In this document: positions 1 to 32,000 of the stretch, piece after piece
Position numbering within the stretch: the stretch's first letter is position 1
How the letters are laid out: every line of letters starts with the position of its first letter
NCBI RefSeq assembly: GCF_003044035.1
Contig: NZ_NVQC01000022.1
Span: forward strand, 300,001-332,000
Source of the DNA: Candidatus Methylomirabilis limnetica
Lineage (GTDB): Bacteria; Methylomirabilota; Methylomirabilia; Methylomirabilales; Methylomirabilaceae
Direction: 5' to 3'
Length of the DNA: 32,000 nucleotides
Made by a program: the position numbers and the translations under genes
The notes under the pieces: model-generated
Told to the model about the DNA's origin: nothing
Seen by the model: only the letters and a program-made list of their open reading frames with translations
Database searches by the model: none

Positions 1-517
1 TGAGAGCGTTACGGAAGAGCTCGGTCGACGCGTCCCCAAGGCTTTCTACGTCAGAGTTGAGGCGGGACATAATCTCGCCTGTTGAGCGACGAGTGAAAAA
101 GCCAAGGGACAGCACGTGCAGATGCGCATACAGACTGTTTCGAATGTCTCGCTGGATCCCTTCGGCCACGTATCGCAGTTGCAGTTGCTGGATGTAGAGA
201 AGTACGCCTTTGGCCAAAAAGACGAGGAAGAGGGCCCCTCCGATAAAGGTGAGGATATTGATTCGATGAGCCTGCAGGAGCGTCTGAAGCTGGACCAGCC
301 GCTGTCCAAGCACGGCCCTGATCGGATCCGGAAGGCTAATCCCTGCCACACCGCCCTCTGCGGCGAAAAGACCGTCGAAGATCGGCTGGAGTGAACCGAT
401 GGAGACCGCATTGAGTATGGCGATGAGGACAAGGGAGGCGATAGCAAGGATGACCCGTGCCCGGTAGGGGTAGGCGTACCGGAGCACGCGAAGGAATTGT
501 TGTAGGGGTGTTTGCAT
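1..517 (-). CDS. msbA: ABC exporter (fused permease/ATPase), MsbA-like; N-terminal transmembrane part only, 3' end runs off the window
   Basis: Not in the ORF track. Hand translation from the ATG at 517 is open to position 1: MQTPLQQFLRVLRYAYPYRARVILAIASLVLIAILNAV...LSLGFFTRRSTGEIMSRLNSDVESLGDASTELFRNAL. The FF..R.TGEI.SRL..DVE block is the typical type-I ABC exporter TMD signature. The start lies 21 nt downstream of the kdsA stop. The symbol rests on family resemblance plus context only. Confidence 0.65.
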   Translation of the reverse strand, partial: MQTPLQQFLRVLRYAYPYRARVILAIASLVLIAILNAVSIGSLQPIFDGLFAAEGGVAGISLPDPIRAVLGQRLVQLQTLLQAHRINILTFIGGALFLVFLAKGVLLYIQQLQLRYVAEGIQRDIRNSLYAHLHVLSLGFFTRRSTGEIMSRLNSDVESLGDASTELFRNAL

Positions 518-538
518 CTGGAGAACAGCCTTCAGCTA

Positions 539-1408
539 TCAGCGGTCAGCTTTTAGCTTCTGAACTGATGGCTGGTTTATATACGGCGCTACTACCTGCT
601 GAACCTCTAGCAACTGGGTTAGAAGTTCCGGAAGTGCGTCAAGTTGGAGCATGTTGGGGCCGTCGCTGGGCGCATTGGCAGGGTCGGGATGGACCTCCAT
701 GAAGAGCCCGTCGACCCCTGCCGCTACAGCGGCTCGCGCAATGTAGGGAATAAATTGAGACTGCCCTGAAGAGGCATCGCCCGCACCGCCAGGTAGTTGC
801 AAGCTGTGGGTGACATCGAACAGGACGGGGTAGCCGAAGCTGCGCATGACCGGGAGCGAACGGATGTCTACCACCAGGTTGTTATAGCCGAAGCTGCTTC
901 CCCGTTCTGTCAGCACGATCGCCTCCGAGCCGGCCGATTTGAGCTTCTCGACGATATTACCTGCATCCCATGGTGACAGGAATTGTCCCTTCTTGACATT
1001 GACCGGCTTACCGGACCTCGCAGCAGCCAGGAGGAGGTCAGTCTGACGACACAAGAAGGCCGGGATCTGAAGAATATCCAGCACCTCCGCCGCAGCAGAT
1101 ACCTGATTCACGTCGTGGACATCGGAGATGACAGGGACGCCCAGCCTCGCCTTCACACGCTCCAGAATGCGAAGCCCCTCCTCCAAGCCCGGGCCGCGAA
1201 ATGAACGGCCTGACGACCGATTGGCCTTATCGTAGGAGGCCTTGAGGATGAAGGGAACCCGGCACGCTTCACATACTACCTTGATCGCCTCGCCAATCCT
1301 GAGCAGGTGATCCTCGCTCTCGATGACGCATGGACCAGCCACTAGGAGAAGCGGCGCTCCGCCACCAAGCGTAAGTTCGCCGATCCGTACCTGTTTTGTG
1401 AGTGCCAT
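539..1408 (-). CDS. kdsA: 2-dehydro-3-deoxyphosphooctonate aldolase (KDO-8-phosphate synthase)
   Basis: 289-aa ORF with family hallmarks [30 protein letters not shown] and [12 protein letters not shown]. The Cys in GPCVIES is the metal-dependent subclass signature. The ATG at 1408 has no purine-rich SD because the heptamer array abuts it. Confidence 0.95.
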
Positions 1409-1409
1409 T

Positions 1410-3136
<1,727 letters not shown>

Positions 3137-3170
3137 TTAGGATGTCATGGGTAGGGTGTAGGGTTACGTC

Positions 3171-3258
3171 GTCATTGCGAGCGACCAACGGGAGCGCGGC
3201 AATCTCATCGTCCTTGCAGTGCGAGATTGCTTCGGTCGCCACGCTCCCTCGCAATGAC
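3171..3258. repeat. Family A palindromic repeat, gene-less copy
   Basis: Forward arm GTCATTGCGAGCGACCAACGGGAGCGCGGCAATCTC (3171-3206), 16-nt spacer, inverted arm GAGATTGCTTCGGTCGCCACGCTCCCTCGCAATGAC (3223-3258). Each arm also has an internal ATTGC/GCAAT stem. It is flanked by GGGTA GGGTGTA GGGTTA (3149-3166) and ACCCTAG ACCCTTT (3297-3310). Confidence 0.9.
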
Positions 3259-3299
3259 GCCCGGGGGACCTTCTGGGCAATGACACTATTGCTCTCACC

Positions 3300-4340
3300 C
3301 TAGACCCTTTCTTTAAGCGCGTCCAGCAGTTCTTCCCGGCTGATGGTTGCCGTTCCAGCCCTCCCCACCACGACACCCGCCGCATGGTTGGCAATGACAG
3401 CCGCCTCTCGCATGGAAGCCCCCGATGCCATAGCCAGGGCAAGGACTGCTAAGACAGTATCCCCCGCCCCCGTGACATCATAGACCTCCTTAGCGACCGC
3501 CGGGATGTGCGTTACCCGCCCGTCCTCAAAGAGCGACATCCCCGCCTCTCCTCGAGTCACCAATATGGCCTTGACCTCGAGTTTCACAAGTAGCTCTCTC
3601 CCCGCAACGGCAAGGAGATCCTGTTGCCCCCATGCGGGAAGATGGGCGAAGGCCAAGGCCTCGTGATGGTTGGGGGTGATGACTGTGGCCCCTTTGTAGA
3701 GGGGGAAGTGATGTACTTTCGGGTCGACAACAACGATTTTCTGGCTACGTCGCGCGAGGGAGAGGATCTGTCGGGCGACCCGCTTGCCGATCACTCCCTT
3801 GGCGTAATCCGAGATGAGCACGGCATCGGCATCGGCAAGCCGCTCCGTTGCGAGCTCAAGTACCTGATCCGCCGCTTCCTTCGAGAGATCCGCCGTGCTC
3901 TCCCGGTCGAACCGGACGATCTGTTGGCTCCCCGCGACCACTCGGGTCTTGATGGTGGTAGGGCGAGTCCGGTCTACCACCACACCGTCGCTTTTCATCC
4001 CGGCAGCTTCAATCTGTTGGATCAGGCGTTCTCCTGGCGGATCGTTACCGACGACCCCTACCAAGGTCGCCATTCCGCCCAAGGAGTGGATGTTGGCGGC
4101 GACATTGCCCGCTCCCCCCAGGCGGAAACTTTCGTCCTTCACCTCCACCACTGGAACCGGGGCCTCCGGGGAGAGCCTCGACACGCTCCCCCAGATATAC
4201 TCGTCCACCATGATATCCCCGAGGACGAGGAGCTGCTTCTTAGGAAAACGGGCCAGAATCTGTTGATATCGAATAGCTACCTCCACTGACAGAGTCTTTC
4301 TAACCAATACCCCATGCGCCGGTGGCGCGCCCATGGGCAT
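3300..4340 (-). CDS. hldA: D-glycero-beta-D-manno-heptose-7-phosphate kinase (RfaE domain I / PfkB-type sugar kinase, monofunctional)
   Basis: Motifs LVLGDIMVDEYIWGSVSRLSPEAPVPVV (RfaE-I N-terminus) and DVTGAGDT (PfkB). No adenylyltransferase domain. The start is uncertain: the ATG at 4340 touches a repeat, and an internal GTG near 4286 (VEVAIRYQQ...) gives a more typical N-terminal length. Confidence 0.85.
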   Translation of the reverse strand: MPMGAPPAHGVLVRKTLSVEVAIRYQQILARFPKKQLLVLGDIMVDEYIWGSVSRLSPEAPVPVVEVKDESFRLGGAGNVAANIHSLGGMATLVGVVGNDPPGERLIQQIEAAGMKSDGVVVDRTRPTTIKTRVVAGSQQIVRFDRESTADLSKEAADQVLELATERLADADAVLISDYAKGVIGKRVARQILSLARRSQKIVVVDPKVHHFPLYKGATVITPNHHEALAFAHLPAWGQQDLLAVAGRELLVKLEVKAILVTRGEAGMSLFEDGRVTHIPAVAKEVYDVTGAGDTVLAVLALAMASGASMREAAVIANHAAGVVVGRAGTATISREELLDALKERV

Positions 4341-4344
4341 GAAA

Positions 4345-4399
4345 GTAGGGGCAGGCCTTGTGCCTGCCCGGATTGGGCGACCACAAGGGTCGCCCCTAC
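4345..4399. repeat. Family C double-hairpin repeat
   Basis: GTAGGGGCAGGCcttgtGCCTGCCCggattGGGCGACCacaaGGGTCGCCCCTAC. Two adjacent perfect hairpins are closed by an outer GTAGGGG/CCCCTAC stem. Confidence 0.85.
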
Positions 4400-4465
4400 G
4401 CTGAGGGCGGGAGACTTTCTAGCCAATGCGTATACTCGTCAGACTAGCCGAAGTTGTGGGAAAAT

Positions 4466-5416
4466 TCAACGGCTTTCTCTTGCGCGATGGGTCACCTCCG
4501 CCTGATAAAACGCTACGGTCTGGGAGATTCCCTCCTCAAGGAAAATGGTTGGCTCCCAGCCTAACTCTGCCTTGGCTAACGAGGCGTCCAGGCAGATCCT
4601 GTCGATCTCTCCGGGTCGTTTCGATGCGGCAATCGGCTCTACCGTAGCCCCCGCCGCCCTACGTACCAACTCAAAGATCTGTCGGTCGCTTACCTCGCGC
4701 CCCAGGCCCACATTATAGCTCCGGCCTGAGGCCCGCTTCTCTGTCATTGCCAAGAGGTTCGCCGCGACGATGTCATCGACGTAGACGTAATCCCGGGTCT
4801 TGGTGCCGTCGCCGAAAATCGTCGGGCACTCGCCGGCGAGCATCTGCCGGCTAAAAATCGCTACGACGCCGGCCTCTCCAGCAGGATTCTGTCGGGGACC
4901 ATAGACATTGGCATACCGCAAAATCGTGTAATCCAGCCCGAACCCATCGAAGAGGCGCAGGTACTGCTCTACGGCGTACTTACTCACCCCGTAGACGGAC
5001 ACCGGATGGATCGGATGGAGCTCGTCAACAGGCAGCCGCTGGGGTTCGCCATAGACGGCTCCTCCGGACGAGATGTTAATGAACTTCCTCACCTTGTGGG
5101 TAAGGGAGAACTCGAGCAGATTGAGCGAGCCAACGATATTCACGGACGCATCAAACGATGGCTCACTCATCGACCGGCGCAGGTCGGCCTGGGCCGCGTG
5201 ATGATTGACCACTTCAGGGCGCTCAGTGCGAAACACCTCCTCCAGTGCCTGACGGTCACGGATGTCCACCCGGTAAAAGCGCGCCGAAGGATGGACCTGC
5301 TCTCGTTTCCCCATCGAGAGGTCATCTACCACAGCGACCTCATGTCCCCCTTTTACCAAAGCATCTACAATATGCGACCCGATAAATCCGGCCCCACCCG
5401 TGACGAGAATTTTCAC
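4466..5416 (-). CDS. NAD-dependent epimerase/dehydratase (extended SDR, UDP-hexose 4-epimerase-like)
   Basis: KILVTGGAGFIGSH Rossmann motif and YGVSKYAVE (YxxxK). The likely start is the GTG at 5416, preceded by AAGGGGAG. The ORF-track N-terminal extension reads through a family C repeat. Confidence 0.88.
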   Translation of the reverse strand: MKILVTGGAGFIGSHIVDALVKGGHEVAVVDDLSMGKREQVHPSARFYRVDIRDRQALEEVFRTERPEVVNHHAAQADLRRSMSEPSFDASVNIVGSLNLLEFSLTHKVRKFINISSGGAVYGEPQRLPVDELHPIHPVSVYGVSKYAVEQYLRLFDGFGLDYTILRYANVYGPRQNPAGEAGVVAIFSRQMLAGECPTIFGDGTKTRDYVYVDDIVAANLLAMTEKRASGRSYNVGLGREVSDRQIFELVRRAAGATVEPIAASKRPGEIDRICLDASLAKAELGWEPTIFLEEGISQTVAFYQAEVTHRARESR

Positions 5417-5441
5417 GTGTCTCCCCTTCTCGGAAGCTCGA

Positions 5442-5499
5442 GGTAGGGGCAGGGCTTGCCCTGCCCAATATCCGGGGCGCAGCAAGCAGCGCCCCTACC
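5442..5499. repeat. Family C double-hairpin repeat (second copy)
   Basis: GGTAGGGGCAGGGCttGCCCTGCCCaatatccGGGGCGCagcaagcaGCGCCCCTACC. Same architecture as 4345-4399. Confidence 0.85.
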
Positions 5500-5509
5500 C
5501 CAGACGTGT

Positions 5510-6913
5510 TCACATAGCATTTTTGTGGATGAAGCCCTTCCACAAGCTTAGGCAGAGGATTCTCAGATCGAAGAACAATGACCAGTTCTCAATATAGAAC
5601 AGGTCACACTCGATTCGTTTCTCGACTGAGGTATCACCCCTCCACCCGTTGACCTGAGCCCACCCAGTGAGGCCGGCTTTCACCTTATGTCGGAGCATAT
5701 AGCGAGGGATCTGCTTTCGAAACTCCTCTATAAAGACCGGCCGCTCCGGTCGGGGACCAACGAGGCTCATCTCCCCTTTCAGCACATTGAACAATTGCGG
5801 CAGCTCATCCAGCGAAGTTCTTCGGAGCAATGCGCCGATCACCGTCCGACGCCCATCACCGCGTGCGGCCCAGACCGGACCGGTGTCATCTTCTGCATCG
5901 GTCTGCATCGATCGGAACTTCAGCATCTGGAAGGTCCTACCGTCCAGGCCCATCCGTTCCTGGCGGTAGAGAACCGGACCAGGAGAGGTCAGCTTGATGA
6001 TAGCCGCGACAAGAAGCAGTAACGGCCCGGTGATCAGGAGGGCCACGCTCGCCAGTACGATATCTATCATCCTCTTGCCGACTAGGCTCCAGCCAAAAGT
6101 GGGCGAGTCCTGCAGGCTGATCAGGGGAAGACCGTCGAAATCCTCCACCCCTCCCCGTAAGGTCATGTACTGGTAGAGGTCCGGAACAACGTTGATGTCC
6201 GCGATCCCATCCTCCAGGCTTCTAAGGATTCCTTCCATCCGTCCGTAGGTCTCCAGCGGAATGGCGATAAAAATCCTATCGATCGACAGCTCGCCCACTA
6301 TCTCCCCTGCCTGCTCGTAGGTGCCAAGGGCCGTCAACCCCGCCACCTGTTCCCCCACCATCCTCGGATCGCCGACCAGCAACCCCATGATGTGAAGACC
6401 CAACTCCGGGCGCGCATGGATCCTCTCGATGACCTTCCGCGCCAACGCCCCCTCTCCGACAATCAGGATATGGCGGAGGTTATACCCCCTGCGCCTCATC
6501 AAACGAAGCCCCTCGCGGAAAACGCTCCTGATCAAGCTGACTGACAGGATGCTGAAGATCCAGAAGTAGAGAATCACCAACCGCGAGACCTCGAACGGCT
6601 TGAGAAAGAAGGTCGCCGCGACGAGAATCAAGACCGCGACGGTACAGGCCTTGGCGATATCCCTGACTTCGGCAAGGCGCGATGAGATTCGCCTCGGGCG
6701 ATACAACCCAAAAGCCTTAAAGGCGACACCCCAGACGATAACGATGAGGCCCAGCAGCAAGAGGTACGGGCGAGCGTCAGGGATACCACGGTAGACGGGA
6801 ACCAGGCCTAAATAAAAGCGGAAATAGTACGTACCGAGCCAACTGGCGCTGATCGCCAGCAGGTCTGCGAAAAGCATGAGACTTTCGAGGAACTGACTGT
6901 GGCGCTTCAGCAT
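5510..6913 (-). CDS. Polyprenyl-phosphate hexose-1-phosphate transferase (WbaP/CpsE-type initiating sugar transferase)
   Basis: N-terminal TM helices and a central Rossmann-like region. C-terminal bacterial sugar transferase domain: KRMIDIVLASVALLITGPLLL...LKFRSM...DELPQLFNVLKGEMSLVGPRP. The start is taken at the ATG at 6913 (MLKRHSQF), overlapping the upstream stop by 7 nt; the ORF-track start at 6940 is also possible. Confidence 0.9.
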   Translation of the reverse strand: MLKRHSQFLESLMLFADLLAISASWLGTYYFRFYLGLVPVYRGIPDARPYLLLLGLIVIVWGVAFKAFGLYRPRRISSRLAEVRDIAKACTVAVLILVAATFFLKPFEVSRLVILYFWIFSILSVSLIRSVFREGLRLMRRRGYNLRHILIVGEGALARKVIERIHARPELGLHIMGLLVGDPRMVGEQVAGLTALGTYEQAGEIVGELSIDRIFIAIPLETYGRMEGILRSLEDGIADINVVPDLYQYMTLRGGVEDFDGLPLISLQDSPTFGWSLVGKRMIDIVLASVALLITGPLLLLVAAIIKLTSPGPVLYRQERMGLDGRTFQMLKFRSMQTDAEDDTGPVWAARGDGRRTVIGALLRRTSLDELPQLFNVLKGEMSLVGPRPERPVFIEEFRKQIPRYMLRHKVKAGLTGWAQVNGWRGDTSVEKRIECDLFYIENWSLFFDLRILCLSLWKGFIHKNAM

Positions 6914-8130
6914 GATCGACGGCGTCCCCCACGCTTCCATTCCTCGAAGCGTTCAGCAATATACGTCGCGATCCGTTTTTCGAAAATCGAGCGATCGAAT
7001 GTAAGGGCATGCGTGCGAAGCGCCTCTGGATCGAACCGATCGGCTGATCGCTCGAACAGGTCGATAGCCTGGATCACCGCCTCAATGGTCTGCTCGTAGA
7101 AGAAAATGCCGGTGGGGGCCTCGGGTTTCGGGTTTCGGGTTTCGGGTTTCGGGTTCGCAGACGTTCTTGACTCCAAACTCGAAACTCGAAACTCGAAACT
7201 GTTTAACGGGACAACGGTTTCCGTCACCCCACCCTTGCCATACGCGATTACCGGCCGGCCGCTGGCCATGGCCTCAACCGGCAGGATACCAAAATCCTCC
7301 TCACCTGGAAATATCAGCGCGCGACAGCGGCTCAGAAGGTCGGCAACCTCGCTGTCCGGACGCCACCCCAGAAATTCGATGGTGGGACCGGCCATGCGCC
7401 GCAGTCGTTGGCTCTCCTGACCTTCACCCACGATCACCAGGTGTCGTCGCAGATGGTTGAAAGCCTCAATGGCGAGATCGATCCGCTTATACGGAGCCAT
7501 GGCTCCGGCCACCAGGTAGTAGTCGTCCGTCCGCTCGGCGATATGAAAGCGCGCGGTCTCGACCGGAGGATAGATCACCTCAGCCTCACGCCTGTAATGG
7601 CGTCGGATCCGATCCGCTACATGATGGGAGATGGCGACGAAGTGATCGATCCTGATGTTGACCGCGATATCCCACCGTCGCAAGCGTCCGGCGATAGCGC
7701 GTAACATAAGTCTAGACACCGGACCCATTCGGCCAGAGCCCACATAGGCATCCTGCATGTCCCAGATGTAGCGCATGGGGGTGTACACATACGCAATGTG
7801 AAGAGCCTCTGGCGGGGGTCTGACCCCCTTGGCCACGCAGTGGCTGCTCGACAGGATCAGATCGTACCCATCGAGTTTGAGCTGCTCGATGGCCCACGGA
7901 AATAGGGGCAGATAGTAGCGATAGCGGCTGGCGGCAAACGGCAACGCCTGGATAGCCGACGTCCGGATTCGCCGTTCTTCGATGGTCTTCGATGCGCTTC
8001 CCTTCACATGCAGCAGGGTGAAAATATCCGCTCCCGGAAAGAGCTCACAGAGCGCCTCCAGGCATCGCTCTCCCCCCCGCATCCCGGTCAGCCAATCGTG
8101 AATCAGCGCAACCTTTGCCTCATCCAACAT
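6907..8130 (-). CDS. Glycosyltransferase family 4, carrying an in-frame repeat-element insertion
   Basis: N-terminus VALIHDWLTGMRGGERCLE and the EX7E region EEDFGILPVEAMASGRPVIAYGKGGVTETV. An atypical segment of about 27-30 aa (PLNSFEFRVSSLESRTSANPKPETRNPKPEAP), encoded by the heptamer element at 7121-7201, precedes TGIFFYEQ. Confidence 0.9.
   Translation of the reverse strand: MLDEAKVALIHDWLTGMRGGERCLEALCELFPGADIFTLLHVKGSASKTIEERRIRTSAIQALPFAASRYRYYLPLFPWAIEQLKLDGYDLILSSSHCVAKGVRPPPEALHIAYVYTPMRYIWDMQDAYVGSGRMGPVSRLMLRAIAGRLRRWDIAVNIRIDHFVAISHHVADRIRRHYRREAEVIYPPVETARFHIAERTDDYYLVAGAMAPYKRIDLAIEAFNHLRRHLVIVGEGQESQRLRRMAGPTIEFLGWRPDSEVADLLSRCRALIFPGEEDFGILPVEAMASGRPVIAYGKGGVTETVVPLNSFEFRVSSLESRTSANPKPETRNPKPEAPTGIFFYEQTIEAVIQAIDLFERSADRFDPEALRTHALTFDRSIFEKRIATYIAERFEEWKRGGRRRSC
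7121..7201. repeat. Heptamer inverted-repeat element inside the GT4 CDS
   Basis: Counted directly: 5 x TCGGGTT (7121-7155), 19-nt spacer, about 3.7 x AAACTCG (7175-7200). The reverse complement of AAACTCG is CGAGTTT, versus CGGGTTT in the other arm, which gives one G:T position per unit. The 81-nt total is 27 codons with no stop. Confidence 0.92.
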
Positions 8131-8168
8131 CGCCGCCTCAACCGGTGGAAATCGCCGGGCTCATGGAC

Positions 8169-9161
8169 CTAGACGAACCACCGGCCCATCTGTTCCGTAG
8201 AGGCGCGGCAGCGCTTCATAATAATCCCACGCTTGTAGCGAGCCCTGGGCAAGTATTTCTTCAGGTCCAATACGGCCTTTAAGAGAGCAGGTTCTATGAG
8301 GGCGACGTAGACCATCGCGCGTACCCCCAACCACAGGATCGGTAAGCAATCCCGTCGCAGTAGAGCTGGGAGTTCATTTTTGATCATCATTAAGGAATGA
8401 TTCTTGAAGGAGTGATACTTCCGGAGCCACGGGACGCGCCGGCGATCATCTCTACGCTTCCACCCCCGCAGGTGATAGGCGATTGCTGCGGGGTTATACC
8501 GCGAGCCCCAACCAAGCAATTGGGCCCGCCAGCAGGTGTCTACGTCCTCCTTGTAGGCGAAAAAATCCTCGTCGAAATACTCCCCATCAATCTGAATATC
8601 ATCAAGCATTGACCGTCGGTAGAGGACCGCCGCCCCGCAGATACTGAAGACCTCCTCGGGCTTGTCATACTGGCCCACATCAAGCTCCCCGTGTCCTCTG
8701 TCGATGACTCGTCGACTTCGAAAGATCAGGTGGCCAGTACTGTCAAGTATCCGTGGTGCGTCACCACTCGGCCCGCTGTCGGTTTGGGAGTCGCCCAGGA
8801 GGAGCTTGCCGCCCACAGAACCCACGCCAGGCGCCGAGACCATGACCCCCACCAATTCCTCCAGGTGCCGAGGTCCCAATACAACATCAGGATTTAGGAG
8901 CATGACGTGATCATACCCATCCGCTTCCCGAACGATACGGTTCGCTCCACCGCTGTATCCAAGATTGTCCTGCATCGCCAGGATCTGCACCTCGGGATAG
9001 GCGTTGCCGATAGGTCCAATCTCATCGGCGCGACTGTGGTTATCGAGTACAATCACCCGATCGGCCCGCATGGTCTGGCGCTTTATGCTATCCAGGCAGT
9101 CCGGCAGATGGCGGTAGTCACCGTAATTGATAATCCCAACCGCCACGCGCGGATCTGTCAC
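8169..9161 (-). CDS. Glycosyltransferase family 2 (rhamnosyltransferase-like)
   Basis: VAVGIINYGDYRHLPDCLDSIKRQT, VLDNHS, and FFAYKEDVDTCWRAQLLGW (the ED.D..R block typical of this GT2 subgroup). The ATG at 9161 overlaps the rfbD stop by 4 nt. Confidence 0.9.
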   Translation of the reverse strand: MTDPRVAVGIINYGDYRHLPDCLDSIKRQTMRADRVIVLDNHSRADEIGPIGNAYPEVQILAMQDNLGYSGGANRIVREADGYDHVMLLNPDVVLGPRHLEELVGVMVSAPGVGSVGGKLLLGDSQTDSGPSGDAPRILDSTGHLIFRSRRVIDRGHGELDVGQYDKPEEVFSICGAAVLYRRSMLDDIQIDGEYFDEDFFAYKEDVDTCWRAQLLGWGSRYNPAAIAYHLRGWKRRDDRRRVPWLRKYHSFKNHSLMMIKNELPALLRRDCLPILWLGVRAMVYVALIEPALLKAVLDLKKYLPRARYKRGIIMKRCRASTEQMGRWFV

Positions 9162-10027
9162 GATGAGCTTCTCCCCGATGCCCGATCTTTCAGATAGGCT
9201 TCTAGCGCATCTCGCCAGTCGCTGAGGTCATCGAGATCAAGCGATCGCAGGTTCGCGTTATCCAGGACGGAATAGGCCGGTCGAGCGGCGCGGGCGGCAT
9301 AGGCGGCACTGGTCGTCTCGATGAGGTGGGGGCGCACACCCGATAGCTCTAAGATCGCTTGGGCGAATTGGTACCAGGAGCATTCGCCGTTGTTAGTGAT
9401 GTGATACAGCCCGTAGGCGCCAGTCTCGACCAATTGTCTGACCTTGCAGGCCAGCTCCTTGGCGCTTGTAGGGGTCACGATCTGGTCGCCCACCACACGG
9501 ATTTCGCGCCCATCCGCTGCCAGTCGGAGTATCGTTTCGACGAAATTTCCCGCCTTGCCGCGACTGCCAGCCATTCCATACAGCCCGCAGGTCCGGATGA
9601 GGTAATACCTCTCCAGGGCGGCTTGAACAAAGTATTCGCCGGCTAATTTCGAGGTGGCGTATGCGCTCAGCGGCCCAGGTCGATCAACTTCCCGGTACGG
9701 GCTGAGCTGCCTGCCGTCAAAGACATAATCGGTGCTGAAGTGGACGAGCGGCGCCCCGATCTCCTTGGCGACGATCGCAAGATCCCTCACCGCAGTCGCG
9801 TTCACGGCGAATGCCCGCTCGGCGTAATCTTCGCACTCATCGACCCGATGGTAGGCGGCAGTGTTCAAGATCAGATTTGGTCGGTGCTTGATAAGAGTTT
9901 CCCGTACCTGTACCGGGTTGGTCAACTCCAGGTCAGCATGCGTCAATGGGATGAGGTCATGATTACCAAAGGCCTGCCGCAGTTCGCTCCCCAACTGCCC
10001 GTCAGCACCGATCAGGAGGGTACGCAT
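9158..10027 (-). CDS. rfbD: dTDP-4-dehydrorhamnose reductase
   Basis: MRTLLIGADGQLGSEL start at the ATG at 10027. NTAAYHRVDECE, YATSKLAGE (YxxxK), and a length of about 289 aa typical of RfbD. The ORF-track N-terminal extension overlaps the upstream gene and is rejected. Confidence 0.9.
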   Translation of the reverse strand: MRTLLIGADGQLGSELRQAFGNHDLIPLTHADLELTNPVQVRETLIKHRPNLILNTAAYHRVDECEDYAERAFAVNATAVRDLAIVAKEIGAPLVHFSTDYVFDGRQLSPYREVDRPGPLSAYATSKLAGEYFVQAALERYYLIRTCGLYGMAGSRGKAGNFVETILRLAADGREIRVVGDQIVTPTSAKELACKVRQLVETGAYGLYHITNNGECSWYQFAQAILELSGVRPHLIETTSAAYAARAARPAYSVLDNANLRSLDLDDLSDWRDALEAYLKDRASGRSSS

Positions 10028-10134
10028 CACTTTTTGGTCATAGCTCGAAAGTCTCCCCTTGTCGCAAATCAGGCTTGATCTCCCCGGTAGAACGTGACCG
10101 GAATATTGTATGGCCGATGATAGGGAATACGCCC

Positions 10135-12234
10135 TCACACGAATCGTGCTCGCAAGAAGTTGCATGCAAACCGTTTGATTCTGCGTGCCTGAAGGAATGT
10201 GCGTAGAAACCATTTAAAAATGGGAGCGGTCTCCGGGTGAACCATAAGCCCTGGAACCCACCCAACTTCCGTCAGGAAGCTATCCAATTGCTGCCGATGG
10301 CGTTTTGACAAGAAGGCGAACAGGAGACCTTGCGTGCGCGGCGACCGGCGTTTATCGGAAAAACGCCCTACGCCGAATGTCTCATTATGGTTCAGCTCAA
10401 AGTAGGCCTTAGATAGGAATGATGGAGGTTTTTGAATGAGTGTTCCCCATATTTCCATGGCGAGCGGTCGGATCTCGGCGGACGTATAGGCATGCGTCCG
10501 AACAAAGTCTGACCAGTACGCGATAGAATCAATGACGCCGGCCTGAAAATGCCGAATATACGAATCATACACCTGATTCTCCGCAGGGTCAGTGAGACGC
10601 GCAACCCTCACTCCGTTCCCGGAGACCTCATAGCGCTCTACGCCCCCGTGAGGGGAATTACACAGCATCTCGACAGGAGCAACAAAATCCAACAAATCGG
10701 CATAATCCGATTGCGCTTCGTTCAAATTCGGCCCAAAAGCGCTCTTCACGGCGTTGGATGGTTGGTCATTCAAATATCGAATCAATCCAAGATAATACCC
10801 GTGCAGTTGAACCGTCGGCATTGCATAGGCCAGGTTATCCTGGATGGTCCCGCGCCACCCTATATCAACAATACCGACTTTGGTACTCTGTCCAGGAAGT
10901 CCAACTGAAGCGAGATATGACGATAGGTCAGATTGCTTTCTGGAAAGCTCGCGCTCAATTTCCTGTCGCACCCAATCGTCGTTGAACCATGCTTGAACTC
11001 GCGAATCTTGCCAAGGATAGGTGATATCCTGATCAATATCTATGCCGTACGATGCAGCCTTATCTACAAACCGCGAAGGATCGATGCCCAGGGATGTCAG
11101 GAGGGCATTCATCGATTGTACGCTGTACTGATTCCAGATTCGCATCAGCTCAGTTGAGGTAAACGAACGAAGCGATCCTGCAAATGTTGAGATCCTGCTG
11201 ACCTCAAGTAGCGTGCCTTCGGGCACAGAACATCCAAGGATACGACACTCAGCCGCACGCCTATAGAGTTCGAGGAAGAATTCCCCTTCACGAGTCAGAA
11301 AGAAGAGCCTGTCCACTTTCTCGGCAACCGCACATTCCATCAGATACAGGACAAAGCCAAAAAACCACAGGGAGGATTCGCGACCAAGCTCGTAGAATCG
11401 GGCCGACAGAGAACCGTCCTGGTCGTATCGAGAATCGCGAGAATCGCACAACAAATGAACGGCTCGTTGCAGAAAGTCGCCTCTGGCACGGAAACTGTCC
11501 TCGCGCATCCGGCGCTGTCGATGCTCGTTCTCCGGCATGTAGTGCGCAACAGCAATACCGATTTGTTTCGGCGATTCGACATCCGCCCAGAGATGATCCC
11601 CCACGTGGATGTGTCTGTCCGGGGTAATCCCGAGGCTCTCATGGAGGTAACGAAACAGCCTGCCGGATTTCTTGTTGAGTTTGACATCACATGAGACAAC
11701 GCCATCCGGAGCTATTCCATCCATGTGATGGAATGAGAGAAGCTCCCTTACCATCTCGACCGGCAGGTAGAAATCGCTGAGAAAAAGGGTCTTGCGGGCG
11801 CGAATATCGGCAAGCACATCGGCAATCGATGGGTCGGCATATGAAATATATCGCTCCTGCTCCAACTCGACTTGCCCCAGCGCGATGCAAAGGCGTGAGA
11901 TCTCTTCAGGGCTGAAAGTCGTCTTGATGCCGGCCAGATAGAGCCATCGCTCATACACCTCAAGATGACGATACTCGTCATCGCCTCCTTCTCGCCGGCT
12001 CTCCTCTCCAAGCTCTCTCTCTGCCTGCTGACGCAACCGGAGCAATACCCAGTGATCTCTGTGCTCTGGGGGGAGACGTCGACCGTGACAGTGCAACAGC
12101 CAGCGGCACACGTGCAACTTCACCGCATCCGGATGGCAACGCCGACGAAGAAGCGTGTCCCACACATCCACGGTCATCAAATGGTACTCAGAGGTCCCAC
12201 CCGCCTCTGCCGCATTGTGTATTTCAAGAGGCAT
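10135..12234 (-). CDS. HAD-superfamily-like N-terminal domain fused to a large domain of unknown function (COG5610-like)
   Basis: HAD motif I variant MTVDVWDTLLRR and motif IV-like HVGDHLWADVESPKQIGI. The C-terminal part of about 450 aa carries LFFLTREGEFF and VDIGWRGTIQDNL blocks. The family assignment is from memory of COG5610-type proteins in polysaccharide loci. Confidence 0.75.
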   Translation of the reverse strand: MPLEIHNAAEAGGTSEYHLMTVDVWDTLLRRRCHPDAVKLHVCRWLLHCHGRRLPPEHRDHWVLLRLRQQAERELGEESRREGGDDEYRHLEVYERWLYLAGIKTTFSPEEISRLCIALGQVELEQERYISYADPSIADVLADIRARKTLFLSDFYLPVEMVRELLSFHHMDGIAPDGVVSCDVKLNKKSGRLFRYLHESLGITPDRHIHVGDHLWADVESPKQIGIAVAHYMPENEHRQRRMREDSFRARGDFLQRAVHLLCDSRDSRYDQDGSLSARFYELGRESSLWFFGFVLYLMECAVAEKVDRLFFLTREGEFFLELYRRAAECRILGCSVPEGTLLEVSRISTFAGSLRSFTSTELMRIWNQYSVQSMNALLTSLGIDPSRFVDKAASYGIDIDQDITYPWQDSRVQAWFNDDWVRQEIERELSRKQSDLSSYLASVGLPGQSTKVGIVDIGWRGTIQDNLAYAMPTVQLHGYYLGLIRYLNDQPSNAVKSAFGPNLNEAQSDYADLLDFVAPVEMLCNSPHGGVERYEVSGNGVRVARLTDPAENQVYDSYIRHFQAGVIDSIAYWSDFVRTHAYTSAEIRPLAMEIWGTLIQKPPSFLSKAYFELNHNETFGVGRFSDKRRSPRTQGLLFAFLSKRHRQQLDSFLTEVGWVPGLMVHPETAPIFKWFLRTFLQARRIKRFACNFLRARFV

Positions 12235-13444
12235 GGGACTGACTCATCAGCCGGCGAAGGGTCCGATAGCAGCTCCGCACAACCACTCGAACGCCAGGCG
12301 GCAGAAAGGCCAACCGACCTCTATCCGGAATAGAGGAAGAGAACCCTCCGTAATTCCCATTGTGATTCCTATATGAGTGAGAGACAACAGGAGGGATTTC
12401 GTACATCGGCTCCAGCTTCACCTCTGGAAGATCTTTTCCCTGCAGCAAACGTTCAACAAGCTCCAGGAACTGGCCCAATCCTTTCTCCAGCGGACGCTCT
12501 GCCATGTATTCCAGACCCGCCCGACTCATTCTTGCAGCCAATGAGGGTTCTCCGAGGATCCTCAAAAGCCCCTCAGCTAATGACTCCGGTGTCGGATCGC
12601 AAAGCAACACCGCGTCTTGTGGGAAATCATACAGGGTACTTTCCCGGAACATTTCCACGACAGGAAGACCTGACGCCATCATCTCAAAGGGAATTCGAGA
12701 AGGATTGGAGGAGCTGAGGCATAACCCCACAGTACACTTGTTATACAAACGATTGCATTCTTCCAGTCCTAGTAGGCCAAGGTGCTTATGCTCGAACCAC
12801 GGCCCACCGGGATCTTTTGAGCCGTAAAGATATATCGTCACATCAGGCATCAACTGTTTAACGATGCCCAGGGCTTCCAGGCCAATCTGGGTACAACGCC
12901 TGGTTTTTTCCGGCTGAAACACGAAGCATATCGCCCGTTCTCGCCGGATGTTCGGCAACTGTCGATAGATGCCGAGATCGGCACAGAAATCAAAGAAGGC
13001 CGCCTGTATATCGAAGCGCCTTTTCAGCCTCGCAGGAAGCCATCGTCCGATAGTAATCGGATACAACCCGTATCGAAATGAGTTTTCCGCCATCAGAAAT
13101 CCATCGCCCATGGGATTAAACCAGGCCTCGTAATCCTGAACGAAATACGCCTTAATGCATGGGAATGGCAGATCTCTCACGATCTTCGCGGAGTACCAGA
13201 TTGTTGCGAAAACGAGGTCAGCCGGATGCACGTTTGACCAACCGAGTCGCACATCGTCAAACTCAAGACCGAACATTCTTGCAATATCTTTTTTTAATGA
13301 TCTTTCGAATAAATATTGATGGTCCTCAAGATACAGCACACAACGGTGCCCCTGTTGTTGCAAGAAGGCCGCATGCTGGAGAATGGTGCGGTGCCCCCCA
13401 GATCCCTCAAGGAGGTTCGGAACGAGCCATGCGATAGTGGCCAT
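12224..13444 (-). CDS. Glycosyltransferase (GT4-fold, WsaF-like)
   Basis: N-terminus IAWLVPNLLEGSGGHRTILQHAAFL and a C-terminal sugar-donor region SNPSRIPFEMMASGLPVVE. Overlaps the downstream gene by 11 nt. Confidence 0.75.
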   Translation of the reverse strand: MATIAWLVPNLLEGSGGHRTILQHAAFLQQQGHRCVLYLEDHQYLFERSLKKDIARMFGLEFDDVRLGWSNVHPADLVFATIWYSAKIVRDLPFPCIKAYFVQDYEAWFNPMGDGFLMAENSFRYGLYPITIGRWLPARLKRRFDIQAAFFDFCADLGIYRQLPNIRRERAICFVFQPEKTRRCTQIGLEALGIVKQLMPDVTIYLYGSKDPGGPWFEHKHLGLLGLEECNRLYNKCTVGLCLSSSNPSRIPFEMMASGLPVVEMFRESTLYDFPQDAVLLCDPTPESLAEGLLRILGEPSLAARMSRAGLEYMAERPLEKGLGQFLELVERLLQGKDLPEVKLEPMYEIPPVVSHSYRNHNGNYGGFSSSIPDRGRLAFLPPGVRVVVRSCYRTLRRLMSQSHAS

Positions 13445-13586
13445 TTTCTACTTACCCATCGTTGTGTTGAGGATCTTCTGAATTACACCCCGTCGAGTAG
13501 CGTGGGGGAGTTGTACCCCAGCGCTCTCACGTATACAGGTCCGCCAAGGTAATCGAAGCATAGACTCGATTATTCCGCATACTTCC

Positions 13587-14918
13587 TTATGTGCCCGGTT
13601 GAGCAGACGGCCGGCATCGCCGCACTATAAGGTAGGTTACGAACAGTTGCACGGGAAGGAACAGGACCATAGCAATCCCAACTATGACTAATATCGCAAC
13701 TGGGTCGCGTATAAGGGCGCTCACCAATTGATGAGTATCCAAAGTTATCGAGCTCAGAATCACCTTATCGTCGGAGCTGATCCGGATTGCCTCGCTTCCA
13801 CTTGGACCCATCACGCGAAATCCTTGTGCGCCGCTCGACAACGTGAGCGTACCTGATTCATCAGCATAAATCTGCCCACCTTTGCCGCCATTAAAGACTA
13901 AGCCCTGCCCTTCTCGCTTCGTGTGGAGACGCATGGCACCGTGTTCGAATACCGGCTGGTCAAAGTCAATGCCGATCCCAGCCTCCTCGAACAAACCGTA
14001 AATAACCCGGCCGTCCTTAGCAAGGCTGTTATACACCACCATGGCAGCCTTCCACTGGCCCTTGCGGTTGGCGGAATCAGGCGAATCGGAATCCTCACTA
14101 CGAATCTCGATCGCCTGAGTATTCTGCTTTCCGAAACCAACCACCTGAACACCCGTCTTGGCCAATACGCCGGCATTCTCGCGCCCCCAGCCTTTCCAAT
14201 CCTTGCCGGCGTTTAGAACGTCTATCTCGAGACCGACAAGTTGGGCATCAAAATCGTTGGCATTGAAATGTGGCCGGTCCTTCGGCACGTACTCCTGCCA
14301 GTATAGGGGCCAAGACCGCGCCGAAAGGAACCCGCCCCACACTTTGCTGCCAGGCACAAAAGCGCCCGAGTCTCCCCAGATCGCCACGCCGTTAACATTG
14401 GGATTAAAGTTCCACACCTCACTCATGAGGTTCTGGTAGTGATTGTGCCTGCTATGATATTCGGTGGGCGAGCTAAACTTCGTTGAGCTATATTCCTTCG
14501 GGTTAGACTTCCAATCGGTAACCCTGGCGTCAGGAGTGATGACGTCAGAAATTGTGATATTCTGCCGCAGGCCCGTGCCAAGATGAGCGTACTGGCCCCA
14601 GATGCCTTCCAGCCGTGGATGGTGACCACGCACCAGGTTAATACCACCTCCATACCTGAAATCGAGAGTCCGGACATGCTGAGGAATTCTGACAGGAAAA
14701 GGGCCACGCGGAGCATCCTGCCCGATGACGATCAGCGGATTATTGCTCAGTTCGGCCTTGGAAATAATCGAGGCTGCCTTATCCCAGTTCTCTTTAGTTA
14801 GCTGAAAAGTTGTAAACCCGGGGAGCCCTGACCGTTGTAGTGCTTCTTGGGCCCAAGCAACCTTGGAAAAGATCGCGCATTGTGCCAACAAAAGGCCGAG
14901 ATAGAGCAATGTCTTCAT
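13587..14918 (-). CDS. Exported protein of unknown function with a C-terminal membrane anchor
   Basis: The ATG at 14918 gives the Sec signal MKTLLYLGLLLAQCAIFSKVAWA|QEA. The C-terminus is hydrophobic and followed by a basic patch (VAILVIVGIAMVLFLPVQLFVTYLIVRRCR). No domain recognised by eye. The ORF-track 5' extension reads through an IS remnant. Confidence 0.7.
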   Translation of the reverse strand: MKTLLYLGLLLAQCAIFSKVAWAQEALQRSGLPGFTTFQLTKENWDKAASIISKAELSNNPLIVIGQDAPRGPFPVRIPQHVRTLDFRYGGGINLVRGHHPRLEGIWGQYAHLGTGLRQNITISDVITPDARVTDWKSNPKEYSSTKFSSPTEYHSRHNHYQNLMSEVWNFNPNVNGVAIWGDSGAFVPGSKVWGGFLSARSWPLYWQEYVPKDRPHFNANDFDAQLVGLEIDVLNAGKDWKGWGRENAGVLAKTGVQVVGFGKQNTQAIEIRSEDSDSPDSANRKGQWKAAMVVYNSLAKDGRVIYGLFEEAGIGIDFDQPVFEHGAMRLHTKREGQGLVFNGGKGGQIYADESGTLTLSSGAQGFRVMGPSGSEAIRISSDDKVILSSITLDTHQLVSALIRDPVAILVIVGIAMVLFLPVQLFVTYLIVRRCRPSAQPGT

Positions 14919-14964
14919 GTGTGCCCTCACGCCACACCTCCGAATGCTTGTCTTACCCTTCATA

Positions 14965-15382
14965 GGGCAAGTGCAAGGACCTCCGTTACAGAGAAATCCT
15001 GAATCGATGGCAAGTGCAAGGACCTCCGTTACAGCATTTCCAATCTGCCACATAACGAGGCGGCAGAGAATAAACCACCTCTTGAAGTAAAGGTTGTTGC
15101 TGTGGCTCTCTACGGCGCAGTAAGTAAAATCAGCACGATCCAAGCGCTTGCCTTTGGCGCGCTCCGCCCATCGCTGCACGGTCGGCGCAGACACTCCGTA
15201 TTGGGTGGGCTGCGACCTCACGCAGCGATTGTCCAGCACGTACCCCTATGACCATTTCGCGCCGCTCTTGCTCAATCTTGTTTTTTTACTCATGTTGATC
15301 ACCTCCATGAAGTGTTTTCTACCATCTTACTGTAATGGAGGTGCTTGCACTTAGCTGTAACGGAGGTCCTTGCGCTTGCCCC
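14965..15382. mobile_element. Decayed mini-IS / MITE-like element with doubled inverted ends
   Basis: GGCAAGTGCAAGGACCTCCGTTACAG occurs at 14965-14991 and 15009-15034. Its reverse complement occurs at 15330-15352 (2 mismatches) and 15355-15382 (1 mismatch). The interior carries a frameshifted HTH gene. Confidence 0.7.
15100..15293 (-). pseudogene. Frameshifted N-terminal HTH domain of a transposase-like protein
   Basis: GGAGGT plus 7 nt precedes the ATG at 15293, giving MSKKTRLSKSGAKWS*. Shifting frame gives EQERREMVIGVRAGQSLREVAAH, and shifting back gives QYGVSAPTVQRWAERAKGKRLDRADF. Together these read as a typical LS.EQR..IV....G.S.REVA..GVS..TV.RW transposase HTH broken by two frameshifts. 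Confidence 0.6.
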
Positions 15383-15514
15383 TTCATACGATGCCACCAA
15401 TAGCGGCCCCTCGAACGATCACAGCAGAAGCAGAGCGATCTATCAGTCAGTTGCCTTTTGCCCCACTCAACACGCCAGATGGCAGTTTGCGTTTGAGAAG
15501 TAACCACAGGCGAA

Positions 15515-16741
15515 TCAGGGGATCTCCTTTAGCCCCGAGAGTTCTCGCCTAGTCTCGTCAAGGCGTTCTTGAAGCTCCGCGATCCGCTGATCGCGGTTCT
15601 CGATTGCCTTCTCCATCTGCTGCATGGCCGTCCAGCGTTCCTCCACCATCTGCGCTTGCGCCGCAATGGTCTCGTCCCGCTCGCGGATCATAGCCTCCAT
15701 GCGCTGCATGGCCGTCCAGCGTTCTTCGATCAGGACCGTTTGAGCAGTGATAGTGTGCTCTCTGCCCAGGATGTGTTGCAAAGATAAAAACAGACCTGTG
15801 GGCAAACCCAGTTCGCCGGCCAAGCGCTGCAGATCCCACTCTGTATCGCTGGTGGTCGCCAAGTCCAGAAGTTGCGCCCCAGATACACCCGCCATCCGTT
15901 GCACCAGACAATACAGCGTCGGAAGCGGCAGAAAACTCTTATTGTGAAGCAGCGCGGCATACGCATTGCGTCCAGCTCTACTCGGATTGTCTGTTGGAGT
16001 AAGTCGCTGTGTAAGCGTCCAGATCGCCTTGGCATGCACAAAGGCATTCTCGCGGATGTGACACCAGATGTCGCTTTCCGAGATGGTATTCGAGCCGTGA
16101 ACCCTATAACTGAGCAGGTTTTCACGTACCCAGATTGGCGGACAATGCACCGTTGCCCTGAGAACCCAGTCCCAGTCGTGGGTGTATCTCAGCGCGGCGA
16201 ACTCACCCACGGAATCGTATAACGCTTTTGAAAAAAAGAGGTTGGAGCTGGTCATCGCCACGTTGCCCGCGAAAAACAGGCTCTCTAATGGTGTCTTTTG
16301 GCAACGTTGCTGAAGTATCCTATATTCATCGGCCCTCTCGTGTTCCGGCGCCGGGTGTCCTTCATCATTGATGAATTCCAGATCCGAAAATACCAATGCG
16401 CCGATTCCATGAACCTGTTGCGCTTCTTGAATCAGCACCTCAATCCGTCGACCGTGGAACAGATCATCGGAATTGAGGATGGCGATGTATTCGCCGGATG
16501 CCTGATGGATACCCACATTGATTGCCGCATGAGCACCGTTATTTTGTTGGGTCACAATCTTGACGCGCGGATCTCCCGCGTAGCGTGTCTGCAGCAGATC
16601 TACACTATTGTCCTGGCTGCCGTCATCGACGACAATAACCTCCAGATCCCTGTACGTCTGGGACAGACAACTGTCAACCGCAGCCGCCACGTACTTCTCG
16701 TGGTTATACGACGGAATCACTACGGTAACTAATGTGTTCAT
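15515..16741 (-). CDS. Glycosyltransferase family 2 with a C-terminal coiled coil
   Basis: VTVVIPSYNHEKYVAAAVDSCLSQTYRDLEVIVVDDGSQDNS. The C-terminal tail of about 90 aa contains a duplicated 28-aa unit (EERWTAMQ.ME..I..RD..IA), encoded by an 84-nt repeat with cores at 15619-15640 and 15703-15724. Confidence 0.9.
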   Translation of the reverse strand: MNTLVTVVIPSYNHEKYVAAAVDSCLSQTYRDLEVIVVDDGSQDNSVDLLQTRYAGDPRVKIVTQQNNGAHAAINVGIHQASGEYIAILNSDDLFHGRRIEVLIQEAQQVHGIGALVFSDLEFINDEGHPAPEHERADEYRILQQRCQKTPLESLFFAGNVAMTSSNLFFSKALYDSVGEFAALRYTHDWDWVLRATVHCPPIWVRENLLSYRVHGSNTISESDIWCHIRENAFVHAKAIWTLTQRLTPTDNPSRAGRNAYAALLHNKSFLPLPTLYCLVQRMAGVSGAQLLDLATTSDTEWDLQRLAGELGLPTGLFLSLQHILGREHTITAQTVLIEERWTAMQRMEAMIRERDETIAAQAQMVEERWTAMQQMEKAIENRDQRIAELQERLDETRRELSGLKEIP

Positions 16742-16753
16742 ATTCCTTGTCAG

Positions 16754-17924
16754 CTAGTGTAGTGTTGCATAATTAGCTTGACTTATATCTCCGCATCGGT
16801 TAGGGTGGCTAAGGAGGTGAGACCGATGCGGACCGCGTGTGACATTGTACTGACGGACACGGAACGAAGCACGTTGCAACGCTGGTCGCGTGGTCGTAGT
16901 ACCCCGATCCGAGTGGTGCTCCGATCGCGCCTGGTGCTGTTGGCGGCACAGGGTCTGATGAACAAAGACATCGCCACCGCCGTGGGAACGTCGCGCCAGA
17001 GTGTCGGGCTGTGGCGGTCGCGATTTGCCGCGCAGCGACTGGCGGGCATCGAGCAGGATGCGCCTCGGGGAGGGCGCCGGCCGACCCGTCGGGATCAGGT
17101 GGCTCGGCTGATTCTGGAGCGGACCACCCAGACGGTGCCGTGCAACGCCACCCACTGGAGCGTACGCACCCTGGGGACGGCATTGGGAATCTCGCCCACG
17201 ATGGTACATCGTGTCTGGAAGGCCCACGGGCTCAAACCCCATCTGAGCCGGACGTTCAAGCTCAGCAATGATCCGAGCTTCGTGGAGAAACTTCTCGATA
17301 TCGTCGGGCTGTATCTGAATCCGCCAGAGCACGCCTTGGTGCTGTGTGCCGATGAGAAGAGTCAGATCCAAGCGCTCGATCGCACCCAGCCGGGTCTGCC
17401 GCTGAAGAAGGGGCGGTGCGGGACGTACACCCACGACTACAAGCGGAACGGGACAACCACCCTGTTCGCCGCCCTGGAACTGGCGGAGGGGCGACTGATC
17501 GGATCCTGCATGCCCCGGCATCGCCATCAGGAGTGGATCACCTTCCTCACACGCATCGATACGCAGACCCCGGCGGACCTCGATCTGCATCTGATCATTG
17601 ACAATTATGCGACCCACAAACACCCGGCTGTGCAGCGGTGGCTGCAACGACACCCGCGCTTCCATATGCATTTTACTCCGACGGCCAGTTCCTGGTTGAA
17701 TTTGATCGAGCGATGGTTTCGGGAGCTCACGGATAAGCGTATTCGCCGTGGCACCTTCCACAGCGAGCAGCACCTGATTCAAGCGATCATGGATTACATG
17801 ACCGAACATAATCAGCACCCCAAATCATTTGCCTGGACGGCCAAGGCCGAGACCATCCTCGCGAAAGTCGCCCGCGCCAGAGCTGTCTTGGATAAGTCAG
17901 CATCAGCGTGAAACACTACACTAG
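16754..17924 (+). mobile_element. IS630-family insertion sequence, apparently intact
   Basis: Terminal inverted repeats CTAGTGTAGTGTT (16754-16766) and AACACTACACTAG (17912-17924). TA dinucleotides sit at both junctions (16755-16756 and 17922-17923), consistent with IS630 TA target duplication. Single transposase ORF; length about 1.17 kb. Confidence 0.88.
16826..17911 (+). CDS. IS630-family DDE transposase
   Basis: AGGAGG at 16812-16817, then the ATG at 16826. An N-terminal HTH region is followed by a DDE_3-type core: CADEKSQIQALDR ... LIIDNYATHKH ... SWLNLIERWFRELT. Confidence 0.92.
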   Translation: MRTACDIVLTDTERSTLQRWSRGRSTPIRVVLRSRLVLLAAQGLMNKDIATAVGTSRQSVGLWRSRFAAQRLAGIEQDAPRGGRRPTRRDQVARLILERTTQTVPCNATHWSVRTLGTALGISPTMVHRVWKAHGLKPHLSRTFKLSNDPSFVEKLLDIVGLYLNPPEHALVLCADEKSQIQALDRTQPGLPLKKGRCGTYTHDYKRNGTTTLFAALELAEGRLIGSCMPRHRHQEWITFLTRIDTQTPADLDLHLIIDNYATHKHPAVQRWLQRHPRFHMHFTPTASSWLNLIERWFRELTDKRIRRGTFHSEQHLIQAIMDYMTEHNQHPKSFAWTAKAETILAKVARARAVLDKSASA

Positions 17925-18374
17925 ATCTGTGTTGTGAGCCTGCTCGTCATATCTTTGCGTGGGGGAGATATTCGTAAATATGATCGTCCGGAGAGATCTG
18001 TCAACGGGGGAGATTGCCCATCAGCAAATCCAGGATAATATCGTACTCCTTTTTAACCGTTATGAAAGCGCAACAATACTGCGCCCGCAATAATGATCAT
18101 CCAGTACAAGACCTGAGAGCATCCCCCGTTCCGAACTCGACATAGATTCCGCTATGAATTGCTCAACCCTCTTCATCTCCATTCCAACCCGTTTACTGCC
18201 ATTGACACACCAATGGGCCCGATCAGAAGCGTGGTCATGGGCAGCACGTCCCAGTGTCGTGAGTCACAAGGTTCGCTCGTTGGGAGCGATATACCATTTT
18301 ATGCACCGTCCACAAAAATTGCTGGCCCCATCGGCACTCGTATGTTTCACGTCTGCATTTGCAAGGCGCATATT

Positions 18375-21300
18375 TTACTCGAATACAGCTTCCCGCTCTA
18401 TATGATTCATAACTAAACGATAGGCGTTTTCATGATCCGATAAAACGCTGTCCATGCGAAAACGTTCCGCTGCCTCTTTTACGGCACTCCTCGCATATTG
18501 ATATCGCAAATGGTCAGACGCGAAGTCAGCAATGATTGAAGCGCTTTCGGAAATAGGTACTTTCCAGTCCTGCAAGGTAATCAACGCGCCGGCGACGCCA
18601 TTGCGGGTGGTAAGCATGGCGCGAATCTCACCGATATCACTGGCAACGACAGGCTTACCGGCACACAAGCACTCGATAATGGATAGTGGGACGCACTCGC
18701 CACGAAACTGAGACGGAAGAAAGCCTAAGTCCGACATCGCAAAGTAGTCCACAGGGTTGTCCGCAAAGCCTAGAAGATGAACAAAATCAGGTACCCCCTC
18801 TGATCGCAAGGCGGAAGCTACGGGTCCGTCGCCAAGCAACAACAAATGTATTGCCTTTCCAGAGAGTTCCCGAGCAGCACAAACGATCTTTATCGCCTCA
18901 TACCATCCTTTTTCAGAAATTGCGCGACTCGCCAAGCAGAGCACAAAAGCGTCGCTGGAAATGCCCAATGTCGATCGATCGATGACGCGGATGGCCGTCG
19001 GCTCCAGGCCGTTGCCAATTTTGACGAATCTTTCGGGGCGGTAATATCCTTTTTTCTTAAATACTGTAAGGTTCTTGTCAGCGATGTAGCACCACAGATC
19101 CACGCTGTTGACGATCGCCCCCAAAGTGTGCTCGATCTCACTATCGCTGAGAATCTCATACATTCCATGCATAGTCGCTATATGTCCTGTCCGGTATTTC
19201 ATGTGTACGATATTTGTCGCGAAAAAGTGCTCCGCCGATGCGTGATGAGAATGTATCAGTTCGATGCCAAAAGCTCTGATCAATTGATCGATCGATCCGA
19301 TCCTCGAATTACACTCGAAAACAGGAATATCCGAATATAGCAATTGTCGGATCTTGAGGTTAAGAGACTCACGATTATAGTTGAAGAACGTAACCGCATA
19401 TCCTCTCTTTTTTAGTCCGTTCGCCAGCCTAATTGGGACAATTTCACCCCCGCCGGTAGAGAACGAATAACAAGCCATCAAGATATTGGGCCGGCGCGCT
19501 GACTTGCACGCGAGTACACGTTCCTTGTCATAAAGCTCGATCGGTAACGGTTGTCCCGGCCGGCTAAAGGTGTCTTGCCAAAATCTCTCTACAAATGCGT
19601 GGTGACGTCGAATGACATCATTAGAGACATTGTAAAGTTCAACAATTGTTCTCGCTACGGCTTCATGCTCTTTATAGTAAGTTTCGTTCCGATAGGTGCC
19701 GGCTGAGGAGTTAGCGTTATGAAATCTATAGTAATTCACAGTAGAATTGGTAAATGCGATTTTCCCGCCTCGTATGATATGAAGATAAAATATCCAGTCG
19801 CCGCAAATCTTCAGGTTTCGCCAGTTCTCGTCGTCCAGTAAGGCGCAACTGACCGGGCGGCGAAATACGGCGCTACTAACATTTGGAATGGTGTTCTTGA
19901 GCCCAAGAGCGGTTGCCACTTCGCTGTGGGAAGTCACAATATAGTCGGATTGCCATTTATCTTTGTCGACATCGCACACATAATTATGAAAAGTAAAAGC
20001 AGTGGCATTTCCGTAACCATCCACAAATACCGACCGAGCATAAGCGAGTTGAACAGTCTCGTCTGCGAACAACGGTACAAGTTTTTCCAAGAACGTCGTC
20101 TCGCAAAAATCGTCACTTTCGGCGATCCAAACGAGATCCCCGTCGGCCATTTCGAAGCCTTTTTCCCATTGGTCAAATACGCGGCCGCTATTTTTATCGT
20201 TAAAGCACAATGTGGTGTTGTCACCGTAGGTAATCGCGTAATCCCTTAGTATCTCGCGGCTCCAGTCCGAGGAGCTGTCATCGAGTAATATGACATCGAA
20301 ATTCCTGTAGGTTTGATTATAGATGGACTCGAGCCGCTGTTTAAGAAATCCGGCATGGTTATAATTAGGCACGATCACCGTTACCTTGGGGCGGAACGAG
20401 GCGTGGGAATTTTCGAAGCGCTCGCTCGGATTAAAGTTATCCGGAAAGCAGCTTCGTCCCCTCGTTGAGGTCGTTTCAGGATATTTTAAAGACGACGAAC
20501 TCTCTGCCTCAGCGAAAACCTCGACTATTTCATTCTCAACCTTAAAGAGTGGTTGCTCACGGCGTTGCAAAACTCTTGAGAGAAATGCGACAGCGCCCAC
20601 AACCTTTCGAGCAGCCAGGTTCCAATAATAGCGGAAGGCTCGAAGAGGCCTCGTGAAAGTCCATGATCTAGACCCGTACACTTGAGCCAGTTCCTGTTTC
20701 AGGAACAGGATCTGCCCGTCGCGATCGGCCACCGCCTGGGTGAGGTCGGTGATCTGCCCGTCACGATCGGCCACCGCCTGGGTGAGGTCGGTGATCTGCC
20801 CGTCACGATCGGCCACCGCCTGGGTGAGGTCGGTGATCTGCCCGTCACGATCGGCCATCAGTGCGCCAATCGCCTGCTCTAGCTCTTGAATCTGCCGATG
20901 TTGGACAAGCAGACGCGCCTGCACCTTGGCCTCCCGCTCCTGGGCGAGGGCCGCCGCGGTTTCGGCCGAGACGGCGCGAGACTCTTGTTGCTCGGCCTGC
21001 GCAAGAGGCGATTGGGGGAGCACCAGAGTCTTCTCGCGCTCCCGCGCCTGCTGTTGGGCGTGCGCGATCAGCTTCAGATAGGGCGTAGCAGACTCTCTCT
21101 TCGGCTTATGAGTGTGGGTGGCATCTTCGTAGATCTTCTCAAGCGTGGCAACATGGGCCTCCATTGAATAGAGCGTATCTGGCCGGATGTTCCTGCGCAT
21201 CATGTCCAACAGCTCCGGCTTATCCAAGATTTCCTGGAGCCGTTGGGCCAGATTCTCTGCATCCCCAGCCCGAAAGGTCAGGCCGGCCTTCCCGATTCGC

Positions 21301-22346
21301 TCCGAGAGGGCGCCACGGTCCGAGACGAGGGTCGGCAGCCCCAACTGTAACGCCTCGTCAATGGTAAACGAATAGGATTCACTGGTAATGGAAGGGAAGA
21401 CAGCGAGGTCAAGGTCGAACGCCTGCAGGTCGGCCGACTGATAGGCGCCATGGAATTGAACTGAGAGGCCGCGCGCGAGATCGCGAAGTCGTTCCCCGTA
21501 TGCCTGTTCCAGGGCTGTTCCGATCAGATGGACCTGAACGGCAGATGGATCGTCCAGACGATGCAGCGCCTCCAGGAGCAGGTGCGTACCTTTATGGTAC
21601 AGGAAATAACCCCAATGCCCGATCTGCAGCGGCCGATTTGGGAACGCCGACAGCCCCGTTCGCCTCTCCTGCGCCATGAGGGTCTGGAGACTTCCATGCG
21701 GGAGAACAGTCAAACGGTTCTCCGGAAGCTCAAGCAGCTTAAGCAGCAATGAACGGTGAGCCTCTGACGGTACGATGAGGGCCGAGGCCAGCGCAAGTTC
21801 CTCCCCTATCATCTGTTGACGTAATGTCAGCGCAGCAGCGACCTCCAGATCCGTCTGCCATTGAGTTCGCTCGACACAGTGCAGACATGGTGCGGTCAAG
21901 AGGGGTTCTTTGCAAAACGACCCCTCTCGGTGGATCCGATGGATTCGTGGGCAGGAGGTCCACACATCGTGCAGCGTCACCACCACCGGAATACTTAGGT
22001 CCGCGCAGATCGCCACCAGGTTATTGGTTAATTGGTGCCAGTGATGCACATGAACGATATCCGGCCGACACGAAGCCAGGGCACTTCGCAACGCTTGCTC
22101 CACCTCCGGATCGTATCCGTCCATCCATCCATAATCTCGTCCTTCCGCACGGTAATACCGCGTCACATCGAGACCGTCCTGCTCTGTCGTGACGGTCGTC
22201 GCCTTCGCGGTCGACTGTCCCGTCCCGGCGAACACCGCCACCGTATGACCGCGAGATCGCAACTGCGCACAGACAGCCTCGCAGTAGCGCTCCGTGCCTG
22301 CGATCGACTCTGGTGGAAAGCCGTGAACGATCTGGAGGATTCTCAT
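18375..22346 (-). CDS. Multidomain glycosyltransferase: N-terminal GT4, coiled coil with tandem 14-aa repeats, GT2, C-terminal GT4-like domain
   Basis: 1323-aa ORF. N-terminus MRILQIVHGFPPESIAGTERY with a Cys cluster CPRIH...C...C..C. Coiled coil with 4 x DRDGQI(T/L)..., followed by SRSWTFTRPLR. GT2 block KVTVIVPNYNHAGFLKQRLESIYNQTYRNFDVILLDDSSSD. C-terminal domain ILMACYSFSTGGGEIVPIRLANGL...GECVPLSIIECLCAGKPVVASDIGEI. Confidence 0.92.
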   Translation of the reverse strand: MRILQIVHGFPPESIAGTERYCEAVCAQLRSRGHTVAVFAGTGQSTAKATTVTTEQDGLDVTRYYRAEGRDYGWMDGYDPEVEQALRSALASCRPDIVHVHHWHQLTNNLVAICADLSIPVVVTLHDVWTSCPRIHRIHREGSFCKEPLLTAPCLHCVERTQWQTDLEVAAALTLRQQMIGEELALASALIVPSEAHRSLLLKLLELPENRLTVLPHGSLQTLMAQERRTGLSAFPNRPLQIGHWGYFLYHKGTHLLLEALHRLDDPSAVQVHLIGTALEQAYGERLRDLARGLSVQFHGAYQSADLQAFDLDLAVFPSITSESYSFTIDEALQLGLPTLVSDRGALSERIGKAGLTFRAGDAENLAQRLQEILDKPELLDMMRRNIRPDTLYSMEAHVATLEKIYEDATHTHKPKRESATPYLKLIAHAQQQAREREKTLVLPQSPLAQAEQQESRAVSAETAAALAQEREAKVQARLLVQHRQIQELEQAIGALMADRDGQITDLTQAVADRDGQITDLTQAVADRDGQITDLTQAVADRDGQILFLKQELAQVYGSRSWTFTRPLRAFRYYWNLAARKVVGAVAFLSRVLQRREQPLFKVENEIVEVFAEAESSSSLKYPETTSTRGRSCFPDNFNPSERFENSHASFRPKVTVIVPNYNHAGFLKQRLESIYNQTYRNFDVILLDDSSSDWSREILRDYAITYGDNTTLCFNDKNSGRVFDQWEKGFEMADGDLVWIAESDDFCETTFLEKLVPLFADETVQLAYARSVFVDGYGNATAFTFHNYVCDVDKDKWQSDYIVTSHSEVATALGLKNTIPNVSSAVFRRPVSCALLDDENWRNLKICGDWIFYLHIIRGGKIAFTNSTVNYYRFHNANSSAGTYRNETYYKEHEAVARTIVELYNVSNDVIRRHHAFVERFWQDTFSRPGQPLPIELYDKERVLACKSARRPNILMACYSFSTGGGEIVPIRLANGLKKRGYAVTFFNYNRESLNLKIRQLLYSDIPVFECNSRIGSIDQLIRAFGIELIHSHHASAEHFFATNIVHMKYRTGHIATMHGMYEILSDSEIEHTLGAIVNSVDLWCYIADKNLTVFKKKGYYRPERFVKIGNGLEPTAIRVIDRSTLGISSDAFVLCLASRAISEKGWYEAIKIVCAARELSGKAIHLLLLGDGPVASALRSEGVPDFVHLLGFADNPVDYFAMSDLGFLPSQFRGECVPLSIIECLCAGKPVVASDIGEIRAMLTTRNGVAGALITLQDWKVPISESASIIADFASDHLRYQYARSAVKEAAERFRMDSVLSDHENAYRLVMNHIEREAVFE
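20709..20858. repeat. 42-bp tandem repeat, about 3.6 copies, inside the giant GT coiled coil
   Basis: Units at 20709-20750, 20751-20792 and 20793-20834, plus a partial unit at 20835-20858. Units 2 and 3 are identical, and unit 1 differs at one base (gtcGcg versus gtcAcg). The repeat encodes ADRDGQITDLTQAV iterated. Confidence 0.97.
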
Positions 22347-22352
22347 GATTGG

Positions 22353-23012
22353 CTACCGCGCCTCAAATGCCTCTACGTAACGGGCTGATGGCAGATGGAT
22401 CGTCCTGTAGGCATTCAGGCCCGCCACCATGTAGAGGTAATCGTTATACCGAAGCTGGCTCTGGTATTGGGTGATCGCCTTGCATTTCAGGTCCCAGACC
22501 GGCGTGATGTCGAGGATATGCGACGGGTGGACTGTGGCCCAAATCTCATAACACCAGTCTCTTACGGGGATGATGTATCGGCGAAGCGCCTCTTCAACGG
22601 CCACCCCGAGCGCCCAATGATCCGGGTGGATTTCGTTGATCGATGGCCGATAGAGGATATCCGGTCGTTCGATCGCAAGCAGCACCCCGATTCGCTCCAC
22701 CAGCTCAGGGGTGGGGGTGAGTGTGCCGTCCGGGTAGTCCCAATGTTCCAGATCGCTCACCCCGAGGATGGCGCTCGCTCGCCTGCTCTCCTCGCGCCGC
22801 AAGGCAGGGTAGTCGCACCCCACATAGTACCCCTTCGGGTCTCCAGCGGCCCCATCGGTCACGATGACGACCTTAACCCGGTCGCCTTGCTGGCGGTGAA
22901 GCGCAATCGCCCCGCCGCACCCAAGGCTCTCGTCATCGGCGTGGGGGACCAGGACTAGCACCGACCCTGGAGGCGGCGCCGCCATAATGCTAGGACGCGC
23001 AGGCGGTCCCAT
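22353..23012 (-). CDS. PIG-L / LmbE-family N-acetylglucosaminyl deacetylase
   Basis: VLVLVPHADDESLGCGG (PH.DDE zinc motif) and HPDH further on. The start is chosen at the ATG at 23012, preceded by GGAGG plus 6 nt. An ATG at 22985 and a TTG at 23039 are alternatives. Confidence 0.88.
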   Translation of the reverse strand: MGPPARPSIMAAPPPGSVLVLVPHADDESLGCGGAIALHRQQGDRVKVVIVTDGAAGDPKGYYVGCDYPALRREESRRASAILGVSDLEHWDYPDGTLTPTPELVERIGVLLAIERPDILYRPSINEIHPDHWALGVAVEEALRRYIIPVRDWCYEIWATVHPSHILDITPVWDLKCKAITQYQSQLRYNDYLYMVAGLNAYRTIHLPSARYVEAFEAR

Positions 23013-23040
23013 CAAACCCCTCCGCACCCCACACGTCAAA

Positions 23041-23080
23041 TCCCCCCGTGCCCCCCTTTACAAAAGGGGGGGTGGGGGGA
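23041..23080. repeat. Family E C-run/G-run hairpin
   Basis: TCCCCCCGTGCCCCCC tttacaaaa GGGGGGGTGGGGGGA, lying between the GNAT stop and the PIG-L start. Confidence 0.75.
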
Positions 23081-23114
23081 TTTCGCACCTCGCGCTCTGC
23101 GACTCGCACGGTCT

Positions 23115-24197
23115 TCAATAGATATCCGAATCGCCCATTGTGTAGTACCAGTGCCGATTGACCCACTCAAGCGAGACATCGGGGACCTTGGTCAAAGCGA
23201 CGAGATGATACAGGGTGGGCTCAAGCCGGTAGCCTCGCTCTGACAGTAGACGATGGGGCCAGGCAGTGGCCGGAAACCACGCCTGCAACTGGGTCATCCC
23301 CGCCTCACGACTGCGTCGCTCACAGTGGTGGAGCAGCAGATCCGCCGTCGTCGCATCCCCAGGCGGCACGAGCCAATCTACCAGACAGGCGATCGGCTGA
23401 TCCCTCACACCGAGGCGCAAAATTGCCACGCCGGCGAGATCAGCGTCGAACCATCGGCGCGCCGCGAGCAACGTGTACCGAACGTCAGGGCAATCGGCAT
23501 ATCGCCAATTGAGATATCGGGAATCCCGAACCGTCGCCACGCCCAATCCTGGACCGATCTGAGCCCATAATCGATCGGCCTCATCCCCGAAGCGATCGAT
23601 CGCGTCAACCCTCAAGCGTCGAGTACGCCAGGAGGGTCGTGTGCCATCCTGACCATTGAGATCCAGGACTAGGCACATGACCGGGTGCAGCGGAACATAC
23701 CCTGCCACCCGCTGGCCGATCCGAAGCGCCTCCGGCGTCGGAAACCCATAGCCGATCGGCACCTGTCCCGATACCAGATACTCGTTGATATAGGCATCGG
23801 CCAGCGTCCCGAATAGACCGGGCCGCTTGAGACCACGTCGAAAGCGGGGGTCTACCGCGACGTCGATGATCTGGGTAAAGATCCGGGTCTGCCCTCCGTA
23901 GGTCGCCCTTGCCGGCAAGCCCACGTACTGCCCCACGACCTCCCCGGCCGGCGTTTCCGCCAGCCGCATAAAGTAGCGGCCGACCGGGTTAGCCTGAAAT
24001 TTCCAGCGCCAATGATCGAGGGATCGAGCCACGCCGAAGACGCGCTGAAAAAGATCAAAGATCCGGACTTCATCTCCTGACTGGTAGGGGCGGATCGTCC
24101 ACCGGCCGGCCGGATCCTGACAGATATCGCCGTCGAGGGCTGCAATCGGTTGCTCACGCACGTAACTGTCCTGGACGCACGACTGCTGGCGCCCCAT
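23115..24197 (-). CDS. GNAT-family acyltransferase (large, about 360 aa)
   Basis: IRPYQSGDEVRIFDLFQRVF and an acyl-CoA-binding-like block IIDVAVDPRFRRGLKRPGLFGTLADAY (R/Q..G.G/A type). The ATG at 24197 overlaps the wzt 3' end by 44 nt. Confidence 0.75.
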   Translation of the reverse strand: MGRQQSCVQDSYVREQPIAALDGDICQDPAGRWTIRPYQSGDEVRIFDLFQRVFGVARSLDHWRWKFQANPVGRYFMRLAETPAGEVVGQYVGLPARATYGGQTRIFTQIIDVAVDPRFRRGLKRPGLFGTLADAYINEYLVSGQVPIGYGFPTPEALRIGQRVAGYVPLHPVMCLVLDLNGQDGTRPSWRTRRLRVDAIDRFGDEADRLWAQIGPGLGVATVRDSRYLNWRYADCPDVRYTLLAARRWFDADLAGVAILRLGVRDQPIACLVDWLVPPGDATTADLLLHHCERRSREAGMTQLQAWFPATAWPHRLLSERGYRLEPTLYHLVALTKVPDVSLEWVNRHWYYTMGDSDIY

Positions 24198-25389
24198 TGA
24201 CGGCCACAGCCTCTACCTCCCAGTGATGTTCCAGATAGCAGAGCCCCAGGGCCTTGATGTTGTGAATTACCTCAAACTTGAACTCCCGCGGCCGGCGATC
24301 GTAGATGTGAAGGCCATGCTCGTCCAGGAGGGAGACCGAGACGTCATAGCTCCCCGCCAGCAGCGCAAGACGGGGAAACCGTAGCTGGACGCTGCCCGAG
24401 CAGGTAGAGGGGGCCACATCGGCAACATGGGTGCCCGTCGCAAAAACCATCACATCGTCGTTTCGATGGATGAGCACCGCCACGTGGACGACGGTTGGCG
24501 ACTGCGGCACCTCGTACTCAACGGTGACGGTCAGATCCTCTCCCGTCACGAATTGATCCCGCGGCGCGTCATCTCCGTCTCGACTGAGCTGCACGCGGCA
24601 GATCCAGGGGAATGCCGTTGGTCCTCGATCCTGGGCGGGAGTCGACTCCCTCGGAATCTCCCGTTCACGCAGATAGCTCTCATAGCAGCCGACCACTCGC
24701 GACGCCTCGCCGGCCTCGGCAATTCGACCGTCTTTCAGCCACAGGGCTTCATCAGCAATTAATCGAATCTGATAAAGGTTATGGGAGCAGAAGAGGATCG
24801 TCTTCCCGGCCTTTCTAAACGCCTCGATGCGGTCGATGCAGCGCTTCTGGAAGTACTGGTCCCCAACCGAGAGCGCCTCGTCGATGATGAGCACGTCTGG
24901 GTCAACGCTGGTGACGACCGCGAACGCCAGGCGGACGTACATGCCGCTGGAGTAGAGCTTCACCGGCCGATCGATAAAGTCCCCGATCTCGGCGAACGCC
25001 GCAATCTCCGGAAGCCGCCGCGCCATTTCCTTCGGCGGGATCCCCATGATGGTCCCGCTCATCAGGGCGTTTTCGCGACCCGTAAACTCAGGGTTGAAAC
25101 CGGTGCCCAGCTCAAGGATGGTTGAGATCCGCCCTTGTGTCCTGATCTGTCCGGAGCTGGGTCGCAGAACGCCGGCGACAAGCTGCAACAGCGTGCTCTT
25201 GCCGGCTCCGTTATCGCCAATGAGACCGAGCGTCGACCCACCACCAACATGAAAGCTCGCATCGTGAAGAGCCCAGAACTCCTGGTGATACCTGCGGCGA
25301 CCGCGGCTGAGAAACTCTTTGAGACGGTCTTTGGGGTTAGCGTAGATCCGGTAGACCTTGGATAGCTGCTGGGCCTCAATGGCGAACAT
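24154..25389 (-). CDS. wzt: Polysaccharide ABC transporter ATP-binding protein with a C-terminal extension (Wzt/TagH type, putative glycan-cap binding domain)
   Basis: Start MFAIEAQQLSKVYRIY at the ATG at 25389 (TGATG overlap with wzm). Walker A GDNGAGKST, signature LYSSGMYVRLAFA, Walker B LIIDEALSVGD. About 160-170 further residues rich in beta-strand-like sequence (DLTVTVEYEV...VHVAVLIHRNDDVMVF...YDVSVSLLDE) resemble Wzt C-terminal domains. Confidence 0.88.
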   Translation of the reverse strand: MFAIEAQQLSKVYRIYANPKDRLKEFLSRGRRRYHQEFWALHDASFHVGGGSTLGLIGDNGAGKSTLLQLVAGVLRPSSGQIRTQGRISTILELGTGFNPEFTGRENALMSGTIMGIPPKEMARRLPEIAAFAEIGDFIDRPVKLYSSGMYVRLAFAVVTSVDPDVLIIDEALSVGDQYFQKRCIDRIEAFRKAGKTILFCSHNLYQIRLIADEALWLKDGRIAEAGEASRVVGCYESYLREREIPRESTPAQDRGPTAFPWICRVQLSRDGDDAPRDQFVTGEDLTVTVEYEVPQSPTVVHVAVLIHRNDDVMVFATGTHVADVAPSTCSGSVQLRFPRLALLAGSYDVSVSLLDEHGLHIYDRRPREFKFEVIHNIKALGLCYLEHHWEVEAVAVNGAPAVVRPGQLRA

Positions 25390-26180
25390 CAGAGCACGTC
25401 GGCAAAGGCAGGTTGCATCCGGGTAAAGACACGATAGCCCACGAGAAAGACGATCACACCGATCGATGCCAGGAGGGCGACGCCCCCCCATTCCGGGAAC
25501 TGCCCCTTGAGGATCAGGCTCCGGTAGGCCTCCACCAGGGCGTACATGGGGTTCATGGCCAAGAAGATTCGCATGCCCTGGGGAACGACCGATGGCGGAT
25601 AAAAGATCGGCGTCAGAAAGATGCCGAGGGTCAACATCACCCCCAATATCTGACCCAGGTCTCGAATGAACACCGTCGTACCCGCAATGATCCAGGCCAG
25701 CCCAACGGTCAGCACGACCTGCAACAGAAGGATCACCGGCAACAGAAGCATGACAGGCCTCATTGGATGGCCCGTCAGGAGCAGTGCGACCACCAGAATT
25801 GCGAATCCGATCAGCTCAGTCACGACCCCGGCGATCACCGGATAGACCGGCAGGATCTCTGAGGGAAACACGTTCCGCTTAATCAGATTCGCATTTTCAA
25901 AAATCACACCAGTAGAACGATTCAACCCCTCAGCAAATGCGTTCCACGGCAACAGACCGCAGAACAGATACAGCGCGAACTCCTCCGTCCCTTCGCTGGC
26001 GCCCACCCGGACCTTCATGATGGTTGAAAAGACAAAGGTGTAGAGCCCCAGCATAATGAGCGGGTGGATGACCGACCATAACAGCCCGACTGTAGACCCC
26101 TTATAACGAGCCAGCAGGTCTCGTTTGACGAAGCTCCAGATGAGGGTTCGATGCCGGTACAACCCAAAGATACGTCCCAC
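25389..26180 (-). CDS. wzm: Polysaccharide ABC-2 type transporter permease
   Basis: YRHRTLIWSFVKRDLLARYKGSTVGLLWSVIHPL, the ABC-2 family N-terminal signature, plus 6 predicted TM stretches. The GTG start at 26180 is preceded by GGGAG. Confidence 0.9.
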   Translation of the reverse strand: MGRIFGLYRHRTLIWSFVKRDLLARYKGSTVGLLWSVIHPLIMLGLYTFVFSTIMKVRVGASEGTEEFALYLFCGLLPWNAFAEGLNRSTGVIFENANLIKRNVFPSEILPVYPVIAGVVTELIGFAILVVALLLTGHPMRPVMLLLPVILLLQVVLTVGLAWIIAGTTVFIRDLGQILGVMLTLGIFLTPIFYPPSVVPQGMRIFLAMNPMYALVEAYRSLILKGQFPEWGGVALLASIGVIVFLVGYRVFTRMQPAFADVL

Positions 26181-26189
26181 GCCAGCTCC

Positions 26190-27164
26190 CTATCTACAGC
26201 CGAAGTCAGGGTTGATGTCGGGCAGCTCTTGTTGCACCAGCGTGGTCTTTCCATCCCTCTCGACCGTGCGCTCGTCAAAGAGGTGAAAGTGGCTGGCATC
26301 GCACGTTCTGCACAACGCGATCTCCTCGTATCTCCCCATTTCGTGAAGCCGTCGTGCGCGTTGCAGCAGTCGCCCGTTCCAGATCTCGTACAGGCTTTCA
26401 TCGGGGAACCGGCCGATCACGGCATCGCCCCAGTTGTCCTCGCAGCAGAGGACTGCCGTACCATCCCACCCCATAATCATCTGCCGATAGATCAACGGGC
26501 ATGGTTGACGCAACTTGACGGGAAGGCTTTCCTCTCTTCGCACCGGTCTTTTCCTGGAAACGGTAATCGATTCGACATGACCCGCCCATTTCTCAAGAAA
26601 CATCTGCACGTCCGCCTCTTCATGATTGACCATGCGCAAGGATACAGACGGTTTCCCGCCAGTTCGTATGTCCAGCAGAAACCTGATGTTCTCTTCCACA
26701 CGTTCAAGCACCGCGCCCTTTCTGTAATGCTCGAACACGTCCTTTTGCGCGCCATCCACGGAAAAGGAGAGTGAATCTACCCCAAGTTCGACTGCCGCCC
26801 GTGCCCGGTCTCGATCGAAGAGAGTGGCATTGCACAGGAAGCCAACTGAGATATTGGCCTTGCGCTTGGCATCACTGACGATATCAAAGAACTGGGGATG
26901 TAGGAGGGGTTCCCCTGCGCCATAGATGTGGAGATCGATGCACACGGGCCATGAGCCCAACTCCTCTATCGCGCTGCCCCAGACCTCTTTACTGATATAT
27001 CCGATCGCCCGATCCCGCTGGACGCCCTCGCCCCAGACCGAACACATCCGGCACCGAAGGTTACAGGCATTCGTCGGCTCCATAACCATGCCCTGAGGGA
27101 ACTGCGGCGCACGCAGGCCTTTGGCTCGCGTAAGCACGCCAGCGATCTGTTGCAATAGTCCCAT
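26190..27164 (-). CDS. Radical SAM enzyme with a C-terminal Cys-rich (SPASM/twitch-like) region
   Basis: Start MGLLQQIAG at the ATG at 27164 (TGATG overlap with the upstream gene). CNLRCRMC is the CxxxCxxC cluster motif. The C-terminal Cys residues run CPLIY...GWDGTAVLCCED...CRTCD. Confidence 0.88.
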   Translation of the reverse strand: MGLLQQIAGVLTRAKGLRAPQFPQGMVMEPTNACNLRCRMCSVWGEGVQRDRAIGYISKEVWGSAIEELGSWPVCIDLHIYGAGEPLLHPQFFDIVSDAKRKANISVGFLCNATLFDRDRARAAVELGVDSLSFSVDGAQKDVFEHYRKGAVLERVEENIRFLLDIRTGGKPSVSLRMVNHEEADVQMFLEKWAGHVESITVSRKRPVRREESLPVKLRQPCPLIYRQMIMGWDGTAVLCCEDNWGDAVIGRFPDESLYEIWNGRLLQRARRLHEMGRYEEIALCRTCDASHFHLFDERTVERDGKTTLVQQELPDINPDFGCR

Positions 27165-28216
27165 CAGTTCACCCGGATCTCGATCAGGCTCTGATAGGCC
27201 GGCTCCCCGCGATCGAGCTCCTGTAACCGGCGGTTGTAGTACCGGTTCACCTCGCGGCAGTCGTCCGGTCTGGTCTGTTGCAGGGCGCTGAGCACAAGCG
27301 CCAGCAGCCAGGTGTTGCACCGGGTGATCGGCTCCACCGTGTACGACAGGCCCCGATCGCGCAGCCAGGTTTCAACCTCGACCAAACTGGGAAGACCCAT
27401 CTGGAGGTGCTCTTGCAGGTACGGATTATCCGGCGCCAGTTGGCTCAGAAAATGGTCGATCTCGGCAGCGAACGGGGTTTCGCGAAATGGGCCGGTCAGA
27501 TAGACTCGCCGCCTTGCCACGCGGACCAGTTCCGCCAGCAGCGCCGGCCGGTCACTTTCGGGGACATGCTCCAGCACGTGATGGCAGGTCACGATATCAA
27601 ACGAGCGAGGCGGAAACGGTAAGGCCCGACCGTCCAGCCCCGTAGTTTCCAGATCGGCCACGGTCACCCGATTCCTCGGCAGGAAGGCGGAAAAGAACCA
27701 CTCGCGCCCGCCTACGTCCAGAATGCGAAACGGATCGTCCCCCAAAGCGGCGATGCGATCGGCCACCAACTTGAATCTGGCATACATCTCCAGGTTCATG
27801 ACGGTAAGATCGCGACTGAGCTCGACGAACCGCTGGATGGCCTCGTCCCACCCTCGATACGTTCGAGCGTCCTCCGGCGGCAGGCCGGGCGCGAGCGCCA
27901 CATGCAGGCTTGCGCCCTGGCCGCAGGCGAGAAGCGGCTTGACCTCCTCGATCAGGTCGCATTCGCTATGGGGCGACGCCAGCCGCAGGCAACCGGCATC
28001 CAGATCACCCTGGATCGCGGGTGCGCGGCTAAGTACAGTCGCAAGAGCGGTAGCACTGAGGTCCACTACGAGCGTTGGCCAGACTTTCCCCGCCTGACCG
28101 GGATACCCGACCAGCGCGCCGGCGCCAAACACCAGCCTCGGTCCCGGATGATCCAGGACGGCTCGCCAGAAGTCCCCGAGCGCTTGCCCGGCGGCGATGC
28201 TTACGCCTTCTCCCAC
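27164..28216 (-). CDS. Class I SAM-dependent methyltransferase (start uncertain)
   Basis: Motif I ILDVGG and DIVTCHHVLEHV. The first ATG is at 27799 (MNLEMYARF...). The frame stays open upstream and encodes a degenerate second Rossmann-like segment (RLVFGAGALVGY...VVDLS). A 400-nt gap would be odd in this tightly packed operon, so I extend to the GTG at 28216 (16-nt overlap with the upstream GT2). Everything above about 28216 in the 509-aa ORF is rejected. Confidence 0.55.
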   Translation of the reverse strand: MGEGVSIAAGQALGDFWRAVLDHPGPRLVFGAGALVGYPGQAGKVWPTLVVDLSATALATVLSRAPAIQGDLDAGCLRLASPHSECDLIEEVKPLLACGQGASLHVALAPGLPPEDARTYRGWDEAIQRFVELSRDLTVMNLEMYARFKLVADRIAALGDDPFRILDVGGREWFFSAFLPRNRVTVADLETTGLDGRALPFPPRSFDIVTCHHVLEHVPESDRPALLAELVRVARRRVYLTGPFRETPFAAEIDHFLSQLAPDNPYLQEHLQMGLPSLVEVETWLRDRGLSYTVEPITRCNTWLLALVLSALQQTRPDDCREVNRYYNRRLQELDRGEPAYQSLIEIRVN

Positions 28217-29352
28217 GTCCAGATGCCCAGCGGCGTGAAGGTGTCGGGCTCGATCACTCTGGTGTAGTAGCGTCCCGCCTGCAACCGATCCCAAAAGCCG
28301 GACGACAGGTGAAACTCGCGGCCATGAAGAAAGCCGGCGGCGGAGGGAACAAAGAGCGGGTCGTACCCGATCTGGGTGAGGAGCAGAGAAGACGCTCGTC
28401 CGTCCGGCACCGAAAAGCACGGCGGCGTCTGGCATCGCCCCAGGTCTATCACATCCGTTTCGCTTGTTGCTCGTCGCCCGCGTGGGGCGAGCCGCCCCGC
28501 TGCAGCCTGCGCCAGCGCGTAGATCGCCGTTCCGACGCGGCCATAGTATGACCTGACAAAGCGCGCCTGCGACTGTCGCGCGTACCCCTGCGCTACGCCC
28601 GATGAGGACTTGGCGCTCTGATTGTAGTAATGCACGATCTCCGCACCCGGTACATGATGGAGCTGATACCCGGCCTGGCTCACCCTCCGGCACCAGTCCG
28701 TATCTTCATAGTACAGAAAGTACCCCGGATCGAACCCGCCGACTGTGTCCAGAATCCGTCGGGATGTCATCAGGCAGGCGCCGGAGAGCATCGACACCGG
28801 TATCGGCGTCCCGCTCGACCAGCACTGTAGCGCTCGCCGGTGCCAGGCCCGACTCATCCGCGCTCCTACGCGGTAAGAGCATTCGGCAAGAATCCGCTGG
28901 ATAAAAAAAGATAGGGTCGGTGGATCCCCTGGCGGTAACTGCCACTGCCTGTCCGCATCGATCCAGATTCGTGGTCCCACCGCGCCCACCTCCGGATGCT
29001 GATACAGATGCTGAAGCAGCGCATCAAGGGCGCCGTCCAGCACCACGGTGTCCGGATTGAGGAAGCAAAGGTACCGACCTGTGGCCCGCTGAATCGCCAG
29101 GTTATTGGCCTGGCCGAACCCAAGATTCTGTGCGTTCAATATCTGCACGACGTGGGCAGGCAGTTGCTGTAAGGCGGCGCGGTCGGCCGGCGAAGAAGCG
29201 TTGTCCACCACCAGGATTTCCAGGCGCCCGTCGCGCCCATCCGCCGCCGCGAAGCGCTGCGATTCCAGGGACGCCACAGTCTGTAGCGCCAAGGGGGCCA
29301 CGTTGTAGTTAACAATGATCACGGTCAGATCGACCGCCTCCGACCGACTCAC
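28201..29352 (-). CDS. Glycosyltransferase family 2; first gene of the minus-strand array
   Basis: GTG at 29352 preceded by GAGGAGG. LTVIIVNYNVAPLALQTVASLESQ, VVDNASSPADR, FLYYEDTDWCRRVSQAGYQL. Confidence 0.9.
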   Translation of the reverse strand: MSRSEAVDLTVIIVNYNVAPLALQTVASLESQRFAAADGRDGRLEILVVDNASSPADRAALQQLPAHVVQILNAQNLGFGQANNLAIQRATGRYLCFLNPDTVVLDGALDALLQHLYQHPEVGAVGPRIWIDADRQWQLPPGDPPTLSFFIQRILAECSYRVGARMSRAWHRRALQCWSSGTPIPVSMLSGACLMTSRRILDTVGGFDPGYFLYYEDTDWCRRVSQAGYQLHHVPGAEIVHYYNQSAKSSSGVAQGYARQSQARFVRSYYGRVGTAIYALAQAAAGRLAPRGRRATSETDVIDLGRCQTPPCFSVPDGRASSLLLTQIGYDPLFVPSAAGFLHGREFHLSSGFWDRLQAGRYYTRVIEPDTFTPLGIWTWEKA

Positions 29353-29436
29353 TCACACCTCCTCGCCGCTGCCTCGTGACGCCGACGCTTACACAATTCG
29401 GATAAATTATGACTCTTCCGGAACTCGCGTGGATTG

Positions 29437-29560
29437 CTTGTCCTTCCCTCTCCCTCTTGGAAGGAGAGATACACCCGTATCTGACATTTTACACGCTTGC
29501 GGTTGCCTTGTCCTTCCCTCTCCCTCTTGGAGGGGGAGGGTTGGGGTGAGGGTGGGACAG
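29437..29560. repeat. Family B repeats on the left flank of DUF559
   Basis: CTTGTCCTTCCCTCTCCCTCTTGGA occurs twice in direct orientation (29437-29461 and 29507-29531, 70-nt period). The second copy extends to the hairpin CCCTCTCCCTcttggAGGGGGAGGG plus TTGGGGTGAGGGTGGGACAG. Confidence 0.85.
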
Positions 29561-29878
29561 GGCGTTCTCAATCGCCTGCAACACCGGCTCAAGATTACCT
29601 AACACTTCGTGATCCCAGAACCGGAGTACCCGATAGCCTCGGTGAATGAGGAATTCCGTACGTCGCTCATCGGCTGGGATTTGAGTGCCATGGTGGCCAC
29701 CATCGACCTCCACCACGAGCCAGTGTGCCGGACAACAGAAATCTACAATGTACGAACCGATGGGATGCTCACGACGAAACTTGGCGCGATGAATCTGTCG
29801 GTCGCGCAACTGCCACCACAGCACCCGTTCACAGTCGGTCTGCCTCCTTCGGAGTCCTCTGGCGAGCCCACGGTTCAT
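29489..29878 (-). CDS. DUF559 / Vsr-like endonuclease-fold protein
   Basis: CERVLWWQLRDRQIHRAKFRREHPIGSYIVDFCCPAHWLVVEVDGGHH...DERRTEFLIHRGYRVLRFW is the DUF559 pattern. The C-terminal tail HPHPNPPPPRGRGKDKATASV is read-through into the family B repeat. Confidence 0.85.
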   Translation of the reverse strand: MNRGLARGLRRRQTDCERVLWWQLRDRQIHRAKFRREHPIGSYIVDFCCPAHWLVVEVDGGHHGTQIPADERRTEFLIHRGYRVLRFWDHEVLGNLEPVLQAIENALSHPHPNPPPPRGRGKDKATASV

Positions 29879-29880
29879 GA

Positions 29881-29961
29881 CCCCCTCACCCTGGCCCTCT
29901 CCCCCGTGTGGGGAGAGGGGACTTTTTTGCTGCTCTTCGCACCCACTGGGGGGAGAGGGGG
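29881..29961. repeat. Family B repeats on the right flank of DUF559
   Basis: CCCCCTCACCCTGGCCCTCTCCCCCgtgtGGGGAGAGGGGAC (29881-29922; perfect 10-bp stem 29896-29905/29910-29919), followed by TTTTTT. A partial second copy, CCCACTGGGGGGAGAGGGGGC, lies at 29942-29961. Confidence 0.85.
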
Positions 29962-30099
29962 CTTTTAGGCCTTTGAACCATGGGTGTTACCCACACAATT
30001 TCCGTAAGAACTTAAATTGTAGCGGGTATGACCTGGCGCGTCAAGTGTTCCGGCGGCCCCTAGAATAGCGATAGACTGCGCAATCATTCGATTCTTCCC

Positions 30100-30176
30100 G
30101 TCATTGCGAGCGACTCACGGGAGCGTGGCAATCTCAGTGCAATAATGCGTGATTGCTTCACTTCGTTCGCAATGAC
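30100..30176. repeat. Family A palindromic repeat, gene-less copy
   Basis: Forward arm GTCATTGCGAGCGACTCACGGGAGCGTGGCAATCTC (30100-30135; 33/36 identical to 3171-3206 by my count), 15-nt spacer, short inverted arm GATTGCTTCACTTCGTTCGCAATGAC (30151-30176). Confidence 0.9.
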
Positions 30177-30236
30177 AACTTTCTATCGCTGTGCTTGGGG
30201 CGGCCATCGGCGACGCGCCACCGGATGAGTTCCGGG

Positions 30237-30264
30237 TTGACAGGTTTCGCGGACTCGCTATACT
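30237..30264 (+). promoter_or_regulatory. Sigma70-like promoter for the lipoprotein gene
   Basis: TTGACA (30237-30242), 16-nt spacer, TATACT (30259-30264). It lies about 45 nt upstream of the AAGGAG SD (30311-30316) and the ATG at 30322. Confidence 0.5.
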
Positions 30265-30321
30265 CACGCGGAGGATGAGACTGCGACAACCGTTTACCAT
30301 ACAGACATGAAAGGAGCGAAC

Positions 30322-30897
30322 ATGAGAAAACATATCTGGAGCGCCATCGGGGTGGCCATGTTGCTGTCGGCCTGCGCAACCGTGTCACAGACCGGCCGGA
30401 CGGAATCGGATCTGCAGGCCACACTCGCGCGGCTGCAGGCACACCGTGAGCAGGGCCGGACCGGCTCGGTCTGGGGCTTCTTGTACCTGCGTGAGCCAGG
30501 AGTGCCGACACCGCTGAAAGATCGGGCGGTCACGCTGCTACCGCTGACTCCGGGGTTGGAGACCACGATTCACCGGGTGCGACAGACCTACCGGGACGGC
30601 GGTTATGCCATCCTGCCGTTTCAGACGCTTGACCAGCTCAAGCAGGCGCTGGACAGCTACCGCACGCAACTGAAGGACGCGGGGCGCGGTGACCTGATCC
30701 GGCAAACGCGTACCGACACTGCAGACGATCCCAAGTTTGAATTCAGCGCGGTCCCGGAAGGGCGGTGGCTACTACTGGCCGAGCTGCCCTCTCCACCGTC
30801 GCTGGCGGTCTGGATCGTCCCGGTCACCGTCACCGCCGGGGCTGCCACCAAGCAATCGCTGAACGACCAGACAGTTATCGAAGGCCTGATTCAATAG
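30322..30897 (+). CDS. Lipoprotein of unknown function
   Basis: MRKHIWSAIGVAMLLSAC has a lipobox (LLSAC). The ATG at 30322 follows AAGGAG by 5 nt. The ORF-track start at 30307 is less likely. Confidence 0.75.
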   Translation: MRKHIWSAIGVAMLLSACATVSQTGRTESDLQATLARLQAHREQGRTGSVWGFLYLREPGVPTPLKDRAVTLLPLTPGLETTIHRVRQTYRDGGYAILPFQTLDQLKQALDSYRTQLKDAGRGDLIRQTRTDTADDPKFEFSAVPEGRWLLLAELPSPPSLAVWIVPVTVTAGAATKQSLNDQTVIEGLIQ

Positions 30898-30912
30898 GGG
30901 GGCAACGCGGTC

Positions 30913-31042
30913 GTCATTGCGAGCCGTAGGCGAAGCAATCCCGTGGCGACACCGCCAAGAACAGTCAGATTGCTTCGGCTTTGCCTCGCACAATGACAGA
31001 AGGGGGGTCATTGCGAGCGACCAACGCGAGCGCGGCAATCTC
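30913..31042. repeat. Family A repeats: a complete short-arm copy plus the long forward arm abutting the GIY-YIG gene
   Basis: GTCATTGCGAGCCGTAGGCGAAGCAATC (30913-30940), 27-nt spacer, GATTGCTTCGGCTTTGCCTCGCACAATGAC (30968-30997). After 9 nt comes GTCATTGCGAGCGACCAACGCGAGCGCGGCAATCTC (31007-31042; 35/36 identical to 3171-3206). Confidence 0.9.
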
Positions 31043-31328
31043 ACAGCCCTTCAAATAAATCATCCCGCGTCGGATTCATTCCATTGATCAACTGAAGCTT
31101 CCTCGCTCGTGAACCCGCTTTGAGCTGCTTCTCCCGAACTATCGCAGCCTCGATATCGTCATACACCTCGTAGTACACCAGCTCGGTGAGATTATACCGC
31201 TTGGTAAAGCCCTCCACCAGTTTAGCGCGATGCTCGTAGACGCGTTTGATCACGTCACTTGTGACGCCGACATACAGCGTGGTGTGCGCCTTAATTGTCA
31301 TAATGTAGATGTAACCGGGCCTTTGCAT
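31041..31328 (-). CDS. Small GIY-YIG nuclease-family protein (COG2827 / YhbQ-like URI domain)
   Basis: GYIYIMTIKAHTTLYVGVTSDVIKRVYEHRAKLVEGFTKRYNLTELVYYEVYDDIEAAIVREKQLK carries the GIY...YVG motif, the conserved R and E, and the family-typical length of 95 aa. Confidence 0.9.
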   Translation of the reverse strand: MQRPGYIYIMTIKAHTTLYVGVTSDVIKRVYEHRAKLVEGFTKRYNLTELVYYEVYDDIEAAIVREKQLKAGSRARKLQLINGMNPTRDDLFEGL

Positions 31329-31356
31329 CTCCGCTCATTTACCTATCAAATACGGT

Positions 31357-31371
31357 GAGATTGCTTCGCCT
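31357..31371. repeat. Truncated inverted arm of family A
   Basis: GAGATTGCTTCGCCT matches the start of inverted arms (compare 3223-3234 and the reverse complement of 30913-30940). It diverges from about 31372. Confidence 0.7.
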
Positions 31372-31387
31372 GTGCCTACTCAGAAAC

Positions 31388-32000
31388 TTAAGCCGGTATT
31401 GGGAGTGGTGTTAAGCAATAGCCCAACTGAGCGGCTTGACGTTGTAGTGATTTGGTATGTCGGTCATGTTGTTGTTGGTCATACGCCTTGGCAGAGGCAT
31501 GTCGATAAGGCTGACGATGCGTCAAGAGATGATAAATAATGCGCGCCAATTTATGAGCGGTAGCGACAATAGCTTGTGCGCCGCCCAAACGTGCCCGCAT
31601 CCGCCGATAGAATGCGCCCAGGGCGCTCTGACTGCGACTGAGCGATTGAGCCGCCAGGCGCAAAGCCTGGCCCGCCCGATTGTGAACCTTCAGGGTGCGA
31701 CTGCGAATCACCTTGCCGCCGGTAATATCATTGTGCGGTGCCAGGCCCAGCCAGGAACAGAAATGCTTTTCCGTTCGCCACTTGCTCATGTCTGTCCCGA
31801 TTTCGGACAGCACACCTTGAACCGTGCTGTCATCCAGTCCATCCACCACCGTCAGGTCAACGCCCGTCAACCGATACAGGTGGCCTCGCACATCAAAGGT
31901 CGGCGCGTTCTTGCTGTGCGAGTTCACTTTGGGGTCAGGTGGCAAGGGCGGCAAGTCGTCATCAAACCGGGGTGTGAGGGCGCTGTATTGTTGTTCGAGT
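31388..32000 (-). CDS. IS110-family recombinase/transposase, C-terminal part (5' end beyond the window)
   Basis: The frame is open to the window edge; hand check gives LEQQYSALTPRFDDDLPPLPPDPK... upstream of the ORF-track start. Transposase_20-type block LTGVDLTVVDGLDDSTVQGVLSEIGTDMSKWRTEKHFCSWLGLAPHNDITGGKV...ALGAFYRRMRARLGGAQAIVATAHKLARIIYHLL. Confidence 0.88.
   Translation of the reverse strand, partial: LEQQYSALTPRFDDDLPPLPPDPKVNSHSKNAPTFDVRGHLYRLTGVDLTVVDGLDDSTVQGVLSEIGTDMSKWRTEKHFCSWLGLAPHNDITGGKVIRSRTLKVHNRAGQALRLAAQSLSRSQSALGAFYRRMRARLGGAQAIVATAHKLARIIYHLLTHRQPYRHASAKAYDQQQHDRHTKSLQRQAAQLGYCLTPLPIPA

Follow-up and report, generated by a model that had tools for sequence, protein, structure and literature searches.

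The window analysed here, a stretch of 32,000 nt from the methane-oxidising bacterium Ca. Methylomirabilis limnetica, contains a GT4 glycosyltransferase gene that carries a pair of inverted heptanucleotide repeat arrays within its reading frame. With moderate confidence, we propose that this element is a resident, slippage-prone pair of SSR arrays tolerated in a permissive, disordered loop of a WbaZ-like enzyme. The evidence for this reading comes from the period-7 class to which the arrays belong, the polarity rule followed by that class, the occupation of the same site in orthologues, the 21-nt steps in loop length, the rarity of frameshifts and the permissive character of the loop, which together bring it in our judgement to about an even chance. 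Neither phase variation nor mobility in the manner of Rickettsia palindromic elements (RPEs), both put forward in a preliminary description of this DNA, is supported. Heptamer repeats are known to occur in excess in some bacteria and have been regarded as excluded from genes.

The repeat-encoded loop of a GT4 glycosyltransferase

The gene, its downstream neighbour and the parts of the element are as follows.

5510-6940, minus strand: downstream gene for an initiating polyprenyl-phosphate sugar-phosphate transferase (Bac_transf and CoA_binding_3, Pfam 1.3e-68)
6907-8130, minus strand: WbaZ-like GT4 (GT-B fold) glycosyltransferase gene of Ca. Methylomirabilis limnetica, an ORF of 407 aa
7117-7209, minus strand: the 93 nt (31 codons) that code for the loop, PLNSFEFRVSSLESRTSANPKPETRNPKPEA, flanked by TETVV and PTGIFF and hypervariable when orthologues are compared
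7121-7155, minus strand: 3' arm in gene sense, (AACCCGA)5, which is (TCGGGTT)5 on the plus strand; encodes NPKPETRNPKPE; TRF finds 5.0 copies with 100% matches
7156-7174, minus strand: 19-nt spacer, the loop of the hairpin; reads CGCAGACGTTCTTGACTCC on the plus strand
7175-7200, minus strand: 5' arm in gene sense, about 3.7 copies of CGAGTTT plus one degenerate unit, AAACTCG on the plus strand; encodes FEFRVSS

The 407-aa product matches the Pfam families Glycos_transf_1 (2.4e-20) and Glyco_transf_4 (1.3e-06), is 100% identical to a glycosyltransferase of Ca. Methylomirabilis limnetica and matches WbaZ-1 (PDB 2f9f, 5e-20), while Foldseek relates its model to MshA, PimA, PglA, BshA and WaaG (1e-15 to 1e-17). 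It has the two Rossmann-like domains of the GT-B fold, both Pfam domains and the EX7E motif of the GT4 family, which lies in the C-terminal domain (E278-DFGILPV-E286), 22 aa upstream of the loop; all of the 55 homologues compared have E286, and at least 90% of them have E278. The gene overlaps that of the downstream transferase by 34 nt, and the same cluster also contains Wzm/Wzt, GT2s, RmlD and an epimerase, which indicates the context of a polysaccharide operon.

Read along the plus strand, the element (7121-7200) consists of (TCGGGTT)5, a 19-nt spacer and (AAACTCG)3.7, an arrangement already given in the preliminary description and borne out by both the sequence and TRF, which reports the 5' arm as (ACTCGAA)x4.4 at 7170-7200 with 95% matches. 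Together the arms make up an inverted repeat (I1) of 30 nt, 83% complementary and, as had been noticed, with one mismatch per unit, a transition; the mismatched pair is G.T on the plus strand, whereas the mRNA strand has A.C. The G3-tract array reported on the template (plus) strand is likewise present: the 3' arm provides five tracts with 4-nt spacers between them. Translation yields the peptide as originally written (...GGVTETVVPLNSFEFRVSSLESRTSANPKPETRNPKPEAPTGIFFYEQ...), in frame and free of stops. The element lies 969-1014 nt from the start of the ORF, and the two arrays are placed at 75-83% of its length. The size of 81 nt first assigned to this in-frame insert has to be revised, as the alignment of orthologues, suggested as a check of the boundaries, gives the 93 nt (31 codons) of the segment at 7117-7209. 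The GGGTTTC unit of the GT4 element has no stop codon in any of the six frames, and the GGGTTTA unit of an intergenic array yields TAG or TAA. A pattern of two units with at most 2 mismatches has 13 matches in the window versus 0.22 in dinucleotide shuffles. Because the same GT4 protein is present on 4 contigs and the 93-nt segment is identical in an independent JGI metagenome contig (L210), the element is not an assembly artefact.

A short turn had been expected at the point of insertion, and minimal homologues from other phyla indeed have only 3 aa there, ETV(I)-DGK-TG(I)FF; by alignment, the extra segment is ~29 aa longer than such a DGK-type turn. The AF2 model of the GT4 protein has a mean pLDDT of 87, with values below 50 for residues 313-335, and the 31-aa surface loop encoded by the element is thus predicted to be disordered, in agreement with the surface loop for which a structure prediction had been proposed. 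A genome scan served as the baseline for loop length; among its matches listed, which come mostly from other phyla, many phyla show a concentration of indels in this loop, which has 0-36 additional aa. Spans of ~1,700 nt in tblastn results at 11 loci from other phyla, considered as large insertions, proved to be artefacts, each being one ordinary HSP of ~1,130 nt.

Heptamer arrays in NC10 DNA

A 115-kb sample of NC10 DNA, which is not a whole genome, contains 22 arrays with a period of 7 and three or more units, as against none with a period of 6 or of 8-12. Their placement is polar: all five GGG arrays begin -1 to 19 nt past a stop codon, overlapping it in one case, and all eight CCC arrays end 0-33 nt ahead of a start codon. 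Two of the intergenic elements lie in the window.

1408-1513, minus strand: sister element between pyrG and kdsA; in the sense orientation (AGGGTNN)5 from the pyrG stop, a spacer and (CCCTAAA)8 abutting the kdsA ATG (TRF; neighbours from Pfam)
3149-3312, minus strand: intergenic element between pfkB and pyrG, with short GGGT-type heptamer arms at 3149-3165 and 3298-3312

Nested between the arms of the second element is a palindrome (3170-3259) whose 37-nt arms are 76% complementary. TRF and the comparison of arrays place the GT4 element and the intergenic arrays in one heptamer-repeat class. The GGGTTT core, which had been attributed to both, is found in the array at 1410 (GGGTTTA, 6/7 bases), but the one at 3149 has only GGGT. 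In gene sense the arms of the GT4 element follow the order of the intergenic arrays, G-type first and C-rich second.

The closest known counterparts are the G-rich heptameric SSRs of Xanthomonas (GGGAATC) and Nostoc (GGGGAYT, STRR) described by Rehm et al. 2015 (PMC4692102), which show a positional bias that includes convergent pairs (PMC4692102). The NC10 arrays resemble them in the 7-nt unit with a G3-4 tract and in the strong over-representation of period 7 only, in the location between co-directional genes, G-rich in sense past the stop and in antisense ahead of the start, in the frequency of convergent pairs able to form stem-loops, and in the differences in length and sequence between relatives at orthologous positions. 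Two features set them apart. Several unit sequences coexist in NC10, whereas one unit dominates each genome in Xanthomonas and Nostoc, and, unlike those repeats, which are under-represented in ORFs, the GT4 array sits within the reading frame of a catalytic domain, where it is kept throughout the genus. The GT4 element itself has the tandem 7-nt unit with a G3-4 tract, (GGGTTTC)5, and shares in the period-7 excess; a non-coding site near a stop or start is occupied by 13/13 sister arrays, while the GT4 element is inside an ORF. In the reading proposed above, the GT4 element is one member of a class of G3-4N3-4 heptamer repeats that extends across the Methylomirabilis genome. The case shows that heptamers of this class abound in the NC10 phylum with a very strict polarity (stop codon, G array; C array, start codon), and that one pair has lived in frame within a catalytic domain genus-wide.

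REP and BIME sequences of enterobacteria are hairpin-forming intercistronic repeats that are not tandem heptamers and are not known to be translated. Their likeness is to the intergenic arrays of NC10, such as those at 1408-1513, which are also hairpin-forming repeats between co-transcribed genes.

Orthologous loops and the reading frame

Loops were compared in an alignment of 120 orthologues. A metagenome scan with the flank pattern GGNGGNGTGACGGARACNGT was too general, as only 1/120 stretches retrieved was orthologous (L158, on the same contig as L083). Period-7 tracts occur at the loop site of the GT4 gene in 9/10 other NC10 orthologues with usable DNA, and also in the error-ridden locus L209, which is outside the ten; L086 has only 2-3 units in 33 nt. 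The repeat changes rapidly from strain to strain, and unit sequence and copy number vary among these orthologues. The units of the 5' arms align in register (GTTYNRN), which indicates that the array is old and resident and not a dispersed copy. The genus yielded no empty site; every NC10 orthologue has a repeat-derived loop of 10 aa or more.

The lengths form a series of 10/17/24/31/45 aa, i.e. steps of three heptamers (21 nt). In 57 of 91 orthologues the number of loop residues leaves 3 on division by 7, with 31 aa in 43 cases, 24 aa in 10 and also 17, 10 and 45 aa. In one arm, L082 has 2 units and the window 5, a difference of exactly 3.

These observations bear on the claim that the repeat colonised the gene as RPEs do, which is not supported in view of the occupied site in relatives, the in-register 5' units and a spacer that, in the DNA searched, is confined to this locus. 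RPEs belong to defined families of 100-150 bp whose copies are scattered over many different genes. The GT4 element is like them in being in-frame palindromic repeat DNA whose translation adds a surface segment that the protein fold can accommodate, and unlike them in occupying one orthologous site in nearly all relatives examined and in having arms made of tandem heptamers. Nor did we find a second full copy in the ~1 Mb of DNA searched, whereas dispersal of family copies at many unrelated sites is what characterises RPEs. The spacer (GGAGTCAAGRRCGTC) occurs in that DNA only at the GT4 site (L082, L083, L158, L210 and L212), and between the GT4 element and an intergenic element of L082 the arms align and the spacers do not. 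Searches with the peptide pattern (NPKPETR)5(SGFGFRV)5 returned only short ORFs devoid of Pfam domains, which are miscalled non-coding arrays, and no second real gene.

A change of one unit in the array shifts the frame, as had been pointed out, and removes the last 69 aa, the +1 and +2 frames stopping after 13 and 10 aa. From this the preliminary description derived a potential slipped-strand on/off switch. The gene would then be a contingency locus in which slippage by 1-2 units toggles the transferase and varies the surface polysaccharide, e.g. in phage evasion, like neuO or lgt/lic. Such a role would suit a surface-polysaccharide transferase from a Wzm/Wzt-type cluster with a unit not divisible by 3 and with copy numbers that differ between strains, and repeated cycles of loss and regain would yield homogenised units at constant length. 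Frameshifted alleles do exist, but only about 2 among ~195 sequences (~1%) have a frameshift in the array: P0092 and P0295, the tail of the latter being the +1 reading of PTGVFFYEQ. A third candidate OFF allele, P0095 (locus L209), was rejected; the neighbouring genes on its contig are fragmented as well, so its frameshift is probably an assembly error.

The comparison with neuO is instructive. This gene of E. coli K1 encodes a phase-variable capsule O-acetyltransferase and contains a (AAGACTC)n heptanucleotide repeat (PMC13001214); 65.6% of 64 complete genomes have it out of frame (PMC13001214). As in the GT4 gene, a heptanucleotide array is translated, as a heptad peptide, within the ORF of a surface-polysaccharide enzyme, and the full-length protein is made only with the frame kept (a count divisible by 3). 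The neuO array, however, has 3-53 units (most often 20), lies at the 5' end and is OFF in about two thirds of genomes, whereas the two arrays of the GT4 gene are short, with 4-5 units, lie at 75-83% of the ORF and are OFF in ~1% of alleles. The same repeat class also adjoins housekeeping genes such as pyrG and kdsA. What the GT4 gene shares with phase-variable genes is thus a non-triplet unit within the ORF and a strain-variable repeat number, and not a sizeable share of OFF alleles. Since nearly all known copies keep the frame, the element does not look like an on/off switch, and we consider a contingency locus unlikely. More generally, a non-triplet intragenic repeat is not automatically a phase-variation switch.

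If the element is instead a resident array pair, its sense strand would comprise a degenerate former G-rich arm, the spacer and the C-rich arm. Replication slippage would change the copy number; gain or loss of one unit, with the ensuing truncation, would be purged by selection, and the survivors would be net three-unit changes composed of stop-free units. The encoded peptide would be a passenger. Units would be homogenised within arrays by concerted evolution, and recombination would pass whole arrays between strains. Arrays of different type would be unable to recombine with each other, and for this reason discrete types would persist while the flanks homogenise. Selection on the frame makes the dynamics of the repeat readable, in the form of 21-nt steps, stop-free units and discrete allele types, and the GT4 locus may serve as a natural reporter of how heptamer repeats expand, homogenise and move between strains.

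Loop types, exchange and folding

Unexpectedly, loop types are uncoupled from the phylogeny of the flanks up to the edges of the element: the correlation is 0.03, and the flank tree shows 41 changes of type. The same types are found in clades that are only ~64% identical. P0094 and P0244 have flanks 98% identical and unrelated loops of equal length, and the modal length of 31 aa is common to unrelated types, a hint that length is constrained or that a template is shared. In L082, L209 and L088 the GT4 units are those of intergenic arrays of the same genome, a hint of ectopic conversion or of a unit-specific process. The divergence of the P0094 and P0244 loops, the common modal length and the match of units within genomes all count against the resident pair. 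The passenger role of the peptide is challenged by the type A loops of the window and L212, which are identical at 80/93 nt (86%), without gaps and with the spacer kept, while the flanks are 64% identical and their third codon positions 43%; the conserved tract begins and stops exactly at the element, and a pure passenger should be conserved less than synonymous sites.

Such a pattern could arise if the loop were a landing site for small palindromic or heptamer elements, inserted with precision in RPE or REP fashion or copied from other arrays by ectopic gene conversion, i.e. a mobile or templated cassette. Besides the uncoupled types, their recurrence in distant clades, the unrelated loops of nearly identical alleles and the within-genome match of units, this explanation could draw on L085, whose loop is the L086 array plus a 60-nt block holding a palindrome, and on the element at 3149-3312, where a palindrome is nested between heptamer arms. 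It nevertheless has to contend with the confinement of the element to exactly one site in the GT4 gene, the lack of target-site duplications and terminal repeats at the element, a spacer present only here in the ~1 Mb searched, a unit peptide otherwise returned only from miscalled small ORFs, and the unrelated spacer of an intergenic element with the same arms. Moreover, the GT4 gene shows recombination of the ordinary homologous kind between strains, in a mosaic block at gene nt 360-600. A cassette of this kind seems to us improbable. Neither the L085 palindrome nor the type-F element could be shown to be a dispersed repeat: the palindrome had no match in the window, and the type-F element, for which the query was an approximate, back-translated guess, had none in the window or the loci.

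A further reading, which we rate as quite improbable, takes the ~80-nt element as an autonomous DNA module, exchanged or re-templated with its own boundaries as the exact limits. Arrays prone to hairpin or G4 formation might trigger the exchange through gene conversion, either ectopic or between strains, or a putative unit-specific machinery might carry it out. If true, this reading would make the loop a site-specific cassette-exchange locus and would explain at once the identical types in lineages with synonymous saturation in the flanks, the unrelated types in 98%-identical alleles, the common length of 93 nt and the match of genic and intergenic units within a genome.

The restriction of type A conservation to the element, 86% at the nucleotide level against the much lower value for third positions in the flanks, might alternatively reflect an activity of the DNA or RNA itself, with the hairpin or a template-strand G-quadruplex acting in the operon (transcription pausing or attenuation, RNA processing or stability, a recombination hotspot) and conserved for that reason. 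The folds are strong relative to shuffled sequences: the RNA of the plus strand reaches -51.5 kcal/mol (z -5.75) and that of the sense strand -36.3 (z -4.4), and the DNA folds have -22.8 and -17.9. The G-then-C polarity is common to the intercistronic elements, the template strand fits a G3N4 x5 quadruplex motif, and by analogy with related heptamers, which make G4 in vitro (PMC4692102), it may form such a structure. Yet the hairpin is not conserved, the close relatives L081, L084, L086 and L088 having neither it nor G3 tracts at the site (folds at the loop site of L081, L084 and L088 are -17.9, -15.6 and -1.0 kcal/mol), and quadruplex motifs are absent from several orthologues. On the mRNA strand the hairpin is weakened by mismatches. 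Rfam searches over the element gave nothing at gathering thresholds, only sub-threshold miRNA-hairpin look-alikes, and no promoter-like or terminator-like sites were found at the element. We therefore doubt that a nucleotide-level role accounts for it; an effect on expression through the hairpin or the G-quadruplex, if any, would be a side effect and not the reason for the element. The sister element at 1408-1513 has an RNA fold of -45.7 (z -2.9).

The repeat pair and its host gene

The ORF at 6907-8130 on the minus strand, whose product matches a Candidatus Methylomirabilis limnetica (phylum NC10) glycosyltransferase at 100% identity, encodes a GT4 enzyme of the GT-B fold, as judged from Pfam, an AF2 model (pLDDT 87) and Foldseek, which matched the model to MshA, PimA, PglA, BshA and WaaG; the nearest PDB sequence is WbaZ-1. 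The gene belongs to a polysaccharide cluster with Wzm/Wzt, GT2 enzymes, RmlD and an epimerase. It shares a 34-nt overlap (6907-6940) with the downstream gene for an initiating sugar-phosphate transferase (Bac_transf), and the preservation of this overlap in the orthologous loci L081, L084, L086 and L211 suggests translational coupling. The repeat pair consists of:

7121-7155, given on the + strand: (TCGGGTT)5 (TRF, 100% matches)
7156-7174, given on the + strand: spacer of 19 nt (from the sequence)
7175-7200, given on the + strand: (AAACTCG)3.7 (from the sequence; TRF stretches the array to 7170)

The arms form a 30-nt inverted repeat, 83% complementary, and the pattern of the element occurs far above chance (13 matches in the window versus 0.22 in shuffles). 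The arms differ by one mismatch per unit, which is G.T in the + strand but A.C in the mRNA; for this reason the fold energies are -51.5 kcal/mol (z -5.75) for antisense RNA and -36.3 kcal/mol (z -4.4) for sense RNA, with DNA at -22.8 and -17.9. An independent metagenome contig (L210) carries an identical loop segment, therefore the array is not an assembly artefact. A 104-aa antisense ORF (MPVGASGFGFRVSGFGF...) at 7106-7420 (+), which runs through the array, is most likely spurious and exists only because the repeat unit is stop-free in all frames.

The preliminary description correctly placed the repeat in frame in a surface loop, at a short turn soon after the EX7E motif (E278...E286). Among the matches listed, homologues from other phyla have a 3-aa turn at this position (ETV(I)-DGK-TG(I)FF), and many lineages have 0-36 extra residues there. 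The loop in the window comprises 31 aa between TETVV and PTGIFF (7117-7209); it is predicted to be disordered, residues 313-335 of the AlphaFold model having pLDDT <50 between confident strands on both sides.

Orthologous loops and their proposed exchange

We compared the DNA of eleven other orthologues, ten of them usable and one (L209) from an error-ridden contig. Period-7 tracts are present at the same site in 9/10 usable orthologues and in L209, albeit with merely 2-3 units in L086, and a period-7 signal was also found at the same loop in two groundwater MAGs labelled Nitrospinota and Nitrospirae.

Heptamer units at the loop site
(GTTTCGA)/(AACCCGA): window, L210, L082, L212
(GTTCAAC)/(TCAGCCT): L081, L084, L211
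(GTTCCAA)/(AACCCGG): L087, three blocks, 65 aa in total
(GTGCGAT) alone: L086
L086-type (GTGCGAT) array broken by a 60-nt block with a palindrome: L085
(CCCCTCA)4 alone: L088

Since the 5' arm units of the orthologues align in register (GTTYNRN), the comparison points to one old array that has evolved, at least partly, in place. The occurrence of period-7 tracts with differing units at the orthologous site speaks against a single insertion event. Hairpin potential and G3 tracts are found in some orthologues and missing from others (folds of -17.9, -15.6 and -1.0 kcal/mol in L081, L084 and L088), hence neither is a general requirement of the GT4 gene.

The type of loop does not follow the remainder of the gene. 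The window sequence is 92% identical in nt to L081 in the flanks and 47% in the loop, and for L085 the values are 91% and 29%; the comparison with L212 gives 64% in the flanks (43% at third codon positions) and 86% in the loops, with no gaps and the spacer kept, and here the conserved tract starts and stops at the element itself. Across 44 loops of 31 aa the correlation between loop and flank identity is 0.03. Mapped on the flank tree, the loop types require 41 changes, versus a minimum of 7 and 65 for shuffled labels, and a distant clade has the same types. Within 90% clusters, the proteins P0094 and P0244 differ at 8/381 flank residues, while their loops are unrelated but equally long. A mosaic block at gene nt 360-600 (about 7531-7771), with 62-78% nt identity of the window to L210 and L082 versus 90-100% in the rest of the gene, is, at the level of sequence comparison, evidence of recombination within the GT4 gene.

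The most economical reading of the loop-type pattern is recombination between co-occurring strains, in which arrays that differ in type would form islands exempt from recombination, with gradual erosion of the sequence flanking an imported tract. The pattern may also be explained by selection acting on the element at the nucleotide level, by a more specific exchange of cassettes at the loop, or by ectopic conversion from other arrays; in L082, L209 and L088 the GT4 units agree with those of intergenic arrays in the respective genome. Mobility of the element, proposed earlier as colonisation of the RPE kind, is not supported: within about 1 Mb of DNA searched the spacer is unique to the GT4 site, which is filled in nearly all usable orthologues, an intergenic element resembles it in the arms but not in the spacer, and a query with the encoded peptide matched nothing but miscalled small ORFs.

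Polarity of the heptamer class

The GT4 element is part of a genome-wide heptamer class of NC10 that also comprises the intergenic arrays, in agreement with its earlier assignment. A 115-kb sample of NC10 DNA yielded 22 period-7 arrays with three or more units versus 0 for periods 6 and 8-12, and most units are G3-4N3-4 or the complement. In sense orientation, every GGG array begins -1 to 19 nt past the upstream stop codon (5/5; one overlaps it), and every CCC array ends 0-33 nt ahead of the next start codon (8/8). The arrays that show this polarity lie at window 1408-1513, L082 11800-11869, L086 12580 and 14774, L088 12596-17809 and L211 12625-17381. At 1408-1513 in the window, (CCCTAAA)8 abuts the kdsA ATG so closely that a Shine-Dalgarno sequence would not fit in between. 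The GT4 element keeps the order of the intergenic pairs, a G-arm-like 5' arm (with G-runs broken by one transition per unit) followed by a C-rich 3' arm. As read from the sequence, the genic unit GGGTTTC has no stop codon in any of the six frames and the intergenic unit GGGTTTA gives TAG or TAA, which is why only the former could survive in a gene.

The heptamer excess and the stop- or start-side position resemble the repeats of Xanthomonas (GGGAATC) and Nostoc (GGGGAYT), where heptamers alone are over-represented, lie close to the stop codon in sense orientation or ahead of the start codon in antisense orientation, make up 70-75 convergent pairs per genome, and form G4 in vitro with no known function (PMC4692102). 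Our literature search found no paper on such heptamer repeats in Methylomirabilis.

Several other arrays were observed. The (GGGTTTA)8.4 array at 1410-1468 in the window is identical to the plant-type telomere repeat TTTAGGG and has a stop codon in either orientation; its orthologue in L082 is (CCCGAAA)4 between flanks 86% identical, a whole-array unit switch as judged from this alignment. At 3149-3312 short heptamer arms (GGGTAGGGTGTAGGGTT ... ACCCTAGACCCTTTC) surround a nested palindrome with 37-nt arms (3170-3206 and 3223-3259, CGTCATTGCGAGCG...), which suggests that other palindromic repeats enter at the centres of heptamer elements, the L085 loop being an in-frame case. A second heptamer array inside an ORF, (ATCAGCC)3, lies near the terminus of kdsA in L082 (12710-12731, 22 nt ahead of the stop). 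Long (TCGGGTT)n/(AACCCGA)n arrays turn up frequently in metagenomes as well as in the cryptophyte Baffinella frigidus; gene annotation regularly mistakes them for hypothetical proteins of 65-123 aa built from SGFGFRV or NPKPETR repeats (proteins P0121-P0240).

Length steps, reading frame and the surrounding cluster

Of 91 close orthologues, 43 have a loop of 31 aa and 10 a loop of 24 aa, with 17, 10 and 45 aa also present; the length is congruent to 3 mod 7 in 57/91, i.e. it changes in steps of 7 aa, or three heptamers. L082 and the window are exactly three units apart in one arm. A shift by one or two units would lead to a stop after 10-13 aa and loss of the last 69 aa; a change of frame is possible in principle, as had been pointed out. 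The architecture permits true phase variation, and the gene class is typical of such switches, but the population data speak against it. Of the best 120 homologues, just two (P0092 and P0095) have lost the frame at the array, and P0095 is probably an assembly error because neighbouring genes on its contig are also broken up. Since clusters could hide truncated alleles, we listed 79 further members of the 90% clusters; the sole clear frameshift is P0295, whose tail is the +1 reading of PTGVFFYEQ. This amounts to about 2 of ~195 sequences (~1%), with arms of 4-5 units each, in contrast to neuO of E. coli K1, a well-studied in-ORF heptanucleotide switch with arrays of 3-53 units, which is out of frame in 65.6% of 64 complete genomes (PMC13001214). 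The on/off switch suggested earlier is therefore improbable; frameshifts appear to arise by slippage and to be purged. With moderate confidence, we regard the element as a resident, slippage-prone heptamer repeat pair tolerated in a permissive loop, filtered by frame and stop-codon constraints. It is valuable chiefly for the strict rule of polarity and for the loop, which behaves much like a cassette.

The window contains two further tandem repeats. One of 42 nt (x3.5, 99% matches, 20709-20857) is read in frame as units of 14 aa that separate the GT4 domain from the GT2 domain in a 1,323-aa multi-domain transferase (18375-22346, minus strand), where it may form a linker of variable length; the other, of 25 nt (x2.1, 85% matches, 15326-15377), is intergenic between the ORFs 13587-15239 and 15515-16741. 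Within the cluster, small genes and insertions differ from strain to strain: in L088, pyrG and kdsA are separated by a 23S_rRNA_IVP/bAvd-like four-helix-bundle gene (16457-16855) whose 3' end bears a (CCCCAAA) array; L086 carries a GIY-YIG mini-ORF immediately upstream of the GT4 gene (9681-9962), and L082 an IS (rve) upstream (3000-4210).

Follow-up and report, generated by a model that had tools for sequence, protein, structure and literature searches.

DUF559 is a very large nuclease family for which, to our knowledge, no role has been established, and we likewise know of no function for its members YcjD and NGO0050. The repeats called BoxC, PIT, or TM were already known from E. coli in the 1990s and are conserved across phyla; we know of no function, origin, or enzyme for them either. 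In the 32-kb stretch of DNA analyzed here (the window), a DUF559 gene lies between inverted copies of a hairpin repeat of this kind. The locus raises the question of whether nuclease and repeat are partners or merely travel together.

The DUF559 gene and its flanking modules

The gene occupies positions 29489-29878 on the minus strand and encodes a 129-residue Vsr-like PD-(D/E)XK nuclease. A Pfam profile search matches residues 5-107 to PF04480 with an E-value of 3e-35, scoring 120.8 bits against a gathering cut-off of 20.6. In an alignment of homologues, residues D46, E57, D59, and H63 are invariant or nearly so. The closest solved structure is 3HRL (E=3e-22), that of N. gonorrhoeae NGO0050, which belongs with YcjD to the same DUF559 family. 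The reading frame is intact, and dN/dS values of 0.22-0.42 relative to sister copies indicate purifying selection.

The upstream module (29880-29921, minus strand; plus-strand sequence CCCCCTCACCCTGGCCCTCTCCCCCGTGTGGGGAGAGGGGAC) was delimited by sequence inspection, repeat and pattern searches, and hairpin folding. Read in gene orientation, it comprises a hairpin, CCCCTCTCCCC-ACAC-GGGGGAGAGGG, a CCA spacer, and a box, GGGTGAGGGGG, that stops 2 nt short of the ATG. The preliminary description took the repeat itself as the Shine-Dalgarno-like sequence, and the box does lie at the Shine-Dalgarno position; across DUF559 loci, a median of 8 nt separates the end of the box from the first in-frame start codon. 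The downstream module (29507-29560, minus strand; reverse complement CCCACCCTCACCCCAACCCTCCCCCTCCAAGAGGGAGAGGGAAGGAC), located by sequence inspection and by repeat and pattern searches, corresponds to TM_ECO/BoxC and contains, in gene orientation, a second box, box' (CCCTCACCC, 29544-29552), followed by the hairpin CCCTCCCCCTC-CAAG-AGGGAGAGGG (29516-29538). Both boxes point toward the gene and are mutually complementary, and the repeat search returns a 37-nt inverted pair, 29516-29552 and 29883-29919, that is 73% complementary. The open reading frame and the two inverted modules described around it were all found in place. In computed folding, each arm forms its own local hairpin, and the hairpin with its T-run is terminator-like by score, on the opposite strand.

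Both arms contain additional partial copies. Part of the right arm is duplicated internally: a 70-nt direct repeat (29437-29506, minus strand) includes a partial hairpin copy at 29437-29468 that duplicates 29507-29538 in the repeat search; alignment shows that this duplication is absent from the two sister copies of the unit, L001 and L087. In the leader of the left arm, a partial extra hairpin-arm copy at 29942-29966 (minus strand), seen as a direct and an inverted repeat, duplicates 29902-29926. These elements are confined to the unit: every window occurrence of the 9-mers CCCTCTCCC, GGGAGAGGG, GGGTGAGGG, and CCCTCACCC falls inside 29446-29959, and the pattern CCCTCACCCNNNCCCTCTCCC, allowing up to 3 mismatches, has two matches in 32 kb, both at the module sites.

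The downstream module also encodes the C-terminal tail of the protein, residues 108-129 (HPHPNPPPPRGRGKDKATASV, 29492-29557, minus strand), which lies past the end of the Pfam match at residue 107 and hence outside the domain. The earlier estimate of roughly 20 repeat-encoded codons comes to the last 22 codons of the reading frame, with read-through ended by the first stop. Across loci, box' is read in all three frames (18/11/8), and in a 93% identical sister copy, a 1-nt deletion alters the tail peptide while the DNA is kept. The constraint is at the DNA level and not at the peptide level.

The preliminary description treated the repeat as a distinct "family B", a status that has to be given up. 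Judged by its sequence, the bracketing repeat is the published BoxC/PIT/TM_ECO "intrastrand triplex motif" and not a new family. Holder et al. 2015 (PMC4666352), who cite Hoyne et al. 2000 for PIT/BoxC-type repeats, describe this motif from E. coli and from over 260 further genomes. The plan is the same and the sequence nearly so: the window reads CCCTCTCCCC-ACAC-GGGGGAGAGGG-CCA-GGGTGAGGGGG, and the counterpart of its upstream module is TM_ECO type B, CCCTCTCCCTGTGGGAGAGGGCCGGGGTGAGGGC (Table 1 of PMC4666352). Each copy bracketing the gene joins a C-rich/G-rich hairpin to a box, and the parts of the motif follow in its order: pyrimidine arm, loop, purine arm, then a short loop and the G-rich third block (CCCTCTCCC..GGGAGAGGG..GGGTGAGGG). 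Inverted pairs occur in both, as do local rearrangements, including arm duplication in the window and in L001. Triplex-motif repeats have been tied to local instability, E. coli TM sites included, and Holder et al. report no associated gene class, mobile element, or enzyme for them (PMC4666352). Unlike the motif as published, the window copies bracket a DUF559 nuclease gene and lie inside an ISL3 cassette.

An ISL3-type cassette around the gene

The gene had been placed at the center of a large palindrome. The inverted symmetry holds, but it extends further out than the modules, to terminal inverted repeats (TIRs) at 29412-29434 and 29989-30011. The first, ACTCTTCCGGAACTCGCGTGGAT, lies on the plus strand at the 3' end in gene orientation and has 3 mismatches to GCTCTTCCGGAANTNGTGTGGGT, for which 0 matches are expected by chance; the second, GTTCTTACGGAAATTGTGTGGGT, lies on the minus strand at the 5' end and has 2 mismatches. 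Immediately outside are target-site duplication copies TAAATTAT (29403-29410) and TAAATTGT (30013-30020), which match at 7 of 8 positions. The interval 29411-30012 (602 bp, minus strand) is a non-autonomous ISL3-family transposable cassette, of the kind termed a MITE or mobile insertion cassette, with TIRs and an 8-bp target duplication. DUF559 is its sole Pfam-supported reading frame, and Pfam searches of its reading frames detected no transposase gene. A promoter-like TTGACG-17-TACAAT (30016-30044, minus strand), identified by consensus match only, reads into the cassette from just outside.

Two further copies occupy other insertion sites, with 93% identity over the shared unit and 94-95% in the coding sequence. 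Each is flanked by its own duplication, TTTATTGA/TTTATTGA (8/8) for L001 and GAAATAGG/AAAATAGG (7/8) for L087. The L001 insertion site is empty in the window (23040-23113), and L087 represents a third context. Sister strains with 94-98% identity in their shared genes carry the cassette at differing positions. The same TIRs bound elements of 1307 and 1366 bp that encode DDE_Tnp_ISL3 (E=1e-69), and loci L101 and L163 combine cassette-type TIRs with an encoded DDE_Tnp_ISL3. Cassette-type TIRs also bound an abundant MITE of ~217 bp, with perfect 8-bp duplications in 11 of 34 pairs; its interior likewise reads hairpin-box ... box'-hairpin but is a different sequence variant without a gene. The longer TIR-bounded elements in the metagenomes carry ISL3 transposases, internally deleted transposases, or an RHH+PIN pair (L148), and DUF559 was not found in them.

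An ISL3 transposase acting in trans would fully explain mobility in the Methylomirabilis lineage, which counts against a nuclease-repeat partnership; DUF559 may therefore be passive cargo. On this reading, the modules serve as a ribosome-binding site and as insulating or stabilizing hairpins, the whole is inherited as a block, and the nuclease does not act on the repeat. The 8-nt median spacing of box and start codon, the terminator-like hairpin and T-run, and the presence of other cargo in ISL3-TIR elements, such as the RHH+PIN pair, are consistent with it. Promoter or terminator activity, however, is not found for PIT elements in E. coli (PMC4666352), and further difficulties arise from the wider survey below; we regard passive cargo as a serious but rather unlikely account.

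Only the Methylomirabilis-type lineage has the TIR and target-duplication shell, and L086 has no shell. In 80 diverse DUF559 loci, neither target duplications of a general kind nor distinct outer ends were found beyond the hairpin edge. The lack of both outside the window lineage is a further observation that counts against a partnership.

Bracketing across phyla and clade-specific repeats

The survey used the best 80 DUF559 loci by tblastn, drawn from many phyla, a choice that may favor the window clade. A locus was called bracketed when the match of its upstream sequence to the reverse complement of its downstream sequence exceeded the 95th percentile for control windows. By this measure, the comparison of bracketing with background that the preliminary description had called for comes out clearly: the bracket is present in 71 of 79 loci, and inverted-repeat scores have medians of 52 inside a locus, 26 between loci, and 19 in far controls. 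Within each locus, the two arms co-vary. Bracketing is the normal state of the window DUF559 clade across many phyla. Selection of loci through the repeat-encoded tail is ruled out as a source of this result, as 18 of the 19 loci whose tblastn match stops by residue 110 still exceed the control threshold. The arms are also not merely long MITE TIRs, because the 71 bracketed loci have no ISL3 TIR.

A chance placement of two G/C-rich, low-complexity stretches on either side of a short reading frame could be read into the modest 73% complementarity of the local pair. It is refuted by shuffling, which gives an expectation of 0.09 matches to CCCTCACCCNNNCCCTCTCCC against the 2 observed (0 of 100 shuffles gave 2), and by recurrence across the surveyed loci; its probability is negligible. 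The flanks are not generic REP copies either. Copies of the same family occur elsewhere in the flanks at 0.47 per 10 kb (899 kb of flanks), and in the window they occur at the DUF559 unit only. Gene-less palindromes, which the preliminary description had proposed to look for, were found: singlets and doublets of the bracketing families are scattered through the same genomes, and the doublets at L016 and L018 share the leader of a gene-bearing unit.

A housekeeping function would make the repeats incidental REP-like neighbors of a Vsr-type enzyme that repairs T:G mismatches arising from a solitary cytosine methyltransferase. The Vsr-like fold family of the protein and the vertical stability of some loci are compatible with this, and a Caulobacter DUF559 protein (VsrA) has been linked to cytosine methylation, with T:G repair proposed (PMC12907096). 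The window gene, however, is not coupled to an adjacent or overlapping cytosine-5 methyltransferase gene as canonical vsr is: its neighbors encode a GT2 glycosyltransferase and a protein without a Pfam match, and Pfam searches found no such methyltransferase adjoining it or flanking the sister copies. Its residence in a transposable cassette at differing sites in sister strains also speaks against housekeeping repair, and a bracket frequency of 90% is not incidental. Housekeeping repair is accordingly an improbable explanation.

Each of two DUF559 clades is paired with a cognate repeat family of its own. Tails of clade 1 are of family B in 111 of 120 proteins and of family C in 0 of 120; those of clade 2, the second DUF559 paralogue of the same genome, which is bracketed by family C, are of family C in 106 of 120 and of family B in 1 of 120. 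Within modules, 98% of hairpin pairs are retained while stem sequences vary between loci; the 26 mismatches in 1360 hairpin pairs are too few for a comparison of G:U with A:C. The box, 9-11 nt long, mirrors the purine arm of the hairpin (G to G, A to A or T). Among 121 modules the mirroring is perfect in 67%, whereas in cross controls the figure is 9%. The upstream module of the window fits this rule by inspection, and the evidence for it is independent of any triplex-based search.

These patterns bear on two of the rival accounts. If the nuclease were passive cargo, the tracking of the 5' arm by the 3' arm within each locus and the mirror rule would be left without a reason, and the private repeat families of the two clades, which also occur without a gene, would be unexplained. 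Alternatively, arm co-variation could reflect RNA pairing, in which box' at the 3' end of the mRNA pairs with the Shine-Dalgarno box at the 5' end and silences translation of a toxic nuclease. The two boxes do complement each other, and box' lies mostly within the reading frame, as such autoregulation would have it. Sense-strand G:U pairs are not enriched, however (98 sense-type, 135 antisense-type, and 151 transversion mismatches between arms), so long-range mRNA pairing is rejected as the main constraint on the arms. Each arm, moreover, folds into its own hairpin, and the mirror rule is a feature of DNA triplexes; RNA, as the introduction of PMC4666352 states, does not form triplexes of the purine motif. 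We consider RNA autoregulation highly improbable.

A candidate nuclease-repeat partnership and its relation to known systems

Taken together, the best explanation, to which we assign a probability of roughly 0.55, is a cassette whose bracketed DUF559 gene forms a nuclease-repeat partnership of the RAYT/REPIN type, with repeat-directed cutting and capture by ISL3. The analysis suggests that the nuclease may be the missing partner enzyme of the triplex-motif repeat. The gene would occupy the master doublet of its own repeat, and its product would recognize the folded, triplex-capable form of hairpin and box and nick or cut there. Host repair would then copy, homogenize, or delete repeat copies, and such cutting and repair would account for the reported instability of E. 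coli TM sites. Within the Methylomirabilis lineage, ISL3 ends would additionally have captured the unit, which an ISL3 transposase would move in trans.

A broader version is put forward tentatively, at somewhat less than even odds. DUF559/Vsr-like proteins may be the cognate PD-(D/E)XK nickases of BoxC/PIT/TM repeats in general, a second, widespread, and structure-recognizing RAYT/REP-like system that drives their spread, homogenization, and instability, including in E. coli K-12 through ycjD. The C-terminus of ycjD is encoded by a TM module, and a second, inverted TM (TM_ECO no. 9) adjoins it. In this respect ycjD resembles the window gene; it differs in having a module on the 3' side only, with none upstream, and in occupying a fixed chromosomal site, sapF-ycjD-fabI.

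Other observations count against a partnership. With 107 residues and no additional DNA-binding domain, the core is on the small side for a homing enzyme with sequence specificity. Several loci have orthologues in more than one genus, as in Rhodanobacter and Dyella, and the bracketed unit is therefore often static. The one-sided module of ycjD belongs here as well, as do the findings that PIT elements form no stable triplex in vivo and act neither as promoters nor as terminators (PMC4666352).

The clade-specific pairing gives an orphan repeat and an orphan nuclease family each a candidate partner and makes the question testable in E. coli K-12. The co-variation behind the mirror rule is comparative evidence of selection on triplex-type geometry itself. 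For annotation, the tails PHPxPLPxGRG, PSPRPSPQRGEG, and IPPGPPLKKGG are repeat read-through, as are the N-terminal extensions seen in thousands of predicted proteins. Literature searches, whose coverage lay outside subscription journals, found no paper linking a DUF559 nuclease to the BoxC/PIT/TM repeat; DUF559 bracketing, arm co-variation, clade-repeat pairing, gene-less doublets, the mirror rule, and the TM-encoded tail of ycjD appear to be unreported.

The general principle proposed at the outset, with a nuclease inside a palindrome, stands for DUF559 through the surveyed loci; the GIY-YIG parallel yielded one further example and comprises two in all. Among selfish nucleases, the Vsr-like (EDxHD) homing endonuclease I-Bth0305I reportedly has its gene in an intron and cuts a defined site in intron-less recA (PMC3239194). 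The same fold superfamily is used there by a self-propagating nuclease gene, and the window DUF559 gene is small and stand-alone, like free-standing homing endonuclease genes. Unlike I-Bth0305I, the window gene has no known intron, allelic empty site, or cleavage site. Apart from ISL3-type insertions, no allelic filled/empty pairs were found, and gene-less doublets with the same arms exist.

As a MITE or mobile insertion cassette of the ISL3 family, the window unit shares the TIR type, the 8-bp AT-rich target duplication, the lack of a transposase, and multiple insertion sites. Unlike an ordinary element of this class, its passenger is a nuclease gene already within its own palindromic repeat.

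A further comparison is with REP/REPIN elements and their RAYT transposases, reportedly described by Bertels and Rainey in 2011. In that system, inverted copies of a hairpin repeat flank the single gene for its enzyme, REP repeats are also scattered without a gene as singlets and inverted doublets, enzyme clades pair with their own families, and inheritance is often vertical. The DUF559 unit shares the single enzyme gene, the inverted flanking repeats, the gene-less singlets and doublets, the clade-specific families, and the often vertical inheritance. It differs in its repeat, which has a mirror-symmetric third block that REP lacks, and in its enzyme: RAYT is an HUH Y1, IS200/IS605-like transposase, whereas DUF559 is a hydrolytic Vsr-like PD-(D/E)XK nuclease. 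As the protein matches PF04480 only, the unit would be RAYT/REP-like in its working and not a member of that system.

ISL3-type cassette carrying the DUF559 gene

The DUF559 gene (29489-29878, minus strand; 129 aa; PF04480, E=3e-35, residues 5-107) lies between inverted hairpin modules, as the preliminary description had proposed. In gene orientation, the upstream module reads CCCCTCTCCCC-ACAC-GGGGGAGAGGG-CCA-GGGTGAGGGGG, a hairpin followed by a box that ends 2 nt from the ATG, with its GAGG core 5 nt away. The downstream module has the inverse arrangement, CCCTCACCCC-AA-CCCTCCCCCTC-CAAG-AGGGAGAGGG, and is traversed by the last 22 codons, so the roughly 20 terminal codons previously read as repeat-encoded are indeed that. 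A repeat search of the window found this inverted pair and two additional partial copies. The composite module pattern matches twice in the 32 kb, both times at the DUF559 gene (shuffle expectation 0.09), and all family-B 9-mers in the window are confined to 29446-29959. A 119-aa ORF antisense to the gene (29609-29968, plus strand) crosses the upstream module and is probably artefactual, since the G/C-rich repeat is poor in stops.

The bracket stands, and the unit containing it is larger than first described. In a sister genome whose shared genes are 94-98% identical, a copy with an 89% identical protein (L001) occupies another site in the same glycosylation operon, between acetyltransferase and PIG-L genes, a position without a DUF559 gene in the window. 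Copy-to-copy homology extends beyond the repeats, up to terminal inverted repeats (TIRs; GCTCTTCCGGAAnTnGTGTGGGT) at 29412-29434 (plus) and 29989-30011 (minus), for which the chance expectation is 0. An 8-bp AT-rich direct repeat flanks each of three independent insertions: TTTATTGA / TTTATTGA in L001, GAAATAGG / AAAATAGG in a second sister copy (L087) and TAAATTAT / TAAATTGT in the window.

A metagenome scan with the cassette TIR matched at least 120 contigs, of which 80 loci were examined for a partner TIR. Among the matches listed, the partner is present in 36 of 80, and 8-bp duplications are perfect in 11 of 34 testable pairs, with a 7/8 match in four more. The dominant form among these matches is a gene-less element (MITE) of ~217 bp; the same TIRs also bound 1307-bp and 1366-bp elements encoding DDE_Tnp_ISL3 transposases (E about 1e-69), elements with internally deleted transposases and one with an RHH+PIN pair. 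The TIRs, the three duplications and the transposase elements with the same ends together identify 29411-30012 as a non-autonomous, transposable ISL3-type cassette with the DUF559 gene as cargo, an ordinary kind of ISL3 derivative. Two features make the window copy appear old: 2-3 mismatches in its TIRs, and an internal arm duplication of 70 nt (29437-29506) absent from the sister copies. Its gene is intact, with dN/dS of 0.22-0.42 against those copies.

The ~217-bp MITE is abundant in the scanned loci (L090-L169), with perfect 8-bp duplications (for example, L097 601-818 and L160 2181-2398), and contains hairpin-box-centre-box'-hairpin, CCCCTCCTTTGTAAGGAGGGG-CGA-GGGGAGGTAGA ... TCTACCCCTCC-CTG-CCTCCCCTTACAAAGGGGAGG, where box' is the inverse copy of the box, and no gene. 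A 298-bp element in L124 has family-B arms (..GGGTGAGGGGGTC ... CTCTCACCCCCACCCTCTCCC..) around a 170-nt GC-rich centre that is not DUF559 and may represent other cargo or what is left of a decayed gene. The RHH+PIN pair (L148; Pfam RHH_1, PIN_3) is toxin-antitoxin-like and lies on a 1087-bp stretch beginning at an ISL3-type TIR; the partner assigned to that TIR may be part of an adjacent element.

Small mobile elements cluster at 29400-32000, where a glycosylation operon ends. Among them is a partial IS110-family transposase (Transposase_20; 31388-31954, minus strand) that extends off the window end and is complete elsewhere in the same genome (L002 7133-8491, 452 aa). A 95-aa GIY-YIG gene (31041-31328, minus strand) lies between inverted 15-nt arms (31030-31044 / 31355-31369); a 37-nt repeat at this gene (GTCATTGCGAGCGAC..GGCAATCTCA; 31007-31043) recurs at 30100-30136, and a gene-less palindrome of that family spans 30052-30205. 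Arrays of GTCGTTCCTGCGGAGGCAGGAAC hairpins flank one other GIY-YIG gene (L079 14657-14923, reverse strand).

The bracket across DUF559 relatives

A sequence-string search showed that the bracketing module, previously taken for a new repeat family, is the published TM_ECO intrastrand triplex motif (TM) of Holder et al. 2015 (PMC4666352), earlier named BoxC and, by Hoyne et al., PIT element. According to that study, E. coli MG1655 has 23 copies, five inverted pairs among them, and the motif occurs in >260 genomes. The triplex forms in vitro but was not observed in stable form in vivo, and between strains TM loci show an unusual degree of rearrangement. Holder et al. found neighbouring genes of no functional class and no mobile-element link, and their text does not mention endonuclease, DUF, Vsr or ycjD. 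In the searchable literature, a systematic partnership between DUF559 and the motif appears not to have been described.

Nearly all of 120 protein homologues have C-termini of the form PHPxPLPxxGRG or PSPRPSPQRGEG, and many have predicted N-termini of SPSPLWGEGRVRG; these are translations of the same repeat DNA. DNA was collected for the best 80 relatives from one-genome-per-species contigs, including Nitrospira, Binatia, Chloroflexota, Rickettsiales, Elusimicrobiota, Dadabacteria, Gemmatales and alpha- to delta-proteobacteria (Enterobacter among them), and the upstream region of each locus was aligned with the reverse-complemented downstream region of that locus. The median arm-to-arm score is 52 within loci, 26 for cross-locus pairs and 19 in windows taken 3 kb away as controls, so the two arms of a locus resemble each other more than arms of different loci do. 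The control 95th percentile is exceeded by 71 of 79 loci, and in L060, L012 and L020 the loops too are reverse complements. The bracket is not an artefact of tails raising tblastn scores: 18 of 19 loci with a match ending by residue 110 still pass.

Further own-repeat copies are rare (42 sites in 899 kb of flanks), so the flanks are not generic REPs occupying every intergenic gap. They include singlets and gene-less doublets, hairpin-box-spacer-box'-hairpin, with spacers of 25-130 nt; Rhodanobacter and Dyella doublets keep the leader found after the box in the gene-bearing unit. The MITE interior follows the same plan with a different sequence variant. One Dehalococcoidia locus (L015) holds 14 of the 42 sites, and its 5302-5639, 6159-6485 and 8805-9053 are dense alternating modules and doublets near the DUF559 gene.

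The window's genome, assigned to Candidatus Methylomirabilis limnetica because a neighbouring protein is 100% identical to CLG94_08940, has a second DUF559 paralogue 7 kb away (L002 2349-2768), which is bracketed by another hairpin family, family C (CCCCCTTT..AAAGGGGG + GGGGGATTT). A gene-less family-C copy at 23050-23095 (stretch 23040-23113), AAATCCCCCC-ACC-CCCCCCTTTT-GTA-AAAGGGGGG-CAC-GGGGGGATTT, fills the acetyltransferase/PIG-L gap of the window, where L001 has the cassette. The pairing is close to exclusive at clade level: clade 1 has family-B tails in 111/120 and family-C tails in 0/120, and clade 2 has 1/120 and 106/120, respectively. Another paralogue pair (L069) again has two different families. 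The bracket is near-universal in this DUF559 clade and clade-specific, and both the observation in the preliminary description and the core of its interpretation stand.

In E. coli, the DUF559 gene ycjD lies in the order sapF-ycjD-fabI. It ends in ..TCACCCTCACCCCAACCCTCTCCCTGAAAGGG.., has no upstream module and is followed by an inverted TM whose sequence is TM_ECO no. 9 of Holder et al. (PMC4666352). Its tail is a degenerate module (L088 960-1090, L089 960-1200), and in some strains (L089) the ycjD 3' end and the module are partially duplicated, adding ~100 nt. The Enterobacter unit has 2-18 matches in each of 5426 complete E. coli genomes. In L071, modules at 6213-6268 and 7287-7360 encode the ..VSVPPHP C-termini of two paralogues (311 and 337 aa) unrelated to DUF559, indicating that read-through tails are not restricted to DUF559.

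Conservation of DNA geometry

What is conserved is the DNA geometry, not the peptide or mRNA pairing. Relative to the ORF, box' is found in each of the three frames (18/11/8), a stop codon precedes it in 6 of 37 loci, and loss of 1 nt immediately before it in L087 changes the tail from HPHPNP... to TLTPTLSLSEGEG with the DNA still conserved. Pairing is kept at 98% over 136 hairpin stems, whose sequences differ between loci, and sense-strand G:U is not over-represented among mismatches between the arms (98 sense-type, 135 antisense-type, 151 transversions).

Under purine-motif rules, which match G with G and A with A or T, the box reads as a mirror copy of the hairpin's purine arm. Agreement is perfect for 67% of 121 modules, versus 9% with boxes from modules of a different arm, and by inspection the rule extends to family C and the MITE variant. 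It is kept in asymmetric variants (GGGGGAGGG to GGGAGGGGG or GGGTGGGGG; GGGGGAAGG to GGATGGGGG; GGGAGGGGA to AGGGGAGGG), which allow a mirror repeat to be told apart from a direct one. Mirror repeats, unlike direct and inverted ones, do not arise from replication-based duplication. Such three-way co-variation thus suggests that selection acts on a triplex-like fold or on a protein reading that fold.

The distance from the box end to the first in-frame start codon (median 8 nt, IQR 3.5-20, n=39 loci) fits the putative Shine-Dalgarno role suggested earlier for the repeat. A promoter-like TTGACG-17-TACAAT lies just outside the cassette (30016-30044), and the upstream hairpin with its T-run gives a terminator score on the opposite strand, both being consensus matches only. 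The main rival explanation, in which the gene is passive cargo equipped with a portable expression cassette, would account for the Shine-Dalgarno placement of the box but leaves the arm co-variation, the mirror rule and the private repeat families unexplained.

Relation to known repeat-nuclease systems

We infer instead that the DUF559 nuclease acts on its cognate repeat, and that this activity would make the repeat spread, homogenise and become unstable. The partnership is directly testable. The homing endonuclease I-Bth0305I is described as having a Vsr-like fold (PMC3239194), and a Caulobacter DUF559 protein has been linked to methylation-dependent repair (PMC12907096), so the fold alone does not decide the role of DUF559. 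A nuclease acting on its cognate repeat would resemble the RAYT/REP system, except that the enzyme here is a hydrolytic, Vsr-like one. Alternatively, the likeness may be to a free-standing homing nuclease, with the DUF559 gene occupying the spacer between the two members of a repeat doublet.

Follow-up and report, generated by a model that had tools for sequence, protein, structure and literature searches.

A GIY-YIG nuclease gene enclosed by convergent repeat arms in Candidatus Methylomirabilis limnetica is very probably an Ssn/SRM module

The locus described here is found towards the end of a 32-kb window (the whole stretch of DNA analysed, 32,000 nucleotides) from Candidatus Methylomirabilis limnetica, and consists of a small nuclease gene enclosed by two convergent copies of a repeat arm, YGTC-ATTGCGAG...GCAAT-CTC. 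The gene (ssn-type; 31041..31328, minus strand) is an ORF for a 95-aa single-domain GIY-YIG nuclease, recognized by its Pfam match and its identity to SsnA. The arm 3' of the gene (31007..31042, plus strand) reads GTCATTGCGAGCGACCAACGCGAGCGCGGCAATCTC. In agreement with the first-pass annotation, this forward arm is identical to 3171-3206 in 35/36 bases, and its last two bases overlap the TGA of the ORF (31041-31328). At the other end of the gene, a 28-nt leader (31329..31356, minus strand), read directly, lies between the ATG and the upstream arm. Only the inner half of this upstream arm is contained in the window (31357..31377; minus strand AGGCACAGGCGAAGCAATCTC), while its outer half, GTCATTGCGAG, is located beyond an IS110 element, outside the window. 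The restart of this inverted arm at 31357 had been correctly placed in the first-pass annotation, but not its extent: instead of ending after 14 nt, it runs to 31377, where it is cut by the IS110 element, and it is no short variant. Since the inverted arm restarts 28 nt beyond the ATG, the interior of the pair measures 314 nt. In this gene-bearing pair, the arms are convergent and their tags point outward.

Three other convergent pairs in the window enclose no gene, and all of them have the limits and spacers initially reported: (i) 3171..3258, flanked by pyrG and a PfkB-family kinase gene, with a 16-nt loop; (ii) 30100..30176, a long arm plus a short arm with a 15-nt loop; and (iii) 30913..30997, with short arms around a 27-nt loop, at a distance of 9 nt from the ssn unit. 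These gene-less pairs are combinations of long arms (GTCATTGCGAGCGACCAACGGGAGCGCGGCAATCTC) and short arms (GTCATTGCGAGCCGTAGGCGAAGCAATC), and their polarity is that of the unit with the gene. In this arm subtype, a YGTC tag is followed by a basal stem of 5 bp (ATTGC/GCAAT) around a variable interior of 16-24 nt, and the 3' tail is CTC, for a total of 26-36 nt or more. All 7 arms in the window read (Y/G)GTC-ATTGC...GCAAT-C, and all copies are intergenic. With up to 2 mismatches allowed, the 14-mer GTCATTGCGAGCGA occurs 7 times in the window versus 0.37 expected from shuffled sequences, none of which (0/100) reached 7.

Regarding the encoded protein, PF01541 is the sole Pfam match of the 95-aa ORF (E 1.2e-13, residues 5-77), with no extra DNA-binding domain in the Pfam search. 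The NCBIfam search retrieved no match, and the PDB sequence search retrieved none among solved structures. When compared with the 94-aa ORF of N. gonorrhoeae SsnA, 45/86 residues are the same (52%, gapless, E 7e-34, blastp). Chenal et al. (2025; Nat Commun 16:2388, PMC11893778) assigned proteins to the Ssn family at tblastn E < 1e-10; against the N. gonorrhoeae chromosome record, the Methylomirabilis protein reaches E 2e-23 at 52% identity, the comparison being made with the gonococcal orthologue and the SsnA of that paper being the meningococcal one. In the blastp alignment, Y8, Y19 and E66 align with Y6, Y17 and E64 of SsnA, which were the targets of mutation in Chenal et al. (2025). The lengths of the homologues cluster at 89-99 aa, and seven residues (Y8, Y19, G21, R29, H33, E66, N85) do not vary among 81 homologues; all of them are kept in the Methylomirabilis protein. 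This protein carries I12 and R88 at positions which are occupied by N in 91% and by W in 95% of the homologues, respectively; the orthologue P0002/P0003 has N12 and W88. The 32-kb window contains a single copy of the gene, and in a longer assembly (L081), gene calls over 20 kb of this region gave no second GIY-YIG gene either. The link with Neisseria was found via gonococcal chromosomes that PLSDB wrongly lists as plasmids; a protein search seeded with an NTS-flanked homologue (L063) yielded no Neisseria protein among the best 120. The closest named protein match (P0004) is from Ca. Methylomirabilis limnetica itself, with 100% identity over 91% of the 95-aa query. It is an 86-aa annotated product, labelled 'excinuclease ABC subunit C'.

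Ssn nucleases, together with the hairpin SRM and the NTS-ssnA-NTS architecture, have been described by Chenal et al. (2025). Cleavage has been characterized for four Ssn homologues, including Neisseria and Wolbachia enzymes: only ssDNA is cleaved, a few nucleotides 5' of the motif, and dsDNA is left untouched. SsnA does not bind RNA. The only biological role tested is the restriction of transforming ssDNA. As for the relation between repeat number and presence of the gene across genomes, raised in the first-pass annotation, such a correlation has been reported: 81% of the genomes with > 200 SRMs encode a homologue (Chenal et al., 2025). A literature search for later published work following up Ssn found none. 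The first-pass view that such a pairing of nuclease and repeat was undescribed is wrong: it was already published as Ssn/SRM (NTS), so that the Methylomirabilis locus is a new example and not a new kind.

The two systems are alike in the following respects: (i) a single-domain GIY-YIG protein of ~94 aa, with 52% identity and the same catalytic Tyr/Tyr/Glu; (ii) a hairpin repeat, dispersed and oriented, whose stem starts with AT, has a (Y)GTC tag on its 5' side and is followed by a C; and (iii) the presence of the repeat on both sides of the gene, its clustering around the gene and its mostly intergenic location. Like SRMs, the arms of the window carry a GTC tag directly before the palindrome (HGTC in SRMs) and a C directly after it, they flank the ssn gene on both sides and they are multi-copy elsewhere. 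The systems differ in the arm core (ATTGCGAG...GCAAT in Methylomirabilis, ATTCCCGCG...CGCGGGAAT in NTS) and in the stem, which is of 5 bp with a variable interior in arms of 26-36 nt or more in the former, and of 8 bp with a short loop in the latter. Furthermore, in Methylomirabilis the gene sits exactly inside one convergent pair, with its stop codon within an arm. At the gonococcal ssnA locus, which encodes the 94-aa protein and is surrounded by 9 perfect matches to the NTS consensus within 3.2 kb, the tags of the adjacent motifs face the gene, i.e., the opposite orientation. The published SRM pattern, HGTCWYN(0-2)YYVSBRHN(0-5)WNVSBRGN(0-2)RNCYNB, matches 0/7 arms of the window (its two matches in the window are unrelated sequences), and at a distance of up to 300 nt it is matched in only 7/80 homologous loci.

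Comparison of these 80 homologous loci, which belong to many phyla, links the gene with the arms. Both arms are located at ≤150 nt from the gene in 46/80 loci, with the forward arm ≤150 nt upstream in 59/80 and the inverted arm ≤150 nt downstream in 51/80. The same GTC+8 tag is found, inverted, on both sides of the gene in 55/80. Arm and ATG are separated by a median of 31 nt (n = 59 loci), and the overlap between TGA and arm, in the TGAGATTGC / TAGATTGC register, recurs in 21 of the 51 loci with a downstream arm. A total of 37 pairs enclose the ORF alone, with interiors that range from 290 to 394 nt (median, 315 nt; 314 nt in the Methylomirabilis window). Away from the gene, 110 arms were counted in 1.08 Mb (0.10 per kb). 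Beside the gene, where they occupy a fixed register, arms are ~100-fold more frequent than in distant flanks; 243/353 arms lie ≤500 nt from the gene. Bracketing by chance, which would be expected if arms were dense in intergenic DNA, was considered and rejected on account of this low background. The gene/arm register is conserved and the bracketing is non-random. Other homologues are bracketed as well, so that two of the refuting conditions given in the first-pass annotation (paralogs without arms, dense arms) do not apply. Among the 353 arms, position -1 is T in 59% and C in 27%, and the tail has T in 71% and C in 63%; the GTC and the C were built into the arm search pattern, and motif-free inverted-repeat detection gives the same ends. 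Homologues with 55-60% identity have canonical NTS-type arms, and the L063 arm is an exact match to the NTS consensus (CGTCATTCCCGCGAAGGCGGGAATCCAG).

The anatomy of the locus, the homology of its protein, the conserved register and the discreteness of the unit are direct observations. The Methylomirabilis locus is very probably an Ssn/SRM module, with a gene of the Ssn family and the arms (family A) as its cognate SRMs. The ORF would then encode a member of a family of single-domain GIY-YIG site-specific ssDNA endonucleases. From the literature on the characterized enzymes, we infer that the Methylomirabilis protein would cleave ssDNA specifically. By analogy with the Neisseria and Wolbachia enzymes, it would bind the arm only when the latter is single-stranded (replication, repair, transformation, conjugation), would presumably recognize the basal stem together with the GTC tag in front of it and the C behind it, and may place its nick a few nucleotides 5' of the tag; the interior of the arm would be dispensable under this model. 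As the pair is convergent, such a position would imply one nick per strand, just outside the pair. The module might serve to control how incoming ssDNA recombines, as it does in Neisseria, or to propagate the repeat pairs.

Several observations speak against this explanation: the mismatch with the published SRM pattern, the opposite orientation of the tags at the gonococcal locus, I12 and R88 in the protein, and the folding of the arms. Single arms of the window have folding energies of -1.6 to -7.2 kcal/mol with z from -1.2 to +1.5 (not significant), whereas a canonical NTS reaches -8.9 kcal/mol (z -4.6). In 268 distinct arms versus shuffled interiors, there is a skewed shift (z < -2 in 15%, z > 1 in 1%), and arms of 35-45 nt have a median z of -1.0. 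By contrast, the whole pair at 3171..3258, folded as ssDNA, reaches -26.5 / -28.1 kcal/mol (z -3.7 / -4.0). The two arms pair with each other much more strongly than either folds on its own. Hence, a single-stranded pair may fold into a single long hairpin in which the GTC tags are buried.

The stable folding of the pairs and the intergenic position of all window copies are also what would be expected if the arms were REP-like terminators or mRNA-stabilizing hairpins without any specific link to the gene, which would merely lie among them; indeed, RNA roles have been proposed in the literature on CGTC-type REPs. This explanation is nonetheless very unlikely, given the ~100-fold enrichment of arms beside the gene in a fixed register and the lack of RNA binding by SsnA. 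Moreover, no relevant Rfam family was matched (gathering-threshold scan of the whole window; E-value scan of L081, positions 8000-10500), and there is no terminator-like T-run 3' of the pairs.

An even less probable explanation is centre-homing, initially suggested for this locus, according to which the nuclease would cut the spacer of an empty pair and repair would then copy the gene into it. Gene-less pairs do resemble empty sites, and the ends of their loops resemble the interior ends of gene-bearing pairs (ACCGTC... and ...ACGAT / ...CTGT). The likeness of the loop ends is, however, equally explained by the arm tail CTCAYCGTC present on both arms. For the same reason, gene-end remnants in the gene-less loops, taken as a possible trace of the gene, are not decisive: the same bases can be read as that conserved tail. 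The characterized Ssn enzymes spare dsDNA and cut ssDNA 5' of the GTC tag, which here is outside the pair. Unlike the multi-domain GIY-YIG proteins that have been characterized, such as homing endonucleases, the 95-aa single-domain protein has no separate DNA-binding domain. Gene-less pairs also outnumber filled ones, by 52 to 37 in the homologous loci and by 3 to 1 in the window. All in all, centre-homing is very improbable.

A different matter is whether the arm-ssn-arm unit is also mobile. It might mobilize itself by nicking both of its outer boundaries in ssDNA, with the gene-less pairs as MITE-like units mobilized in trans; this idea, also raised by Chenal et al. (2025), who likened NTS-ssnA-NTS to an insertion sequence, is compatible with the Ssn/SRM explanation and adds to it a claim about function. 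The unit is discrete: similarity between genomes at the DNA level stops exactly at the outer edges of the arms (L007/L056, -55/+38; L014/L058, -69/+35), and two copies in one MAG (L071 and L080) have only ~530 bp in common, with unrelated flanks. The same arm type and gene occur together in many phyla, and a homologue from the same genus (L004, 66%) is no closer than those of Chloroflexota (65-67%). The number of gene-less pairs varies between orthologous loci, those of the window share the polarity of the gene-bearing unit, and most arms cluster close to the gene. These observations speak for mobility. On the other hand, in four related assemblies (80-93% protein identity), the gene is syntenic, 3' of the same ~430-aa gene and its terminator, and it is single-copy in the 32-kb window and in the 20 kb of L081 with gene calls. 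The system is near-absent from phages, with no INPHARED match and one IMG/VR contig, and neither target-site duplications nor flanking direct repeats were seen at the three gene-less pairs of the window. GIY-YIG enzymes are hydrolytic nucleases, and we know of no joining or strand-transfer activity for them. The one role tested so far for Ssn is the restriction of transforming ssDNA (Chenal et al., 2025). Self-mobilization of the unit is thus a tentative possibility. Regarding the autonomous versus non-autonomous geometry proposed in the first-pass annotation, the gene does occupy the spacer of a convergent pair that also exists without it, but the transposon reading of that geometry is plausible and undemonstrated.

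The unit resembles IS/MITE pairs in that a gene-bearing unit coexists with short gene-less derivatives that have the same terminal inverted repeats, and in that the unit begins and ends where the repeats do. It differs from them in the lack of a transposase fold, in the synteny of the gene among close relatives and in the target-site duplications, which are not seen (three gene-less pairs inspected); in other words, neither these duplications nor a strand-transfer enzyme, both defining for IS/MITE, were found. With the RAYT/REPIN system, the locus shares a usually low-copy gene between inverted hairpin repeats which are abundant as gene-less inverted pairs, as well as the recognition of the hairpin in ssDNA; IS200/IS605 transposases and REP/BIME repeats (RAYT-type enzymes) are the comparison made by Chenal et al. 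(2025). But RAYT enzymes are HUH/Y1 transposases with a GTAG tag and a known cleavage-joining chemistry, whereas the Methylomirabilis enzyme is a GIY-YIG protein with a YGTC tag, hence not a RAYT, and only cleavage is known for Ssn.

The CGTC-tagged REP superfamily comprises repeats that 'lack a dedicated transposase' (Di Nocera et al., 2013; BMC Genomics 14:522, PMC3733652), and no nuclease was linked to them in that study. These REPs also have an unpaired YGTC tag, a stem that starts with AT and a 3-nt tail, and occur mostly as inverted pairs in several phyla. The Methylomirabilis arms lie outside their definition, since they have stems of 5 bp, a long interior and a CTC tail, and not the stems of 8-9 bp, loops of 4-5 nt and CCA-like tail of CGTC REPs. 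A bolder proposal would be that arm-ssn-arm is a mobile element which moves autonomously and represents a new class in terms of mechanism, with a 95-aa GIY-YIG ssDNA nickase as its sole protein and outward GTC tags as its boundaries, and that gene-less pairs, CGTC-type REPs included, are non-autonomous derivatives moved or copied via single-stranded intermediates. This is rather doubtful; if it were true, the ATTGCGAG subtype, which escapes the published pattern, would mean that the reported distribution greatly understates that of the system.

Returning to the Ssn/SRM module, its novelty here is modest and concerns the arm subtype outside the SRM pattern, the conserved gene/arm register and the targeting of the arm by an IS110 element. 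The Methylomirabilis locus extends the system, reported in 2025, to Methylomirabilota, and the related loci extend it to many phyla that have been little studied. Since the SRM pattern misses the very common YGTC-ATTGCGAG...GCAAT-CTC subtype, the published flanking figures of 71% and 42% (Chenal et al., 2025) are probably underestimates. The nested gene, the stop codon in the arm, the ~315-nt interior and the similarity that ends at the tags offer a basis for the design of mobility tests, and each new nuclease/motif pair is a candidate site-specific tool for cutting ssDNA.

Finally, the IS110-family insertion sequence inside the upstream arm (31378..32000 and past the window end, minus strand; ~1.6 kb) was recognized by the PF02371 match of the window ORF. 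In the longer assembly of the same locus (L081), its product is a 452-aa protein with the domains DEDD_Tnp_IS110 and Transposase_20, and the missing arm half, GTCATTGCGAG, appears beyond the ~1.6-kb element, the two halves being at 8327-8337 and 9953-9973. The left non-coding end of the element spans ~245 nt there (about 8338-8582), and the arm sequence concerned is GTCATTGCGAG|GSCNCAGGC. In the orthologous loci of two related strains (L084 and L086), the arm is intact (GTCATTGCGAG...GAAGCAATCTC) and is followed by 27-28 nt and the ATG, with the leader kept (ACCGTCTTTGA...GGAG ATG). For the intact orthologue, a scan of the upstream arm and its vicinity found no sigma-70-like promoter. The IS110 element targets the arm and, as it repeatedly hits one position of it, constitutes a natural case of a multi-copy repeat used as a landing site. 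Due to the splitting of the upstream arm and to the two substitutions at family-conserved positions of the protein, the copy in the window may be impaired. In L084, the same IS end lies at this position of another arm.

A 95-aa GIY-YIG ORF (31041-31328, minus strand; PF01541, E 1.2e-13) lies in the window between two copies of a YGTC-tagged hairpin repeat, here called arms. The downstream arm, read from the sequence as GTCATTGCGAGCGACCAACGCGAGCGCGGCAATCTC, covers 36 nt (31007-31042), is identical at 35/36 bases to the arm at 3171-3206, and has two bases in common with the TGA of the ORF. The upstream, inverted arm starts with GAGATTGCTTCGCC... at 31357, 28 nt beyond the ATG and, in consequence, the interior between the arms amounts to 314 nt. 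Other arms form gene-less inverted pairs at 3171-3258, 30100-30176 and 30913-30997, whose spacers measure 16, 15 and 27 nt, respectively. The arm head occurs 7 times in the window versus 0.37 expected, a number reached in 0/100 shuffles. The best named match of the protein, P0004, covers 91% of the query at 100% identity and carries the misleading label "excinuclease ABC subunit C". The source of the window is Candidatus Methylomirabilis limnetica or an almost identical organism.

The same arrangement was sought at 80 loci whose homologues are 53-67% identical, taken from one-genome-per-species contigs. Their titles name Dehalococcoidia, Anaerolineales, Nitrospirota, Methylomirabilis, Aminicenantes, Planctomycetota, CPR2, Staskawiczbacteria, Omnitrophota, Syntrophaceae, Gastranaerophilales, Kangiellaceae, Melioribacter, WOR-3, Nitrospinota, Eubacteriales, filamentous cyanobacteria, Rickettsiales and others. 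Within the 110 nt inspected per side, most loci show YGTCATTGCGAG...GAAGCAATCTC upstream and (T)GAGATTGC...CTCGCAATGAC downstream. A forward arm is found at most 150 nt upstream in 59/80 loci, an inverted arm at most 150 nt downstream in 51/80, and both in 46/80. Farther than 500 nt from the gene, 110 arms occur in 1.08 Mb (0.10 per kb, both orientations counted) and, hence, less than one locus per side is expected by chance. The first-pass annotation had named, among others, two findings that would speak against its observation, i.e., paralogs lacking arms and arms so dense that bracketing arises by chance; the counts and the background density come out in favor of the observation on both points. 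Sequence reading, shuffles and the 80 loci together confirm, far beyond chance, that the gene is placed inside a repeat pair.

The register of the arrangement is also conserved. In 21/51 loci, the inverted arm is in the same register as in the window, its start being 2-3 nt downstream from the first stop-codon base (TGAGATTGC or TAGATTGC). Convergent pairs enclosing the ORF alone (n = 37) have an interior of 290-394 nt with a median of 315, against 314 in the window, and gene-less convergent pairs (n = 52) have a median loop of 23 nt. The same GTC+8 tag is present on both sides of the gene in 55/80 loci. A motif-free inverted-repeat search also yields bracketing arms of other sequence types; for example, an alphaproteobacterium has GTCATGCCCGCGAAGGCGGGCATCCAG, and an Omnitrophota MAG has GTCATTCTGAG / CTCAGGATGAC. 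On the annotation side, some family proteins in databases have N- or C-terminal extensions that correspond to translated arm sequence, as gene callers run ORFs into the repeats; in the homologue P0010 (N-terminus MLAMT...), for instance, LAMT is translated CTCGCAATGAC.

Both components have published counterparts. A superfamily of "CGTC-tagged" REPs, with an unpaired C/TGTC tag, a stem starting with AT and a 3-nt tail, was defined in several phyla, chiefly as inverted dimers which, according to the authors, "apparently lack a dedicated transposase" (Di Nocera et al., 2013; PMC3733652). More recently, the Neisseria repeat NTS (CGTCATTCCCGCGMAVGCGGGAATCYRG) was found to be bound, solely as single-stranded DNA, by SsnA, a 94-aa single-domain GIY-YIG protein whose cleavage site precedes the motif by a few nucleotides (Chenal et al., 2025; PMC11893778). 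The three nucleotides preceding the stem control cleavage and the C following it controls binding, while the loop is dispensable and its extension or splitting is tolerated. With a degenerate pattern for Ssn-related motifs (SRMs), the same study found at least one motif at 71% of homologue loci and motifs on both sides at 42%, as well as a homologue encoded in 81% of the genomes with more than 200 SRMs. Its authors noted that "NTS-ssnA-NTS" resembles an insertion sequence and likened it to IS200/IS605 transposases with REP/BIME repeats; the sole biological role tested was the restriction of transforming ssDNA. The pairing of a GIY-YIG nuclease with a repeat, which the first-pass annotation took to be undescribed, had therefore already been published (Chenal et al., 2025).

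The protein of the window fits this family well. A tblastn search against PLSDB matched two N. gonorrhoeae chromosomes (E 2e-23); these complete chromosomes (2.17 Mb) are entered in that database as plasmids. The gonococcal ssnA locus (L088; NZ_CP119140.1 1880787-1884044) codes for a 94-aa protein that has the three residues targeted by mutagenesis in Chenal et al. (2025; PMC11893778), namely Y6, Y17 and E64, and shows nine exact matches to the NTS consensus within 3.2 kb around the gene. Both proteins share 45/86 identities with no gaps (E 7e-34), and Y8, Y19 and E66 of the window protein align on Y6, Y17 and E64. All the residues invariant in an alignment of 81 homologues (Y8, Y19, G21, R29, H33, E66, K67, K70, K77 and N85) are present in the window protein. 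Regarding the arms, they have the outer features of SRMs: a YGTC tag (T in 59% and C in 27% at position -1), a stem starting with ATT and ending with AAT, and a C directly after the stem followed by T and C. Nonetheless, the published degenerate pattern matches 0/7 window arms and finds a match within 300 nt at just 7/80 loci. As single strands, the window arms are weak hairpins, with a 5-bp stem (ATTGC/GCAAT) around a variable interior of 16-24 nt and folding energies ranging from -1.6 to -7.2 kcal/mol with non-significant z, versus -8.9 kcal/mol and z -4.6 for the canonical NTS. Many longer arms contain an interior stem-loop of locus-specific sequence, e.g., GCCCCGAT...ATCGGGGC or GGGGAC-AAA-GTCCCC, and the energies of 268 arms are skewed low relative to shuffled interiors (z < -2 in 15%, z > 1 in 1%). 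Such variable interiors fit the published replaceable or extendable loop, which is no proof of the same recognition for this subtype. Since the protein agrees with the family and the arms agree in part, the locus is a member of the Ssn/SRM group, and its arm subtype is not covered by the definition used in the published search. In one Methylomirabilis relative (L084, 3239-3263), the motif GTCATCCCGAGCAGAGCGAGGGATC, with an ATCCC...GGGAT core, is nested in the loop of a ATTGCGAG-type pair and, hence, two SRM-like subtypes coexist there. The additions to the known system are: (i) an arm subtype missed by the published pattern; (ii) a gene-in-pair register conserved across phyla; (iii) unit boundaries at the tags; and (iv) an IS110 element which appears to target the arm.

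In the window, a catalytically intact-looking Ssn homologue is nested between two convergent arms with outward tags. By analogy with the characterized homologues, it would bind the arm in single-stranded DNA and nick on the 5' side of the GTC tag, at a distance of a few nucleotides. Because one motif reads per strand, the two predicted nicks lie on opposite strands, just outside the pair (about 31003 for the + strand arm next to the gene), a geometry that would be compatible with a pair, gene-bearing or gene-less, being released or copied as a unit. This predicted geometry makes it unlikely that the nuclease acts in the spacer of the repeat pair, the centre-homing proposed in the first-pass annotation, which requires double-stranded DNA to be cut within the spacer. 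Two caveats apply to the nicking model: (i) the whole pair as ssDNA forms one long, much stabler hairpin (-26.5 / -28.1 kcal/mol, z about -4) that would bury the tags; and (ii) the CGTC tags of the NTS motifs nearest to gonococcal ssnA face the gene, an orientation opposite to that of the window and of most of the 80 loci, where the tags point outward.

Of the earlier interpretation, the geometry stands, its novelty falls and the centre-homing is improbable. Whether this geometry reflects autonomous and non-autonomous forms of a mobile element, a reading that adds to the Ssn/SRM identification and is no alternative to it, seems rather doubtful. DNA similarity between loci of different genomes does stop exactly at the outer arm edges (-55 to +38 for the pair L007/L056, -69 to +35 for L014/L058); two copies in one Nitrospirota MAG have about 530 bp in common amid unrelated flanks, and a third copy, in another MAG, likewise shows limited similarity and unrelated flanks. 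The gene carries no taxonomic signal (identity of 66% for a homologue from the same genus, 65-67% for those from Chloroflexota), and the number of gene-less pairs beside it varies among orthologous Methylomirabilis loci. However, the gene keeps the same locus in Methylomirabilis relatives (80-93% protein identity), the 32-kb window holds a single copy of the gene, and the gene calls over 20 kb of a longer assembly of the locus (L081) include no second GIY-YIG gene. No target-site duplication was seen at the three gene-less pairs of the window, no INPHARED phage records carry the gene, and IMG/VR yields a single contig. Besides, the one role tested for Ssn is the restriction of transforming ssDNA, and no DNA-joining activity is known for GIY-YIG enzymes. 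As a separate observation, in Nitrospirota MAGs (L071, 10325-10463; L080; L056) the conserved unit reaches about 110-140 nt past the downstream arm (...ACTGAAAGTTATTTGTGGCACTCAGC), and GTTTTG-like motifs lie just outside both arms.

The start of the upstream arm at 31357 was correctly placed in the first-pass annotation, but not its extent: the arm continues to 31377, where an IS110-family element interrupts it (31378-32000, running beyond the window end; PF02371 in the transposase ORF). In L081, the element (about 8338-9952) can be followed in full: GTCATTGCGAG, about 1.6 kb of IS110, AGGCACAGGCGAAGCAATCTC, 28 nt and the ATG. Inserted between GTCATTGCGAG and the remaining arm, it encodes a 452-aa product with DEDD_Tnp_IS110 and Transposase_20 domains. 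As the element splits the upstream arm, the downstream arm is the sole motif left intact in the window unit; the upstream arm is uninterrupted in orthologous loci of related strains (L084/L085, 92% protein identity; L086, 93%; L087, 80%). In L084, a different arm is interrupted at the corresponding position by an identical IS110 end (ACTCAGAAACTTAAGCCGG...; from about 3312 up to the contig end), so the multi-copy repeat appears to be a specific target site for this element, which enters it in a fixed orientation. The window protein has I12 and R88, versus N in 91% and W in 95% of the 81 homologues, respectively; W is likewise found at the counterpart of R88 in the gonococcal protein. N and W are present in the syntenic orthologues P0002 and P0003, and R88 is common to the homologue P0001 and the window protein. 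Judging from the split arm and these residues, the window copy may be impaired, with a hint that it may be decaying.

Other features of the window deserve mention. A DUF559/Vsr-like endonuclease gene (29437-29962; ORF 29489-29878, minus strand; L081 3799-4218) has GGGGAGAGGG / CCCTCTCCCC palindromes on both sides, and short G/C-rich hairpins also lie to either side of a second DUF559 copy, about 7 kb away; small nuclease and repeat may be paired here, too. Telomere-like heptamers occur at 1410-1470 (about nine GGGTTTA between a KDO8P-synthase-like gene and pyrG) and at 7123-7150 (four GGGTTTC). Near the end of an unannotated 550-aa ORF, 27-nt inverted repeats with 96% complementarity (14965-15035 and 15354-15381) comprise two direct copies on the left and a single copy on the right, at distances of 318-363 nt. 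Finally, an IS630-type insertion sequence (16754-17924) encodes a transposase with DDE_3 and HTH domains and is bounded by 33-nt terminal inverted repeats.
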